64,000 bases of DNA, taken from Octopus vulgaris. Lineage: Eukaryota. The DNA lies in NCBI GenBank assembly GCA_951406725.2, contig OX597814.1, forward strand, positions 150,288,001 through 150,352,000. The letters are read 5' to 3'. Shown piece after piece: positions 1-64,000 of the stretch. Below the pieces are notes generated by a model that saw only the letters and a program-made list of their open reading frames with translations, was not told the origin of the DNA and searched no databases. The first letter of the stretch is position 1. Every line of letters starts with the position of its first letter. The position numbers were made by a program, and so were the translations under genes.

Positions 1-153
1 AAAGTAGATTGCAGAACAGCTACAATCCTAAGGTTATCACGTGGTTATATAAGTATATATTCACCTTTCTTGCCTCCTATATATGGTTCATAGATTCCTC
101 TTGAAATAATTTCATCGATCGGATTCGGATCTTGTGGACTTTAGCTGCATGTA

Positions 154-228
<75 letters not shown>

Positions 229-320
229 TAATCCAAACAAGAAAACACAGAAAAAAACACAGCAACACGAGGACGTGGAACAATTAAAGTATTATTTGAC
301 GCTCAGGGAAGAAGATGCAT

Positions 321-369
<49 letters not shown>

Positions 370-508
370 GATCAATAAATGGTGGGGTTGTGTTGACCGC
401 ACGTGGAGAAATGATAAGTAAGGAAAAATTTTTTTAAAAATGCAGAATGCTCAAATGAAAGAAAATTTTAATAAAATGAGAAATTGATAAAATATATAAA
501 TATATATT

Positions 509-549
509 TATTCAACCGGTTTTCGTCATTGTACGACTTGTCAAGAATA
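509..549 (-). ncRNA. Hammerhead-like motif, left-arm copy
   Basis: Reverse complement is TATTC-TTGACAA-GTCGT/ACA/ATGAC-GAAA-ACCGGT-T-GAATA. It differs from the right arm only by A-U to G-U in stem II. Confidence 0.75.
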
Positions 550-1176
550 TTTATGTTTTAAAAAGTTTTTTTTTAAATTAGAAAGGGGAAAAAAAGAAAA
601 TTGCATTGTTTTTTGTAAAAGAATAATGATAAAAATGTACAAAAATTAAAAATAAGTTCTCCGATACATTGTGAGTTCGTTGTGTATCTTGAGTTTTATG
701 GTTGTTTACGAAAAAATTACCTTGAGGTGTTAAGATCCAAAGGGATTAAGAGCATGTGTTGTGTTGTTAAATTCAGCATGTTTGCAGGACAGGAAGTAGT
801 AGTAATTGTGGTCCTGGTTCTTCAGTTCCTGTGTTGTGAGTAAGGGGAGACAACTCTTTTGAGTTCTTCAATAAAACCCAAATTATAAAATTATCATTTT
901 AGCTTCATTTGCGTTATCTTTTTTATATAATTGCTTGTTAACTTAACTTTCAGATTTTAACACTTTATTTATATTATTTTCTAATTATATAAATCTGCAT
1001 AGACAATTGCATTTCAAATTGTCATATCATTTATAATAAAAATGATAGTAATAACAACAATAGTAAAAATGATACTTAAAGAATATAAGTTTTAGCTTGA
1101 AGTGATGAATGCATGGTATCTTTAAATATTTGTGTTAGTCCATCCATGAAGAGTGAGGTAGAGAAAGGAAGTTTGA

Positions 1177-3309
1177 TCAACGAGGAGTTTGCATATTAAG
1201 TTGTGTTTGGAATTTTTCAATAAAGAGATTCTCCTTGTTAATTCTCTCCTGTGTGGTGATCCCGTCTTTACATTGGTAGAAGGGGAATATATAGAATTTG
1301 GGGTTTAAGTCTTTAGCACATGAGTCTAAGTGGTCACTCAGTGGAATTTGTCGGTATTCCGGGAGATTTATTTGTTCTTTATGCACCGTTACTCGTTTAC
1401 GTAACGGGAGACTCGTTTGTCCAACATAATTATGTTGGCAACCAGCGCATGTGAGAACGTAGATAAGGTTCTCGGAGGAACAGGAGAAGTTAGTCTTGAT
1501 TTTAAACTTCGTACCTTGTTTGAAGGTAAATTCAGAGCCTTCAAGTAGAAAGGGGCAGGTACCACAGTTTGAGCGTGCACATTTTTTTACTGTTGGGGGT
1601 GGATGTGGTGTGTGAAGTTTGGCAGGCATTTGTCAAGAGTTTTTTTAAAGATTTGTGTTGCCTTTTGCATTTGAGGATTTTGTGTGTATTTATAATGTTT
1701 TTCATTTTTGGGTCTGTTGACAGTAAACTGAGGTTTTGTATGATTGTGGTGTATGCTTCGATATTTTTGGGGTTGTGGGTGGAAATGTATGGAAGTATTT
1801 TGAGGTTGTGTGTGGTGTTAGGTTGGGTGGTTTTCAGTGTAGTGTTGTCTAGTTCTTTGGCGCGTTTTATTCCATACTCTATAAGGGTGGAGGGATATTG
1901 ACGTTGTAATAGTGTTTTTTTGAGGTCTTGAAGGCGTATTTCTCGTGTTTTTGGATCCGAGACAATGGTGCATACCCTTTTAGCTAAATTGAAAGGGATA
2001 TTTGTCTTGGTGTGTTTTGGGTGGCATGAACTAAAGAGGAGGTATTGTTGTGAGTCTGTAGGTTTGTGGTAGATGTCTGTTATGATTTGGTTCTTAGGTG
2101 TTTTTATAATTAGGAGATCAAGGAATGGGAGATGATGTTTGCTTAATTCCATAGTGAATTGGATGTTGGGATGTATGTTGTTTAGTATGGTTTTGAATTC
2201 CAGGAGTTTTTCATAAGGTTCTTTCCATATGATGAAACAATCATCTAAATACCTTTTCCAGTTTTCCATTAGGTAGGTGTGGAAAACATGTCCAAATTTC
2301 TGGCTTGATATTTCATAGAGTGACAGTTCGAAGTAACCCATTATGAGGTTCGCAAGGACTGGTGCAGCCTTGGTACCCATCGCAATGCCACATTTTTGAC
2401 GGTAGTGTGTGTCGTCGAAGAGAAAAAAATTGTTTGTCAGAATGAACTTGAGAGATTCTGTAATAAAAGACTTGTTAATGCGGTCAGGGAATATCTCTGG
2501 GTGTTTTTCTAGCCAGAAGTCAATTGCCTCTATACCATACTCATGTGGAATGTTGGTGTAGAGGTTGATGACATCAAAGGATACCAGGAGTGCCTCCTCG
2601 TTAACTGTTTTCGGGAGGTGTTTGAGCATGTCCAGATCATCCCTAATGAAACTTTTGATGTGGGTAAGGAAAGGTTTCAAAAGGATGTCTAGGAAGTTAC
2701 TCAGGCGGTGTGTTTCACAGGAGGTACCAGCCACGATGGGCCTTAGTTTTAGGTCCTCCGGTGCTTTGATGTTGATGTGGATGTCAGTGGAGAGTTTGCA
2801 GGCTTCGGTGATGTATTTGTTTTTATGGATTTTAGGAAGGCCATAAAAAGGCTGGGCTTGCATTTGAAAATGGTGATATAATCCCTTTCTTTTTCTGTGA
2901 GTCCCTGACCGTGTTGGCGTATGAGTGTGGTGAGGTTTCTGATTGTTTTTTGCTGTTTGTAGTTGTTAATAACCTCATAGAAAATGTTATTGTTAAGCAT
3001 GGAAAACACTAGGTGTTTATAAAATTCCGTGTCCATAAGGACCACAGCACTCCCTTTGTCCGCTTCTTTGATGGTGAGGTTTTTATCCAGTTGTATGTCA
3101 CGTAGGTTTTCCCATTCTTCCTTACTGAAATTGGATTTTACCTTGGTTTTGCTTGGGGTAAAGGGGAGACTCTGGATGTGTTTGCAGAAATCGTCCAGTG
3201 TTTTATTTCTCCCTTTTGGTGGTAGGAAGTTGCTTTTATTTCTGATCAATGAATCGTCCCCATTGTTGATATCTGTCAAAGCTTCTGTTAGGCGAAGTTT
3301 TCTGCAGAA
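1177..3309 (-). pseudogene. Inverted, 5'-truncated copy of the PLE RT/GIY-YIG coding region
   Basis: ORFs 2749-3324, 1541-2863 and 1177-1629 give the same peptides as the + copy. It has an extra 1-nt homopolymer deletion near 2845 and shares the TGCC duplication. Confidence 0.92.
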
Positions 3310-4371
3310 ATGCTCAAAAACCAAAACAAAGCTGAAATTTACGACAAATGGTTAAACTCCTCCCCTATCATACTACCCCGAAAATTCCAAATCAAACACA
3401 TCCCAGACGAACCTGAAAAACAACGCTCCCTAAGAGAAAAACTAACATTGGAAAAAATGAAAACCGAAGTAGAACTTCTAAAACTCAGAGCACAAAACCA
3501 CGAACAAAAATACACAAAAATAGACGATGAGATACTTCTAGAACTAACCTCACACACCAACGAACAGCCCCTCGAACTTGTTATTAAACTATGGAAAGAT
3601 GAATGTGAAAAGGAAGAACGAACCTCCCTTAAACGCTGGGAAAACAACAAAGATTTCTTCCTCAACTATGAAACACAATTCATATTAAACCATAAATCCA
3701 AAAACCCATTCATGAAAGTACCCACAACACAGACTTCCACTGTACCCCATAAACACCATTCCAAACCGCACCTCAAATACACATACTCTCCAAACCCCCT
3801 CCTAACAGGACACAACCTCCCCCAACCATATAAAAAACCTTTTCCCACCCGAAACATCTCAAACAAGACCCACCACAAAACCTGGTTTTCCAATCACTCT
3901 AACACCCCTCTCCCACCGATTAGAACCTTCAAGAACCTCCCATACACTAGAAATTATCCCCCCCTCAAGGCTCCCCTCCCTCACACTAATAACAAACAAG
4001 GCATCCTACCCACACCGATACATATAATACCCACCCAACGAACCCCCTATAGTCCACCCATCCAACAACCACATTCCTACCACATCTCCTACAGATCTCC
4101 AAACCCTCACATCCCACACGAACCCAATCACCACAACTACTTACCCCCATACAATCTACCAGACACACACCCACAAACCCATCGCATTTCTCACAAATCC
4201 TTACACCATCGCATCCCATACCAACACAAATACGACAACTACCTACCCCCCTCCAACCTCCCCACCCAAAAACACTCCTACACATACAACCAGAACTTTA
4301 ACAAAGAATACACCCCTTACCTCAACAACCATTTTTTAGACAGAGGGGAAAAATACAAACACCACCGCTAA
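3310..4371 (+). CDS. PLE upstream ORF1, probably 5'-truncated: helical/coiled-coil-like N-terminal half and P/H/T/N-rich low-complexity C-terminal half
   Basis: 353-aa open frame with a charged amphipathic segment (REKLTLEKMKTEVELLKLRAQNHEQKY). The ATG lies immediately after the inversion junction, and the ORF overlaps the start of the RT frame. Confidence 0.7.
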   Translation: MLKNQNKAEIYDKWLNSSPIILPRKFQIKHIPDEPEKQRSLREKLTLEKMKTEVELLKLRAQNHEQKYTKIDDEILLELTSHTNEQPLELVIKLWKDECEKEERTSLKRWENNKDFFLNYETQFILNHKSKNPFMKVPTTQTSTVPHKHHSKPHLKYTYSPNPLLTGHNLPQPYKKPFPTRNISNKTHHKTWFSNHSNTPLPPIRTFKNLPYTRNYPPLKAPLPHTNNKQGILPTPIHIIPTQRTPYSPPIQQPHSYHISYRSPNPHIPHEPNHHNYLPPYNLPDTHPQTHRISHKSLHHRIPYQHKYDNYLPPSNLPTQKHSYTYNQNFNKEYTPYLNNHFLDRGEKYKHHR

Positions 4372-6653
4372 CACAGACCCAAAATAAGAAAACAAAAATT
4401 ATAAACCTCTCCAGCAAAACACTGACACTAACCCAAATCAACATCCTAGCAAGAGGTTTGAAATTCACACCCACCCCAAGAACACCCAACCCCCGGAGGT
4501 CAAGGATGACGTTTCTGAATTCTGCAGAAAACTTCGCCTAACAGAAGCTTTGACAGATATCAACAATGGGGACGATTCATTGATCAGAAATAAAAGCAAC
4601 TTCCTACCACCAAAAGGGAGAAATAAAACACTGGACGATTTCTGCAAACACATCCAGAGTCTCCCCTTTACCCCAAGCAAAACCAAGGTAAAATCCAATT
4701 TCAGTAAGGAAGAATGGGAAAACCTACGTGACATACAACTGGATAAAAACCTCACCATCAAAGAAGCGGACAAAGGGAGTGCTGTGGTCCTTATGGACAC
4801 GGAATTTTATAAACACCTAGTGTTTTCCATGCTTAACAATAACATTTTCTATGAGGTTATTAACAACTACAAACAGCAAAAAACAATCAGAAACCTCACC
4901 ACACTCATACGCCAACACGGTCAGGGACTCACAGAAAAAGAAAGGGATTATATCACCATTTTCAAATGCAAGCCCAGCCTTTTTTATGGCCTTCCTAAAA
5001 TCCATAAAAACAAATACATCACCGAAGCCTGCAAACTCTCCACTGACATCCACATCAACATCAAAGCACCGGAGGACCTAAAACTAAGGCCCATCGTGGC
5101 TGGTACCTCCTGTGAAACACACCGCCTGAGTAACTTCCTAGACATCCTTTTGAAACCTTTCCTTACCCACATCAAAAGTTTCATTAGGGATGATCTGGAC
5201 ATGCTCAAACACCTCCCGAAAACAGTTAACGAGGAGGCACTCCTGGTATCCTTTGATGTCATCAACCTCTACACCAACATTCCACATGAGTATGGTATAG
5301 AGGCAATTGACTTCTGGCTAGAAAAACACCCAGAGATATTCCCTGACCGCATTAACAAGTCTTTTATTACAGAATCTCTCAAGTTCATTCTGACAAACAA
5401 TTTTTTTCTCTTCGACGACACACACTACCGTCAAAAATGTGGCATTGCGATGGGTACCAAGGCTGCACCAGTCCTTGCGAACCTCATAATGGGTTACTTC
5501 GAACTGTCACTCTATGAAATATCAAGCCAGAAATTTGGACATGTTTTCCACACCTACCTAATGGAAAACTGGAAAAGGTATTTAGATGATTGTTTCATCA
5601 TATGGAAAGAACCTTATGAAAAACTCCTGGAATTCAAAACCATACTAAACAACATACATCCCAACATCCAATTCACTATGGAATTAAGCAAACATCATCT
5701 CCCATTCCTTGATCTCCTAATTATAAAAACACCTAAGAACCAAATCATAACAGACATCTACCACAAACCTACAGACTCACAACAATACCTCCTCTTTAGT
5801 TCATGCCACCCAAAACACACCAAGACAAATATCCCTTTCAATTTAGCTAAAAGGGTATGCACCATTGTCTCGGATCCAAAAACACGAGAAATACGCCTTC
5901 AAGACCTCAAAAAAACACTATTACAACGTCAATATCCCTCCACCCTTATAGAGTATGGAATAAAACGCGCCAAAGAACTAGACAACACTACACTGAAAAC
6001 CACCCAACCTAACACCACACACAACCTCAAAATACTTCCATACATTTCCACCCACAACCCCAAAAATATCGAAGCATACACCACAATCATACAAAACCTC
6101 AGTTTACTGTCAACAGACCCAAAAATGAAAAACATTATAAATACACACAAAATCCTCAAATGCAAAAGGCAACACAAATCTTTAAAAAAACTCTTGACAA
6201 ATGCCTGCCAAACTTCACACACCACATCCACCCCCAACAGTAAAAAAATGTGCACGCTCAAACTGTGGTACCTGCCCCTTTCTACTTGAAGGCTCTGAAT
6301 TTACCTTCAAACAAGGTACGAAGTTTAAAATCAAGACTAACTTCTCCTGTTCCTCCGAGAACCTTATCTACGTTCTCACATGCGCTGGTTGCCAACATAA
6401 TTATGTTGGACAAACGAGTCTCCCGTTACGTAAACGAGTAACGGTGCATAAAGAACAAATAAATCTCCCGGAATACCGACAAATTCCACTGAGTGACCAC
6501 TTAGACTCATGTGCTAAAGACTTAAACCCCAAATTCTATATATTCCCCTTCTACCAATGTAAAGACGGGATCACCACACAGGAGAGAATTAACAAGGAGA
6601 ATCTCTTTATTGAAAAATTCCAAACACAACTTAATATGCAAACTCCTCGTTGA
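4338..6653 (+). pseudogene. PLE reverse transcriptase plus GIY-YIG endonuclease, broken by two frameshifts (~4490 C-run; TGCC duplication at ~6202-6209)
   Basis: PLE N-terminal motif IINLSSKTLT..LARGLKFTPTP (4398-4478). RT motifs YGLPKIHK, LRPIV, SFDVINLYTNI, GIAMGT, RYLDD, LPFLD, YHKPT. Cys linker KKCARSNCGTC. Endonuclease NLIYVLTC..C..NYVGQT..LRKRVTVH..RINKE. Confidence 0.93.
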
Positions 6654-7281
6654 TCAAACTTCCTTTCTCTACCTCACTCTTCATGGATGGACTAACACAA
6701 ATATTTAAAGATACCATGCATTCATCACTTCAAGCTAAAACTTATATTCTTTAAGTATCATTTTTACTATTGTTGTTATTACTATCATTTTTATTATAAA
6801 TGATATGACAATTTGAAATGCAATTGTCTATGCAGATTTATATAATTAGAAAATAATATAAATAAAGTGTTAAAATCTGAAAGTTAAGTTAACAAGCAAT
6901 TATATAAAAAAGATAACGCAAATGAAGCTAAAATGATAATTTTATAATTTGGGTTTTATTGAAGAACTCAAAAGAGTTGTCTCCCCTTACTCACAACACA
7001 GTAACTGAAGAACCAGGACCACAATTACTACTACTTCCTGTCCTGCAAACATGCTGAATTTAACAACACAACACATGCTCTTAATCCCTTTGGATCTTAA
7101 CACCTCAAGGTAATTTTTTCGTAAACAACCATAAAACTCAAGATACACAACGAACTCACAATGTATCGGGGAACTTATTTTTTAATTTTTGTACATTTTT
7201 ATCATTATTCTTTTACAAAAAACAATGCAATTTTCTTTTTTTCCCCTTTCTAATTTAAAAAAAAACTTTTTAAAACATAAA

Positions 7282-7322
7282 TATTCTTGACAAGTCATAC
7301 AATGACGAAAACCGGTTGAATA
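7282..7322 (+). ncRNA. Minimal type I hammerhead-like motif (U3-A8 variant) in the PLE 3' region
   Basis: TATTC-TTGACAA-GTCAT/ACA/ATGAC-GAAA-ACCGGT-T-GAATA: stem I, variant core, stem II, GAAA and a palindromic stem III, with one extra A relative to the usual core. Confidence 0.75.
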
Positions 7323-7411
7323 AATATATATTTATATATTTTATCAATTTCTCATTTTATTAAAATTTTCTTTCATTTGAGCATTCTGCATTTTAAAAAA
7401 AATTTTTTCCT

Positions 7412-7458
<47 letters not shown>

Positions 7459-7705
7459 TAAATATGTATGTGTGTATGTATCTGTGTGTTTGTGATAGTC
7501 CCCCCAATATCACTTGATAACCGATGTTGGTCCGTTTACGTCCCCGTAACTTAGCGATTCGGCCAAAGAAACCGATAGAACAAGTACTAGGCTTACAAAG
7601 AATAAGTCCTGGTGTCCATTTGTTCGACTAAAGGCGGTACTCCAGCATGGCCGCAGTCAAATGACTGAAACAAGTAAAAGAATAAAAGAATAAAATAATA
7701 AATGA

Positions 7706-7766
<61 letters not shown>

Positions 7767-8091
7767 TGTGTGTATTTATACTTGTTTCATTTACTGGACT
7801 GTGACTATGCTAAGGAATAATTGTGAAGAGTTTTGTTGATCAAATCGATCCCGGTACTTCTTTATAAGTTATGATCCATTTAATCTCTTCTCAACGAACG
7901 TCGGAGTTAGAGGGACATAAAAACAACACCTTTTCTCAAGCAGCAAGACATACAAATATAAAAACGCACACACACACACAAAACAGAATCGGTGGTAGTT
8001 TGCGGCCAGCAAGACTTGTGTGACCTGGGGAGTGGCTGTTCCACTCACCCCGGTAAGTACACTGTACGCTATATATATTGCTTTTCCTTTA

Positions 8092-8172
<81 letters not shown>

Positions 8173-8292
8173 CGGAACCTCTCTCTCTGTATTCATATTG
8201 TTTGTATATATATATATATATATGACCTCGTGAGTACCGCTGGCGATTTTTTCCCTCTGTCTGCCCTTCTCGGGATCTTTCCTTCTCCTATG

Positions 8293-8325
8293 TTTCCGAC
8301 GAAGAGCTCCGCTCGAAACGTTAAA
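8293..8325 (+). ncRNA. Degenerate minimal hammerhead motif in a small (TA)n-flanked element (8223-8433)
   Basis: TTT-CCGACGA-A-GAGC/TCC/GCTC-GAAA-CG-TT-AAA. The downstream sequence also occurs inverted at ~224-312 and resembles 26908-27035. Confidence 0.55.
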
Positions 8326-8462
8326 TCCTCCTTCTTCCCTTCTTTCCTGAGCGTCCAATAATACTTTATTTGTTCCACGTCCTCGCGTTGTTGTGTTTTT
8401 TTGTTTTTTTGTGTTTTCTTGTTTGGATTAACTATATATATATGTATGTATGTATATGTATG

Positions 8463-8503
<41 letters not shown>

Positions 8504-9161
8504 CGAGCATCTGTACAATTTCTGCCTATATAATTCTCTGACAAGCCATTGATTAGCCCGAGGTTATAGCTGAAGTCATTTACCCAAGTGTCGCTGAGTC
8601 GGACTAACTTGAAATCGTACTTTTATGAAATGATCTTAATCACACAATCTTGACCTCTTATTCGGTCAAGACCGCGCCTTCAATCATCTATAAATTATTA
8701 ATTAAAAACAATATTAGAGAACATGAATAAAAATTTATGACGGTAAAAGGCCAATAGTGTCACTGACGTGATTCGTGCTCTTCTATCGGGTACAAGACTA
8801 TAGAGCACCTTCTATTTCCATAATTTAAATTATGTATTACAAACGTTTTCATCTTTTATTTCTGCATATATCTCTCTTGTACAACAAATAGTTCGACAGC
8901 CGCATAGCTGTAGCAGAATAAGTTGTTTTACTAATGTTCAAAATAGTGAAGTAGCGTATATCAATTAGATGCTTGTGACAAGAATACACGCAACAAACCT
9001 GAGAAAAATAATAAATCAATGTATATACTATTAATATTAATGATATTTTCTATTGTTTATTACTTTATATTATCGAATATTACACACACACACATATATA
9101 TATATACATATACATATGTATACATATATATATATATATAGTCATATATACAGATATCTAT

Positions 9162-9207
<46 letters not shown>

Positions 9208-9438
9208 GTGTGTGTGTATATATATATATATATATTACATACATATATTTGTGAGAAAAGATATGAAAGATATGTAGCTTTGCTTATAAAGAAAATGTTT
9301 TTACATATTCAAGCATACTTAAAACTTACACATTTAAATACATGCATACATTCATAAATATTTCTCTCTTTCCCTCTCTCTCTCTCTTCTAACGGACACA
9401 CACACTTACGCACACAGACGCATATGTATGTATGTACG

Positions 9439-9539
<101 letters not shown>

Positions 9540-9546
9540 GTATATA

Positions 9547-10411
9547 TACGAGGTCTGGTCAATACGTATCCGGGATGTTGCCATAGTAAAGAAGCTAATG
9601 TAGTCAGTAAAGCCGTTTGTCAAAGATTGACCTCGAAGTCTGCTGTACTTGCGTACTAAGTTTTAACATTCTAGGCCACTTCCTCTGTTTACAGCAGTGC
9701 TTGGATGGAAGGTGTGTAGCATGTGATCATCGCATTTAAAGTCGTCATGACAATACCTTCTCAGAGTCCTACGCAAAGTTGAAGAAAATGTATGGAGGGG
9801 AGCATATGAGCCGCAAACAAGTGTACGAGTGGTTCAGACGCTTCCGGGATAGCCGAAAAATGTCGATATTGATGAAAGTTCTGGGAGACCTACAACCAGT
9901 AGAACTGGGAATTACATCGGAGATGTGCGTGCAGTTGTAAGGGGAAATCGTCAAATCACCACCCGTGAGATATCAAAAGATGTGCAAACTAGTTACGGTT
10001 CAGTTCAATCCATTATCACTGAAAATTTGGATTGGAGACGCGTGTCTGCCAAGTTTGTGCCAAAACTGCTTTCAGCTGACCAAAAAGATGGCCGGGTTTC
10101 AGCGACACAATATCTCTTAGATTGTGTCGAGAGCGATGAAAACTTTTTGAAAATTTTGCGTAGGCCTCTGAGAATGTATCGCCAAGCTTTTGGCAAAATT
10201 TGATGCAGATTCCCTGCCCAACTTCTTTTGTCATGGTGAATGCGATGATCACACGCTACACACTTTCCTTCTAAGCACTGCTGTAAACAGAGGAAGTAAA
10301 CTAGAACGTTAAAACTTTGAGTTGAAGGTCAATCTGTGCCAATTGGCTTTACTCTGCGTACTTTAGCTTTATTACTATGGCAACAGTCCTGATACTTATT
10401 GATCAGACCAC

Positions 10412-10414
<3 letters not shown>
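9547..10414 (+). mobile_element. Mariner-derived non-autonomous element with long (~190 bp) inverted ends
   Basis: The ends are TACGAGGTCTGGTCAATACGTATCCGG and CCTGATACTTATTGATCAGACCACGTA with TA flanks. Transposase remnants include VYEWFRRF and RRVSAKFVPKLLS. Confidence 0.85.
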
Positions 10415-10461
<47 letters not shown>

Positions 10462-10489
10462 TGAGAGAGAGAGAGAGAGAAAGAGAGAA

Positions 10490-11120
10490 AGAGTAAAGTC
10501 TATTTGTCAACGTAAAGTAGTAGTCCTAATTAAGACGGTGTTATTACCTTTTTTAGCCCAAGGAAAACATATTTTCCAGCTGGCTATCGACCTCTAACAA
10601 GGGAGCTAATGTTCCCGCTCAGGCTTAAGCGGTACCTGTGGACCAAAGGCTTCTGTGTTATTTTCCTTCATCGGCATAGGATAACCGTTGGCTAGAGGTG
10701 GAGGCTTTACTCTGTAGTATCTTTACTTTATAGTACTGTTACTACCATTTTCTCGCTCAGAGATTTAAAAGTATTTGTTTTTCTCCTTACGAGATCAGTG
10801 ACAGTGTGTCACTTTAAACCTATATACCTCGAGCAAGGCCTAGTACTGCCATCTCTAGCCAACGGTTATCCTGTGCCGATGAAGATAAATAACCCAGAAA
10901 CCATTGATCCGCAGATAGCATTTAATGCTGAATGGAGGCATTAACTCCCTTGTTCGAGGTATAAGGACGCGGCTGTGCGTCAATAACCAGCTGGAAAAGC
11001 TGTTTCTTGGGACTAAAAAAGGTAGTAACACCGTCCTAATCAGGAGTACCACTTTACATTGGCAAATAGACTTTACTCTGCAGTACTGTTACTACTTATT
11101 TTTTACTCAGAGATTTAGAA
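10490..11120. mobile_element. Older foldback element: inverted arms ~10490-10700 and ~10850-11079, tail to ~11120
   Basis: CTTCATCGGCATAGGATAACCGTTGGCTAGAG pairs with CTCTAGCCAACGGTTATCCTGTGCCGATGAAG. The tail ACTCAGAGATT resembles the reverse complement of the 26450 tail. Confidence 0.7.
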
Positions 11121-11190
11121 CTAATGGTTTTTCTCTCACACACGCACGCACGCACGCACGCACGCACGCACACACGCACGCACGCACGCA

Positions 11191-11249
<59 letters not shown>

Positions 11250-12869
11250 AATACAGATGTGTGAAACTGAAAAATTATTTTACAGTGAATGTTATGTTGC
11301 AGACAGATAGAGCAAAGATTTCAGGTAGGAGTAACTGATGAGGTTATATGTCTATTGTTTAGCTAAAAATCCTTCCGTGTGACATAGCTTATCAATGAAT
11401 TTATTTCTGTTCAGTACATCACAATCTACATTGAACCCTTGCTTCATATGTTACACTGATTAGCAGACAAGTTACACTAATATTAGAGAAGCAGAAGGTG
11501 ACGAGCTTGTAGAATCGTTAACACGCCGAAGAAAATGCTTAGTAGCATTTCTCCTGTTGTGAGTTAAAAGTTCGTGGAAGTCGACATTATCTTTCACAGT
11601 TTCGGGGTTGCTAAAATAAGTGCTAGTCCTCTCTCCACTACAAAAATAAATTCAAACCTTGTGCATATCGCAGAAAGAATGTTAGAGAGACCAAGAGAGA
11701 GTGAGAGAGAAAAAATTAAGGTTGAAAAGCCGAATCGACAGAGCGCCGGACAATGTATCTTGCAGTATTTAGTTGCTCTGCTCTACATTCTGAGTTTAAA
11801 TCCATCGAATTCAGTTTTGCTTTTCATGTCTTCAGAATCAGTAAAATAAAGCGCTAATTAAGGTCTAGAGTCGTTGTAATCGACAGAACCCCTCACTCAG
11901 AAGCACCGATCTTATTCCTACAATAAGGGAGAGAGAGAGAAAGAGAGAGAGAAAGAGAGAGAAAGAGAGTGGGGCGGGGTAGAGAAATAGGAATAAAGAG
12001 ATGGAGAGAGAGAGACTTGCGGTTGATAGAGTTACAAAGAGCATGCCAGTATCTAACAATATTTCGTTAGAAACCGAAATCTTATTAAAACCATCTTTAC
12101 TTTATATACTTATAGGATCGATATAATAACTTACCACTCAGGTACTGGAGTCGATTTAATCGCCTATAAAACACCAGGAAGATCTTTTGTAGAGCGAACT
12201 GTTTACCGAGTTCAAATCCGGCTGAAGTCAGTTTTATTTTATATCTTTTGGGGGCCAATATAATTACGTGGTGGTGAAGTACTGGAGATGATTTTAATCA
12301 ACTATATCCTACCTCAAAAATCTCTCACGCCTCAACTTTTTCCATGAGAACACTATGCGGAGAGTGAACATACACTAAATAATATTTACTGATTTGGGGA
12401 AACTAGTCTTTTGTGAACACACTCATTTAATTTTGTGTTTACTTTTTACTCCATGCTTGTGTACTCACAGTATGGCATACTTGTGTACTAATAGTATGGA
12501 GTGAAAAGCATGTCTTGTTAATGTATGGCAATGACTGACTATGACAGAAATCAATATTTACATCTATATTAAGGTGGTCAGCTGGCAGAAGAATCTGTAC
12601 TGGCTTAGGGGCATTTCGCCCGACTTTACATTCTGACTTCATATGCCACTAGGATCGACTTTGCTATTCATCGTTTCGGGGTCAATAAAATAAGTACCAG
12701 TTGAGTACTAGGATCGATGGAATCGATTTACCCCTCCTCCTAAATTGTTAGCCTTGTGCAAATATTTGAAACCATTATCTATATATGCACTAAGGCAGTA
12801 AGCTGGATGAATCGTTAGCATGCCGGACAAAATACTTAGTGGTATTTTGTCCATCATTACATGCTGAGT

Positions 12870-13205
12870 AGTGAAGACACATGGATCAGTGGTTAGTGCG
12901 TCGAACTCACGACCGTGAGGTTGTGAGTTCAAATTCCGGACCGGGCTGCGTGTTGTGTTCTTGAGCAAGACACTTTATTTCACGTTGCTCCAGTTTACTC
13001 AGCTGTAGAAATGAGTTGTGATGTCACTGGCGTCAAGCTATATCGGCCTTTGCCCTTCCTTTGGATAACATCTGTGGCATGGAGAGGGGAGGCTGGTATG
13101 CGTGGGCGACTGCTGGTCTTCCAAAAACAAACTTGCCTGGACTTGTGCCTCGGAGGGTAACTTTCTAGGTCCAATCCCATGGTCATTCGTGACCGAAGGG
13201 GGTTT
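12870..13205 (+). mobile_element. tRNA-derived SINE (family C) nested in a family B SINE; another copy at ~36200-36492 and a related head at ~35965-36110 (-)
   Basis: A/B-box-like TGGATCAGTGG...GAGTTCAAATTCC. It is colinear with 36200-36492 and has a decayed TSD ACATGCTGAGT / ACATTCTAAGT. Confidence 0.75.
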
Positions 13206-15382
13206 TCGACACCGACATTCTAAGTTCAAATTTCACCGAGGTTGACTTTACCTTTCATTCTTTCGAGGTCGATAAAATGAAATTCAGTTGATCACTGGAG
13301 TCGAAGTAATCGACTTACTCCTCCCACTAAATTGCTGACCTTGTGCCAAAATTTGAAACCAATATAATGAAGTACATCGCTCTGCTATTCAAAGACGGAT
13401 TGTCTACGTTCAAATCTGCAGATTATTTGGCTCCCATTGAAAGTTTTAATTCACTTTGAGGACAATTAATTGACATAGAATGTCTCAAACAAGTATTCAA
13501 TCAATGTTACGGTGTTCTTTTGTCATACAATTAAGATCAGGTTATAGATTAGAGTAGAGTGTTTTATTTATAAACGAATCATTAAAAACCATTTAAGGTG
13601 AAGTTAACTCTATGGTTAACCAGCAAAAAGTCAGTCTATTTTTTCCTTCCACTAAAACTCTCATCTATGATAAAAGGAAACAAATCTTGAAACATTGGAC
13701 ATGTAATCTTTATTAAGAAGATAACGTTACCCAGTATAGTCTTAACAGTGTAACGGGATAGTCAAATAGCGGGGTTCTTGTAATTGACTGTTCTCTCACT
13801 TTAAAATTCCTGGCCTTGAATCCATATAAAAAAATATTATTTTGTCTATATTAGATTTACCTTGGTTTTCACTTCCAGTCGTCATCATGTATCTTACTTT
13901 TGGACATGTACAAAGTACTAAACCGTATTCGAACAAGGAACATTCATTTCTAAACTAAATGTTGTAATAGGCGTTCTTGTATCAACGTATAACAGATTAG
14001 GAACGTTTAGGAAAATGGCAAAACTCAAACAAAACATGCAACAATAACAACAACAACAACAACAACAAAAAATTTGAATAATCCAGTCAAAAATGTTGAA
14101 CATGAAAACTGACTATCCGGTTAAGAAGCAATATTATTGATTAAAGCATATGACAAATCGATTGGCATTTGTGGTGGTAAGACTAACCTGTTGACGAATC
14201 GACAATATTTAATGCAGTTAAATGCAGTTGTTCAACCTAAAAGCTCATGCTTTTTATAGGAAGAGATTATTGAAGATATCGAAAAAGATTATCAATGACA
14301 TGCGTAAATTCGTCAGATATAAAAGATGTAGTGTGCAGTAAATGTATTATTGCTAGAGTTTAAAATTCCAGTATGATAAATTTCAGATTTCGTGTTTATG
14401 TGTTCCATAATGCGTTTTGATTGACCTATTTACAGATGGTCTTTTGATGTACAGTTCTTTTAACTGTACGTTTACCCATAAATACATGCACATGCACATA
14501 CTCACACTCACATATTTATACTAAAAATGCACTTAAACATTCATGCCTCAATATTAACACGCAATTATTATGCATTCGTGTGCATAGATATGCATACATG
14601 CACAAATGTGTACCGTCAACAATCATACAAGCGAATAGATACAGCTAAATAGCCATACACATAAATATCCTGCCTGTATTTGGAATATGATTCCTTATAA
14701 CAAACTTGGAGTTTTTACGTTCTTAACCACTATATATAGTTCTCCTAAAATTGTGTAAGAGATAATAATAAAAAAGTTAAGGAAAAAAATTGTTTCAAGT
14801 TTTGGCACGCGTACATCAATTTTAACGGAAAGAGGAATCGATTACATCACCCCAGTACTTGGTTGATACTTTATTTTACCGACTCTGAAAAGATGAAAGA
14901 TAAAGCTGATCTCAGCAGGATTTGAATGCAGAACGTTTAGAATCGAAATAATGCCACAAGGCAATTTGTCCGACGTTCTAACGACTCCACCTGCTCGTAG
15001 CTTTAATAATGGCTTCAAATTTTGGCACAAGGCAAGCAAATACGGTGGAGGGGTCAAGTTGATTACATCGACATGTGTGTTCAATTGATACTTATTTTAT
15101 CGACCCCAAAAGGATGAAAAGCAAAGTCGATCTCAACGGAATTTGAACTCAGAACGTGTAGATGGACGAAACGCTACTAAACATTTTTGTCAGATGTGCT
15201 AACGATTTTGCCAGCTCACCGCCTTTCCGTAGTTTTAATAATCCTTTCTACTATAGGTACCAGGCCTGAAATTTGGGGAGAGGATCCAGTCGATTAGATC
15301 GACTCCAGTACGCAGCTGGTACTAATTTTATAGACCTGAAAGGATAAAAAGAAAAGTTGACCTCGGCGGAATTTGAACTCAG

Positions 15383-16020
15383 GGCATCATCCTTGAAAGG
15401 AAGGGTGGAGGTGACCAATGTGTTTCTCGCATCGGTCATCATTTACCTCCTAGCCATCGCTCCTTGTTCAGATTCGTGGTTGAGCAAGATGGAGAGGCAA
15501 ATCTTTCACTTTTTGTGGAAGGGTTCCGTTTCACTTGTAAGACGTTCTATTTGCTGTCAAAAACCGTTAAAAGGTGGGTTAGGGATGCCTTGGCTGCTAA
15601 TGCGCAAGCATGCGCTGATATTGAGGCATCTTTGACTCTACCCGGATGGTGAACGGGTGTGGTCTCCGCTCGCTAAACAGATGTTCCGTAGCTTTACCAG
15701 TTTTGGTGGTAGAGAAACCTGGTTTCGTCGCAAATCGAGGTTGAGCATGTAGTATATGGAGTGCAGTAAGGCTTTCCTCCAGTTCCGCAGCTCGGGCAAT
15801 GCCGGTGGTTTTGGTACCAACGCAGCTTTCTATAGTATTTTGGTAGAGGCTGGAAATGTCGATGCCCTGGAAAGGACCATAGGTCTCGATAGTAATCAGT
15901 TAGACACCCTGTTCCAAAGGACATTCGGGCTGAGGACACTGGATGACTTCCAGAAATCCTTGGCCTAGCAATGTTACAGAGGAGCCTTGCCCGTTCGGGA
16001 TAAGCTCACAAGACATGGTC
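15383..16020 (+). pseudogene. L1/Tx1-like non-LTR retrotransposon ORF2 C-terminal fragment
   Basis: SLKGRVEVTNVFLASVIIY...FHFLWKG...VRRSICCQKPLKGGLGMP, followed by a YRGALPVRDKL-like segment. Confidence 0.75.
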
Positions 16021-16144
16021 ACCACTGCTATCTCTAGTGAACAGGTATCTACCACCGAGGATTAATACAAAGAGCTCAAACCGAACGGTCTACTGGTCCT
16101 GTCACTGGAAGGCGGTAGGAGTTTGCTGCTTCCCTGCTTGCAAT

Positions 16145-17428
16145 ATGCAGGGTACGGTGAATATATTCTAGTCTAAATTACGCAAACATGAAATAACATT
16201 GACATCTCATTTTAAGAGATATTATATTTAACAAAAACACATAAAAATATCTTGAAATATTAAAGAGTAAATTTATTCAATAAAATCGTCATTGACGTCA
16301 ACCATGACTTCCAGACGACTTCGGCATCTCCTGCAACTCTTCTGGACGGTCTCCTTGTTTAAGTCGGTGAATGCTGCCATAATCCTTGCCTTCAGTTCAT
16401 CTTTGGTGTTACAAGGAGTTTTGATGGTTCCTCGCTCAACTGCGCCCCCCACACAATAATCGAGGGGGCTTACACTCTGGCGAGTCAGGTGGCCAGATGT
16501 TAGGAGTAATGTGGTTGCAGAAATTGTCTGACAACCATGACTGAGTTCTCCTGCTTGTGTGGCATGCTGCAGAATCCTGTTGCAAGACATATGCTCTTTC
16601 AGTAGCCACTCTCTTGACCCAGTGAACCACTACCTCTTCCAGAAACATGATATAAGCCTCCGTGTTAAGTGTGAGGCCGTGTGGAAAGATGAATGGGGGC
16701 ATAAGATACGCCATCCCTCGTCATCACACCGAACACCATGATGCTGATTGGATGTTTGATTTTTATCACTGTCGGTACATACAGGCCAATGTTTGTTCTG
16801 TGAGTTCCGCATCTGATCCTGGCAGAAAATTTCTTGTCTGAGAAAAACGAAAGCATGATCGGTTGGAGGAAATGCTTAAGTTTGTTCAAAAGCTTCATAG
16901 CGCGGTCTATCCTCTTGTCCTTGATGGCTTGGGATAAAAGTTGGCCCTTCCTCACCTTGTATGAGGCATACCAAATGTCTTCATACACAACCTGACTGAT
17001 AACAAACTCAGACCTTCCTATGTCTCTGGTGATGGACCTGATTGACTTGGAGGGAATGTTGTCAATCATACCCTGGATCTCACCAACAAATTCAGTTCTT
17101 TTCTTATCATAATGAGTTTTCCGGGCTACCGTACCTGCGTAATCACTATTAGACCCATCCAACTCTTTCCTAATCCTCTACACTGTCCTCAGTTTGACAC
17201 CCAATCACTCTAAACTGATCGTATTGGAATATGGCGCGAATGCCAAGCAGTTCAGCATGTCGTTTACCTATTCCTGGTAGAGTGAATTGCATCATAGTGC
17301 TGTTTTTCTCACAGGTGGTTCCCAACTGACCTAACTATACTGTGTAGTCAACAAAATCAAAAACAAACAATGCTCATGCACGAAATCAAAAATATAAAAT
17401 GGCGACAATTTACCCATCGCATCCTGTA
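16145..17428 (-). mobile_element. Degenerate Tc1/mariner-superfamily DD37D (maT-like) transposon
   Basis: Frameshifted transposase with FFSDK, IMVFGV and QQDSAACH...IWPPDSPECKP/LDY. About 37 residues separate the second and third Asp. The terminus is AAAATGGCGACAATTTACCCATCGCATCCTGTA. Confidence 0.85.
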
Positions 17429-17761
17429 TATCGAGTACAGATTGCATCGAATAACCGGCTGAAGGAGGCGTCATCCCGTAGAAAAAGTCGTAGTAACTTC
17501 AGTTCGCACAGAACAGCCAATATAACAGTGTCGATAAACATTACTTCTCCGTATAGTTACTACTTGCATCTCTTAGAGAAATTATACATACCATACCGTA
17601 CCATACCATACCATACCATACCATACCATACCATACCATACCATACCATACCATAACATAACATAACATAATATACCATACCATACCATACCATACCATA
17701 ACATACCATATCTACCTACCTACCTACCTACATACATACATACATACATACATACATACAA

Positions 17762-18169
<408 letters not shown>

Positions 18170-18537
18170 ATATTGATAAACTACATTTACCAACATTATG
18201 ATAGATTTCAGAGCCTCTAGGAACAGCTGTATCACTTTTAATACCTTACCTTCTCTCTTTAATTTTCTTTGTTGTATTTTGTACAGTGTAAGTTTGCTCT
18301 ATTAATATATCAAAATCTCTCTTAAATATTCATCGTTTGAAAATCACCAGTCTTTGATTTCTTTCTGCCCACATGTATACATGTATATATACCTTTTGTG
18401 TATCAAATATATGCTATTCTATTTAATTTATCAGCACAATTGCCTCCCCCATCTCACTGTCTCTCTCCCTCTCTCTATATATATGTGTGTGCACGCAAAT
18501 GTGTTTGAAGTATGCTCGTGACATGCTAATATTCAGC

Positions 18538-18622
<85 letters not shown>

Positions 18623-19239
18623 GACATGAACATATGCTTTCAGTGTATAACTGTGTATCTTTCTGTAGAAGCAAATAAATATAAAATGAAAGATATACAT
18701 GTGTATAATTCTAAAGCTATATGCTGGTGCGCGTATGTATTTATATACATATAGTTATTCAGCTATAGTTTTACTAGGTATATGAATTGATATGCGCAAA
18801 TGTAGGATATCTATATCGAGGTGTATATATACATTCATGTACAGGTCCGTCCATTTATGTATGTACATGTATTGAAGTATTTTTAGTGCACTGCTGTACT
18901 TGTGTCTACAAGCTTCTACTGAGAGTTTAGTTGCAGCTAAACTACTATTTATATGTGTACGTCAGCGTGGCATCTAGTTTGTGATTGTGTTGTGGTGTAT
19001 CGCAATTCTTGCTAGTGGCCTACTAATTAGTGTACCTGATTACAGGTTAAACTACCGTTAATAATCTTTAATTTTATATCATAGAATTTAATTATAGTTT
19101 GAACTCAAATATTTTAGCATGAACTTAGGCTAATATAAAAATATCCAAAAATTTCATCGCTGATTATATTCGTAAGACACCATAGAGTTTAGAAGTAAAA
19201 CGTAAGTATTATATTATCCATAGCTTTCAACTATGAAGC

Positions 19240-19835
19240 ACCTAGCTTGATAGCGACTGGCTGCATATCGGCTTTTCCCGGAGACTTGGTCTCCAGATCC
19301 GTGAGCTTCTTGAATGCAGCTGCGGATCCATTGCCGATTCTTTCAGTCTCTACCCACTGTCAAGCCGTCATAGTGTTGGCCGCCTCCCATGTCATGCCGC
19401 CCATAAGAAGATCATAAAGCATAGCCTATACACCGCAGAATTCCCGTCCCAGCTCAAACCCTAGGGAATGGTGAAAGGCCTGGTGTTATGACAATTTTCC
19501 CGTCCTTTGGCGGTAGGCCTCTCATCTGAGATGCCACATGCTGTGACACCTTATCGAGTGGCATCTTGGTGTGTTCAGCTACCTGCCCAGGATCCCCTGC
19601 TCATCAGGCTAAGAAAAACAAACTGTCAAAGTATCGGTCACGCTCTGACATGTTTATGGTCGAGCCCGTAACAATGGACACCACCTGCGCTCTCGGCCCC
19701 TAGACTATATCCCTGCTCATGGTATCGAGACGGAGATGGTTATCCGCAAATGCGAGTTCCGTGAACCAAAGAGACTATTCCAGCGCATCTCACGTCATCC
19801 TTCGAGGCAAAGCCTTTACTATTTTGTGTGCTGAG
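19240..19835 (+). pseudogene. CRE-like non-LTR retrotransposon 3' fragment (zinc knuckle plus restriction-like endonuclease)
   Basis: Manual translation gives CSCGSIAD...GRLPCH, GERPGVMTIFPSFGGRPLI*DATCCDT, KKTxxKY and LFQRIS, matching the RPD..WD.T and K..KY RLE motifs. Confidence 0.7.
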
Positions 19836-20208
19836 ACATAAGGCAGTCCGAATTAAGGGAAATTGAGAGAATGTAAGAATTTTGTAGCTTTTCATTCAGT
19901 GGGTAGGGTGTTCTCTATAAAGCCACAGTTCTCAACTCATTCTTACTGATAGTTTTCCTGGCCATAACTACATTAAATATGTTAATAGTAGCTTAACTAC
20001 TGTTTTTCGTATAATCAGGCTATTCTAATACAATTTGGGTAGGTTGGAAACGACAAAGCAACATAAAATCAAGGTAGGAGCCCTTTCGTGTCAAAACATA
20101 CTATCTTTTCACTTTTCCTCTACCAACTGTTTGGTGTTGCACGATTTCCTAACACTCCAGACAAACCACACACACACACACACACACACACATTTATGTC
20201 TGGCTGTC

Positions 20209-20240
<32 letters not shown>

Positions 20241-20638
20241 TGTATGTATGTATGTATGTATGTATGTATGTATGTATGTATGTATGTATGTATGTATGTA
20301 TGTATGTATGTATGTATGTATGTATAGCTATATGTGCACACACACAAGAATATGTGCGTGAGTGTGTGAGCTTGCATACATATGTATTTATACTGATACA
20401 GACATACATCCCATACACACCTAAACGCACACTTATCTATAGCCACTTATACACACGTACGCATACACACAAGGCCAAACACATATACAGAAACACATAT
20501 GTATATATATATATATATATATATGTTTACATACATATATATGAGTCTGTTTGTATGTATGTATGTATGTATGTATGTATGTATGTATGTATGCGTGTGT
20601 GTATACACACACACACGCACACACACACACACGCACAC

Positions 20639-20688
<50 letters not shown>

Positions 20689-20960
20689 ACACACATATAT
20701 ATATAGCAAATTATTTGTGCGTCACGGGAAGAAAATATATTCATGACTTTATTTTCGTTCAGTCTCAGACTGAGAAGCTTTACGAAAGCTCAGCACTTAT
20801 ATCATTGATCTTTGTGCATGCAACAATGGTCAAATGGAAGTTTCTCAGAAAATATTTCAGAAAATTTTGTTTTCAATCTTATTACTTTAACTGTTATAGA
20901 AGTGTGAAACACACGCAACAACAACACACACACACATGTATATTTATCTATTTATAGATT

Positions 20961-21006
<46 letters not shown>

Positions 21007-21009
<3 letters not shown>

Positions 21010-21252
21010 GAAGGTTTGGAGATGATGTACAGGTATTATATATTAGAAAAATTGAGGTAATCAGATCAGATGGTTCATATTTGTAGATATTTATTTATAT
21101 ATTACATTTTTTACATATATATCATATCATTTGGATTAGCGCTTGCTCCCATTCTAGTGGGTTTTCAAATCAAATCAGTTGTGGGTAGTTTGAACCTTTT
21201 TATAGTTTCGTAGTAGTGGGTGAGGAGGAAGTGAGACAGAGAGAAAATATGT

Positions 21253-21324
<72 letters not shown>

Positions 21325-22210
21325 ATTTATATCTGAGAGTGAAGAAGTGTTATTTCCGTTGGTCTGCTGGACCCCCTGTGGTTTTATAAGAACTTTGGCT
21401 GTCCATTTCAATGTCACTGAGTGTGTGTTGTGCATAGGTTGGCCTGGCAAATGTCATTTGGGGTCACACTTTCTATGATCATTCTGTGGAGGTGTGTGTG
21501 TGTGTGTGTCTCTGTGTGTCTGTGTGTGTTTTTGTGTGCGTGTGTGTGTGTGTGTGTGTGTATGTGTGTGTGTGTGTGTCTGTGTGTTTGGAGAAGGGGA
21601 GAGAGACAAAAAGAGAAAAGGGAAAATAAAAATAATAATAATAAAAATAAAAAATTAAAGTGTGTATATATATGTGTTGGTATAAATATCAACACACAAA
21701 AATATTTTTTCTTCTCCACTTCCTCCCTTATTTTTATATTTATTTTTATTTTTATTTTTTTATTTTTTATTCTTTATATATTTTTATTTATTCTTTATAT
21801 TTTTTTATTTTATTTTTTATTTTTTATTTTTTGTTTTTATTTTATTTTATTTATTTTTTTTATTTTTTAATTTTTTATTTTTATTATTATTATTTTTATT
21901 TTCCCTTTTCTCTTTTTGTCTCTCTCCCCTTCTCCAAACACACAGACACACACACACACACATACACACACACACACACACACACGCACACAAAAACACA
22001 CACAGACACACAGAGACACACACACACACACACCTCCACAGAATGATCATAGAAAGTGTGACCCCAAATGACATTTGCCAGGCCAACCTATGCACAACAC
22101 ACACTCAGTGACATTGAAATGGACAGCCAAAGTTCTTATAAAACCACAGGGGGTCCAGCAGACCAACGGAAATAACGCTTCTTCACTCTCAGATATAAAT
22201 GCGCACACAC

Positions 22211-22262
<52 letters not shown>

Positions 22263-22471
22263 CATACACACATATTTTCTCTCTGTCTCACTTCCTCCTC
22301 ACCCACTACTACGAAACTATAAAAAGGTTCAAACTACCCACAACTGATTTGATTTGAAAACCCACTAGAATGGGAGCAAGCGCTAATCCAAATGATATGA
22401 TATATATGTAAAAAATGTAATATATAAATAAATATCTACAAATATGAACCATCTGATCTGATTACCTCAAT

Positions 22472-22482
<11 letters not shown>
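21007..22482. mobile_element. Foldback element: tail ~21007-21037, inverted arms ~21038-21658 and ~21867-22482, T-rich spacer; degenerate hammerhead-like motif at 22351-22388 (+) and 21134-21171 (-)
   Basis: The arms are near-identical reverse complements (mirror ORFs in the track), flanked by (TA)n. The motif is GAT-TTGAAAA-CCCA/CTAGAA/TGGG-AGCA-AGCGCT-A-ATC. Confidence 0.75.
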
Positions 22483-22529
<47 letters not shown>

Positions 22530-22943
22530 TATGTATGTATATAGATACATATATATACGTATGTATGTATGTATATATATGTATATGTATTTTTTTTATT
22601 CTTTTACTTTTCTCAGCCATGCAGCTGCAGTTATGCTGGATCACAACCGTGGTCTTTTTGATTTCTTTAGTCTGGGGTATTTCAGATTATCACTCCTGTA
22701 TGTGCCTTTGTCCCAGCATTTGGTGTATAAGGGAGTTTGATTCTGCTACCTTCGTCTGCATCTCATGTCAGGCTGTTTGTTCATCCGGTAGTGTGGAGAG
22801 GAGGATGTCTAGTTCCTTTTGAAGACATCTACTTCCACCTTATGCAAATTTCTTAATTTTTGTGGCAAGGCATTGAAGAACTGTGAGCCTATGAACTCTA
22901 GATTATTGCAGTACCAGGTCCTGAATTTATCAGGAAGATAATT

Positions 22944-24238
22944 TACCAGGCCATCCTATAAGTTCTGTCCGAATTTTGAATAAATAAAACAAGTGATCAA
23001 ATGTTATATTTAATTGAAATTTAATCCTCAATGCACTCTCCCTGATTATCTAGAACTTCCTTCCATCTATTTACATGCTTTTTAGCCCAATCAATGTAAA
23101 ACTCTTTTGATTTCAAAGCGAAGAACTCTGAAATATCAGTTTCGACCTCCCCCTGGCTTGCGAAAGTTATATCCCCCAATGGTTCTGTAAACTACGAAAC
23201 AAATGGTAGTCTTAAGGTAGTCAAATGGTAGTCTTAAGCAAGGTCGGAAGAATAAGGTGGATGAGGAATTTTTTCCCAACCAAGCTCTTCGATCTTCTGT
23301 GATGTGATCTTTGCGGTGTGGGGTCGCGCATTGTCCTGATGAAACATCTCTCCTTTTCGATTCACTAAAGCGGGTCTTTTTTCTTCAAAGCTTGGTTTAA
23401 ACGCTCTAATTGCTGACAGTAGACTTGAGCATTAATTGTTGCATTAAGTGGAAAGAATTCATAGTGAATTACTCCTTTGCAATACCCCCAGATAGAGGGA
23501 AGAACCTTTTACCCATGAAGTTCTGTTTTTGGTTGTGGTTGAGCTTTTTCCCTTTTACCACGTTTAACATTTCGATAGAAGATACATTATTTATCACCTG
23601 TCACAAGTCTATCCAAAAAATGAAATGATTTCGCGAGAATAGAGAGAAGAGCAGATGTCAACTCGGGATTTGCGGTTGCTTTCGGACAATTCATGAGGCA
23701 CCCATTTTTCAAGTTTAGGAACCTTTCCAAGTTGTTGAAGATGACGATGAACTGTTGTATGGTTTGAACTAAGCTTTATTGTCAATTCTTCAACTGATAA
23801 TGCAGGATTTTCTTCAAGTAATGCCTCAAGGAGCATATGATCAAACTCAACTGGACGTCCTGTTCGATCTTCATCTTCAAGCCTGAAATCTTCACTTTTG
23901 AATTTTGCAAAACATCTTCTGTAAGTTCTTTCATTCAAGCATTCTTTCCCATAAACTGAGTGTGTTTCGAGTCGCTTCGGCTGCAGAGTTTCCTTTTTGT
24001 ACTCATAAAGCATTATATGCCTCAAAATGCTCTTTGGATACTTCCATGTTAGAAAGGGTTTTAATCAAAGAGATTTTAATTCTATTATTCTGTAAAATAA
24101 TGTTTAATTAGTTCAAATGTACGCAAATGCATAAAAATAATTTTTATTTCTGTTAGACATTCTAAAATACTATTAAATTTCGTTCAATTTTAAAAAAAAA
24201 AAGGTAAAATAGGACAGAACTTATGGGATGACCTGATA
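22944..24238 (-). mobile_element. Full-length degenerate mariner (DD34D-type) element
   Basis: TIRs are TACCAGGCCATCCTATAAGTTCTGTCC and GGACAGAACTTATGGGATGACCTGATA. The transposase remnant has an HTH region, WVPHEL and HQDNARPH. Confidence 0.9.
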
Positions 24239-24516
24239 GAGGGAATCGAGGGTACGTTTTGTACAATACATTGACGACTAGTTCTGGCATTTGTATGACA
24301 CTCATGCTGAAATCAGGTTTTAGCCCTTCTAGAGTTTTCCATATACTCTTTTACTCTCTTTTACTTGTTTCAGTCATTTGACTGCGGCCATGCTAGAGCA
24401 TCGCCTTTAATCGAGCAACTCGACTCCGAGACTTATTCTTTTGTAAGCCGAGTACTTATTCTATCGGTCTCTTTTGCTGAACCGCTAAGTAACGTGGATA
24501 TAAACACATCAGAGAG

Positions 24517-24519
<3 letters not shown>

Positions 24520-24562
<43 letters not shown>

Positions 24563-25183
24563 CTGTATAGTATATTTGTATATATATATATACTTATATA
24601 TGTGTGTGTGTGTGTGTGTTGTGTGTGTGTATCCTCGGCACTCTGTCGCCATGTAGACACTTGATTTGCTAAAGACAGTACCTAAATCCATCTACACCAC
24701 ACCTCCATGTCTTAAAAATAGAAAGGCATTGATTAGTTGTAACTTAGATGTATAAGACAGGTTGGTAGGATGGGAAAAATCGAAATGCCTTTGATTATAT
24801 CATTGGCAAAACCAATGACAACTGAATGTAAAGCAAACGCAAGCAACATTGAAGACGTGCTAATGAATGAACCGCTGCTTGGTCGGTCGGCTAGCAAGAA
24901 ATAGCAGTCAAATCTTGCTCTCAGCTTATCATCTTCTTGGATAGATTTCTTAGCTAATGCAGTAAAGACGTACGTCTGAAAATAAGAAGAGAAATCGCAG
25001 GTGGAATACCAATTACAATTGTCTGTGCCTCTAGAGATTAATTAACAATTGTAACAATGCCATCAAAAGCACAACAGTAACAACGCTAATGATCGAGACA
25101 ATCTGTAATGGTTAATCTACCCGCTAAAAATAACAGCCAACTCTCTTTTAGATCACTCTAATGAAAGAATATCTTTATGTATG

Positions 25184-25248
<65 letters not shown>

Positions 25249-25342
25249 AAACAAGTCAAAAATAGAAAATGCTAAGATAATTTTATAGTGAATCTTTCAG
25301 TACCGGTTTCGGTCATTTTGAGACCTTTTCAACTGTAACGAT

Positions 25343-25406
<64 letters not shown>

Positions 25407-25655
25407 TATAATTAATCTCTGAGTGAGCTATATACCGTAGCTGCACGATATCGTGAAGTATATTTGCCACCTAAATGTGGCTAGCCCTTAAGGGTTGATG
25501 CTACTGTAGCTTGTAGCTCCAGGAAAACATCTCCAGCTGGTTATTGACACACTATGTATGTCCTATCAGTATTTGCAAAGGGAAGAAATCGTTCCCATCT
25601 CCAGCCTGACGGGCTACACACGGACCCGAGTTTCTGTATATATGTATATATGTGT

Positions 25656-25709
<54 letters not shown>

Positions 25710-26323
25710 ATAGTATATTTGTATATATATATATATACATATATATGTGTGTGTGTGTGTGTGTTGTGTGTGTGTATCCTCGGTACTCTGTCGCCTTGTA
25801 GACACTTGATTTGCTAAAGACAGTACCTAAATCCATCTACACCACACCTCCATGTCTTAAAAATAGAAAGGCATTGGTTAGTTGTAACTTAGATGTATAA
25901 GACAGGTTGGTAGGTTGGGAAAAATCGAAATGCCTTTGATTATATCATTGGCAAAACCAATGACAACTGAATGTAAAGCAAACGCAAGCAACATTGAAGA
26001 CGTGCTAATGAATGAACCGCTGCTTGGTCGCTCGGCTAGCAAGAAATAGCAGTCAAATCTTGCTCTCAGCTTATCATCTTCTTGGATAGATTTCTTGGCT
26101 AATGCAGTAAGACGTAGGTCTGAAACTAAGAAGAGAAATCGCATGTGGAATACCAATTACAATTGTCTGTGCCTCTAGAGATTAAACAACAATTGTAACA
26201 ATGCCATCAAAAGCACAACAGTAACAACGCTAGTGATCGAGACAATCTGTACTGGTTGATCTACCCGCTAGAAATAACAGGCAACTCTCTTTTAGATCAC
26301 TCTAATGAAAGAATATCTTCATG

Positions 26324-26384
<61 letters not shown>

Positions 26385-26385
26385 G

Positions 26386-26435
<50 letters not shown>

Positions 26436-26675
26436 CATACATATATATAATTAATCTCTGAGTGACCTATATACCGTAGCTACACGATATCGTGAAGTAT
26501 ATTTGCCACCTAAATGTGGCTAGCCCTTAAGGGTTGATGCTACTGTAGCTTGTAGCTCCAGGAAGACATCTTCAGTTGGCTATTGACACACTATATATGT
26601 CCTATCAGTACTTGCAAAGGGAAGAAATCGTTCCCATCTCCAGCCTGACGTGCTACACACGGACCCGAGTTTCTG
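24520..26675. repeat. Local tandem duplication of ~1.1 kb (~24520-25640 and ~25650-26675)
   Basis: Colinear, highly similar sequence, for example GACACTTGATTTGCTAAAGACAGTACCTAAATCCATCTACACC at ~24656 and 25801. Confidence 0.9.
25291..25343 (-). ncRNA. Minimal type I hammerhead (U3-A8 variant)
   Basis: Reverse complement is CAG-TTGAAAA-GGTC/TCAAAAT/GACC-GAAA-CCGG-TA-CTG, with outer AATC/GATT pairing. Confidence 0.8.
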
Positions 26676-26873
26676 GGTATTCACCAGTCATCAACTCGGT
26701 TCCGTGTGTACCACGTCAGGCTGGAGATAGGAACGTTGACTTCTTTGGCAAATACTGATAGGGCACAGATGGTGTGTCAGTAGCCAGCTGGAGGAGATGT
26801 CTTTCTGGGGCTACAAGTTACAGTAGCATCAACCTTTAAGGGTTAGCCACATTTAGGTGGCAAATATACTTCA

Positions 26874-26880
<7 letters not shown>
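26450..26880. mobile_element. Foldback element: tail 26450-26486, diverged inverted arms ~26487-26671 and ~26693-26879
   Basis: ATATCGTGAAGTATATTTGCCACCTAAATGTGGCTA... pairs with ...TAGCCACATTTAGGTGGCAAATATACTTCACGATAT. (TA)n lies on both sides. Confidence 0.8.
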
Positions 26881-26907
<27 letters not shown>

Positions 26908-27035
26908 CGGGAAGCTTTATGAAAATAGACAAAAGACGAAGGCAGGTTTACGGAAATAAACAAAAGACGAAGGCAGGTGGAATACAAACAAACAATTGTA
27001 TTAGTATGGCGCTCAGGAAATATAAATAAAACAAG

Positions 27036-27073
27036 TCTTTAACGTTTCGAGCCTACGCTTTTCAACAGAAAGA
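27036..27073 (-). ncRNA. Minimal hammerhead-like motif (CUGUUGA core)
   Basis: Reverse complement is TCTTT-CTGTTGA-AAAGC/GTAG/GCTC-GAAA-CG-TT-AAAGA, with a perfect 5-bp stem I. Confidence 0.6.
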
Positions 27074-27359
27074 TACACAGAGAAGAAACACAGAAAGAAG
27101 GAGAGAAAAAAAATGCGTGCAGAGGCTAGCGAATCAACATGGCGATCTGATTTCGGCCAGAAGTCAAAGATCAAACGTGAGACGCAAGAGCAAAATTAGG
27201 GGAGATAATAGGGTTAAATGACCTCGCTCCAACATAAGAGTGTGTGTGTGTGTGTATGAGAGAGTATTAGTGCGTATGAGAGGTCTGGACGTGTGTATGT
27301 ATATATGATGTGATGTGTAAAGTCGTATGGTGTAGTGTAGAGAGAGGAGATGAGTGAAG

Positions 27360-27855
27360 AGGGGGGTAAGGGGGAGGGGGAGAAACAAAAGGGGAGAAGA
27401 GGAGGGGGAAGGGGGAGAAGGAAGGAGAGGAGAAGAGAAGGGGAGAGAAGGGGAGAAGGAAGGAGAGGAGAAGAGAGGAGGATAGAGGGAGAGGGGGAGA
27501 GAGAGAGAGAAGGGGAGTGAGGGAGCAGAGAGAAAGAGAGAAGGGGAAGAGGGAAGAAGGAGGGAGAGAGAAAGAGGGAAGAAGGGAAGAGAGAAAGAGG
27601 GAAGAGGGAAGGGGAAGAGGGAAGGGGAAGAGGGAAGGGGAAGAGGGAAGGGGAAGAGGGAAGGGGAAGAGGGAAGGAGAAGAGGGAAGGGGAAGAGGGA
27701 AGGGGAAGAGGGAAGGGGAAGAGGGAAGGGGAAGAGGGAAGAAGGAGGGAGGGAGAAAGAGGGAAGAAGGGAAGAGGAGTAGGGGTGAAAGGATGAAGGA
27801 CTGAAGAGAAGTAGGGGTCGGGGGGAGGTTAGATGAGGAGGGGGAGAGGGGGTTA
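27360..27855. repeat. Polypurine tract including GAGGGAAGGGGAA-type tandem units
   Basis: About 500 bp of almost exclusively G and A. Confidence 0.9.
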
Positions 27856-28135
27856 GATGTATATATATGGCAAATGAAAGACGGAAGATGGAATATACGA
27901 GAATTTATATCTATCAGAATTTATAAGCTATCAGATATGAATAATTCGTTTTATATGCATATATGGATAAATTGAGAAATGGACTCAAACGGAAATGATT
28001 TAAATAACACCTGCGTTTGAAAAAAATACACATACACACGCACACACACACGCGAATATATATATATATACACACATACGCATATTTATATATCAATATA
28101 AACATATATATCTATACATGTATACATATACATTC

Positions 28136-29425
28136 TACGATGGGTAAATTGTCGCCATTTTATATTTTTAATCTTGCGCATGAGCATTGTTTAGTTTTGC
28201 TTTTGTCGGCTGCACAGTATAGTAGAGTCAGTTAGGCACCGTCTGCGAGAAAAAACAGCACCATTACGCAATTCGCTCTGTCGGAGATTTGGAAACGTCA
28301 TTCTGTACTGCTTGGCATTCGCGCCGGAAGCTCGAATACGAACATTCCTGAGTGTTTGGGTGTCAATTTGAAGACAGTGCAGAGGGTTCAGAAAGAGCTG
28401 GATGTGTCTAATGGTCATTATACAGGTACGCAGCTCGGAAAACTCACTCTGATCGTCCTGAGAAGAAAAGAACTCCTGAATTTGTTGATGTGATCGAGGC
28501 CTTGATTGACAACGATACTTCCAAGTCAAGCAGGTCCATCGCCAGGGACATGGGAGTGTCTAAGTTTGTTATCATTTAGGTAGTGCATGAAGACATTCAG
28601 TATTCTTCATACAAGGTGAGAAAGGGCCAATTTTTTTCCCAAGCCATCAAGGACAAGAGGAAAGACCACACTACAAATCTTTTGAACAGACTCAAGCATC
28701 CCCTCCAACTGAACATGCTTTCGTTTTTCTCAGACAAGAAACATTTCTGCCAGGATCAGATGCTGAACGCACAGAACAACCGTTGGCGTCCCGTGTTCCG
28801 AAAACATGTACGGAGAGCGATAAAAATCAAGCATCCAGTCAACATCATGGTGTTTGGTTTGCTCACTAGTGATGGTGACGTAATGACTCCATTCATCTTC
28901 CCATACAGCCTCACACCCAACACGGAGGCCTATATCAAGTGACTGGAGAAGCTAGTGCGACCCAAGGTCATGAGGGTGGCTGCTGTAAGACCCTATGTCT
29001 AGCAACAGGGTTATTGCACCATGCCACACAAGCAGGATAACCCAATCATGCCTGTCAGAGAATTTCTGCGACCACATCACCCCTAACATCTGGTCACCTA
29101 AGTCGCCAGTCTGTAACCCCACCTTGATTATTAGGTGTGGGGAGCAGTTGAGGGAGAGACCAACAAAACTCCTTGTAACACCAAAGATGAACTGAAGGCA
29201 AGGATTATGGCAGCATTCACCAACTTAAACAAGGAGACCGCCCAGAAGAGTGGCAGAAGATTTCGAAGTCGACTTGCGATTTTATTGAATATATCAACTC
29301 TTTAGTATTTCAAGATACTTTTATGTCATTTTGTTAAATATACCTCTTAAAATGGGATGAATATTTTATTTTCATTTTTGCGTAATTTAGACGAAGTTTG
29401 ACAATTGTGCTGCAACACCAGCCGT
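28136..29425 (+). mobile_element. Second degenerate copy of the DD37D/maT-like transposon
   Basis: It has the same terminus (CGATGGGTAAATTGTCGCCATTTT) and colinear transposase remnants (FFSDKK, NIMVFG, HITPNIWSPKSP). Confidence 0.85.
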
Positions 29426-29598
29426 GTTATAAAACACTGTTTGGAATGTCCTCAACTCATGAAACTAATAGTAGCACATTAAATCATATATTGTGTTTAT
29501 TAAATAATATTTATCTCAAATCGGATGAACTACTTTTTTTTTATTTTACCATCACGCAACAGTACACTAATATACACACATATATACATGTGTGTGTG

Positions 29599-29642
<44 letters not shown>

Positions 29643-29824
29643 GTGTGATGAGTGTGAGTATATATGTTTATATGTATATGTGTGGGTGTTTGGAAAGAAT
29701 CTTGCTTCCTTACCACATGGTTCCGGGTTCAGTGCCACTGTGGGCAACTGTTTTCTATTATAGCCTTCGGCCGACCAAGGCCTTCCGAGTGGATTTAGTA
29801 GTCGAATACTGTGAAAGAAGCCCA

Positions 29825-29895
<71 letters not shown>

Positions 29896-30826
29896 CATAT
29901 ATAAGTATGTATGTGTGTATGTATGTATCTGTGTTTCTGTTTGTCCACCCAACATTACTTGACAACTGATGTTGATGTGTTTACGTCCCTGTAACATAGC
30001 GGTTTGGCAAAAAGAGACGATAGAATAAGTTCTAGGCATACAAAGAATAATTCCTGGGGTCGATTTGTTCGACTAAAGGCGGAGTTCCACCATGGCCGCA
30101 GTCATATGACTGAAACAAATAAAAGAATATAAATATATATATATATGTATATATATGAATGTGTGTGTGTGTGTATAAAAGATATTCAGATAATCAATAT
30201 CTTGCTAATCACACTCAGAAATTTCCAGTCAAATACTGAGATTTATCTGCGGAAACAAAATCAAATTGAATGTGTTGATTAAGTAAGGCTGTATATAATA
30301 AATTATCTATCAAGTAGTTGTGAAACTCAAATATTAATTAAATGATATTATTAAATTTGTATTTATAAAACATATCAATATTCGTAAAAAAACCCAATTT
30401 ATTGCTATATTTTTGTGAAAAAAGAATGAATAACGGATATAATTTAAGATCAAATTAAATTAGAAAGAAGAAATATTGTTATATGTAAACAAAAATATGA
30501 TAAATTTAAGATAAGCGCTCACGCACACATAGGTATATTAATATATATATTTATGTATGCAGACTTGAACACACACAAACTCACTTACGCAAACACATGC
30601 ACACAAATTTACCCTTAAATGAGAAAATGTCTAACAATTGGTAAATTCTTATTATCTCTGCGTGTGTGTGTAATTGTGCATACGAGTGTGTGTTTGTGAG
30701 AGCCAGAGAGAGAGAGTGAGAGAAAAATTGAGCATGTGTGGGTTGGAATATGTGTGTGTATATATCTACGTGTTTAAATTATACATGTAAGAAAGGGTGG
30801 TGTATATATAATAACAATAATACGTG

Positions 30827-30892
<66 letters not shown>

Positions 30893-31686
30893 TGTGTGTT
30901 TGTGTGTGTGTGTGTTTGTGTGTGTGTATCTGCATATATGCTTATACACATACACGCACGAGTGCGAAGTATACCGACTTGGAGAAAGAAGAAAAAAGAG
31001 CATATAATTGATGAGGTCGCCAATGGCAACGAAAAGACTCTAACAAACCAGCTGATTGATTTATGGAACGACTAATCAACTAATCAGTTAATTGCTTAGC
31101 AATTTGATTAATAATGATAGTAATAACCTACCAATATAATCATTATATCCCACCTAACCTAGATGCCTTGTTAGAACACCGAGAACTGCGTTATTAGCCT
31201 TGAGAAATCCTCACCTACTGGCGTTTGGTGCATCAAGGCACACCCATAGAACGTAGCAGACGAAATTCGTCTCCCGTGAACCCTGGAATGACCATATTAT
31301 GTGATATCGCTTTATTTGACCTTATGAATGGGAAGCACCGATCCCCGAACCCTTTGTGAGCGTATCTGAGTTTATCTTATCGTTTTCCACTTTCTTTTAA
31401 GATTGTAGAGTGTGCTTTGTGAGAGAATTTGCTGCTCTTACTAGCACGTTAAGAGACCACTTTGGATCATATACAGATATACCATACGAAGATAGCATAA
31501 TTGCACGATCACGTCTACAGTCTTCTACTACGGCCCGAACCTATAGCAGAAGACACTTGCCCAAGGTGCCACGCAGTGGGACTGAATCCAGAACCATGTG
31601 ATTGGTAAGCAAGTTACTTACCACACAGCCACTCCTGCGCCTATATATATGTATATATAATTTAAAACTCGCTAAGAAGGTTTTGA

Positions 31687-31738
31687 AACCACCTGAAGAA
31701 TGTCTAAGATGTGCCGACACGAAACGATCGTAGTGGTT
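31687..31738 (+). ncRNA. Type I hammerhead ribozyme, canonical core
   Basis: AACCAC-CTGAAGA-ATGTC/loop/GACAC-GAAA-CGATCG-TA-GTGGTT: 6-bp stem I, CUGANGA, GAAA, palindromic stem III and a GUA cleavage triplet. Confidence 0.85.
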
Positions 31739-32348
31739 ATTCATATGTTAAATTTTAATTTATATAAATTATTTTATGTATTGGCTTAAGTCTTTCTTTG
31801 TTTGATTTGCATAATAGTGGTTTTGTCTCTAATTTGATATAATATAATATCTTACTATAAAATTGGATTCAATCTTAAATCTGATTTTTCCATGTAAATT
31901 TGGATTTATTCCCTAATATTTATTATTATATATATATAGTATTTTGATTATAAACACATGTATAATACTTTTGATATGTATAATATTTTGATATATGTAT
32001 AGATATATAAATAACGTAATACGATATTCTTATGTTGTAAATCTATTATATAATATATCCAACACTAAATGACAGCTAATCAACTCTACGAAATTTGAAA
32101 TAGGGCTGATCATTAAAATCTTACATTGTAAGTTTAAGTATAACATTAAGTGGCACTCCGTCGGTTATGATGACGCGAGTTCCAGTTAATCCGATCAACG
32201 GAACAGTTTGTTCGTGAAATGAACGAGTAAGTGACTGAGCACTCTATAGACACTTTCCTTCAACGTAGTGCTCAGGGAGATTCGGCGTAACGCAGAATGT
32301 GACACGCTGAATATATATATGTGTATCTATATGTGTATACACTTTACT

Positions 32349-32935
32349 CAAGTAGTGTGGAGCGACTGACCTCCCTTGTTCGAAGGTTATATGGATACAG
32401 TTTGTGTATCAAATAGCTAACTTAAGGCGATGGCCTCATGGAGCTAATAAGCGGACAGCTTTATTCTTGTTTTTATAAGAGTGCCATATTGGTATGGCGA
32501 TAACTATTAATTTCCAGGAACGCTGCCGTGTTCTCTTTTAGAGAGACTTAGTAATTTTAATATTTCTATTATTGAAAACAAGTGGATGTATTCCACCGAA
32601 ACTAGGTAAATAAAACCTTCGAACAGAGATAGTCGGAAGCGACACCTGCTGGTCTGACTGCGCTGCATTGACAAGGGGCAATGCCCCGAAGCGCGTCTGT
32701 GGCTGTCGATCAAGTAGTGTGGAGCGACTGACCTCCCTTGTTCGAAGGTTATATGGATACAGTTTGTGTATCAAATAGCTAACTTAAGGCGATGGCCTCA
32801 TGGAGCTAATAAACGGACAGCTTTATTCTTGTTTTTATAAGAGTGCCATATTGGTATGGCTATAACTATTAATTTCCAGGAACGCTGCCGTGTTCTCTTT
32901 TAGAGAGACTTAGTAATTTTAATATGTCTATTATA
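32349..32935. repeat. Partial tandem (pseudo-LTR-like) direct repeat, period ~363 bp; a third, shorter copy at ~37527-37682
   Basis: AAGTAGTGTGGAGCGACTGACCTCCCTTGTTCGAAGG... starts at ~32350, ~32712 and ~37528. The last two copies end in (TA)n. Confidence 0.8.
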
Positions 32936-32994
32936 TATATATATATGCACATATATATATACATATATACATACATACATATATATATACATAC

Positions 32995-33070
<76 letters not shown>

Positions 33071-33559
33071 TATGCTTATATTAACATCTGATTTCCACTT
33101 AGTACGCTCGTATACGTATGTGTACGTAAATTACATTTACAAGTAGGTGCACGAACAAAGTAACGAGAACGGAATGCATCTAATAAAATAAATATATAAT
33201 CGTTAAATCTTTTAACTTTTCCATTACTTTACGTTTCACGTCGGAGAGACATTCTTCAGCTGGAATATCACCAAAGAATGTTTTCCAAAAAGGAAATTTG
33301 TGCTGCTGGTCTGTTTTGTGATATCGCATATTATAAACTTAAAGTTAGCGGAATTAGTTTCTATTTCGGTGTTGTAATATACAAGGTAGACCATATCAAA
33401 GTAGTAGTGTTTTGACAATATCTTCTACATTTTGTTTTAAATTATGGCTTAATGATCACTGCCATGTGTTTCTAATTTCGATATCCCTACAGATCATCAC
33501 TACGGGTCACCTTGGGTAGACGTATTCCACAACAGCTCCGGGTACTGATGATGTACAAG

Positions 33560-34420
33560 TATAATTTAGTAGAGGGAAACTGCGGAAACTTGTGCATGTT
33601 TTGGATTTCAAATTAAGTATTAGATGGTGCACAAGATTCATGAGACAGTATGATGGTATAGGATTCTGACAGAGAAAGAAGATTGCATAAAATCTATCTG
33701 GTAACCTTTATGATAACCTATTAGCGTTTCACAAATTTGTAAGCAGAAATCGGTAGAATAAAGGTTATAGGTTATCACATTTTTATAATCATGATCGAAA
33801 ATCTTAAATTTGTCATGTCAGGGAAATAAACCGCGAACCAAATACGAGAGAAAACTGTAATGGAGGATATTAAGGGATAAGAGAAGATCAAGTTTACTTT
33901 AAATCTTTCTTGTATAGTAAAGGATGTTAAATTAAAAGACATTTTAATGAGAAAAACAATGCTAAAGGTAGCATTTCCAAAAGCAGTTGCTGTACACATA
34001 CAAACACAACCTTAGATGAATTAAAGTGTCTGTGAATAATGAAAGCTTGGAATATACAACATAGGTAACGACAAAAGAATAGTTTGTTCGCTGGTCTGGA
34101 ATCAGTTTAAATTAAATCTGGTGAAGAGTATTGTTGAACATGTCCGATTACAAACCATTGAATTGTAGTAAATTCTGGCCAACGAAGTATTTTGCGAACA
34201 TTACATATTGAAATCAATAATCGTTTCAGGACAAAGCGACAATAAATAGAGCAACTTGATGTAAGCATATGCGAAAGTGGAGGGGACGCAAGCTCCATTA
34301 TTACATCTGGTCTGTGAACAGATCGTTAATTTATAGGAGGAAAGAAGAGGCAACATTATCAAATCATTCAAGAAATTTGAAAAGGAATTCATTGAATGTT
34401 GCAAAGGACGCATATATTTA
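33560..34420 (+). pseudogene. Highly decayed pogo/Tigger-type transposase
   Basis: Manual translation gives FKLSIRWCTRFMRQY (CENP-B-type HTH end), FVMSGK*TANQIREKTV...G*EKIKFTLNLSC...RKTMLKVAFPKAVAVH and QLDVSI, matching the pogo DDE_1 motif order. Confidence 0.7.
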
Positions 34421-35853
34421 CATAGGATGATGATGATGATAGTGATTTTGTTGTTGTTTCTTCTCTTGTTGTTCTTGATGATGGTGATGGTGGTTGTGGT
34501 GGTGGTGGTATTGTTTGTGATGTACAACCCATAATTACGGGGAGAAAAAGTGAAGAATATCTGCACGACAATATCTTTCACCCTTACGATAATGAAAGTT
34601 TATGTAGTACTGAAGATGATGAACAAAGTGATTTTGGAGGATTTTAACGATCCTTTACGTTTGTAATGCTTCAGATTTCCTATATTATTGCAGTTTAAAA
34701 CCACATTAATTTTCTATTTCAGTTTCCTATACATAAATATAACTTCCAAATTCATTTTCATTCTCCGTATTTATCATGGCCGTGGCCATAAGCTGCATTG
34801 AATCACCAAATTAGAAATAGTAGTTCACCATAGGTACACAGTGCTATGGTGAGTGTGGCTTCAAATAAAATAATCCATCAAAGAATTGCGATTGTAACAG
34901 CAATGATTATTCAGTATATACATAGAAATACACAACCTATTATGTAAATAAGGCCTTGTAACATTTATGAATATTTACACCAAGCCTAAGTATTTAGAAG
35001 AGATACAGGGCTATATTTGCTGAGTAGGATATGCGTTTTGATACGTATACTGAATAATTATTTACATTTATTGCAATAATTCATTTTATTTCATTTCCAT
35101 TAATCATTGAAAAGATTATTTGGGTTTCTGTACTGTATATATCCGTTGGTTTCTAATATGAATTTCAGCCCTTCAAAAATATTAACCTTATAAAAGCTGG
35201 TCTGCGAAATTTAGCCAAAATAGCTATTATACAAGAGAAACGAGATTTATAAATGTATATATAGTCTATATATATATAGTTGGCTGTCAACTTGTGTATG
35301 AGAAGTTTAAGCAGTGACTGAAAGTAATCAACAATGTCTGTGGAGAATTTTAAGACTAAGTCTATGGAAAGAAACTTTAGATACTTGCCATCTTATTAGC
35401 AATACAAAGAACAAACCGAGACAAAAAAATTTCGTGCCAATAAAAAACGTATTCCCGGGAGTAAGAGAGATTCAGCTGAGAAAGAAGATGACCAAATGAC
35501 TTACAAAATTCTCACTTCAACAAGGTTTATATCACAGAAAGACCTTACATTTACTTAGTGATATTGTTTAACAAAAGTTAGAAGATGGCTCACTGTCACT
35601 GGCTTTTCAAAGCACAGAAGCCAACCTAGAATTCCGAAACGCCGGCGCTGTTGCAAGATAGTCAATGCCCATAGGCTGCGTTCATGCTTCCTTTTCATAT
35701 AAATGGGTCTAGTCCTCCTAGGGTCTTGCGATCCTCATGAGAGGGCTAACCTCATCGGTATAGTTATATGATCAAGTTACATGCAACAGGTTGTACTGGA
35801 TTATTTGGATTACACGTAGGCTGGAGCTCTCACAGTCGACCTGATATACATCC

Positions 35854-35884
<31 letters not shown>

Positions 35885-36126
35885 CTTGCACACAAGCATA
35901 GGAATATCCGGTTTCCCGGTTTCTCTGGCGCACATATTCCTGCCTGGAGGGGATGCCGGTCCGTGGCAAAATTACTCATTTTTACCAGCTGAGTGGACTG
36001 CAGCAACATGAAATGAAGTGTTTTGCTGAAGAACACAACGCATCGCCTTTTCCAGGAATCGAAACCACAATCTTACGATCATGAGTTCAACACCCTGACC
36101 AGTAAGCCATACAAGTGTATACACAT

Positions 36127-36200
<74 letters not shown>

Positions 36201-37108
36201 CGTGAGGTTGTGAGCTCGAATCCCGAACCGGGCTGCGTGTTGTGTTCTCGAGCAAGGCACTTTATTTCACGTTGCTCCAGTTCACTCAGCTGTAGAAATG
36301 AGTTGCGACGTCACTGGAGCCAAGCTGTATCGACCTTTGTCTTTCCCTTGGATAAAACTGGTGGCGTGGAGAGGGGAGGCTGGTATGCATGGGCGACTGC
36401 TGGTCTTCCATAAACAACCTTGCCCGGACTTGTGTCTAGGAGGGTAACTTTCTAGGTGCAATCCCATGGTCATTCATGACCGAAGGGGGTCTTTATATAT
36501 ATATATATATATATACACATACACGCACGCACACACACAAATGTATACGTGTATGCCTGTTTGGGTGTGTATGTGTGTTTGTACGTATATATGTATGTAT
36601 TTATGCATTTATGTACACAACAGGTTTGGAATTGGATTCCAAAATGACAGAGAACTTATTGCTCATTTCCTTTGCTACAACTTTGAAGAAGCGAATTTAA
36701 AATCCTGACGCTGTGTTAATTTCTTCTGTCTAAATAAACCATAACAGGAACTATTTGGATAGATTAACAGTTAGAATAATGACAAAATTAATTGATATTC
36801 CTTTATCTTGCAGTGTATTCATTAACGAGATTAGACAAATGAAATGCAAACCTCATTATACGTGCATCTTTCGCACATATCCATAATGAGGATACAAATA
36901 AGATAAATAGGAATATTGACCTACATTGAGATTATTTAGGTCACATTTAAAATGTCCTTGCACATACGGTTTAGGAGGAGTTAACGAAGATAAAAATGTA
37001 ACAGAGAAACATCACTCAAATTTATATTAAGTTATACGTATATATATATATATATATATACATATGTACATACACACACACATACACGCACACACACACA
37101 CATACACG

Positions 37109-37139
<31 letters not shown>

Positions 37140-37234
37140 GTGTGTATTTATATGTAGGTGCGTACATTCATTTACATACAGACATACACACATACATAGT
37201 TATATATGCATATGTGTGTGTATGTATGTATATA

Positions 37235-37268
<34 letters not shown>

Positions 37269-37677
37269 TATATATTCAGATACATTTTTGGTTATTTTTA
37301 GTTATTTAGGATTCATAACGAATCGAGTCATATCAACTTGTAGAGCGCCACCGATTGGTTAGACAGAATTACGTCACTTAGCGGTTCGGAAAAACAGACC
37401 AATAGAATAAGTACTGGGCTTACAAAGAATAAGTCCCGGGGTCGATTTGCTCTACTAAAGGCGGTGCTCCAGCATGGCCGCAGTCAAATGACTGAAACAA
37501 GTAAAAGAGTAAAGAGTAAAAGAGTAAAGTAGTGTGGAGCGACTGACCTCCCTTGTTCGAAGGTTATATGGATACAGTTTGTGTATCAAATAGCTAACTT
37601 AAGGCGATGGCCTCATGGAGCTAATAAGCGGACAGCTTTATTCTTGTTTTTATAAGAGTGCCATATTGGTATGGCGA

Positions 37678-37717
<40 letters not shown>

Positions 37718-40700
37718 GAAGCACTTGCCATTCCCTACATAGAAGACTACACGAAGACACGATGTACATGCATAAATAATGTATATTTAAGAATATAGGC
37801 ATTGATAAATTAATCATAATTCACACATACTTTCTTTTTTCTATTCTATTACATTATTCAATAATATTTCTTTCTTAGATACAAAACAAAAGTATTGTTG
37901 TCTATTTATTTACTGAAATCAATTTATAATTAATATATTGAAAATAAATGTAGTTTTGATAATAGTGATATCTCTGAATATAACATTTCCGTATATGAAG
38001 TAAATCAAATTCTTTTATTGTCTTAAACGTGGAGAAGTGGCTACTTTTCCTGATCAACAGCTGCAAAAGAGTTGCGTTGTGTGGCGAGTGACGTTTTATC
38101 TCAGGAGGAAATTGAAATGATTCGTTGAGTTGAGTAATTTTGTTCTAAACGTTCATCGTGTGATCTTCTATTATTTATCTATTCTGAATTAGCTAATTAC
38201 AATTTCTACAGCATATTTTTTTTCAGCTAGATCAAACTAAATTTGCACATAAAAATATACAATTTTTAGATTTCTTGAATTAGAAACTAGCATAATTCTT
38301 CGATTGTAATTGAAATGAAGAAAGTTAATGAGGAAAAATCTTAATTATTACTTGAAATGAAATATTTGTGAATATGAGCCAAACCAGTTTAAAGGATCTG
38401 CACTAACAAATCAGGCAAGTTATAAAACTAATGAATATAAGGATTTTAAACTGAAGCCATCTATAATTTTATAATATTTTATGATGTTTTATATTTTCAG
38501 ATGCGTTACTATAACATTATTGCGAATCTCTGTCAGAATGTGAAACATTAAATATATTGCTCAAGCGATAACACAGAAATACAATGAAAATTTGTTGTTT
38601 TCAACGTATATTAAATCAATAGCATGCTAGTTTGATGCAACCTGTTATCTTCAATCCTCTGATGAAGTGTAACTTTCCTGGTGTGAAACAGAATTACATA
38701 ACATGTATAATAGTTCTACATGCAATGCCGGTATAAAATTTATTGTGTGAGCAGTTACAGAAAATTGAAGCATTAAATAACTGTTTCAAATTGTAACACA
38801 GGGCCAACATCAGGGTAGGAGTATAGTCGATTACATCGTTCACGGTGTTTGACTGGTACCTTATAATATCGGCTCCGAAGGGATAAAAGTTGACCTCAGC
38901 AGGGTTTGAACTGAGAACGTAAAGAGCTGGAAGAAATGCCGCTAAGTTAAAGTTAAATTGGAAGGGCAACACAACAGACTGGTCAGATTTCTGGCGTAAA
39001 GATCAGTATGTTAATGTCTATAGGAAAACGTGATTGTTAAATGAATCCGAAGTCTGCTCCGAAATTTTCAACCGAGAGACCTCCCTTAACGGCTGCTATG
39101 ATAAAATGAGCAGTGCGTGACGTTTTCAAATGCATTTTAGTTTGTGTATAAAACACTTTACTTCTGTTAAAATATTTGTTTTTCGCTGAAAAGACAGCTT
39201 TGCCATTTTTTTCATCCATTATTTATTTCTTGCTTTATTACTATCTTTATATTATGTTTTCTACAAGACAAAAAGACCATTCGCGAAACATGGCTGTTTT
39301 AAAGCTGTAATACAAAAGAATATCTTCATCTGGTTGAAATGAAAGAGTTAACATTTGTTTGTAAAGATAACGTGTAAACATTATGAGGGTGGTTGGTCGA
39401 CAGCAAATGTATTTCAGTTCATTCATTCTCATCGAGTAAACTTTAAATGTTGAATTATTCGTTTTATTTGGCTGTTTTATGAACGTTTTAATTCTCTGTA
39501 TTTAGTTTGTTTTCATGTACAAGTATTATGAGAATATTTGTATTTTCAGGTGTCTTTCTGTCTTTCTTTGTCGTTATTTCTATTAAATATTTCTCTTATT
39601 CATAGACAAATATTATGTTCGTTTTTTTTCTATTTTCAAGTCTGACAGCTGCTTGTTAGACAACAAAACAGCCAATTGCTGTCTTCATAGTATCTATGTA
39701 TGTAAAAGCAGCTTGAGCAATTTCATATAACATAATCTGCTTTTTATGATATTTTTGTTACTGTTTCTTGATTTCTTCTACTTTTAGTAGATTAATTCTG
39801 CTTTGTCATTTTATATTGGGTTCACCTTGGCGTGGTAATAACAGAGTTATGCAAAAAAGGGACTGACTTACATTGTTGCTTTTATGACTATTTCCACATG
39901 TCAGGCCTCATTCAACTAACATAAGATCAAAGTTACTGTAACCGTGGCCAACCTGTTTCAGAAATTTTGTATCGAGAACTAGATAATTCTTTTGACCTTC
40001 CTTTCATAAGAAGGAAGGCATAATTTGAAGCAGATTTGGTTGTTATTTCTAATAAGTACAGTGAGATCACAGATGCATCTTTATTAACACAAAATCTGCG
40101 GTGTATCACACAGAACAGGACTTAAGTTCAGCAAAAGAAACTATAATAACATTCGATATTTACATGGTGCTCTCTGCCACCAGTACCGCAGTACATCTAT
40201 CTAAGGTTTCGATAGGTTGGTTAGTGATATACAAATATATGAATTTCAAGCTAACCTTTCTACAGTTGCATTGAAAGTCTAGTAATCCCTGTCTGGAGCT
40301 GTAGTTAACTTCCATCTAATTTGAAAAGCAACTTCTCTACAAGAAATAGTAAATTCCCTACATTTTATTATCAAATAAAAGAAGAGAAGCCCGGACCTAA
40401 ATTTAAGAACCATTACCTCTAGCTTAGAAGCATCCCTGTAAAATAATTTGTATTTTCTTTTTCAAATCCTAAAACCTATGCTCTGAACGTTTCCCGATAG
40501 CTCAGCAGTTCAAATGAGGTCATCAAATGGCTCTGCCAAATCGAACACGAAACCCTTCGACCTCGATGTTCTGTCTCTCTCAGCATCTCGGTACTTCCCC
40601 ACCCAGTTGATGAATGACTATTCGACTGCATCGGATCCTCCTATCTGTACTCCCCCGGTTTCACCACATCTAATAATATATCAAGTCGTAGACATGTATT

Positions 40701-41285
40701 TCATTTTTCTTAATCAAAACTTCAAACGAACGCCAGACTCATCCACGAGTTCTAGTCTGATACGTGTACAGGCCATCACTTATACACAGACCCGTTAGAA
40801 CATCTAGCACTCAACACCTACCACTCCTATACCTTCTTTAACAAAATTGTATATGACCACAAAAGATGCAATTCTGGACATCCCAGAGACATTAGTTTCC
40901 TCTCTTTCTCTCGCTCTCCCCTTCTCTTTATCTGTCTTTCCTTTACTCTCAACTTAAAATCACCGAGGAAATGACTTCAACATTAAATTCTACTGGGAAT
41001 TATGTTGCAAACATCTATTCGTCAACTACAGATCAACTTTTCTCATTAGTGCTAAAGCCTGGTGCCAAGAAAAGGCACAGAAGAAACGGCTCAGCGACAA
41101 TCGACAACAGAAACATAACCACGCTAGTCAGTGACCCATCTACAACACAAACACGTGCCTATTTACTCACGTAATGTATCAGTCCCAGTGACTAAAACAC
41201 ACCGAATGTCACACCAACAGTACGATTTGGTCACTAGGTATCCTTATCAAAAGAGTATCTTAAGACAAGCGCATCACCTTTATTA

Positions 41286-41504
41286 ACTCTTTTACTTGTT
41301 TCAGTCATTTGACTGCGGCCATGCTAGAGCACCGCCTTTAGTCGAGCAAATCGACCCCAGGACTTATTCTTTGTAAGCCTAGTACTTATTCTTTCGGTCT
41401 CTTTTGCCGAACCGCTAAGATACGAAGACGTAAACACACCAGCATCGGCTGTCAAGCGATGTTGGGGAGGGGGGACAAACACAGACACACAAACATACAC
41501 ACAA

Positions 41505-41569
<65 letters not shown>

Positions 41570-41739
41570 TATACGACGGGCTTCTTTCAGTTTCCGTCTA
41601 CCAGATCCACTCACAAGGATTTGGTCGGCCCGAGTCTATAGTAGAAGACACTTGCCCAAGATGCCACGCAGTGGGACTGAACCCGGAACCATGTGGTTGG
41701 TAAACAAGCTACCTGCCACACAGTTACTCCTACGCCTAT
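41286..41739 (-). mobile_element. SINE family A copy
   Basis: Reverse complement is colinear with 55942-56400. Other copies or parts lie at ~7490-7695, ~24345-24510, ~29700-30128, ~31520-31643, ~37375-37527, ~44475-44650 and ~53040-53415. Confidence 0.85.
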
Positions 41740-42093
41740 AAAAATAAAATCACAAACAACACAGAAAAATGAATAAAATTAGTGCAGTTTCCATTACAGC
41801 TACAGATCGTAATATTGGTAATCTGTGAGTATTGATATTACGGTATTCCGAATAAAAAAATAAAAAAATATCCAGTCACCAATAGTCTACAATTCATAAA
41901 TAGTTTTTATGAATTACATGACTGAGAAAAGTTATTCCAATTCCTCTCGCTCACATTATTACAATCGGACACGGACGGTTAATAGAGTATAAATTCACAC
42001 CCCTAAATTTCTACTTTTCAAACGTGGTAATTTTAATATGGATTCCATAGACCAACACTTAGATTCGATATGCCAACCAAATGAATAGGTAAC

Positions 42094-42149
<56 letters not shown>

Positions 42150-42548
42150 CCTAAAAGATGTTGTAACGGAGTTTTTAATTTGAAATATCAGGACGAATGA
42201 AATATTTCTATGATATAATTTCAATATTTTTGCTATTAATAGCTTTGATTTTTAACGTTTATTTCGCGTTGCTACTACCTTCTCCCTTACACTCCCACTT
42301 CTCTCTCTCGCTCTCCCTCTTACACACACATACACACACGCACACACAGAGGCACACACAAACACATAAATATGGGGTGTGGTTGAGCTGTTCACTTAGC
42401 TGCAAAATAGCTTCGGGTTTTGATCTCGCTTCGAGCTTAAATGTGCAAGTTTTTACAACAGTGTCACATGCTAACCAAAGTTTTGTGCGTGAACGCCGGT
42501 TATGTGTGTGTGTATGTGTGTATATATATGATGTGTGTGGAGAGTGTG

Positions 42549-42593
<45 letters not shown>

Positions 42594-42660
42594 GTGTGTG
42601 CGTGCGTGTATGTCTATATATGTGCATGCTTGTGTATATATGTGTGTGTACCTGTATGTG

Positions 42661-42691
<31 letters not shown>

Positions 42692-43455
42692 ACATGAATA
42701 TAAATGTGTATATGCTTGTTTTTTGTTTATATTCACACCGGTTCTTAAAATACCATGTTTATGTTGTAACCTTCTGTGTCATCACTCTTAGAGATTCGAC
42801 AGCGATGTATATCAAACCAGGCTGACATAACCACTTGAGATGATTTGATCAATGAAACCCTTGAAGCAGTGCTCCAGTATGGTCGCAATGCAATATATTT
42901 AAACCTGTAAAAATAAGTAAGAATAAAGTTATGTGCACAAGACAACATTGTTTCAGTTGAGAAAAACATCATTAAATATGAATAATTAGATCTAACATTA
43001 ATTAAAACTGATAGAAGACTTAAAATATTCATAGAGTCCGTTTATATAAAAAGACTAGAAATAAGAGCAAATTACTTCAAATTGCTTTGAACAATAGCAA
43101 TTTAACAAAATCCTGAAATAACTGTATTAGGTAAGTAATCGGATAAATATCTTAAGCCATATAATCTCTTCTATTTCTTATAATATAATTACACTGACGC
43201 TGTAACTAAGTTACGGTTAATACATTTAAGAGAGTGATTCGAAACAAGTTAGCTGGAAATAACTACGTATCGAGGAAAAACTATTAATCGATGACTGATA
43301 TTTTCATTTCTTTTGGGTAGTACGGGAGACAGTTCGATCACGTTTTAGTATTATTCTGCCCTCCGCGGCGAAGGTTATGCTTCACTGATGGGATGAAGTA
43401 AATCATTAGGCTCAGGCATAATCTTGTGTTTAAGACGATTGTTTAGTTAGAATAT

Positions 43456-44316
43456 ACATGGTCTGATCAATAAGTATCCGGACAGTTGCCATAGTAACGA
43501 AGCTAAAGGACGCAGAGGGAAGTCACTTGACACAGATTGACCTTGAAACCCTGCTGTGCATGCGCACAGTTTTAACGTTCTATCCAGCTTCCGCTGTTTA
43601 CAGCAGTGCTTGGAAGGAACGTGTGTAGCGTGTGATCGTTGCACTGGTCATGAATCTGCATCCAATTTAGCCAAAAGCTTGGCGATACCTGCTCAGCAGC
43701 CTACTCAAAGTTGCAGAAAGTATATGGAGAGGAGTGTGTGAGCCGAAAACATGTCAATAGCGACGAACATTTTGGGAGGCCTGCAAGCAACAGAATTGAG
43801 AAAAACGTCGTAGATGCGCGAGCAGCTGTGAGGAGAAATCGTCGAATCACCATCCATGAGTTATTAGAGGATGTGCAGATTAGTTACGGTTCAGTTCAGT
43901 TCATTATCACGAAAAATTTGCGTACGAGACGTGTGTCTGCCAAGTTTGTGTCAAATCTGCTATCAGCTGTCATTGTACCCACCCATTCAGCGCAGCAGTT
44001 TTTGGCTAAACACAGCATTCCCTAGGTCCGACAGCCACCGTATTGCCCAGATCTCACCTCTTGCGACTTTTTCCTCTTACCAAAAATCAAATCCCGCTTG
44101 AAAGGAAGAAGGTTTTAGGACGTCGAGGAAATCAAAGTGATCGCGACGAGCCAGCTGCTGATTATCCCCGAAAACGAATTCCAGTAACGCTTCCATCAAT
44201 GGAAACAGCGCTAGATTAAGTGTGTGGCTTCCGAAGGAGATTAAATGTCAAATTGGTACGTGCTGTAGTTTTGTTTTTATAGCCCTAGACCGGACACTTA
44301 TTGATCAGGTCTCGTA
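43456..44316 (+). mobile_element. Internally deleted mariner element of the same family as 9547-10414
   Basis: TIRs are TACATGGTCTGATCAATAAGTATCCGG and CCGGACACTTATTGATCAGGTCTCGTA. Remnants include RRVSAKFV and QPPYCPDLTSCDFFLLPKIKSRLKGRRF (YSPDLAPCD-like). Confidence 0.88.
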
Positions 44317-45801
44317 GTTTTCAGTTTTATTTCACTTTGGGAGACCATTGACAAATGATTCCTTGAATTGATTAATATCATGCGAGTAGTATTTCTTGGA
44401 CGGAGACTATTAGGAAACTCAACATGCATGTATTCACATACATTCGTACGTATATGATTTATTATCTTTTTATCTACTTCTTTCAGTCACTTGACTGCAG
44501 CCATGCTAGGACACCGCCTGGACGGGTTTTCGTCGAACAAATCGACCCCAGGATTTATTTGTTTATTTTTTAAAGTCTAGTGCTTATTCTATAGCCCTAT
44601 TTTGCCGAACCACCAATTTACAAAGACGTAAACACTGCAACACCGGTTTGTTTCGCAGCCATGACCGGACATATATATGTGTGCTTCTTTTGAACTGTCA
44701 ATGGTTATATAGATGTGTGTGTGTGTTTTTGGGGGAAACTCTAAGCATATAAAGCTAGAAATAATAGCATGCACATATTGGATTAAAAACCGGTTTCGGG
44801 TTTCGATAGAAAAAGTCGGTGGTTGCCCGTGGGACGCGAACACGGGCTGTTTTTTTCCCCTTATTTCTATCTAAAAAGAGTTTGCAAACCTAATATTTAC
44901 ATGCTATTATTTATAACTTTATATGTACTTCGAGATTCAATTCCAAAACAGAATTATTTCATATTCTCTCAAAAATTTATTAATATTTATGGCGTTAAAT
45001 TAGAGTTAAGATATGTAATGCAGGCATCATCATAAAGCTAACTTTATATAACTATGCCATGAGAAAAGAAAGCAATATTACTGAATCATTAATATTATTC
45101 TTTATATATCGGCTAGTACAGGAAACAATTCGGTTTTACCAAGAATTGCCAAACTAATAATATGACAACAACCTCTTTCATATATCACACAGTTTAATAA
45201 CTATTCCTTAATCTGTAGGCCTATCTGCTTAAGCTGTATATATAATCTTTGACATGACTCCAACGATGTCAGTTATTTGTATTATTCAGTAATGGTTTGG
45301 GCAAAATTTCCTTACTTGGAGATCGATACTACTTAGCCAAAAAGCGTATGATAACGCAGCGCGTTATATACACTTGTGAGTATCTGTGCGCTCGTTCAAC
45401 CTATTGAAAATATGTCAAACCACACAATATTGTCTTAAAACACAGAAAAAAATGGATAATGTACTTCTGGATACACTATGCTTAAGAAAAAGGAAAAAAA
45501 CTGGTAGGGTTAAATGCTTTTGATCATATATATCTCTTGAACCGAAAACTGGCCATGAGTTAAACAGCAATAACAACACCAACAGCAATATTCCGAACCT
45601 GTGAAGCATGCCGTTAGTGAATGATAGTTAACTGGTCAACACGTATTCCATTTGTTTAGCTGTAATGTTTCAACAACGCGCATAACTGAAATGTATTTTA
45701 ATTCCACATGCATGCCCGTGCACACATACATACTCACACACTCATAAACACGTACGCACATGTATTCGTCTAACATAAATGATACATAAATATTACTAAG
45801 C

Positions 45802-46030
45802 AAGGCGGCAAGCTGGCAGAAACGTTAGCACGCCGGGCGAAATGCGTAGCCGTATTTCGTCTGCCGTTACGTTCTGAGTTCAAATTCCGCCGAGGTCGAC
45901 TTTGCCTTTCATCCTTTCGGGGTCGATAAATTAAGTATCAGTTACGCACTGGGGTTGATGTAATCGACTAAATCTGTTTGTCCTTGTTTGTCCCCTCTAT
46001 GTTTACCTCCTTGTGGGTAATAAAGAAACA
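45802..46030 (+). mobile_element. Young tRNA-derived SINE (family B) with a 21-bp target-site duplication
   Basis: TSD GATACATAAATATTACTAAGC at 45781-45801 and 46031-46051. It has a B-box-like GAGTTCAAATTCC and the central domain GTCGACTTTGCCTTTCATCCTTTCGGGGTCGATAAA. Decayed relatives lie at ~11495, ~12600, ~12792-13362, ~14790-15382, ~38780, ~49770 and ~62650. Confidence 0.9.
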
Positions 46031-46414
46031 GATACATAAATATTACTAAGCTCACTCTTAATAATTATTCCAGTAAGCTACGCACACCACCTACAACTTA
46101 TTAAAACAGTGCCATACAACATCATTAGATGAGAGGACACTTCAGTGTATTCCTCATATTACGTTGTGAGTTACATTTAACCAAGAACAATAACCATGCT
46201 GGAAATTTGAGCTTAAAGTACACCGAATATTGCAATTCTTGCATGCTGGTTCTAAAACAATACAGTTAACATTCAAATTTACATAATCGTTTTCCAATTA
46301 AACATACTTTAAATTATAAACCATATGAATAAGTTCACAGTATCAAGCTCACTTGAACTGCTTCGGTTATTTCCTTTTATTCCTCACACCTTGTTACTAC
46401 AAATATATGACAAA

Positions 46415-47109
46415 CTAGCTGAGGTATCCGGTAATAAATTACCATTAATAAGACGTCTGTTTATAGCCATGAAACATTTTTCGTTGAATTTCGGCATTTT
46501 TCAAAATTTAAAATCTGTATTAATGGGTAGGACCAATTTGACGAAAAAAATTAGCAGAGTCTGGTAGCGAACTCGTGTCGTCGTCACTTTTGTGCATGTG
46601 CGTAAAATGGTGAAATTTTACGCTTTGGGGCAGATTTCCTCAAATTGATGTCAAGACAGCTAGTGCGCAAGATGCATAAATTTTGCTTGAGAAATAAAAT
46701 GTTCATACCTAATCAAAATTTGCACCGCTGGGGAATTAAAACAACGAATTGAAATAAGTTTTAGCAAATCAAAACAATTCGCATGGGAACGAAGAATTAG
46801 CAATTGCTAAATAGATTACCATTAATAAGCTATCTGTTTAAACCCATGAAACATTTTTCGTCAAATTTCGGCATTTTTCGTCAAATTGATATCATGATGG
46901 CTAGTGCGGAAAATGTTGAAATTTTACGATTTTGAAAAATTAATGCTGATTAAAAAATCAATTTTTTTAAAGATTCCAAGTGCGTAAGTGACCGCATGGG
47001 TATTAGCCCCCCACACGTGTCCAATTTCATCAAGGTCTCTTGGATAGTGCTCGGAAGAGTTAAAGTAACAAATTCACAAACACACAAACTTGCCATTTAT
47101 TATTAAAGA
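46415..47109 (-). mobile_element. Non-autonomous Helitron-like element
   Basis: On the minus strand it begins A|TCTTTAATAATAAATGG and ends CTAG|T. An internal ~60-bp direct repeat occurs at 46441-46500 and ~46818-46878. A clear 3' hairpin is not visible. Confidence 0.6.
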
Positions 47110-49149
47110 TGATCATTCAATTCACCTCCAACCAACTGATCATCATCCTTCTATCTCTTACAGCCGTCAGTGAAATAGGGACAAAAATCACCTTCGCAAA
47201 TTTCAAAATTCTCATAGGGAAACACTTTTGATGAAAGACAAAATTATAGTTCACAGAATTCAGTAGCAACAAAACCACAAACAAAAATACACTGCACACA
47301 ATATATTTGTTCCACAGTCATGACGTCCTGAGTATGAGTTTACTCTGTTTCTTCTCAGAAAAGTATTTATCAACATTGCCTCGGGGCAGCCTCAACTTGT
47401 GAGTGAAATTCAGTTGACAGAAACTGCATAGAAGTCTGTTGGAGAAAGTGGACCTGTAATTCAAAGAGAATTACGTTAGGTGCCTGTGAAATGTTCACCC
47501 ACTTATACGCTAATTCAACGAACTAGTAGTTTAATTCATTGACGGTGATCCATTTTTCACTTAGCATATTCTTAAAAAAGCAACATATTTCGAATTTATG
47601 GAAGAATCAGAGGAAGTAGAGCGGTAACTTGTGGGCCCTTTTAAAAACTTCTGAGATTACTGGAAGAAAAGAAGAAAAAAATCACGGGACAAAATTCTCT
47701 TCAGATCAAGGACCTGATCTGCATACTTGTGATTACGTGGTATTTACTAAAGAAATCAAAACATTATTATTAGTCTCAAGCCGTGTGACGGGTGAGATAT
47801 ACCAAGTTTAAAAAGTGGAAACAATTCATTTGATGAAATTCAGAACAGTTTCCCTCTACCTCATACCACGCACAAAACACATGTAGAACCTAGGCTATGG
47901 TTGCAGATGGTTACTCATGGATTTTGCTGTGAGATCGAAACCGGAACCTCAAGATTGCATAAAGAACCTCTTGTCCAGACGGCAATCGTACTCTGTCCAG
48001 TTAAACTAAAATCACACATCACAACTGAAATAGCCAACGTAATGGAATCTGAGGACAGTATCAGACCAGACAATATGAGCGACGCACAATCAACATAAAT
48101 AATCCTCAACGTGATGCAGCAAATCAAAGAAAAGAATGAACTGACACATATTTGCTGTATCCAACCTAAATCACAATGCAAGCTTCAAAAACACCGCACA
48201 AAGTAATTCACTGAATGAATAACTCTAACTATAACCACACTACTTCACGTTAACTTATTTGTACACCGACTGTGTTCTGAAAGTTAGTTATTCTAAAATC
48301 ACTCACCTACAAAACAATACAAAGAAAGCAGAAACAAAAAACTATATTTTTTCCATCCTGATTATGACACAGACCCTAATGTTCTATCAAATAACAAAAC
48401 AAAAAAAAGAAGAAAAAATGAAATTTCCAAATGCCAAAATTCTCCGGTTGCAATAAAACCGAAAAACATGCTTTGTGTGCTAAAATTCAACTTTACCATC
48501 TTAAAACAGCAATGCTGTGGGCTAAGACTACGCGCCTTTATTGGTCAGTTAAATTTGAGACAGTGTCACGTGACAACTTGCTGAGGCTGCCTGCTGGAGC
48601 CTACGGCAGGTATTTAAAGGGGAAATATTTGACAAGTCAGGCAGTCGCCAGCTGACACTCGTTGACGCTACATCGAAGAGGCCAGGGAATAGAAGAAAGA
48701 AGACATGCACCCAACACCAGAGCTGAAGACACCTCCGAAAGGGGGGGGGGGGGGGGCGCCACGTCAAAACGGTAGAGGAATAGGGGCCGAAACCGGACGT
48801 GGTTCCTCCTGATGATGTCTTGAGCTAACTGGATCCTATAAAGGAGCTGTTGTGGTAACAGACCACGAAACACGGTTGTAAATCCTTCCTTGGAAAGTGC
48901 AGTTTTAGACACGTTATGAAAATTGAAGAGATGTTCGTCGCTCAGACAGTGTTATCCTCGAATAAAACAACAGTTCTCATAATCTGGAGACTAAGTAAAG
49001 TAAGAGTAATTTCGAAAATCAAATGAAAGCAGACTCAAACCACCTCCTCACCCTTCAGCACATATCGTAAAATATCTTAGGGAAAGTCATTGTTAACGCC
49101 ATAACCTATTTATTCATCTTTCTAGCTCGCAATATGAATTCAGCATATT

Positions 49150-49750
49150 ACAGTCATTCATCACACTTCATAAATCTTACACAAATATAATATGGCTGTT
49201 TGGCTGTTTCAGTAGCAAACTCACTCTCATAATCTTCCTGAACAACATCAGCATCAGCAAAGCATTTGACTACATTGCATCCCACTACACAAAGTATTCT
49301 TCACACTAATCCCAAACTCTCAAGTTACTACGAATATGCAGAATGCAATAATAGCAAATTAAGAATATGTAATTTCTCAAACTGTGTGCTCTAAGAATCT
49401 ACTCACTCATCCGCTTTTAGCAATTTATGACTCAACAGTGAATATATACAGATGACATTGCAGTTACTGACTCTTACCATTTCTAACCATACAGTTGTAC
49501 TTAGAAGCCTAATTACAAAAATATTAACTAAAAATGGCCATCTATCAAATCCGGACTTTCACATACTACCTGTAATGGAGACAAGCAATCAACAGATTCA
49601 GTAAACTACGTAAACTACAGCAAACACGTAATGCAAGAATACGAAGAATTACATCACGTTTATTACAAACGATGCAATGGCATACTTGGAACTAAATATT
49701 CGCAAACACATTTGGTCAGAACAGAGAAGCAACAATATTAATATATGAAC
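49150..49750 (+). pseudogene. Very decayed non-LTR reverse transcriptase fossil
   Basis: ISKAFD-like (~49253-49270) and YTDDIAV-like (~49446-49466) motifs occur in the expected order. Confidence 0.4.
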
Positions 49751-52700
49751 AGGTACTATATACATCATGGGCCACAAGCTGGTACAATCGTCAGTGTGAT
49801 GAGTAAAACGCTTAGCGGCCTTACTTCCGGTTCTTTACGTTCTGGTACAAATCCCACTGTGGTCGACTTTGCCTTTCATCCTTTTGAGGTCAATAAAATA
49901 TAGTACCCATCAAGTTCTGGGGGTCGATGTAGACGACTAAGCCCACCCCCTTAAAACAGCTGTCCTTCTGCCAAAATTTAAAACCATTATGTCATGAATC
50001 AACCTGCCTATAGTGCCTATCTCACCACGAATTATAAAGGATACGCGATAAAATCCATCAAAATATTTTTTAATGTATCATGACATGTGTAAAACCATTT
50101 TTTTTTCACTGCATCACGTTTCAATTCTCAATCTAAGCTAATACATCTAAAGCCACCTACAACAGAGGATGTAAACTACGGCCCACATATGAAATTCAGG
50201 TCATAGCTTCATTTACCTACTTCGGGCTACCAACTTTAAAAACGTGATGTTGCATATAAACATTCTTTATTTCTATTTTCTTTATCTATCCATGTTGTCC
50301 AATAATTAAATTCAGTATCGAAACAATAAAATTCTTATTTTTCTGTGACTTCTTGTGAACCAATGTTTTATATTAATACAAAAGGAAACAAAAGAAGATA
50401 AAATTCTTTCACTTGGTAAAAACTGACAGTATCTTCAGGCGCAACAGTTTAAGCAGTAAAAGCTTTCATTTTCTTGCAAATGAATCCAACATCAGCGACT
50501 AAACCTCTCATACGTTGTCGCAATATAGCTTACATGACTAATCGATTCTAAGAAAAAAGACACGGTAAAAATACTTGAGGAAAGTGTGTTGGGCTGTATC
50601 ACTTTCATCCCGAAGCCACACTCTCCCCTGTTCAGCCTAACTAAAGATGCTTTAAATTTTTGCTGCATTCAGAGACATAGATAGCATATATTTGCATTTT
50701 ACATTAACTGAGTGGCAATTCATTTATTACAATAAATGACGTTTAAAAATAATAAGTTGTTTCTAAAAACTTCTGTAACCAGAGCTCTCTAACTTTGACC
50801 CACTATGCATAAAAATGCATTTCAAATTTGGTTAACTCGAAAAAGAAAAGTCATGATCCCTGATCAACAGCAAGTATCTACACTTATTTTCCTAATATAA
50901 CGCCGTTCTAAAAACATTTTATCCATGCAATCCAGAATAGCGGCAAGATCAATAGCCTTATCTTTATTCTGTACGCACCATCATGCATACATATGTACAT
51001 AACGTACATATATACGCACATAACATACATACATACATACATACATACATACATACATACATACATACATACATACATACATGCATACATACATACACAC
51101 GTACATACACACAAATACTTAAGTGACAATCTGGAAAAGCTGGGATTTTCAGAAAAATTAATCAATCAGCAGATCACAAATACAATTTATAAGCGGAACA
51201 GTAGAAATATGCAAGACTTTTCTCAAGTTCTAAATGTAAATTTATTTATGTTATCTACATTCCAACGATGAAACTTTATGCCTTTGTTAGAAACCCCCTT
51301 CTTCTTTACAGGAAGCTTTCAAATAATTTAAAACAGACGACATACACACGTACATACATATATACAATGATATATCAACTGTTGATAGACAGCGACTGTC
51401 CCCAACAAAACAAAGACGAAGTTATTGCATTCTACAAGTGAATAATATTGTTACTCCAAAATCGCCAAGTATCCCTGATAATTTCTTTGATATATAGCAG
51501 AGATAAAATTGTATCACAAAGACTGTTTTCTCTTCAGTGTCTGAAAATATTTTAGCACTGACACGCTAATTTTCGTGCATACTCCATAGAGTTCAACTGA
51601 GACCCACATACACATTCAGGACCGCATCCACAAAGAAATCCATTCGCCTAATTCACAAAAAAGTCTCATTCCAACATGCATCACAGACCCCCACAGACCC
51701 GTTATTGTAGTGTTTCTCACGATTTCTGTGACTACAAAGCTTTCAGTTCGCCAGAAATAACTTGATGCTACCTTTACGAAGACTTCCTCAATACGCATCT
51801 TATCAGCTTTATTCTCTCACCTCCAGAACAAGCATAAACCATATTACACTTTCCTTCTCCCTAATACTGAAATTACATTTGCCTCCTCATAAATGTTAGC
51901 CTGCAGATATTGTTCAGTATTGAAGAGCCCTGCAAAGATAATGATCTCTGCTCTTTTCCTTATGAGTAACTTCCAAACTATTCGACAGCTTTTCCTTCAA
52001 ACTCCATGATTAAGAATTTGCAAAGCTGGCGTCAGATTGAAAATAGAGAAAAATGCAATCTCATCTAATTTGATTCATTATTAATTACTCCCCAGTTAAC
52101 TGGTATATGCATCTAAATAGCATATGAAATTGACTTAATGAGCAGAGTCATCCAGGCAAAGTTGACAGCAAAATTCTTTAGGCGTTGTTTAATTCTAATT
52201 ACTGCAACCTGTCTATGATAATACAATGTCAATAATTACAAATAACCCCGCACAGTAGAAACTCAGGAATGCATATCTGAAAGATAGACGAACATAAATG
52301 TAATTGTGATTTATTCTCATTGGAAAATTTGCTTAGATATATCCACCACATATGAAATAGTAATCACTAGGAAAGAAAGCAGTGTTTGGTGATGGGCTTA
52401 CAGATAATTTATACTTTAATTAACAGAAAATTGGTAAATAATGCTCTTTCTGTGTTTTCTTATTTCGTTTTTAATATGATATATGCTATATACGGAATGC
52501 AGCATTTAGCACAAATTCGAATTATCATAACTATGACTGCTTATTTGGCAATCGGTTGCCATAATAACAAACAATTTTTACTTTGTTATCGCTTTTTTTT
52601 CTAAATACTGATAACCTCGATAGAATGTGACCGGTCTATTATATAGTAGTTAAAGCAATTATTCTTAACAGTAATTTTGATGTTTTGACGTGGGACCAAA

Positions 52701-53810
52701 AATAGGATTATTTTGGAATCAACACCAACAATTTACTTGTATTTACTTTTATCGAAGTTGGGAAAACGGAAGCTATTTAAACCTTGATAAGGACACTGAG
52801 AGATGGAAATAAACATTATAAAACACACGAGTACCAATTTCTAAATTCCAGTAGGGTCAGTGAGTTTCAGCAAGAATCTTATTTTAAAAAATCATTCACA
52901 GGCCCACAACAGATACTGACATAAATACTAATAATAATCGTTTTAAAAATTGCCACAAGACCATGGACTTATGCAAGAGTGGAAATGCGACATGATGAGA
53001 TGGTGTTTTTTTTTGTCATTTTCTAAAGGAATTTCTCTTCTTATTTCAGTCGTTAGACTGCGGCAATGCTGGGGCAACATCTTAAAGAATTTTAGTCAGA
53101 CGAATCGACCCCAGTACTTGTTATTTTTTGTTAAAGCCTGGTACTTATTCTATTGATTTCTTTTGCCGAACTACTAAATTAGGGGACGTAAACACACTAA
53201 CACTGGTTGTCAAGCGGTGGTGGGGGAAAATCAGACATAAGGGGACACACAGACACATTTATATACGACGGGCTTTCAGTCTACCAAATCCACTCACAAG
53301 GTTTTCGTCAGCCCGAAGCTATAGTAGAAGACTCTTGACTAAGGTATCACGCAGTGGGACTGAACCCGAAACTATGTGGCTGGCAAGCAGAATTGCTACC
53401 ATACAGCCACGCGAGCGCATATAACAATTCAAATTATTAACAATTTTATCGAGTCTCGAGTACCGGGTCCTTTGGTTCACTTGAAGCCATATTCATAGCA
53501 AGCATATTTTTCAGCATCAAACATTTGTTTCTGTTGTTAAACGTCGTGGGCTAAAATCAGACAGTTTTGTCCGATCTAATGTACTGTATTCTTTGCAAAC
53601 TATGAGATGTGACTTATTTAGGCGAGGTAGCTCGTAACTTTGCTGATATTTTCTAGGATCATCTTGTTGACTGTAATAATGCCTTTACTTTTCGCAAATT
53701 CGCAACCCGATATTTTAACTTACTCCGCTGAGCATCTTTCAGTGTGTGTTGTTCTCTTATACTATGACTCAAATGAGTATTACAAGTAAGCATGAATGTG
53801 CATATTCCGA

Positions 53811-53852
<42 letters not shown>

Positions 53853-53902
53853 TATACATACATATATACATACACACACACACACACACATATATGTACA
53901 CC

Positions 53903-53940
<38 letters not shown>

Positions 53941-53949
53941 TAGATATAT

Positions 53950-54563
53950 ATGATTGATTGATTGATTGATTGATTCTAGTTTCAGCTTATGAGCTGTGGC
54001 TATGCTGGGGCACCGCCATTTGGTGTTGCTACTTGGTTTCACTTCATGGAGGCTTTCTAGCAACTGCTATTTGGTGCATGAGAGAGTTCGATGCAGCTGC
54101 CCTCATCTGCCCCTCCTGCCGTGAAGTTGGTTCATCTGGGACACCTGACAGGAAGAGATCCAGCTCCATTTTAAAGACATCTGTATCCACCCCATGCAGG
54201 TCTCTCAGGTTCTTCGGGAGGATATTGAAGAGCTGTGGGCCTCGGAAGCCCAGGCTATCACAGAATCTTGTCCTACATCTTGATGGCAAGTTTGGAGTCC
54301 TAGGCACCACGCAGTGGCGCCCAGTTCTGGCATTTGCGTAACTCTCGATGCCAAAGTTCAGGACACTTCCCTCCAGGATCTTCCAGATGTATATTATGGT
54401 ATATCTTTCCCGCCTACGCTCCAGGGAATATAATTTTAATCTCTTGAGTCTTTCCCAGTAGCTTACATTCTGCATAGAGGCTATCTTCTTCGTGTAGCTT
54501 CGTTGGATCGCCTCAAGTTCTGTGATCAACTTGACACTGGATGGTGACCATAGCTGAGAGCAA
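53950..54563 (-). pseudogene. 3' end of a CR1-like LINE (ORF2 C-terminus, 3' UTR and (ATCA)n tail); a related fragment lies at ~22600-22935
   Basis: YCSQLWSP...[12 protein letters not shown]...[21 protein letters not shown]...[11 protein letters not shown]...FKMELDLFL. Confidence 0.85.
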
Positions 54564-54692
54564 TATACATATGCATATATATATATATGTATATACATAC
54601 ATATATATATACATGCATATATATACACGCATATATATATACATACATATATATATATATACATATATACATATATATATAAATATAAATAA

Positions 54693-54759
<67 letters not shown>

Positions 54760-54761
<2 letters not shown>

Positions 54762-55138
54762 ACATTTAGAGGAATGACCACTAATTGTATTTCGTAAACC
54801 ACAGACTACGCTGATGATCTTGCAGATGTTTTACGTATCCATATACGTAAATATTAACAAGTGAAACTAATTAGTACGTAGGTAATGGTTTTTTTATTTC
54901 CGTATATTTTCATTTGTCTTATTTTTAAACTTTGGTTTTTGCTGAATTTTTTTTGAGAACACATTCCTCGTGGTAAACGGCGAGTTTGACGTCTATATCT
55001 AGCATACAGGCTGTTCACTATTAGTGGTCATTCTTCTAAATTTTGTATGTATAAAATTTTTAATCTTCGGATTTTTAAAATAATATGCTAGGCCACTGGT
55101 TTTAATTGATTAATATCAATTTCTACCCTTATTTAATT

Positions 55139-55140
<2 letters not shown>
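54760..55140 (+). mobile_element. Hammerhead-containing element in (TA)n with short inverted arms (54760-54785 and 55020-55045) and a right-side tail
   Basis: CAACATTTAGAGGAATGACCACTAAT pairs with ATTAGTGGTCATTCTTCTAAATTTTG. It contains the HHR at 54806-54881. Confidence 0.7.
54806..54881 (+). ncRNA. Type I hammerhead ribozyme, canonical core, long stem II
   Basis: CTACG-CTGATGA-TCTTG...(TTTACGTAT/CCAT/ATACGTAAA)...CAAGT-GAAA-CTAATTAG-TA-CGTAG. Confidence 0.85.
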
Positions 55141-55225
<85 letters not shown>

Positions 55226-55252
55226 TTTATTTAAAAGCACCAGAAATTCAAC

Positions 55253-55300
55253 AAAAACTGTTACTCGGAGTTTCACGTTCCCGTTCGCCGGACAGTTTTT
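55253..55300 (-). ncRNA. Hammerhead-like motif with a mutated core
   Basis: Reverse complement is AAAAACTGT-CCGGCGA-ACG/GGAA/CGT-GAAA-CTCCGAG-TA-ACAGTTTTT, with a 9-bp stem I. Confidence 0.65.
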
Positions 55301-55941
55301 CTTTTTTTCTTTTTTCTTCTTTTTTTACACATGCTGTTGTATTTACTTTTTGTATTCTTTTATTATTTTTTTATATTAGTATTTATATATTTTATTTTCT
55401 ATTTTCTATTTTCTGTTTTCATTTTTTATTTGTATACCTGTAAAAAAAGATCTTTTGCTAAAGCAACGTTCTAAACCAGAGAATTTCAATTTAAAAACAG
55501 CTATTGAAAAGCTCGAAACTCATTAGAGTAACTGTAAACACGGTAAAAAAAGAAGAAAAAAGAAAAAAGGAAACGAAAAAGGTGGAAAAGAAGGAAAAGA
55601 ACACGAAGAAAGGCAAGAGGAAGGAAAGAGGAAGGTAAAGAGTAAGAGGAAGAAGACAAAAGGTAGTTGAAAATCGTAGAGAGAAGACATTAGTCTATCA
55701 GGAATAAAAAATAATTTAGGAGTGGTCAAAAATGTTGAATTCTTGTCAAAAGATGACCTTTGTGAATCCTTCGATCTGAGGTCACCTTATTTATCTTACA
55801 CACACACACACACGCGCGCACACACATACGGGTGTATATATATGTGCGAGTATGTGTGTAGATATGTGTATATATATATGTATGCATATGTACATATGTG
55901 TATACATATGTGCGTGTATGTGTGTGAGTGCATATATATAT

Positions 55942-56109
55942 ATAGGCGCAGGAGTGGCTGTGTGGTAAGTAGCTTGCTAACCAACCACATGGTTCCGGGT
56001 TCAGTCCCACTGCGTGGCATCTTGGGCAAGTGTCTTCTGCTATAGCCCCGGGCCGACCAATGCCTTGCGAGTGGATTTGGTAGACGGAAACTGAAAGAAG
56101 CCTGTCGTA

Positions 56110-56182
<73 letters not shown>

Positions 56183-56400
56183 TTGTGTGTCTGTGTTTGT
56201 CCCCTAGCATCGCTTGACAACCGATGCTGGTGTGTTTACGTCCCCATCACTTAGCGGTTCGGCAAAAAAGAGACCGATAGAATAAGTACTGGGCTTACAA
56301 AGAATAAGTCCCGGGGTCGAGTTGCTCGATTAAAGGCGGTGCTCCAGCATGGCCGCAGTCAAATGACTGAAACAAGTAATAGAGAAAAAGAGCAAAAGAG
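55942..56400 (+). mobile_element. tRNA/CORE-like SINE (family A) with an internal (TA)n tract and a LINE-like 3' tail
   Basis: The head is GGCGCAGGAGTGGCTGTGTGGTAAG...GGTTCAGTCCC...CTTGGGCAAGTG and the tail is GGCGGTGCTCCAGCATGGCCGCAGTCAAATGACTGAAACAAGTAA. Confidence 0.85.
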
Positions 56401-56489
56401 AATATATGTGTATGCGCATGTACATAGGTACACATGGAGACATGTATGTATGTGAATGTGTGTGTATGTGAGTGTATGTGTAGATGTAT

Positions 56490-56680
56490 GTGTATGTACG
56501 TGTGTACGTAGATGCAAGTGTGTGTGTGTGAATGTATGTATACCCGCATGTATGGATGTGTGAATGTATACCCGCATGTATGGATGTGTGATGTATGTAT
56601 ACCCGCATGTATGGATGTGTAGATGCAAGTGTGTGTGTGTGGATGTATGTATACCCGCATGTATGGATGTATGTATGTGT
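56490..56680. repeat. Minisatellite built on ATGTATACCCGCATGTATGGATGT (four cores)
   Basis: The repeated core is directly visible. Confidence 0.8.
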
Positions 56681-57174
56681 TTGGGTGTATGTGTGTATGT
56701 ATGTATATATGTGATTAGGTAGAGACACACCGTGCCAGCCGTGAAGGATGAATTAGGTGACCTCAGATCGAATGATTCCCAAATGTCATCTTTTGAAAGA
56801 ACTCAATGGAAAAAAGAAACCAACAGAAGAAAAAGCTAATGAAATCCAGCCACTAAAAGAATCGATGAAATCTATTAAAACAACAGTTACAGAGACTGAA
56901 ACTCATCTGCCTCCCAAAGGAGACAATGAGTGGAATACTGTGACCAGGAAAGAAAAAAGCAGAAAGAGTAAGAGTTCCTACCCCATTCCCTCTGACACCA
57001 ACGTACCCATCACTACAAACAATATGCTCACCACTACAAACATTTTTATACTCATTCATCATCGTTTTTTAATTACATGTATCTTCATGATGTTGTTTCA
57101 TTCTTTCCCCGACCCCTTGTGTGTCCTTCTTTCGTCCACTCTGTATCTTAACCGTAATGGTTAATAAGGAAAAG

Positions 57175-57220
57175 AGTTTGAAAATGGCCATTGAAAAGCT
57201 CGAAACTCATTAGAGTAACT
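57175..57220 (+). ncRNA. Hammerhead-like motif (U3-A8 variant); a more degenerate direct-repeat copy lies at 55488-55533
   Basis: AGT-TTGAAAA-TGGC/loop/GCTC-GAAA-CTC/ATTA/GAG-TA-ACT. The two sites share ATTGAAAAGCTCGAAACTCATTAGAGTAACTGTAAACA. Confidence 0.65.
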
Positions 57221-57325
57221 GTAAACATTACCATTAAAATTAAAATTATCCCCACTAAAATCCATCTCTACTCATTGTTTCAAACATAATATACTGTACC
57301 AAGAAATTTTTTTGTTATTCTACTG

Positions 57326-57404
<79 letters not shown>

Positions 57405-57459
57405 TAAATATTTGTTGTGCAAGATTGGCTAAACTGGCAATATGACCATTCCGAAATAT

Positions 57460-57495
<36 letters not shown>

Positions 57496-57724
57496 AGCAA
57501 AGAGACCGTGTTTCTTTATATATTGGTATTAACAAATGCGCGCGCCAATGTATCCGTGAATGAAGTTATTTATTTTCAAATGGTCTGTATTACAGGCCAA
57601 TATTCAAGTACTTCTACCTCAGAATAACTTGGATGCAGCAAAACCAGTAATACTCTTTCTGTCTTCCTCACTCTGAATGGGAGAGAGAGAGAGTTTGGAA
57701 ATATTCATAAAACTAATCATATTT

Positions 57725-58040
57725 GACCTTAAATAGGCATTTCTTCGTCGTTATTGTAATCATCGTCGTCGTTCTCACCATCACCACAATCTTTCGCCAC
57801 TTGGAAGGCTGTTTGATACAGACTCAAGGAAACAAAAGACGTCATAACTCTTTGAGGATATTTATGACTTTTAGACCAGGTGTTTTTCTACAGAATCTAA
57901 TTACGTTTCTTCCAGTATATTTATATATACAGCAATATAAATGTAGTATGGTAGAAGGTTTTAAAAAAATAATAGAAATCTCATTATATCTTATGCATTT
58001 CTTGCTAGCCAATTTTTAAACTTGTTCTCAATTTCCTGCA
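57725..58040. repeat. Dispersed ~310-bp direct repeat, second copy at ~63497-63811
   Basis: AAATAGGCATTTCTTCGTCGTTATTGTA...CTTGTTCTCAATTTCCTGCA is present at both sites. Confidence 0.85.
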
Positions 58041-58891
58041 TATCTTATGGAATTTGAACTTTTCGAGTAATTGCAGGAATTCTACTAATAACAAACTTTA
58101 GCCATTCCTGATTTCTTTGCTTAGAACTATTTAACTCTTAACATATATCTACAGATTTTTTATTATAAAATTTAGAGCTAGCACTAGAATTTAAAACGTT
58201 TCGAATGCAAATGCGTCTATTTAAATAATGCGATCGAATATAGAAAAATAGTTAAGAGATATATATGCATATTTCGGAAGTATTTGCTCCCTTTTCACTA
58301 TCCACGTTAACTATCCACGAACACATTACTTAAATAAATAACCGCTCATTTTAGTGGTTATTTTAGTAGTTATTTTAGTGCTGAAGGAGCAATAACTCCT
58401 GGAATGTGCATATACACCCATTATCTACTTTTCTATCTTTGATCGCATTGCTTACATGAGCGTATTTGTATACGAAACGTTTTGACTTTCAGTGCTGGCT
58501 CTAGGTTCTGTAGAAAATATGTAGAGATAAACTTAAAAATGAAAGCATTGTACTCTGACACAAAAATAGGACGCAGTGTTGACTTATAAACCTTTTATAT
58601 ACTTGGTAGTATATTGTGGTTGCAAAACGATATACAGTTTTGCTACTGTTAATTAATAGAATTATTTAAAGACAGACTACAAAAGAAATATTATATTTTA
58701 TTCTCTAGACTTAATTGACAATAATTAAAATGTGGTATTGCGAAACATAGTGATACAACAGAATGATACAAGACTGTACCGACATGATTTGAAAATCAAA
58801 TATTAGAATGTTATAAACCAGCTTCCCTCTCAATCATATGAAATCAAGTTTAAGACATACTCGAGTACGACCAAAATACGGGTGCTCCTTT

Positions 58892-59449
58892 GGCGTGTGA
58901 TCTACAAGGGAGATTACTTTAGGTTACTTTTTAGTTTACTTTCCAATTTCTAAAATCTCATTATATGTTAACTAAAGATTTTTGCAATGTGATCATCAAC
59001 GAGACGAAGGCATTTTAACAAAAAACCAAAAGGCAGTTGCGTTTTTACAAGAAACCAGCACTAAATTCACATCATTTCTTAAGGAAAAGAAACGTGCTAC
59101 TTTGCTGACTGACCTACAATTTAAACAGAGATCACTNNNNNNNNNNNNNNNNNNNNNNNNNNNNNNNNNNNNNNNNNNNNNNNNNNNNNNNNNNNNNNNN
59201 NNNNNNNNNNNNNNNNNNNNNNNNNNNNNNNNNNNNTTAGGTTATTTTTTAGTTTACTTTGCGTTAGTGCTACTTTCCGTGTGATCTACGTGAGCAAATT
59301 TACTTTGGTGAGTGATTCACGCGCTTATTTTAATTATTAACTGGTTTTCTTATTATTAAAACAGTAAGAATTTAAAAGAAAATACATTTAGCATGTACAA
59401 AATAATTCTAAAAGTAACCTAAAGTAATCTCCCTTGTAGATAACACGCC
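58892..59449. mobile_element. MITE-like inverted repeat spanning the assembly gap
   Basis: GGCGTGTGATCTACAAGGGAGATTACTTTAGGTTACTTTT pairs with AAAAGTAACCTAAAGTAATCTCCCTTGTAGATAACACGCC. Confidence 0.6.
59137..59236. other. Assembly gap (100 N)
   Basis: Run of N. Confidence 1.
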
Positions 59450-60344
59450 GAAATATGCATGGTCAACTATATACATGATATCAGCTATTGCAGTTAATCA
59501 GTGTTAACTATTGCAGTTAATCAGTGTTAATTGCAGTTAATCAGTGTTAACTTACTTTGATATTACCTTGTCTAAAATGCTTCGAATAATATGGTGGCTA
59601 TATTGATAAAAACTAGAATCATACAGGTCTATGTATACCTCAGTACACTGTCAAAAGTATTATTAAATTCTATACTGAATGACTGATTCCCGTTCCGTTC
59701 ACTTTGTTTCACAGATTTCTGCCGAAATACCCCGACACCCTCTCACAAGGACATTCATAATTACTCCCTATATCTGTACATTACTTCTTCTATTCATACC
59801 TTCTTCTTTTGGAGTCAAAGAAGAAGGCTGCAATCTAGCAAATAATGAAGAGAAAAACATCCTTTTTCTTTCTCACGATTTGTCGAAAGAAAAATAATCC
59901 GAAACTTCAGATGCTTCGCTGCTAAAAAAAAAAAGTCAAGCTTATCCAACTCTTCTGAACTCTCCTACGCTGGCTGTCATATTCCTGTGATAGATATTAC
60001 CAGTTTTTTTCTGATACCGGATTTTACTCTACTCTTTCAAAATTTTCAGTGTCATTACAGTTAACCTTCGCAAAATCTAAGATTGCTCTTACGGAGTCTT
60101 GAAAACTACTCTTCACACACACACGCACACACACGCAGACATACACACACACAGATATACACACGCAAACACACACACGCGCACACGCACGCGTGCACAT
60201 GCGTACACGTATTGCTTTGTCCATTATCACGGGCAATGCAGGATACTATTAGCTGTATATAGTTAAAAAAAAAAACACACACACACATAATTATGTATGT
60301 ATTCTATCTTTTTGTCTCTCTATCTTTATATATTGTTTTATTCT

Positions 60345-61164
60345 TTTATTTGATTCAGTCAATTGACTGCGGTCATGCTGGACAAATCGACCCCAGAACT
60401 TATTCTTTGTAACCCAAGCACTTATTCTATCGGTGTCTTTACCGAACCGCTAAGTTACGGTGACGTAAACACACCAGCATCGGTTGTCAAGCGACGGTGG
60501 GGATGCAAACACAGACACACAAATACATACATACATACATACATACATACATACATACATAATACATACATGCATACATAAATATATATATATATCAATA
60601 AATGGTGGGGTTGTGTTGACCGCACGTAGAGAAATGATAAGAGAGGAAAAATTATAAGAAGGCAGAATGCTAAATTGAAAGTAAATTTTAATAAAAATGG
60701 GTGTATGGAAAATTAAAAAAAGAAAAAATAATAAATCAAACCGGTTTTCATTGCAAAGCAAATTATCAAGATTTGGAAGGCTAAAAGAAATATTTTTTGA
60801 AATTGCTTAGTTTAAGCACCACTTTTAAATCACATGGATCTTATTCCTCCAAAGTAAGTTTTCCAAGGACTATTATTGAACTCTAAAAGTATAAAGACCC
60901 TACAATGTATCGGTTTACTTATTTATTAATTTTTGTATATGTTTATTATTATTATGTTTTTGAAAAAAAAACATTGTAAATTTCTTTTTTCCCTTTCCTC
61001 AGTTTAAAAAAACATTTTTCCCCTTCCAAATCTTGATAATTTGCTTTGCGATGAAAACCGATTTGATTTATTATTTTTTTCTTTTTAATTTTCCATACAC
61101 CCATTTTTATTAACATTTAATTTAATTTCAATTTATATTTCTGCCATCTTATAATTTTTCCTCT

Positions 61165-61201
<37 letters not shown>

Positions 61202-61360
61202 GACAGTCTTCTGTCAGTTTCAGTCTACCAAATCCACTCACAAGGCTTTGGTCGACCCGAGGTTATAGTAGAAGACACCTGCTCAAGGTGCCACGCAGTG
61301 GGACTGAACCCGGAACCATGTGTTTGGTAAGCAGGCCACTTACCACACATCCACGCCTGC
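60345..61360 (-). mobile_element. SINE family A copy split by the PLE-related insertion in its internal microsatellite
   Basis: The tail half is at ~60345-60520 and the head half at ~61201-61360, in the same orientation. Confidence 0.75.
60594..61165. mobile_element. Non-autonomous PLE-related element: tail 60594-60640, inverted arms 60641-60780 and 61022-61165, each with a hammerhead-like motif (60733-60774 -, 61028-61069 +)
   Basis: The tail is nearly identical to 371-416. The motif is AAATC-TTGATAA-TTTGC/TTT/GCAAT-GAAA-ACCGGT-TT-GATTT. It sits in the (TA)n tract of a SINE. Confidence 0.85.
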
Positions 61361-62979
61361 ACCTCTCTCTATATATATACACATCTTATGTATTACTCAT
61401 ACACACAGTGCGCAAGTACGCACACACACACACATACACATACACACACATACACATACACACATATCCATTTAGAAAGTTCGAAATAGCTTATTATTCA
61501 ATCAAGCCACAAAATTGATCAGAATAAGAAAATATCTATTAAAGCCTACTTTTGATACGCATTCCGCAGCAGAATCCATATCAAAATCAGAGTACTTATT
61601 CAGCTTCTTCAGAATGAGTGGGATTATTCTAACAATGTCTCTAGTCATTCTTAGATCTGGTATTATATTTGGACAATACATCGCTCATGAGATCTAATAA
61701 CACCGAACATGTGTAGTTGTCACCGTACGGCCAAATATCAATCTTCCTCTCTTCAGCTTTTCATATTTAATTAAGTTTATTAATTTAACTTGCCTTTCAT
61801 TCTGTACTTGATTACAATCAGTCATTAAAGAAATAATTTTCCTTTCTCGTCTCTTACTATGGGTCTAATTTAAATGAATAAACATTTCTTGACTCACTAC
61901 ATCAAGTATGTTGGTACCTAATTTTCTATACAATACAGTAGAGTATGTTTCACTCGTTCCAGTCCTTGGACTACGGCTATACTGGGGCATGTTGAGTGGT
62001 AAATATATTTTACGGTCGACAAATCAAGGTGACGATAATAATCTCATTTAAATAGGGAAAATTCGTGATCTTTTCACTTAGACCGGCAGATTTAAAAAAT
62101 TATTTTTGTAACTAAACACTTTTAAACTTTGTATACTAGTAGAATGTGTCACATAAATCATTTTTTCTCTTGGCCTTCTTGAGAAAATTCTGTAGTTTGT
62201 AAGCTATTTGTTGTTAAATTTCTCGTATTTCGGCAATTTCAACCAATCAATGACGTCTATTGAGGTGAGTACAATTACTGCTGTTGTTTGTCAACAACAA
62301 CTTCCGGCGGTGTATATTTCGGTTGTCACTCTTATTTATAAGCCAGATATTCTTATTCTGGGCGCATCCACGCAGTTGTTTGACCGGCTAGACATAATAG
62401 CTACATTTCCCTAAATTGCAAGCTACTCTCTTAGTAAAGGAAGCGTATATTGAAAAATATAATCTCTCGTATACCAAACGATAAGTTTGTTACGGCTGAA
62501 AGATTTTTAAACCAAAGGTCTGTATGTTGGAAACTGATCAGGAGTTAAACAATAACAACAAAAACGACGGCGAAGATGACGATAATGACATTAATTGTAG
62601 TAGCAGTAACAACAGAACAGACCTCATGTAGATGTCAGTATTAACATATTGGTTTTAGATTTTGCGCAAGCACAACAATTTTTTGGGAGTGGATAAGTCG
62701 ATTACATCGACCTCAGTACTCAACTGGTACTTATTTTGTCGAAATAAAAAGAATGAAAGGCAAAGTCGACCTCGGCGGAATTTGAACTCAGAACGTAGTA
62801 AAGACGGATGAAATACTGCTAAGTTGTTCGACTAAACGATTCTGCAAGTAACGATTCTATAAGTTCGTCGCCTTAGTTAGTATTATTAATACATTAAAAA
62901 ATAAACAACAAAAAACAAGGAAAATGAAGCAGCTAAGTTGAAAAACTGTGTAGTGAAGAAAAACAATATTACTAAATAT

Positions 62980-63368
62980 AGGCGCAGGAGTGACTGTTTG
63001 GTAAGTAGCTTGCTTAAGAACCACATGGTTCCGGGTTCACTCCCACTGCGTGGCACCTTGGGTAAGTGTCATCTACTATAGCCTCGAGTCGACCAAAGCC
63101 TTGTGAGTGGATTTGGTAGACTGAAACTGAAAGAAGCTCGTCATATATATGTACATATATATGTATGTGTCTGTGTTTGTCATCGCTTGACAACTGACGC
63201 TGGTGTGTTTACGTATCCGTAACACTAGCGCTTCGGCAAAAGAGACCGATAGAATAAGTAGTAGGCTTCCAAAGAATAAGTCCTGGGAGCGATTTGCTCG
63301 ACTAAAGGCGGTGCTCCAGCATGGCCACAGTCAAATGACTGAAACAAGTAAAAGAGTAAAAGAGTAAA
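62980..63368 (+). mobile_element. SINE family A copy
   Basis: Colinear with 55942-56400. Confidence 0.85.
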
Positions 63369-63956
63369 TGACTGATATAATTTCAATTAACGCTAGGCAA
63401 TTTCGGAGATGTTTCGTTAGTATTACAACCCCATTAGTTGAAGATAGACAGAAACGTACAATTGTTTGGAAATATTCATAAAAATAATCATATTTTACCT
63501 GAAATAGGCATTTCTTCGTCGTTATTGTAGTAAACGTCGTCGCTCTCACCATCAGCACAATCTTTCGTCATTTGGAAGGCTGTTTGATATAGACTCAAGG
63601 AAACAAAAGACGTCATTACACTTTGAGCATATTTATGACTTTCAGACCAGGTGTATTTCTATAGAATTTAATTACGTTTCTTCCAGCATATTTATATATA
63701 CAGCAATATAAATGTAGTATGGCAAAAAGGTTTTTAAAATTAATAGTAATCTCATTATATTTTATACATTTCTTGCTAGCTAATTTTTAAACTTGTTCTC
63801 AATTTCCTGCAAAAGCCATTTTGCTTAACTTGTATCCTTCATTATTTTGGAAAATCTTTGAACGGTACAGTTTATCACCAGGAAATGTGTTGAACTGCAT
63901 AACTTACCCCTCCTGGAAAACAGTATTTTGCTCCGTTAAAGCAAACACACACATTT

Positions 63957-64000
<44 letters not shown>

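What the first reader, a model, noticed from the sequence alone, without database searches (positions are those of the whole stretch)
25244..25347. ~100-bp hammerhead cassette present in only one copy of a tandem duplication
Seen: duplicate 1 has (TA)n-[GAAAAAACAAGTC...HHR...GATTAAA]-(TA)n, while the matching site in duplicate 2 (~26325-26450) is microsatellite only. The cassette is essentially an intact U3-A8 HHR plus a ~45-nt 3' extension, loosely resembling the PLE end (AGAAAATGCTAAGAT versus GCAGAATGCTCAAAT). Inference: a filled/empty pair showing a near-minimal ribozyme-plus-tail mobile unit.
Basis: partly seen in the sequence, partly recalled or inferred. Interest (0 to 1): 0.72.

Follow-up and report, generated by a model that had tools for sequence, protein, structure and literature searches.

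The report
Truncated Penelope end in TA microsatellite
The 100-base insert is real and carries a known variant of a predicted self-cutting RNA motif, but other copies of the family run on past its start, so it is most likely the broken-off tail end of an abundant Penelope-type jumping gene rather than a tiny mobile unit of its own.

Summary
Observation confirmed. Duplicate 1 holds a 103-104-bp insert inside (TA)n; duplicate 2 (3.4% diverged) has microsatellite only. The minus strand carries a type I minimal hammerhead with U3-A8 core and palindromic helix III (2 of 10,000 shuffles match). The family is multi-copy in 6 of the 7 runs laid. The 'minimal unit' reading fails: in 4 of 4 runs other copies continue past the 5' boundary into one shared sequence, and contigs entering TA there have depth 195 or 0. 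That continuation matches the 3' non-coding region of a Neptune-like Penelope element in this window (23 of 27; 0 of 5,000 shuffles). Best reading: a 5'-truncated 3' end of a Penelope-like element, or of its longer non-coding derivative, inserted after the duplication. U3-A8 cores, solo motifs, tails and microsatellite targeting are published. The scan noted similar U3-A8 remnants elsewhere in this genome. One lead remains: some copies carry an internal (AT)4 exactly at the 3' junction, which could pair with the TA target during priming.

The parts
25245..25348 (-). The insert: 5'-truncated 3' end of a high-copy hammerhead-bearing repeat; the last three bases (25346-25348) fit both the family's longer form and the TA tract
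25301..25332 (-). Type I minimal hammerhead core: U3-A8 variant, 4-bp helix II with G10.1-C11.1, GAAA, palindromic ACCGGU helix III, predicted cut after A17 at 25301
   Evidence: Rfam HH9 E 0.018, below gathering
25290..25343 (-). Helix I with extension (25333-25343 pairs with 25290-25300), predicted in the local fold
   Evidence: local MFE -9.3 kcal/mol, not better than shuffles
25245..25300 (-). 56 nt downstream of the predicted cut, ending at the 3' junction with (TA)n
   Evidence: sequence
25176..25244 (.). TA tract at the 3' junction; its 8 bases next to the insert (25237-25244) are also present as an internal (AT)4 in longer family members
   Evidence: loose ends before 25237 in 3 of 4 runs
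25346..25410 (.). TA tract at the 5' junction
26324..26449 (.). Empty paralogous site: 126-bp microsatellite in duplicate 2
24519..25636 (+). Duplicate 1 of the tandem duplication
25637..26675 (+). Duplicate 2 of the tandem duplication
370..7414 (+). Neighbouring Neptune-like Penelope element (sibling family, not the parent): RT and GIY-YIG in different frames, CX4CxxC linker, inverted 5'-truncated copy, U3-A8 hammerheads at 7287-7317 (+) and 514-544 (-), about 48-bp tail at 370-417 on one end only, both ends in (TA)n
7172..7198 (+). Stretch of the neighbour's 3' non-coding region that matches the sequence found upstream of the cassette in longer family members (23 of 27)

Best explanation
The insert sits in duplicate 1 only and is a short piece of a longer, multi-copy hammerhead-bearing repeat; it is most likely the 5'-truncated 3' end (pseudo-LTR) of a Neptune-type Penelope-like element, probably pasted into the TA microsatellite after the duplication. 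Shown: the filled/empty pair, the hammerhead motif, many copies, and shared sequence beyond both ends in other copies. Inferred from published Penelope biology: the element's GIY-YIG endonuclease nicks AT-rich DNA; its reverse transcriptase starts inside the RNA, here about 56-64 nt downstream of the hammerhead cut site; synthesis stops after about 100 nt; and the cDNA end joins the TA tract through a 3-base overlap. The lone hammerhead is a passenger. With a palindromic helix III it would need a second copy or the element's protein to cut, and this copy would not move again by itself.
For: (1) Multi-copy: summed contig depth in the cassette bin is 201,078 / 303,608 / 309,992 / 83,827 against 31.4 / 38.2 / 38.2 / 4.43 in unique flank (4 of 4 runs). 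One 61-nt identical contig has depth 579 in a run where other listed pieces have 3-14. Summed depth is not a copy number; hundreds to thousands is my rough reading. (2) The 5' end is not fixed: a shared AT-rich continuation lies behind 25348 in 16, 4, 1 and 1 contigs of the 4 runs; depth at 25350-25354 is 195, 0, 0, 0 against about 4e5 inside the cassette in the first run. (3) 27 letters of that continuation match the neighbour element's 3' non-coding region at 7172-7198 with 4 mismatches (0 of 200 shuffled windows, 0 of 5,000 shuffled 3' regions). The whole cassette also aligns to the neighbour's 3' end better than all 2,000 shuffles, mostly through the hammerhead. (4) The neighbour shows the same layout: U3-A8 core, ACCGGU helix III, 97 nt to the end, (TA)n at both ends, optional tail. 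Its CX2-5CxxC linker is also in 112 of the 120 listed homologues. (5) At the 3' side, some copies run into longer TA and others carry (AT)4 plus a shared extension, as expected for the optional tail. (6) Two contigs from one run together match 25235-25348 with no difference. The chance of no change in 103 nt if the insert were as old as the duplication is about 0.18, a mild argument for later insertion. (7) Papers: PMC4209133 (U3-A8 variant, mostly single motifs, probably truncated PLEs), PMC11167929 (internal initiation, tail, AT-rich nicking, protein-assisted ribozyme not needed for insertion in vitro), PMC8557442 (microsatellite bias, linker), PMC3846280 (5' junction by microhomology, solo pLTRs).
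Against: No contig or locus links the cassette family to an RT open reading frame. No genome was available and the loose ends are at most 30 letters. The neighbour is only about 69% alike over 75 nt, so it is a sibling and not the parent. The 27-letter match is in AT-rich sequence and lies about 90-115 nt upstream of the neighbour's core but only about 20-45 nt upstream of this one. The runs laid hold at most half of the region's words and may be other individuals or species. Contigs with TA junctions may be filtered out, which would understate fixed 5' junctions. No target-site duplication can be read inside (TA)n. No outgroup allele was seen across the site, because contigs break at the TA tracts.
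Confidence: 0.62

Rival explanations
1. Same insertion chemistry, but the parent is a longer non-coding retrozyme (a non-autonomous, Penelope-derived monomer of a few hundred bases, tandem or circular), of which this is a partial copy.
For: Shared unique sequence continues beyond both ends, as it would round a circle or tandem unit. Animal retrozymes are reported to derive from pLTRs, with consensus lengths of 51-972 bp and solo monomers (bioRxiv 10.64898/2026.07.22.740005), so the 27-letter match does not exclude this. Unchecked scan notes describe 358-364-nt U3-A8 families in this genome.
Against: No second unit or second hammerhead at this locus. Look-ups by sequence found no look-alike among the scan's notes. 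PMC7229834 places canonical hammerheads in retrozyme repeats and minimal ones in PLEs. No joint suggesting a circle was listed, but the stretch laid was too short to show one.
Confidence: 0.25
2. One reading: a dedicated ~100-bp ribozyme-plus-tail mini-element with fixed ends, mobilised in trans.
For: The 5' boundary falls just outside extended helix I, so the whole ribozyme is kept. The family is multi-copy. One run has some depth (92-195) across the 5' TA junction.
Against: That depth is under 0.1% of the depth inside the cassette and is 0 in the other three runs, while all four runs show the longer form. A lone minimal hammerhead did not cleave as a monomer in PMC4209133.
Confidence: 0.07
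3. The insert was there before the duplication and was lost from duplicate 2 by slippage or recombination between the TA tracts, or the two duplicates are alleles placed in tandem by the assembly. This concerns direction only, not identity.
For: Each of 4 runs gave one listed contig for 24637-25167, and several unique bins of duplicate 2 had no depth. Duplicate 2's tract (126 bp) is about the sum of duplicate 1's two tracts (134 bp) and has an interruption in the middle.
Against: The insert is identical to contigs of other copies although the duplicates differ by 3.4%. Contig assemblers can merge near-identical duplicates (own knowledge). The duplication joint is a novel one, in the middle of a palindromic repeat.
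Confidence: 0.15

Closest known systems
Minimal type I hammerheads of metazoan Penelope-like elements, U3-A8 variant of Schistosoma mansoni Cercyon (Cervera and De la Pena 2014, PMC4209133; parts 1-2 of 4 read)
   Same: U3-A8 core, G10.1-C11.1, small palindromic helix III, found mostly as single motifs thought to be truncated PLEs
   Different: Helix II is 4 bp rather than 7-8 and there is no extra base between positions 9 and 10.1; different family and host
Endonuclease-positive PLE insertions with 5' truncation and optional 30-40-bp tail; Neptune clade microsatellite bias (PMC8557442, PMC3846280, PMC8969392; passages read)
   Same: Fixed 3' end, variable 5' end, optional extension, insertion in a dinucleotide repeat, microhomology at the 5' joint
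   Different: Parent reading frame not found; no inverted partner copy at this site
PAc Poseidon element of the green anole (Frangieh et al. 2024, PMC11167929; parts 1-2 of 4 read)
   Same: Insert ends a few tens of bases downstream of the hammerhead cut site, as internal initiation predicts; AT-rich target
   Different: [quoted passage not shown]
Animal non-LTR retrozymes (PMC7229834, passages; bioRxiv 10.64898/2026.07.22.740005, part 1 of 5 and passages)
   Same: Non-coding, type I hammerhead, Penelope-related, solo copies exist
   Different: Defined by tandem units with two or more hammerheads and circular RNA; this locus has one partial unit

Membership tests
Type I minimal hammerhead | Core U/C3-U-G-A-N-A/G8-A ... 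GAAA ... UH in order | tested here: met
   U3-A8 variant core, GAAA, U16.1-A17
Type I minimal hammerhead | Helices I and II can form, with G10.1-C11.1 | tested here: met
   Local MFE forms both; the full 103-nt MFE prefers another fold, and energies are not better than shuffles
Type I minimal hammerhead | Short palindromic helix III for dimer formation | tested here: met
   ACCGGU
Type I minimal hammerhead | [quoted passage not shown] | tested here: not met
   A9 is followed directly by G10.1; a common trait in PMC4209133, not part of its descriptor
Type I minimal hammerhead | Rfam gathering score | tested here: not met
   22.9 bits against 52 for Hammerhead_HH9
Type I minimal hammerhead | Self-cleavage | not testable with these tools
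   Needs an in vitro assay
EN+ Penelope-like element (Neptune type) | RT plus C-terminal GIY-YIG frame joined to this family | not testable with these tools
   No genome held; pattern scans of metagenome and viral contigs found 0; present only in the sibling element
EN+ Penelope-like element (Neptune type) | Hammerhead near the 3' end, with homology to a PLE 3' region | tested here: met
   whole cassette 0 of 2,000 shuffles; upstream 27-mer 0 of 5,000
EN+ Penelope-like element (Neptune type) | 5' truncation | tested here: met
   Longer form in 4 of 4 runs
EN+ Penelope-like element (Neptune type) | Optional 30-40-bp 3' tail | tested here: inconclusive
   Shared extension before 25237 in 6, 1 and 1 contigs of 3 runs; its length and end are not visible
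EN+ Penelope-like element (Neptune type) | Insertion in microsatellite | tested here: met
EN+ Penelope-like element (Neptune type) | Target-site duplication | tested here: inconclusive
   Cannot be read inside (TA)n
Non-LTR retrozyme | Tandem units with two or more hammerheads | tested here: not met
   One motif at this locus; other loci of the family not seen
Non-LTR retrozyme | Circular RNA monomer | not testable with these tools
   Only contigs, and RNA status is a guess
   Depth 195/0/0/0 past the boundary in TA; common continuation in 4 of 4 runs

The most novel reading that the evidence does not exclude
This family targets (TA)n by base pairing: an internal (AU)4 in its RNA, 56-64 nt downstream of the hammerhead cut site, anneals to the nicked TA microsatellite and sets the start of reverse transcription. 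That would be homology-assisted internal priming, unlike the non-homologous initiation reported for the one Penelope element studied in vitro, and would offer a sequence-level cause for microsatellite targeting. For: shared (AT)4 plus extension in 3 of 4 runs. Against: the sibling element in this window lands in (TA)n with only a 1-base overlap at its short end, and the extension could be flanking DNA of an insertion that was later amplified. I did not see this described in five literature searches, which cover open-access papers only.
Probability: 0.25. Interest if true: 0.5.

Novelty: new member of a known kind. Interest (0 to 1): 0.22.

Why it matters
As it stands it is a clean, young example of a known process: a Penelope-like 3' fragment in a TA microsatellite, with an internal empty-site control. 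It is useful as a junction example for how these elements prime and stop. It would matter more if the internal (AT)4 proves to set the 3' junction across the family, because why many Penelope-like elements favour microsatellites is still only a hypothesis in the papers read, and this would be directly testable with the published in vitro assay.

Tried and rejected
No whole genome is held, so no genome-wide BLAST and no copy count. Exact-pattern scans for the hammerhead found 0 stretches in metagenome contigs and 0 in viral contigs. Relatives of the neighbour's RT: 8 distant loci in metagenome contigs (29-42% identity) and none of 35 candidate stretches in genome contigs. A descriptor scan of the 8 loci gave one hit, inside a coding match and on the opposite strand, taken as chance. 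No RNA holder is listed; two runs guessed to be RNA hold the family, which is not evidence of expression. No other copy of the cassette lies in the window. Selection on the core could not be shown: only 7 of 123 positions vary at 3% or more, so the quiet core does not stand out; one common change (25311) keeps a G-U pair in helix II and a rare one hits position 17. A splice-acceptor-like CAG lies just 5' of the core, as in the Drosophila virilis element described in PMC4209133; noted by eye, not tested. Presence or absence in other individuals could not be read, because contigs break at the TA tracts. Supplements of the papers were not opened; an octopus repeat library (PMC13282606, passages read; no mention of ribozymes in its main text) may already hold this family.

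Full report
Observation. The window has a tandem duplication, about 24519-25636 and 25637-26675, whose unique parts differ at 26 of 771 columns. In duplicate 1 a 103-104-bp insert (25245 to 25346-25348) splits a TA microsatellite into tracts of 69 and 65 bp. In duplicate 2 the same site is a 126-bp microsatellite. On the minus strand the insert holds a type I hammerhead: U3-A8 core at 25332-25326, 4-bp helix II, GAAA, palindromic ACCGGU helix III, predicted cut after 25301, and a 3-bp helix I with an extension. The descriptor matched 2 of 10,000 shuffles of the cassette and gave 0.033 hits per shuffled window; it was written with the motif in view. Rfam gives a weak Hammerhead_HH9 match, E 0.018, below gathering. 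The local fold forms helices I and II, the full 103-nt fold does not, and neither energy beats shuffles.

Copy number. No genome was held, so I used public runs. In 4 of 4 runs the cassette bin had summed depth 84,000-310,000 against 4-38 in unique flank. In a second set, which shares one run with the first, 409, 144, 22 and 3 contigs were laid on the cassette, over a range of likeness; the run with 3 contigs does not by itself show many copies. Summed depth counts overlapping contigs many times, so it is no copy number; hundreds to thousands is my inference.

Boundaries. At the 5' end of the RNA sense (25348), 16, 4, 1 and 1 contigs in the 4 runs continue into one shared AT-rich sequence. Depth inside the TA beyond 25350 is 195 in one run and 0 in three, against about 400,000 inside the cassette in that run (24 further loose-end rows were not shown, and a few shown rows have other continuations). 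The family is therefore longer than the cassette, and this copy stops early, with three bases shared between element and target. TA-rich junction contigs may be under-represented, which weakens this somewhat. At the 3' end, some contigs run on into at least 10 bases of TA, while 6, 1 and 1 contigs in 3 of 4 runs carry only (AT)4 and then a shared unique extension.

Family. The window also holds a Penelope-like element at 370-7414: RT (Pfam E 7e-08) and GIY-YIG (E 0.00017, just under its cut-off) in different frames, an inverted 5'-truncated copy, and a CX4CxxC linker. Linkers of that form occur in 112 of the 120 listed homologues; PMC8557442 ties this linker to Neptune elements, and a zinc-finger-like linker to Neptune and Nematis. 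I built no tree, so 'Neptune-like' rests on the motif. Both its ends lie in (TA)n, one with a tail of about 48 bp, and each has a U3-A8 hammerhead with ACCGGU. It is only about 69% alike to the cassette over 75 nt, so it is a sibling. The whole cassette aligns to its 3' end better than all 2,000 shuffles and the hammerhead part better than all but 4. The sequence found upstream of the cassette in longer copies matches the sibling's 3' non-coding region at 7172-7198 at 23 of 27 positions, the only such match in the window apart from its inverted copy, with 0 of 200 shuffled windows and 0 of 5,000 shuffled 3' regions reaching it. One of two motifs tried gave this match; the 3' extension motif had no match in the window. 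The host is probably an octopus: one named homologue is from Octopus bimaculoides (57% identity) and the scan's unchecked notes say so; this is inference.

Mechanism. Shown: filled and empty site, motif, many copies, longer form. Inferred from papers: PMC11167929 (parts 1-2 of 4 read) reports AT-rich nicking, reverse transcription starting inside the RNA downstream of the hammerhead, the tail as the span between two start sites, and a ribozyme that cut only with protein and was not needed for insertion. PMC4209133 (parts 1-2 of 4) reports the U3-A8 variant, about 1,300 mostly single motifs in Schistosoma, and no cleavage by a single minimal motif. PMC8557442, PMC3846280 and PMC8969392 (passages) report 5' truncation, optional tails, microsatellite bias, solo pLTRs and a microhomology 5' joint. 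The insert fits each: 3' end 56-64 nt past the cut site, stop after about 100 nt, TA target. I put 0.62 on an autonomous Penelope-like parent, 0.25 on a longer non-coding retrozyme parent using the same enzymes (PMC7229834, passages; bioRxiv 10.64898/2026.07.22.740005, part 1 of 5 and passages), and 0.07 on a fixed-end 100-bp unit. No sequence links the family to a reading frame, so the first two are not separated.

Direction. Two contigs of one run match 25235-25348 without a difference. One continues into the longer form, so it is not this locus. If the insert were as old as the duplication, no change would be expected with probability about 0.18. That mildly favours insertion after duplication. 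Against certainty: no outgroup allele spans the site, and each of 4 runs gave one listed contig for the unique flank, sharing some letters with duplicate 2, so the duplication may be private, merged in contigs, or an assembly of two alleles. I give loss or artefact 0.15.

Novelty. Every main feature is in print, and the scan's own notes record similar U3-A8 remnants in (TA)n elsewhere in this genome (unchecked, and no look-alike by sequence). This is a new member of a known kind. The one lead is the internal (AT)4 at the 3' junction, which would let the RNA pair with the target, unlike the non-homologous start reported for PAc. It rests on 8 short contigs in 3 runs, and the sibling element does without such an overlap. 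I give it 0.25. Five searches (listings seen, seven papers opened in part, no supplements) did not show it described. Interest 0.22.

Noticed in passing
window 370-7414: Near-complete Neptune-like Penelope element with a 2.9-kb almost identical inverted copy, U3-A8 hammerheads at both ends, a tail on one end only and (TA)n on both sides; apparently young.
   Followed up: partly
window 26907-27075 (-): Fragment abutting (TA)n with a hairpin-GAAA-CG-UU half core and a CUGAG box downstream, plus a 31-bp direct repeat; resembles the rearranged hammerheads in other scan notes.
   Followed up: no
window 224-320, 8223-8345, 33068-33275: Further short fragments next to (TA)n with hammerhead-like half cores or CUGA boxes.
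   Followed up: no
window 26450-26876 and 25411-25636: High-copy palindromic, MITE-like repeat; two arms in duplicate 2, cut near its middle at the duplication joint in duplicate 1.
   Followed up: no
window 24637-25167: Each of 4 runs gave a single listed contig here, sharing duplicate-2 letters at 25042-25043 and 25089; the duplication may be private or merged.
   Followed up: partly
window 21037-22485: Near-perfect inverted repeat (396 nt at 99% and 224 nt at 100%) round a T-rich spacer.
   Followed up: no
window 25333-25348 (-): Splice-acceptor-like CAG directly 5' of the hammerhead core, after a T-rich stretch, as described for the Drosophila virilis element.
   Followed up: no
window 7565-7719, 24300-24510, 30010-30164, 37392-37546, 56267-56421, 63239-63393: Copies of a very abundant short repeat (family D19); SINE-like by my recall, not tested.
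   Followed up: no
window 16665-17177, 23609-24064, 28580-28942, 43654-44025: Decayed open frames that look like Tc1/mariner transposase pieces by eye; not scanned.
   Followed up: no
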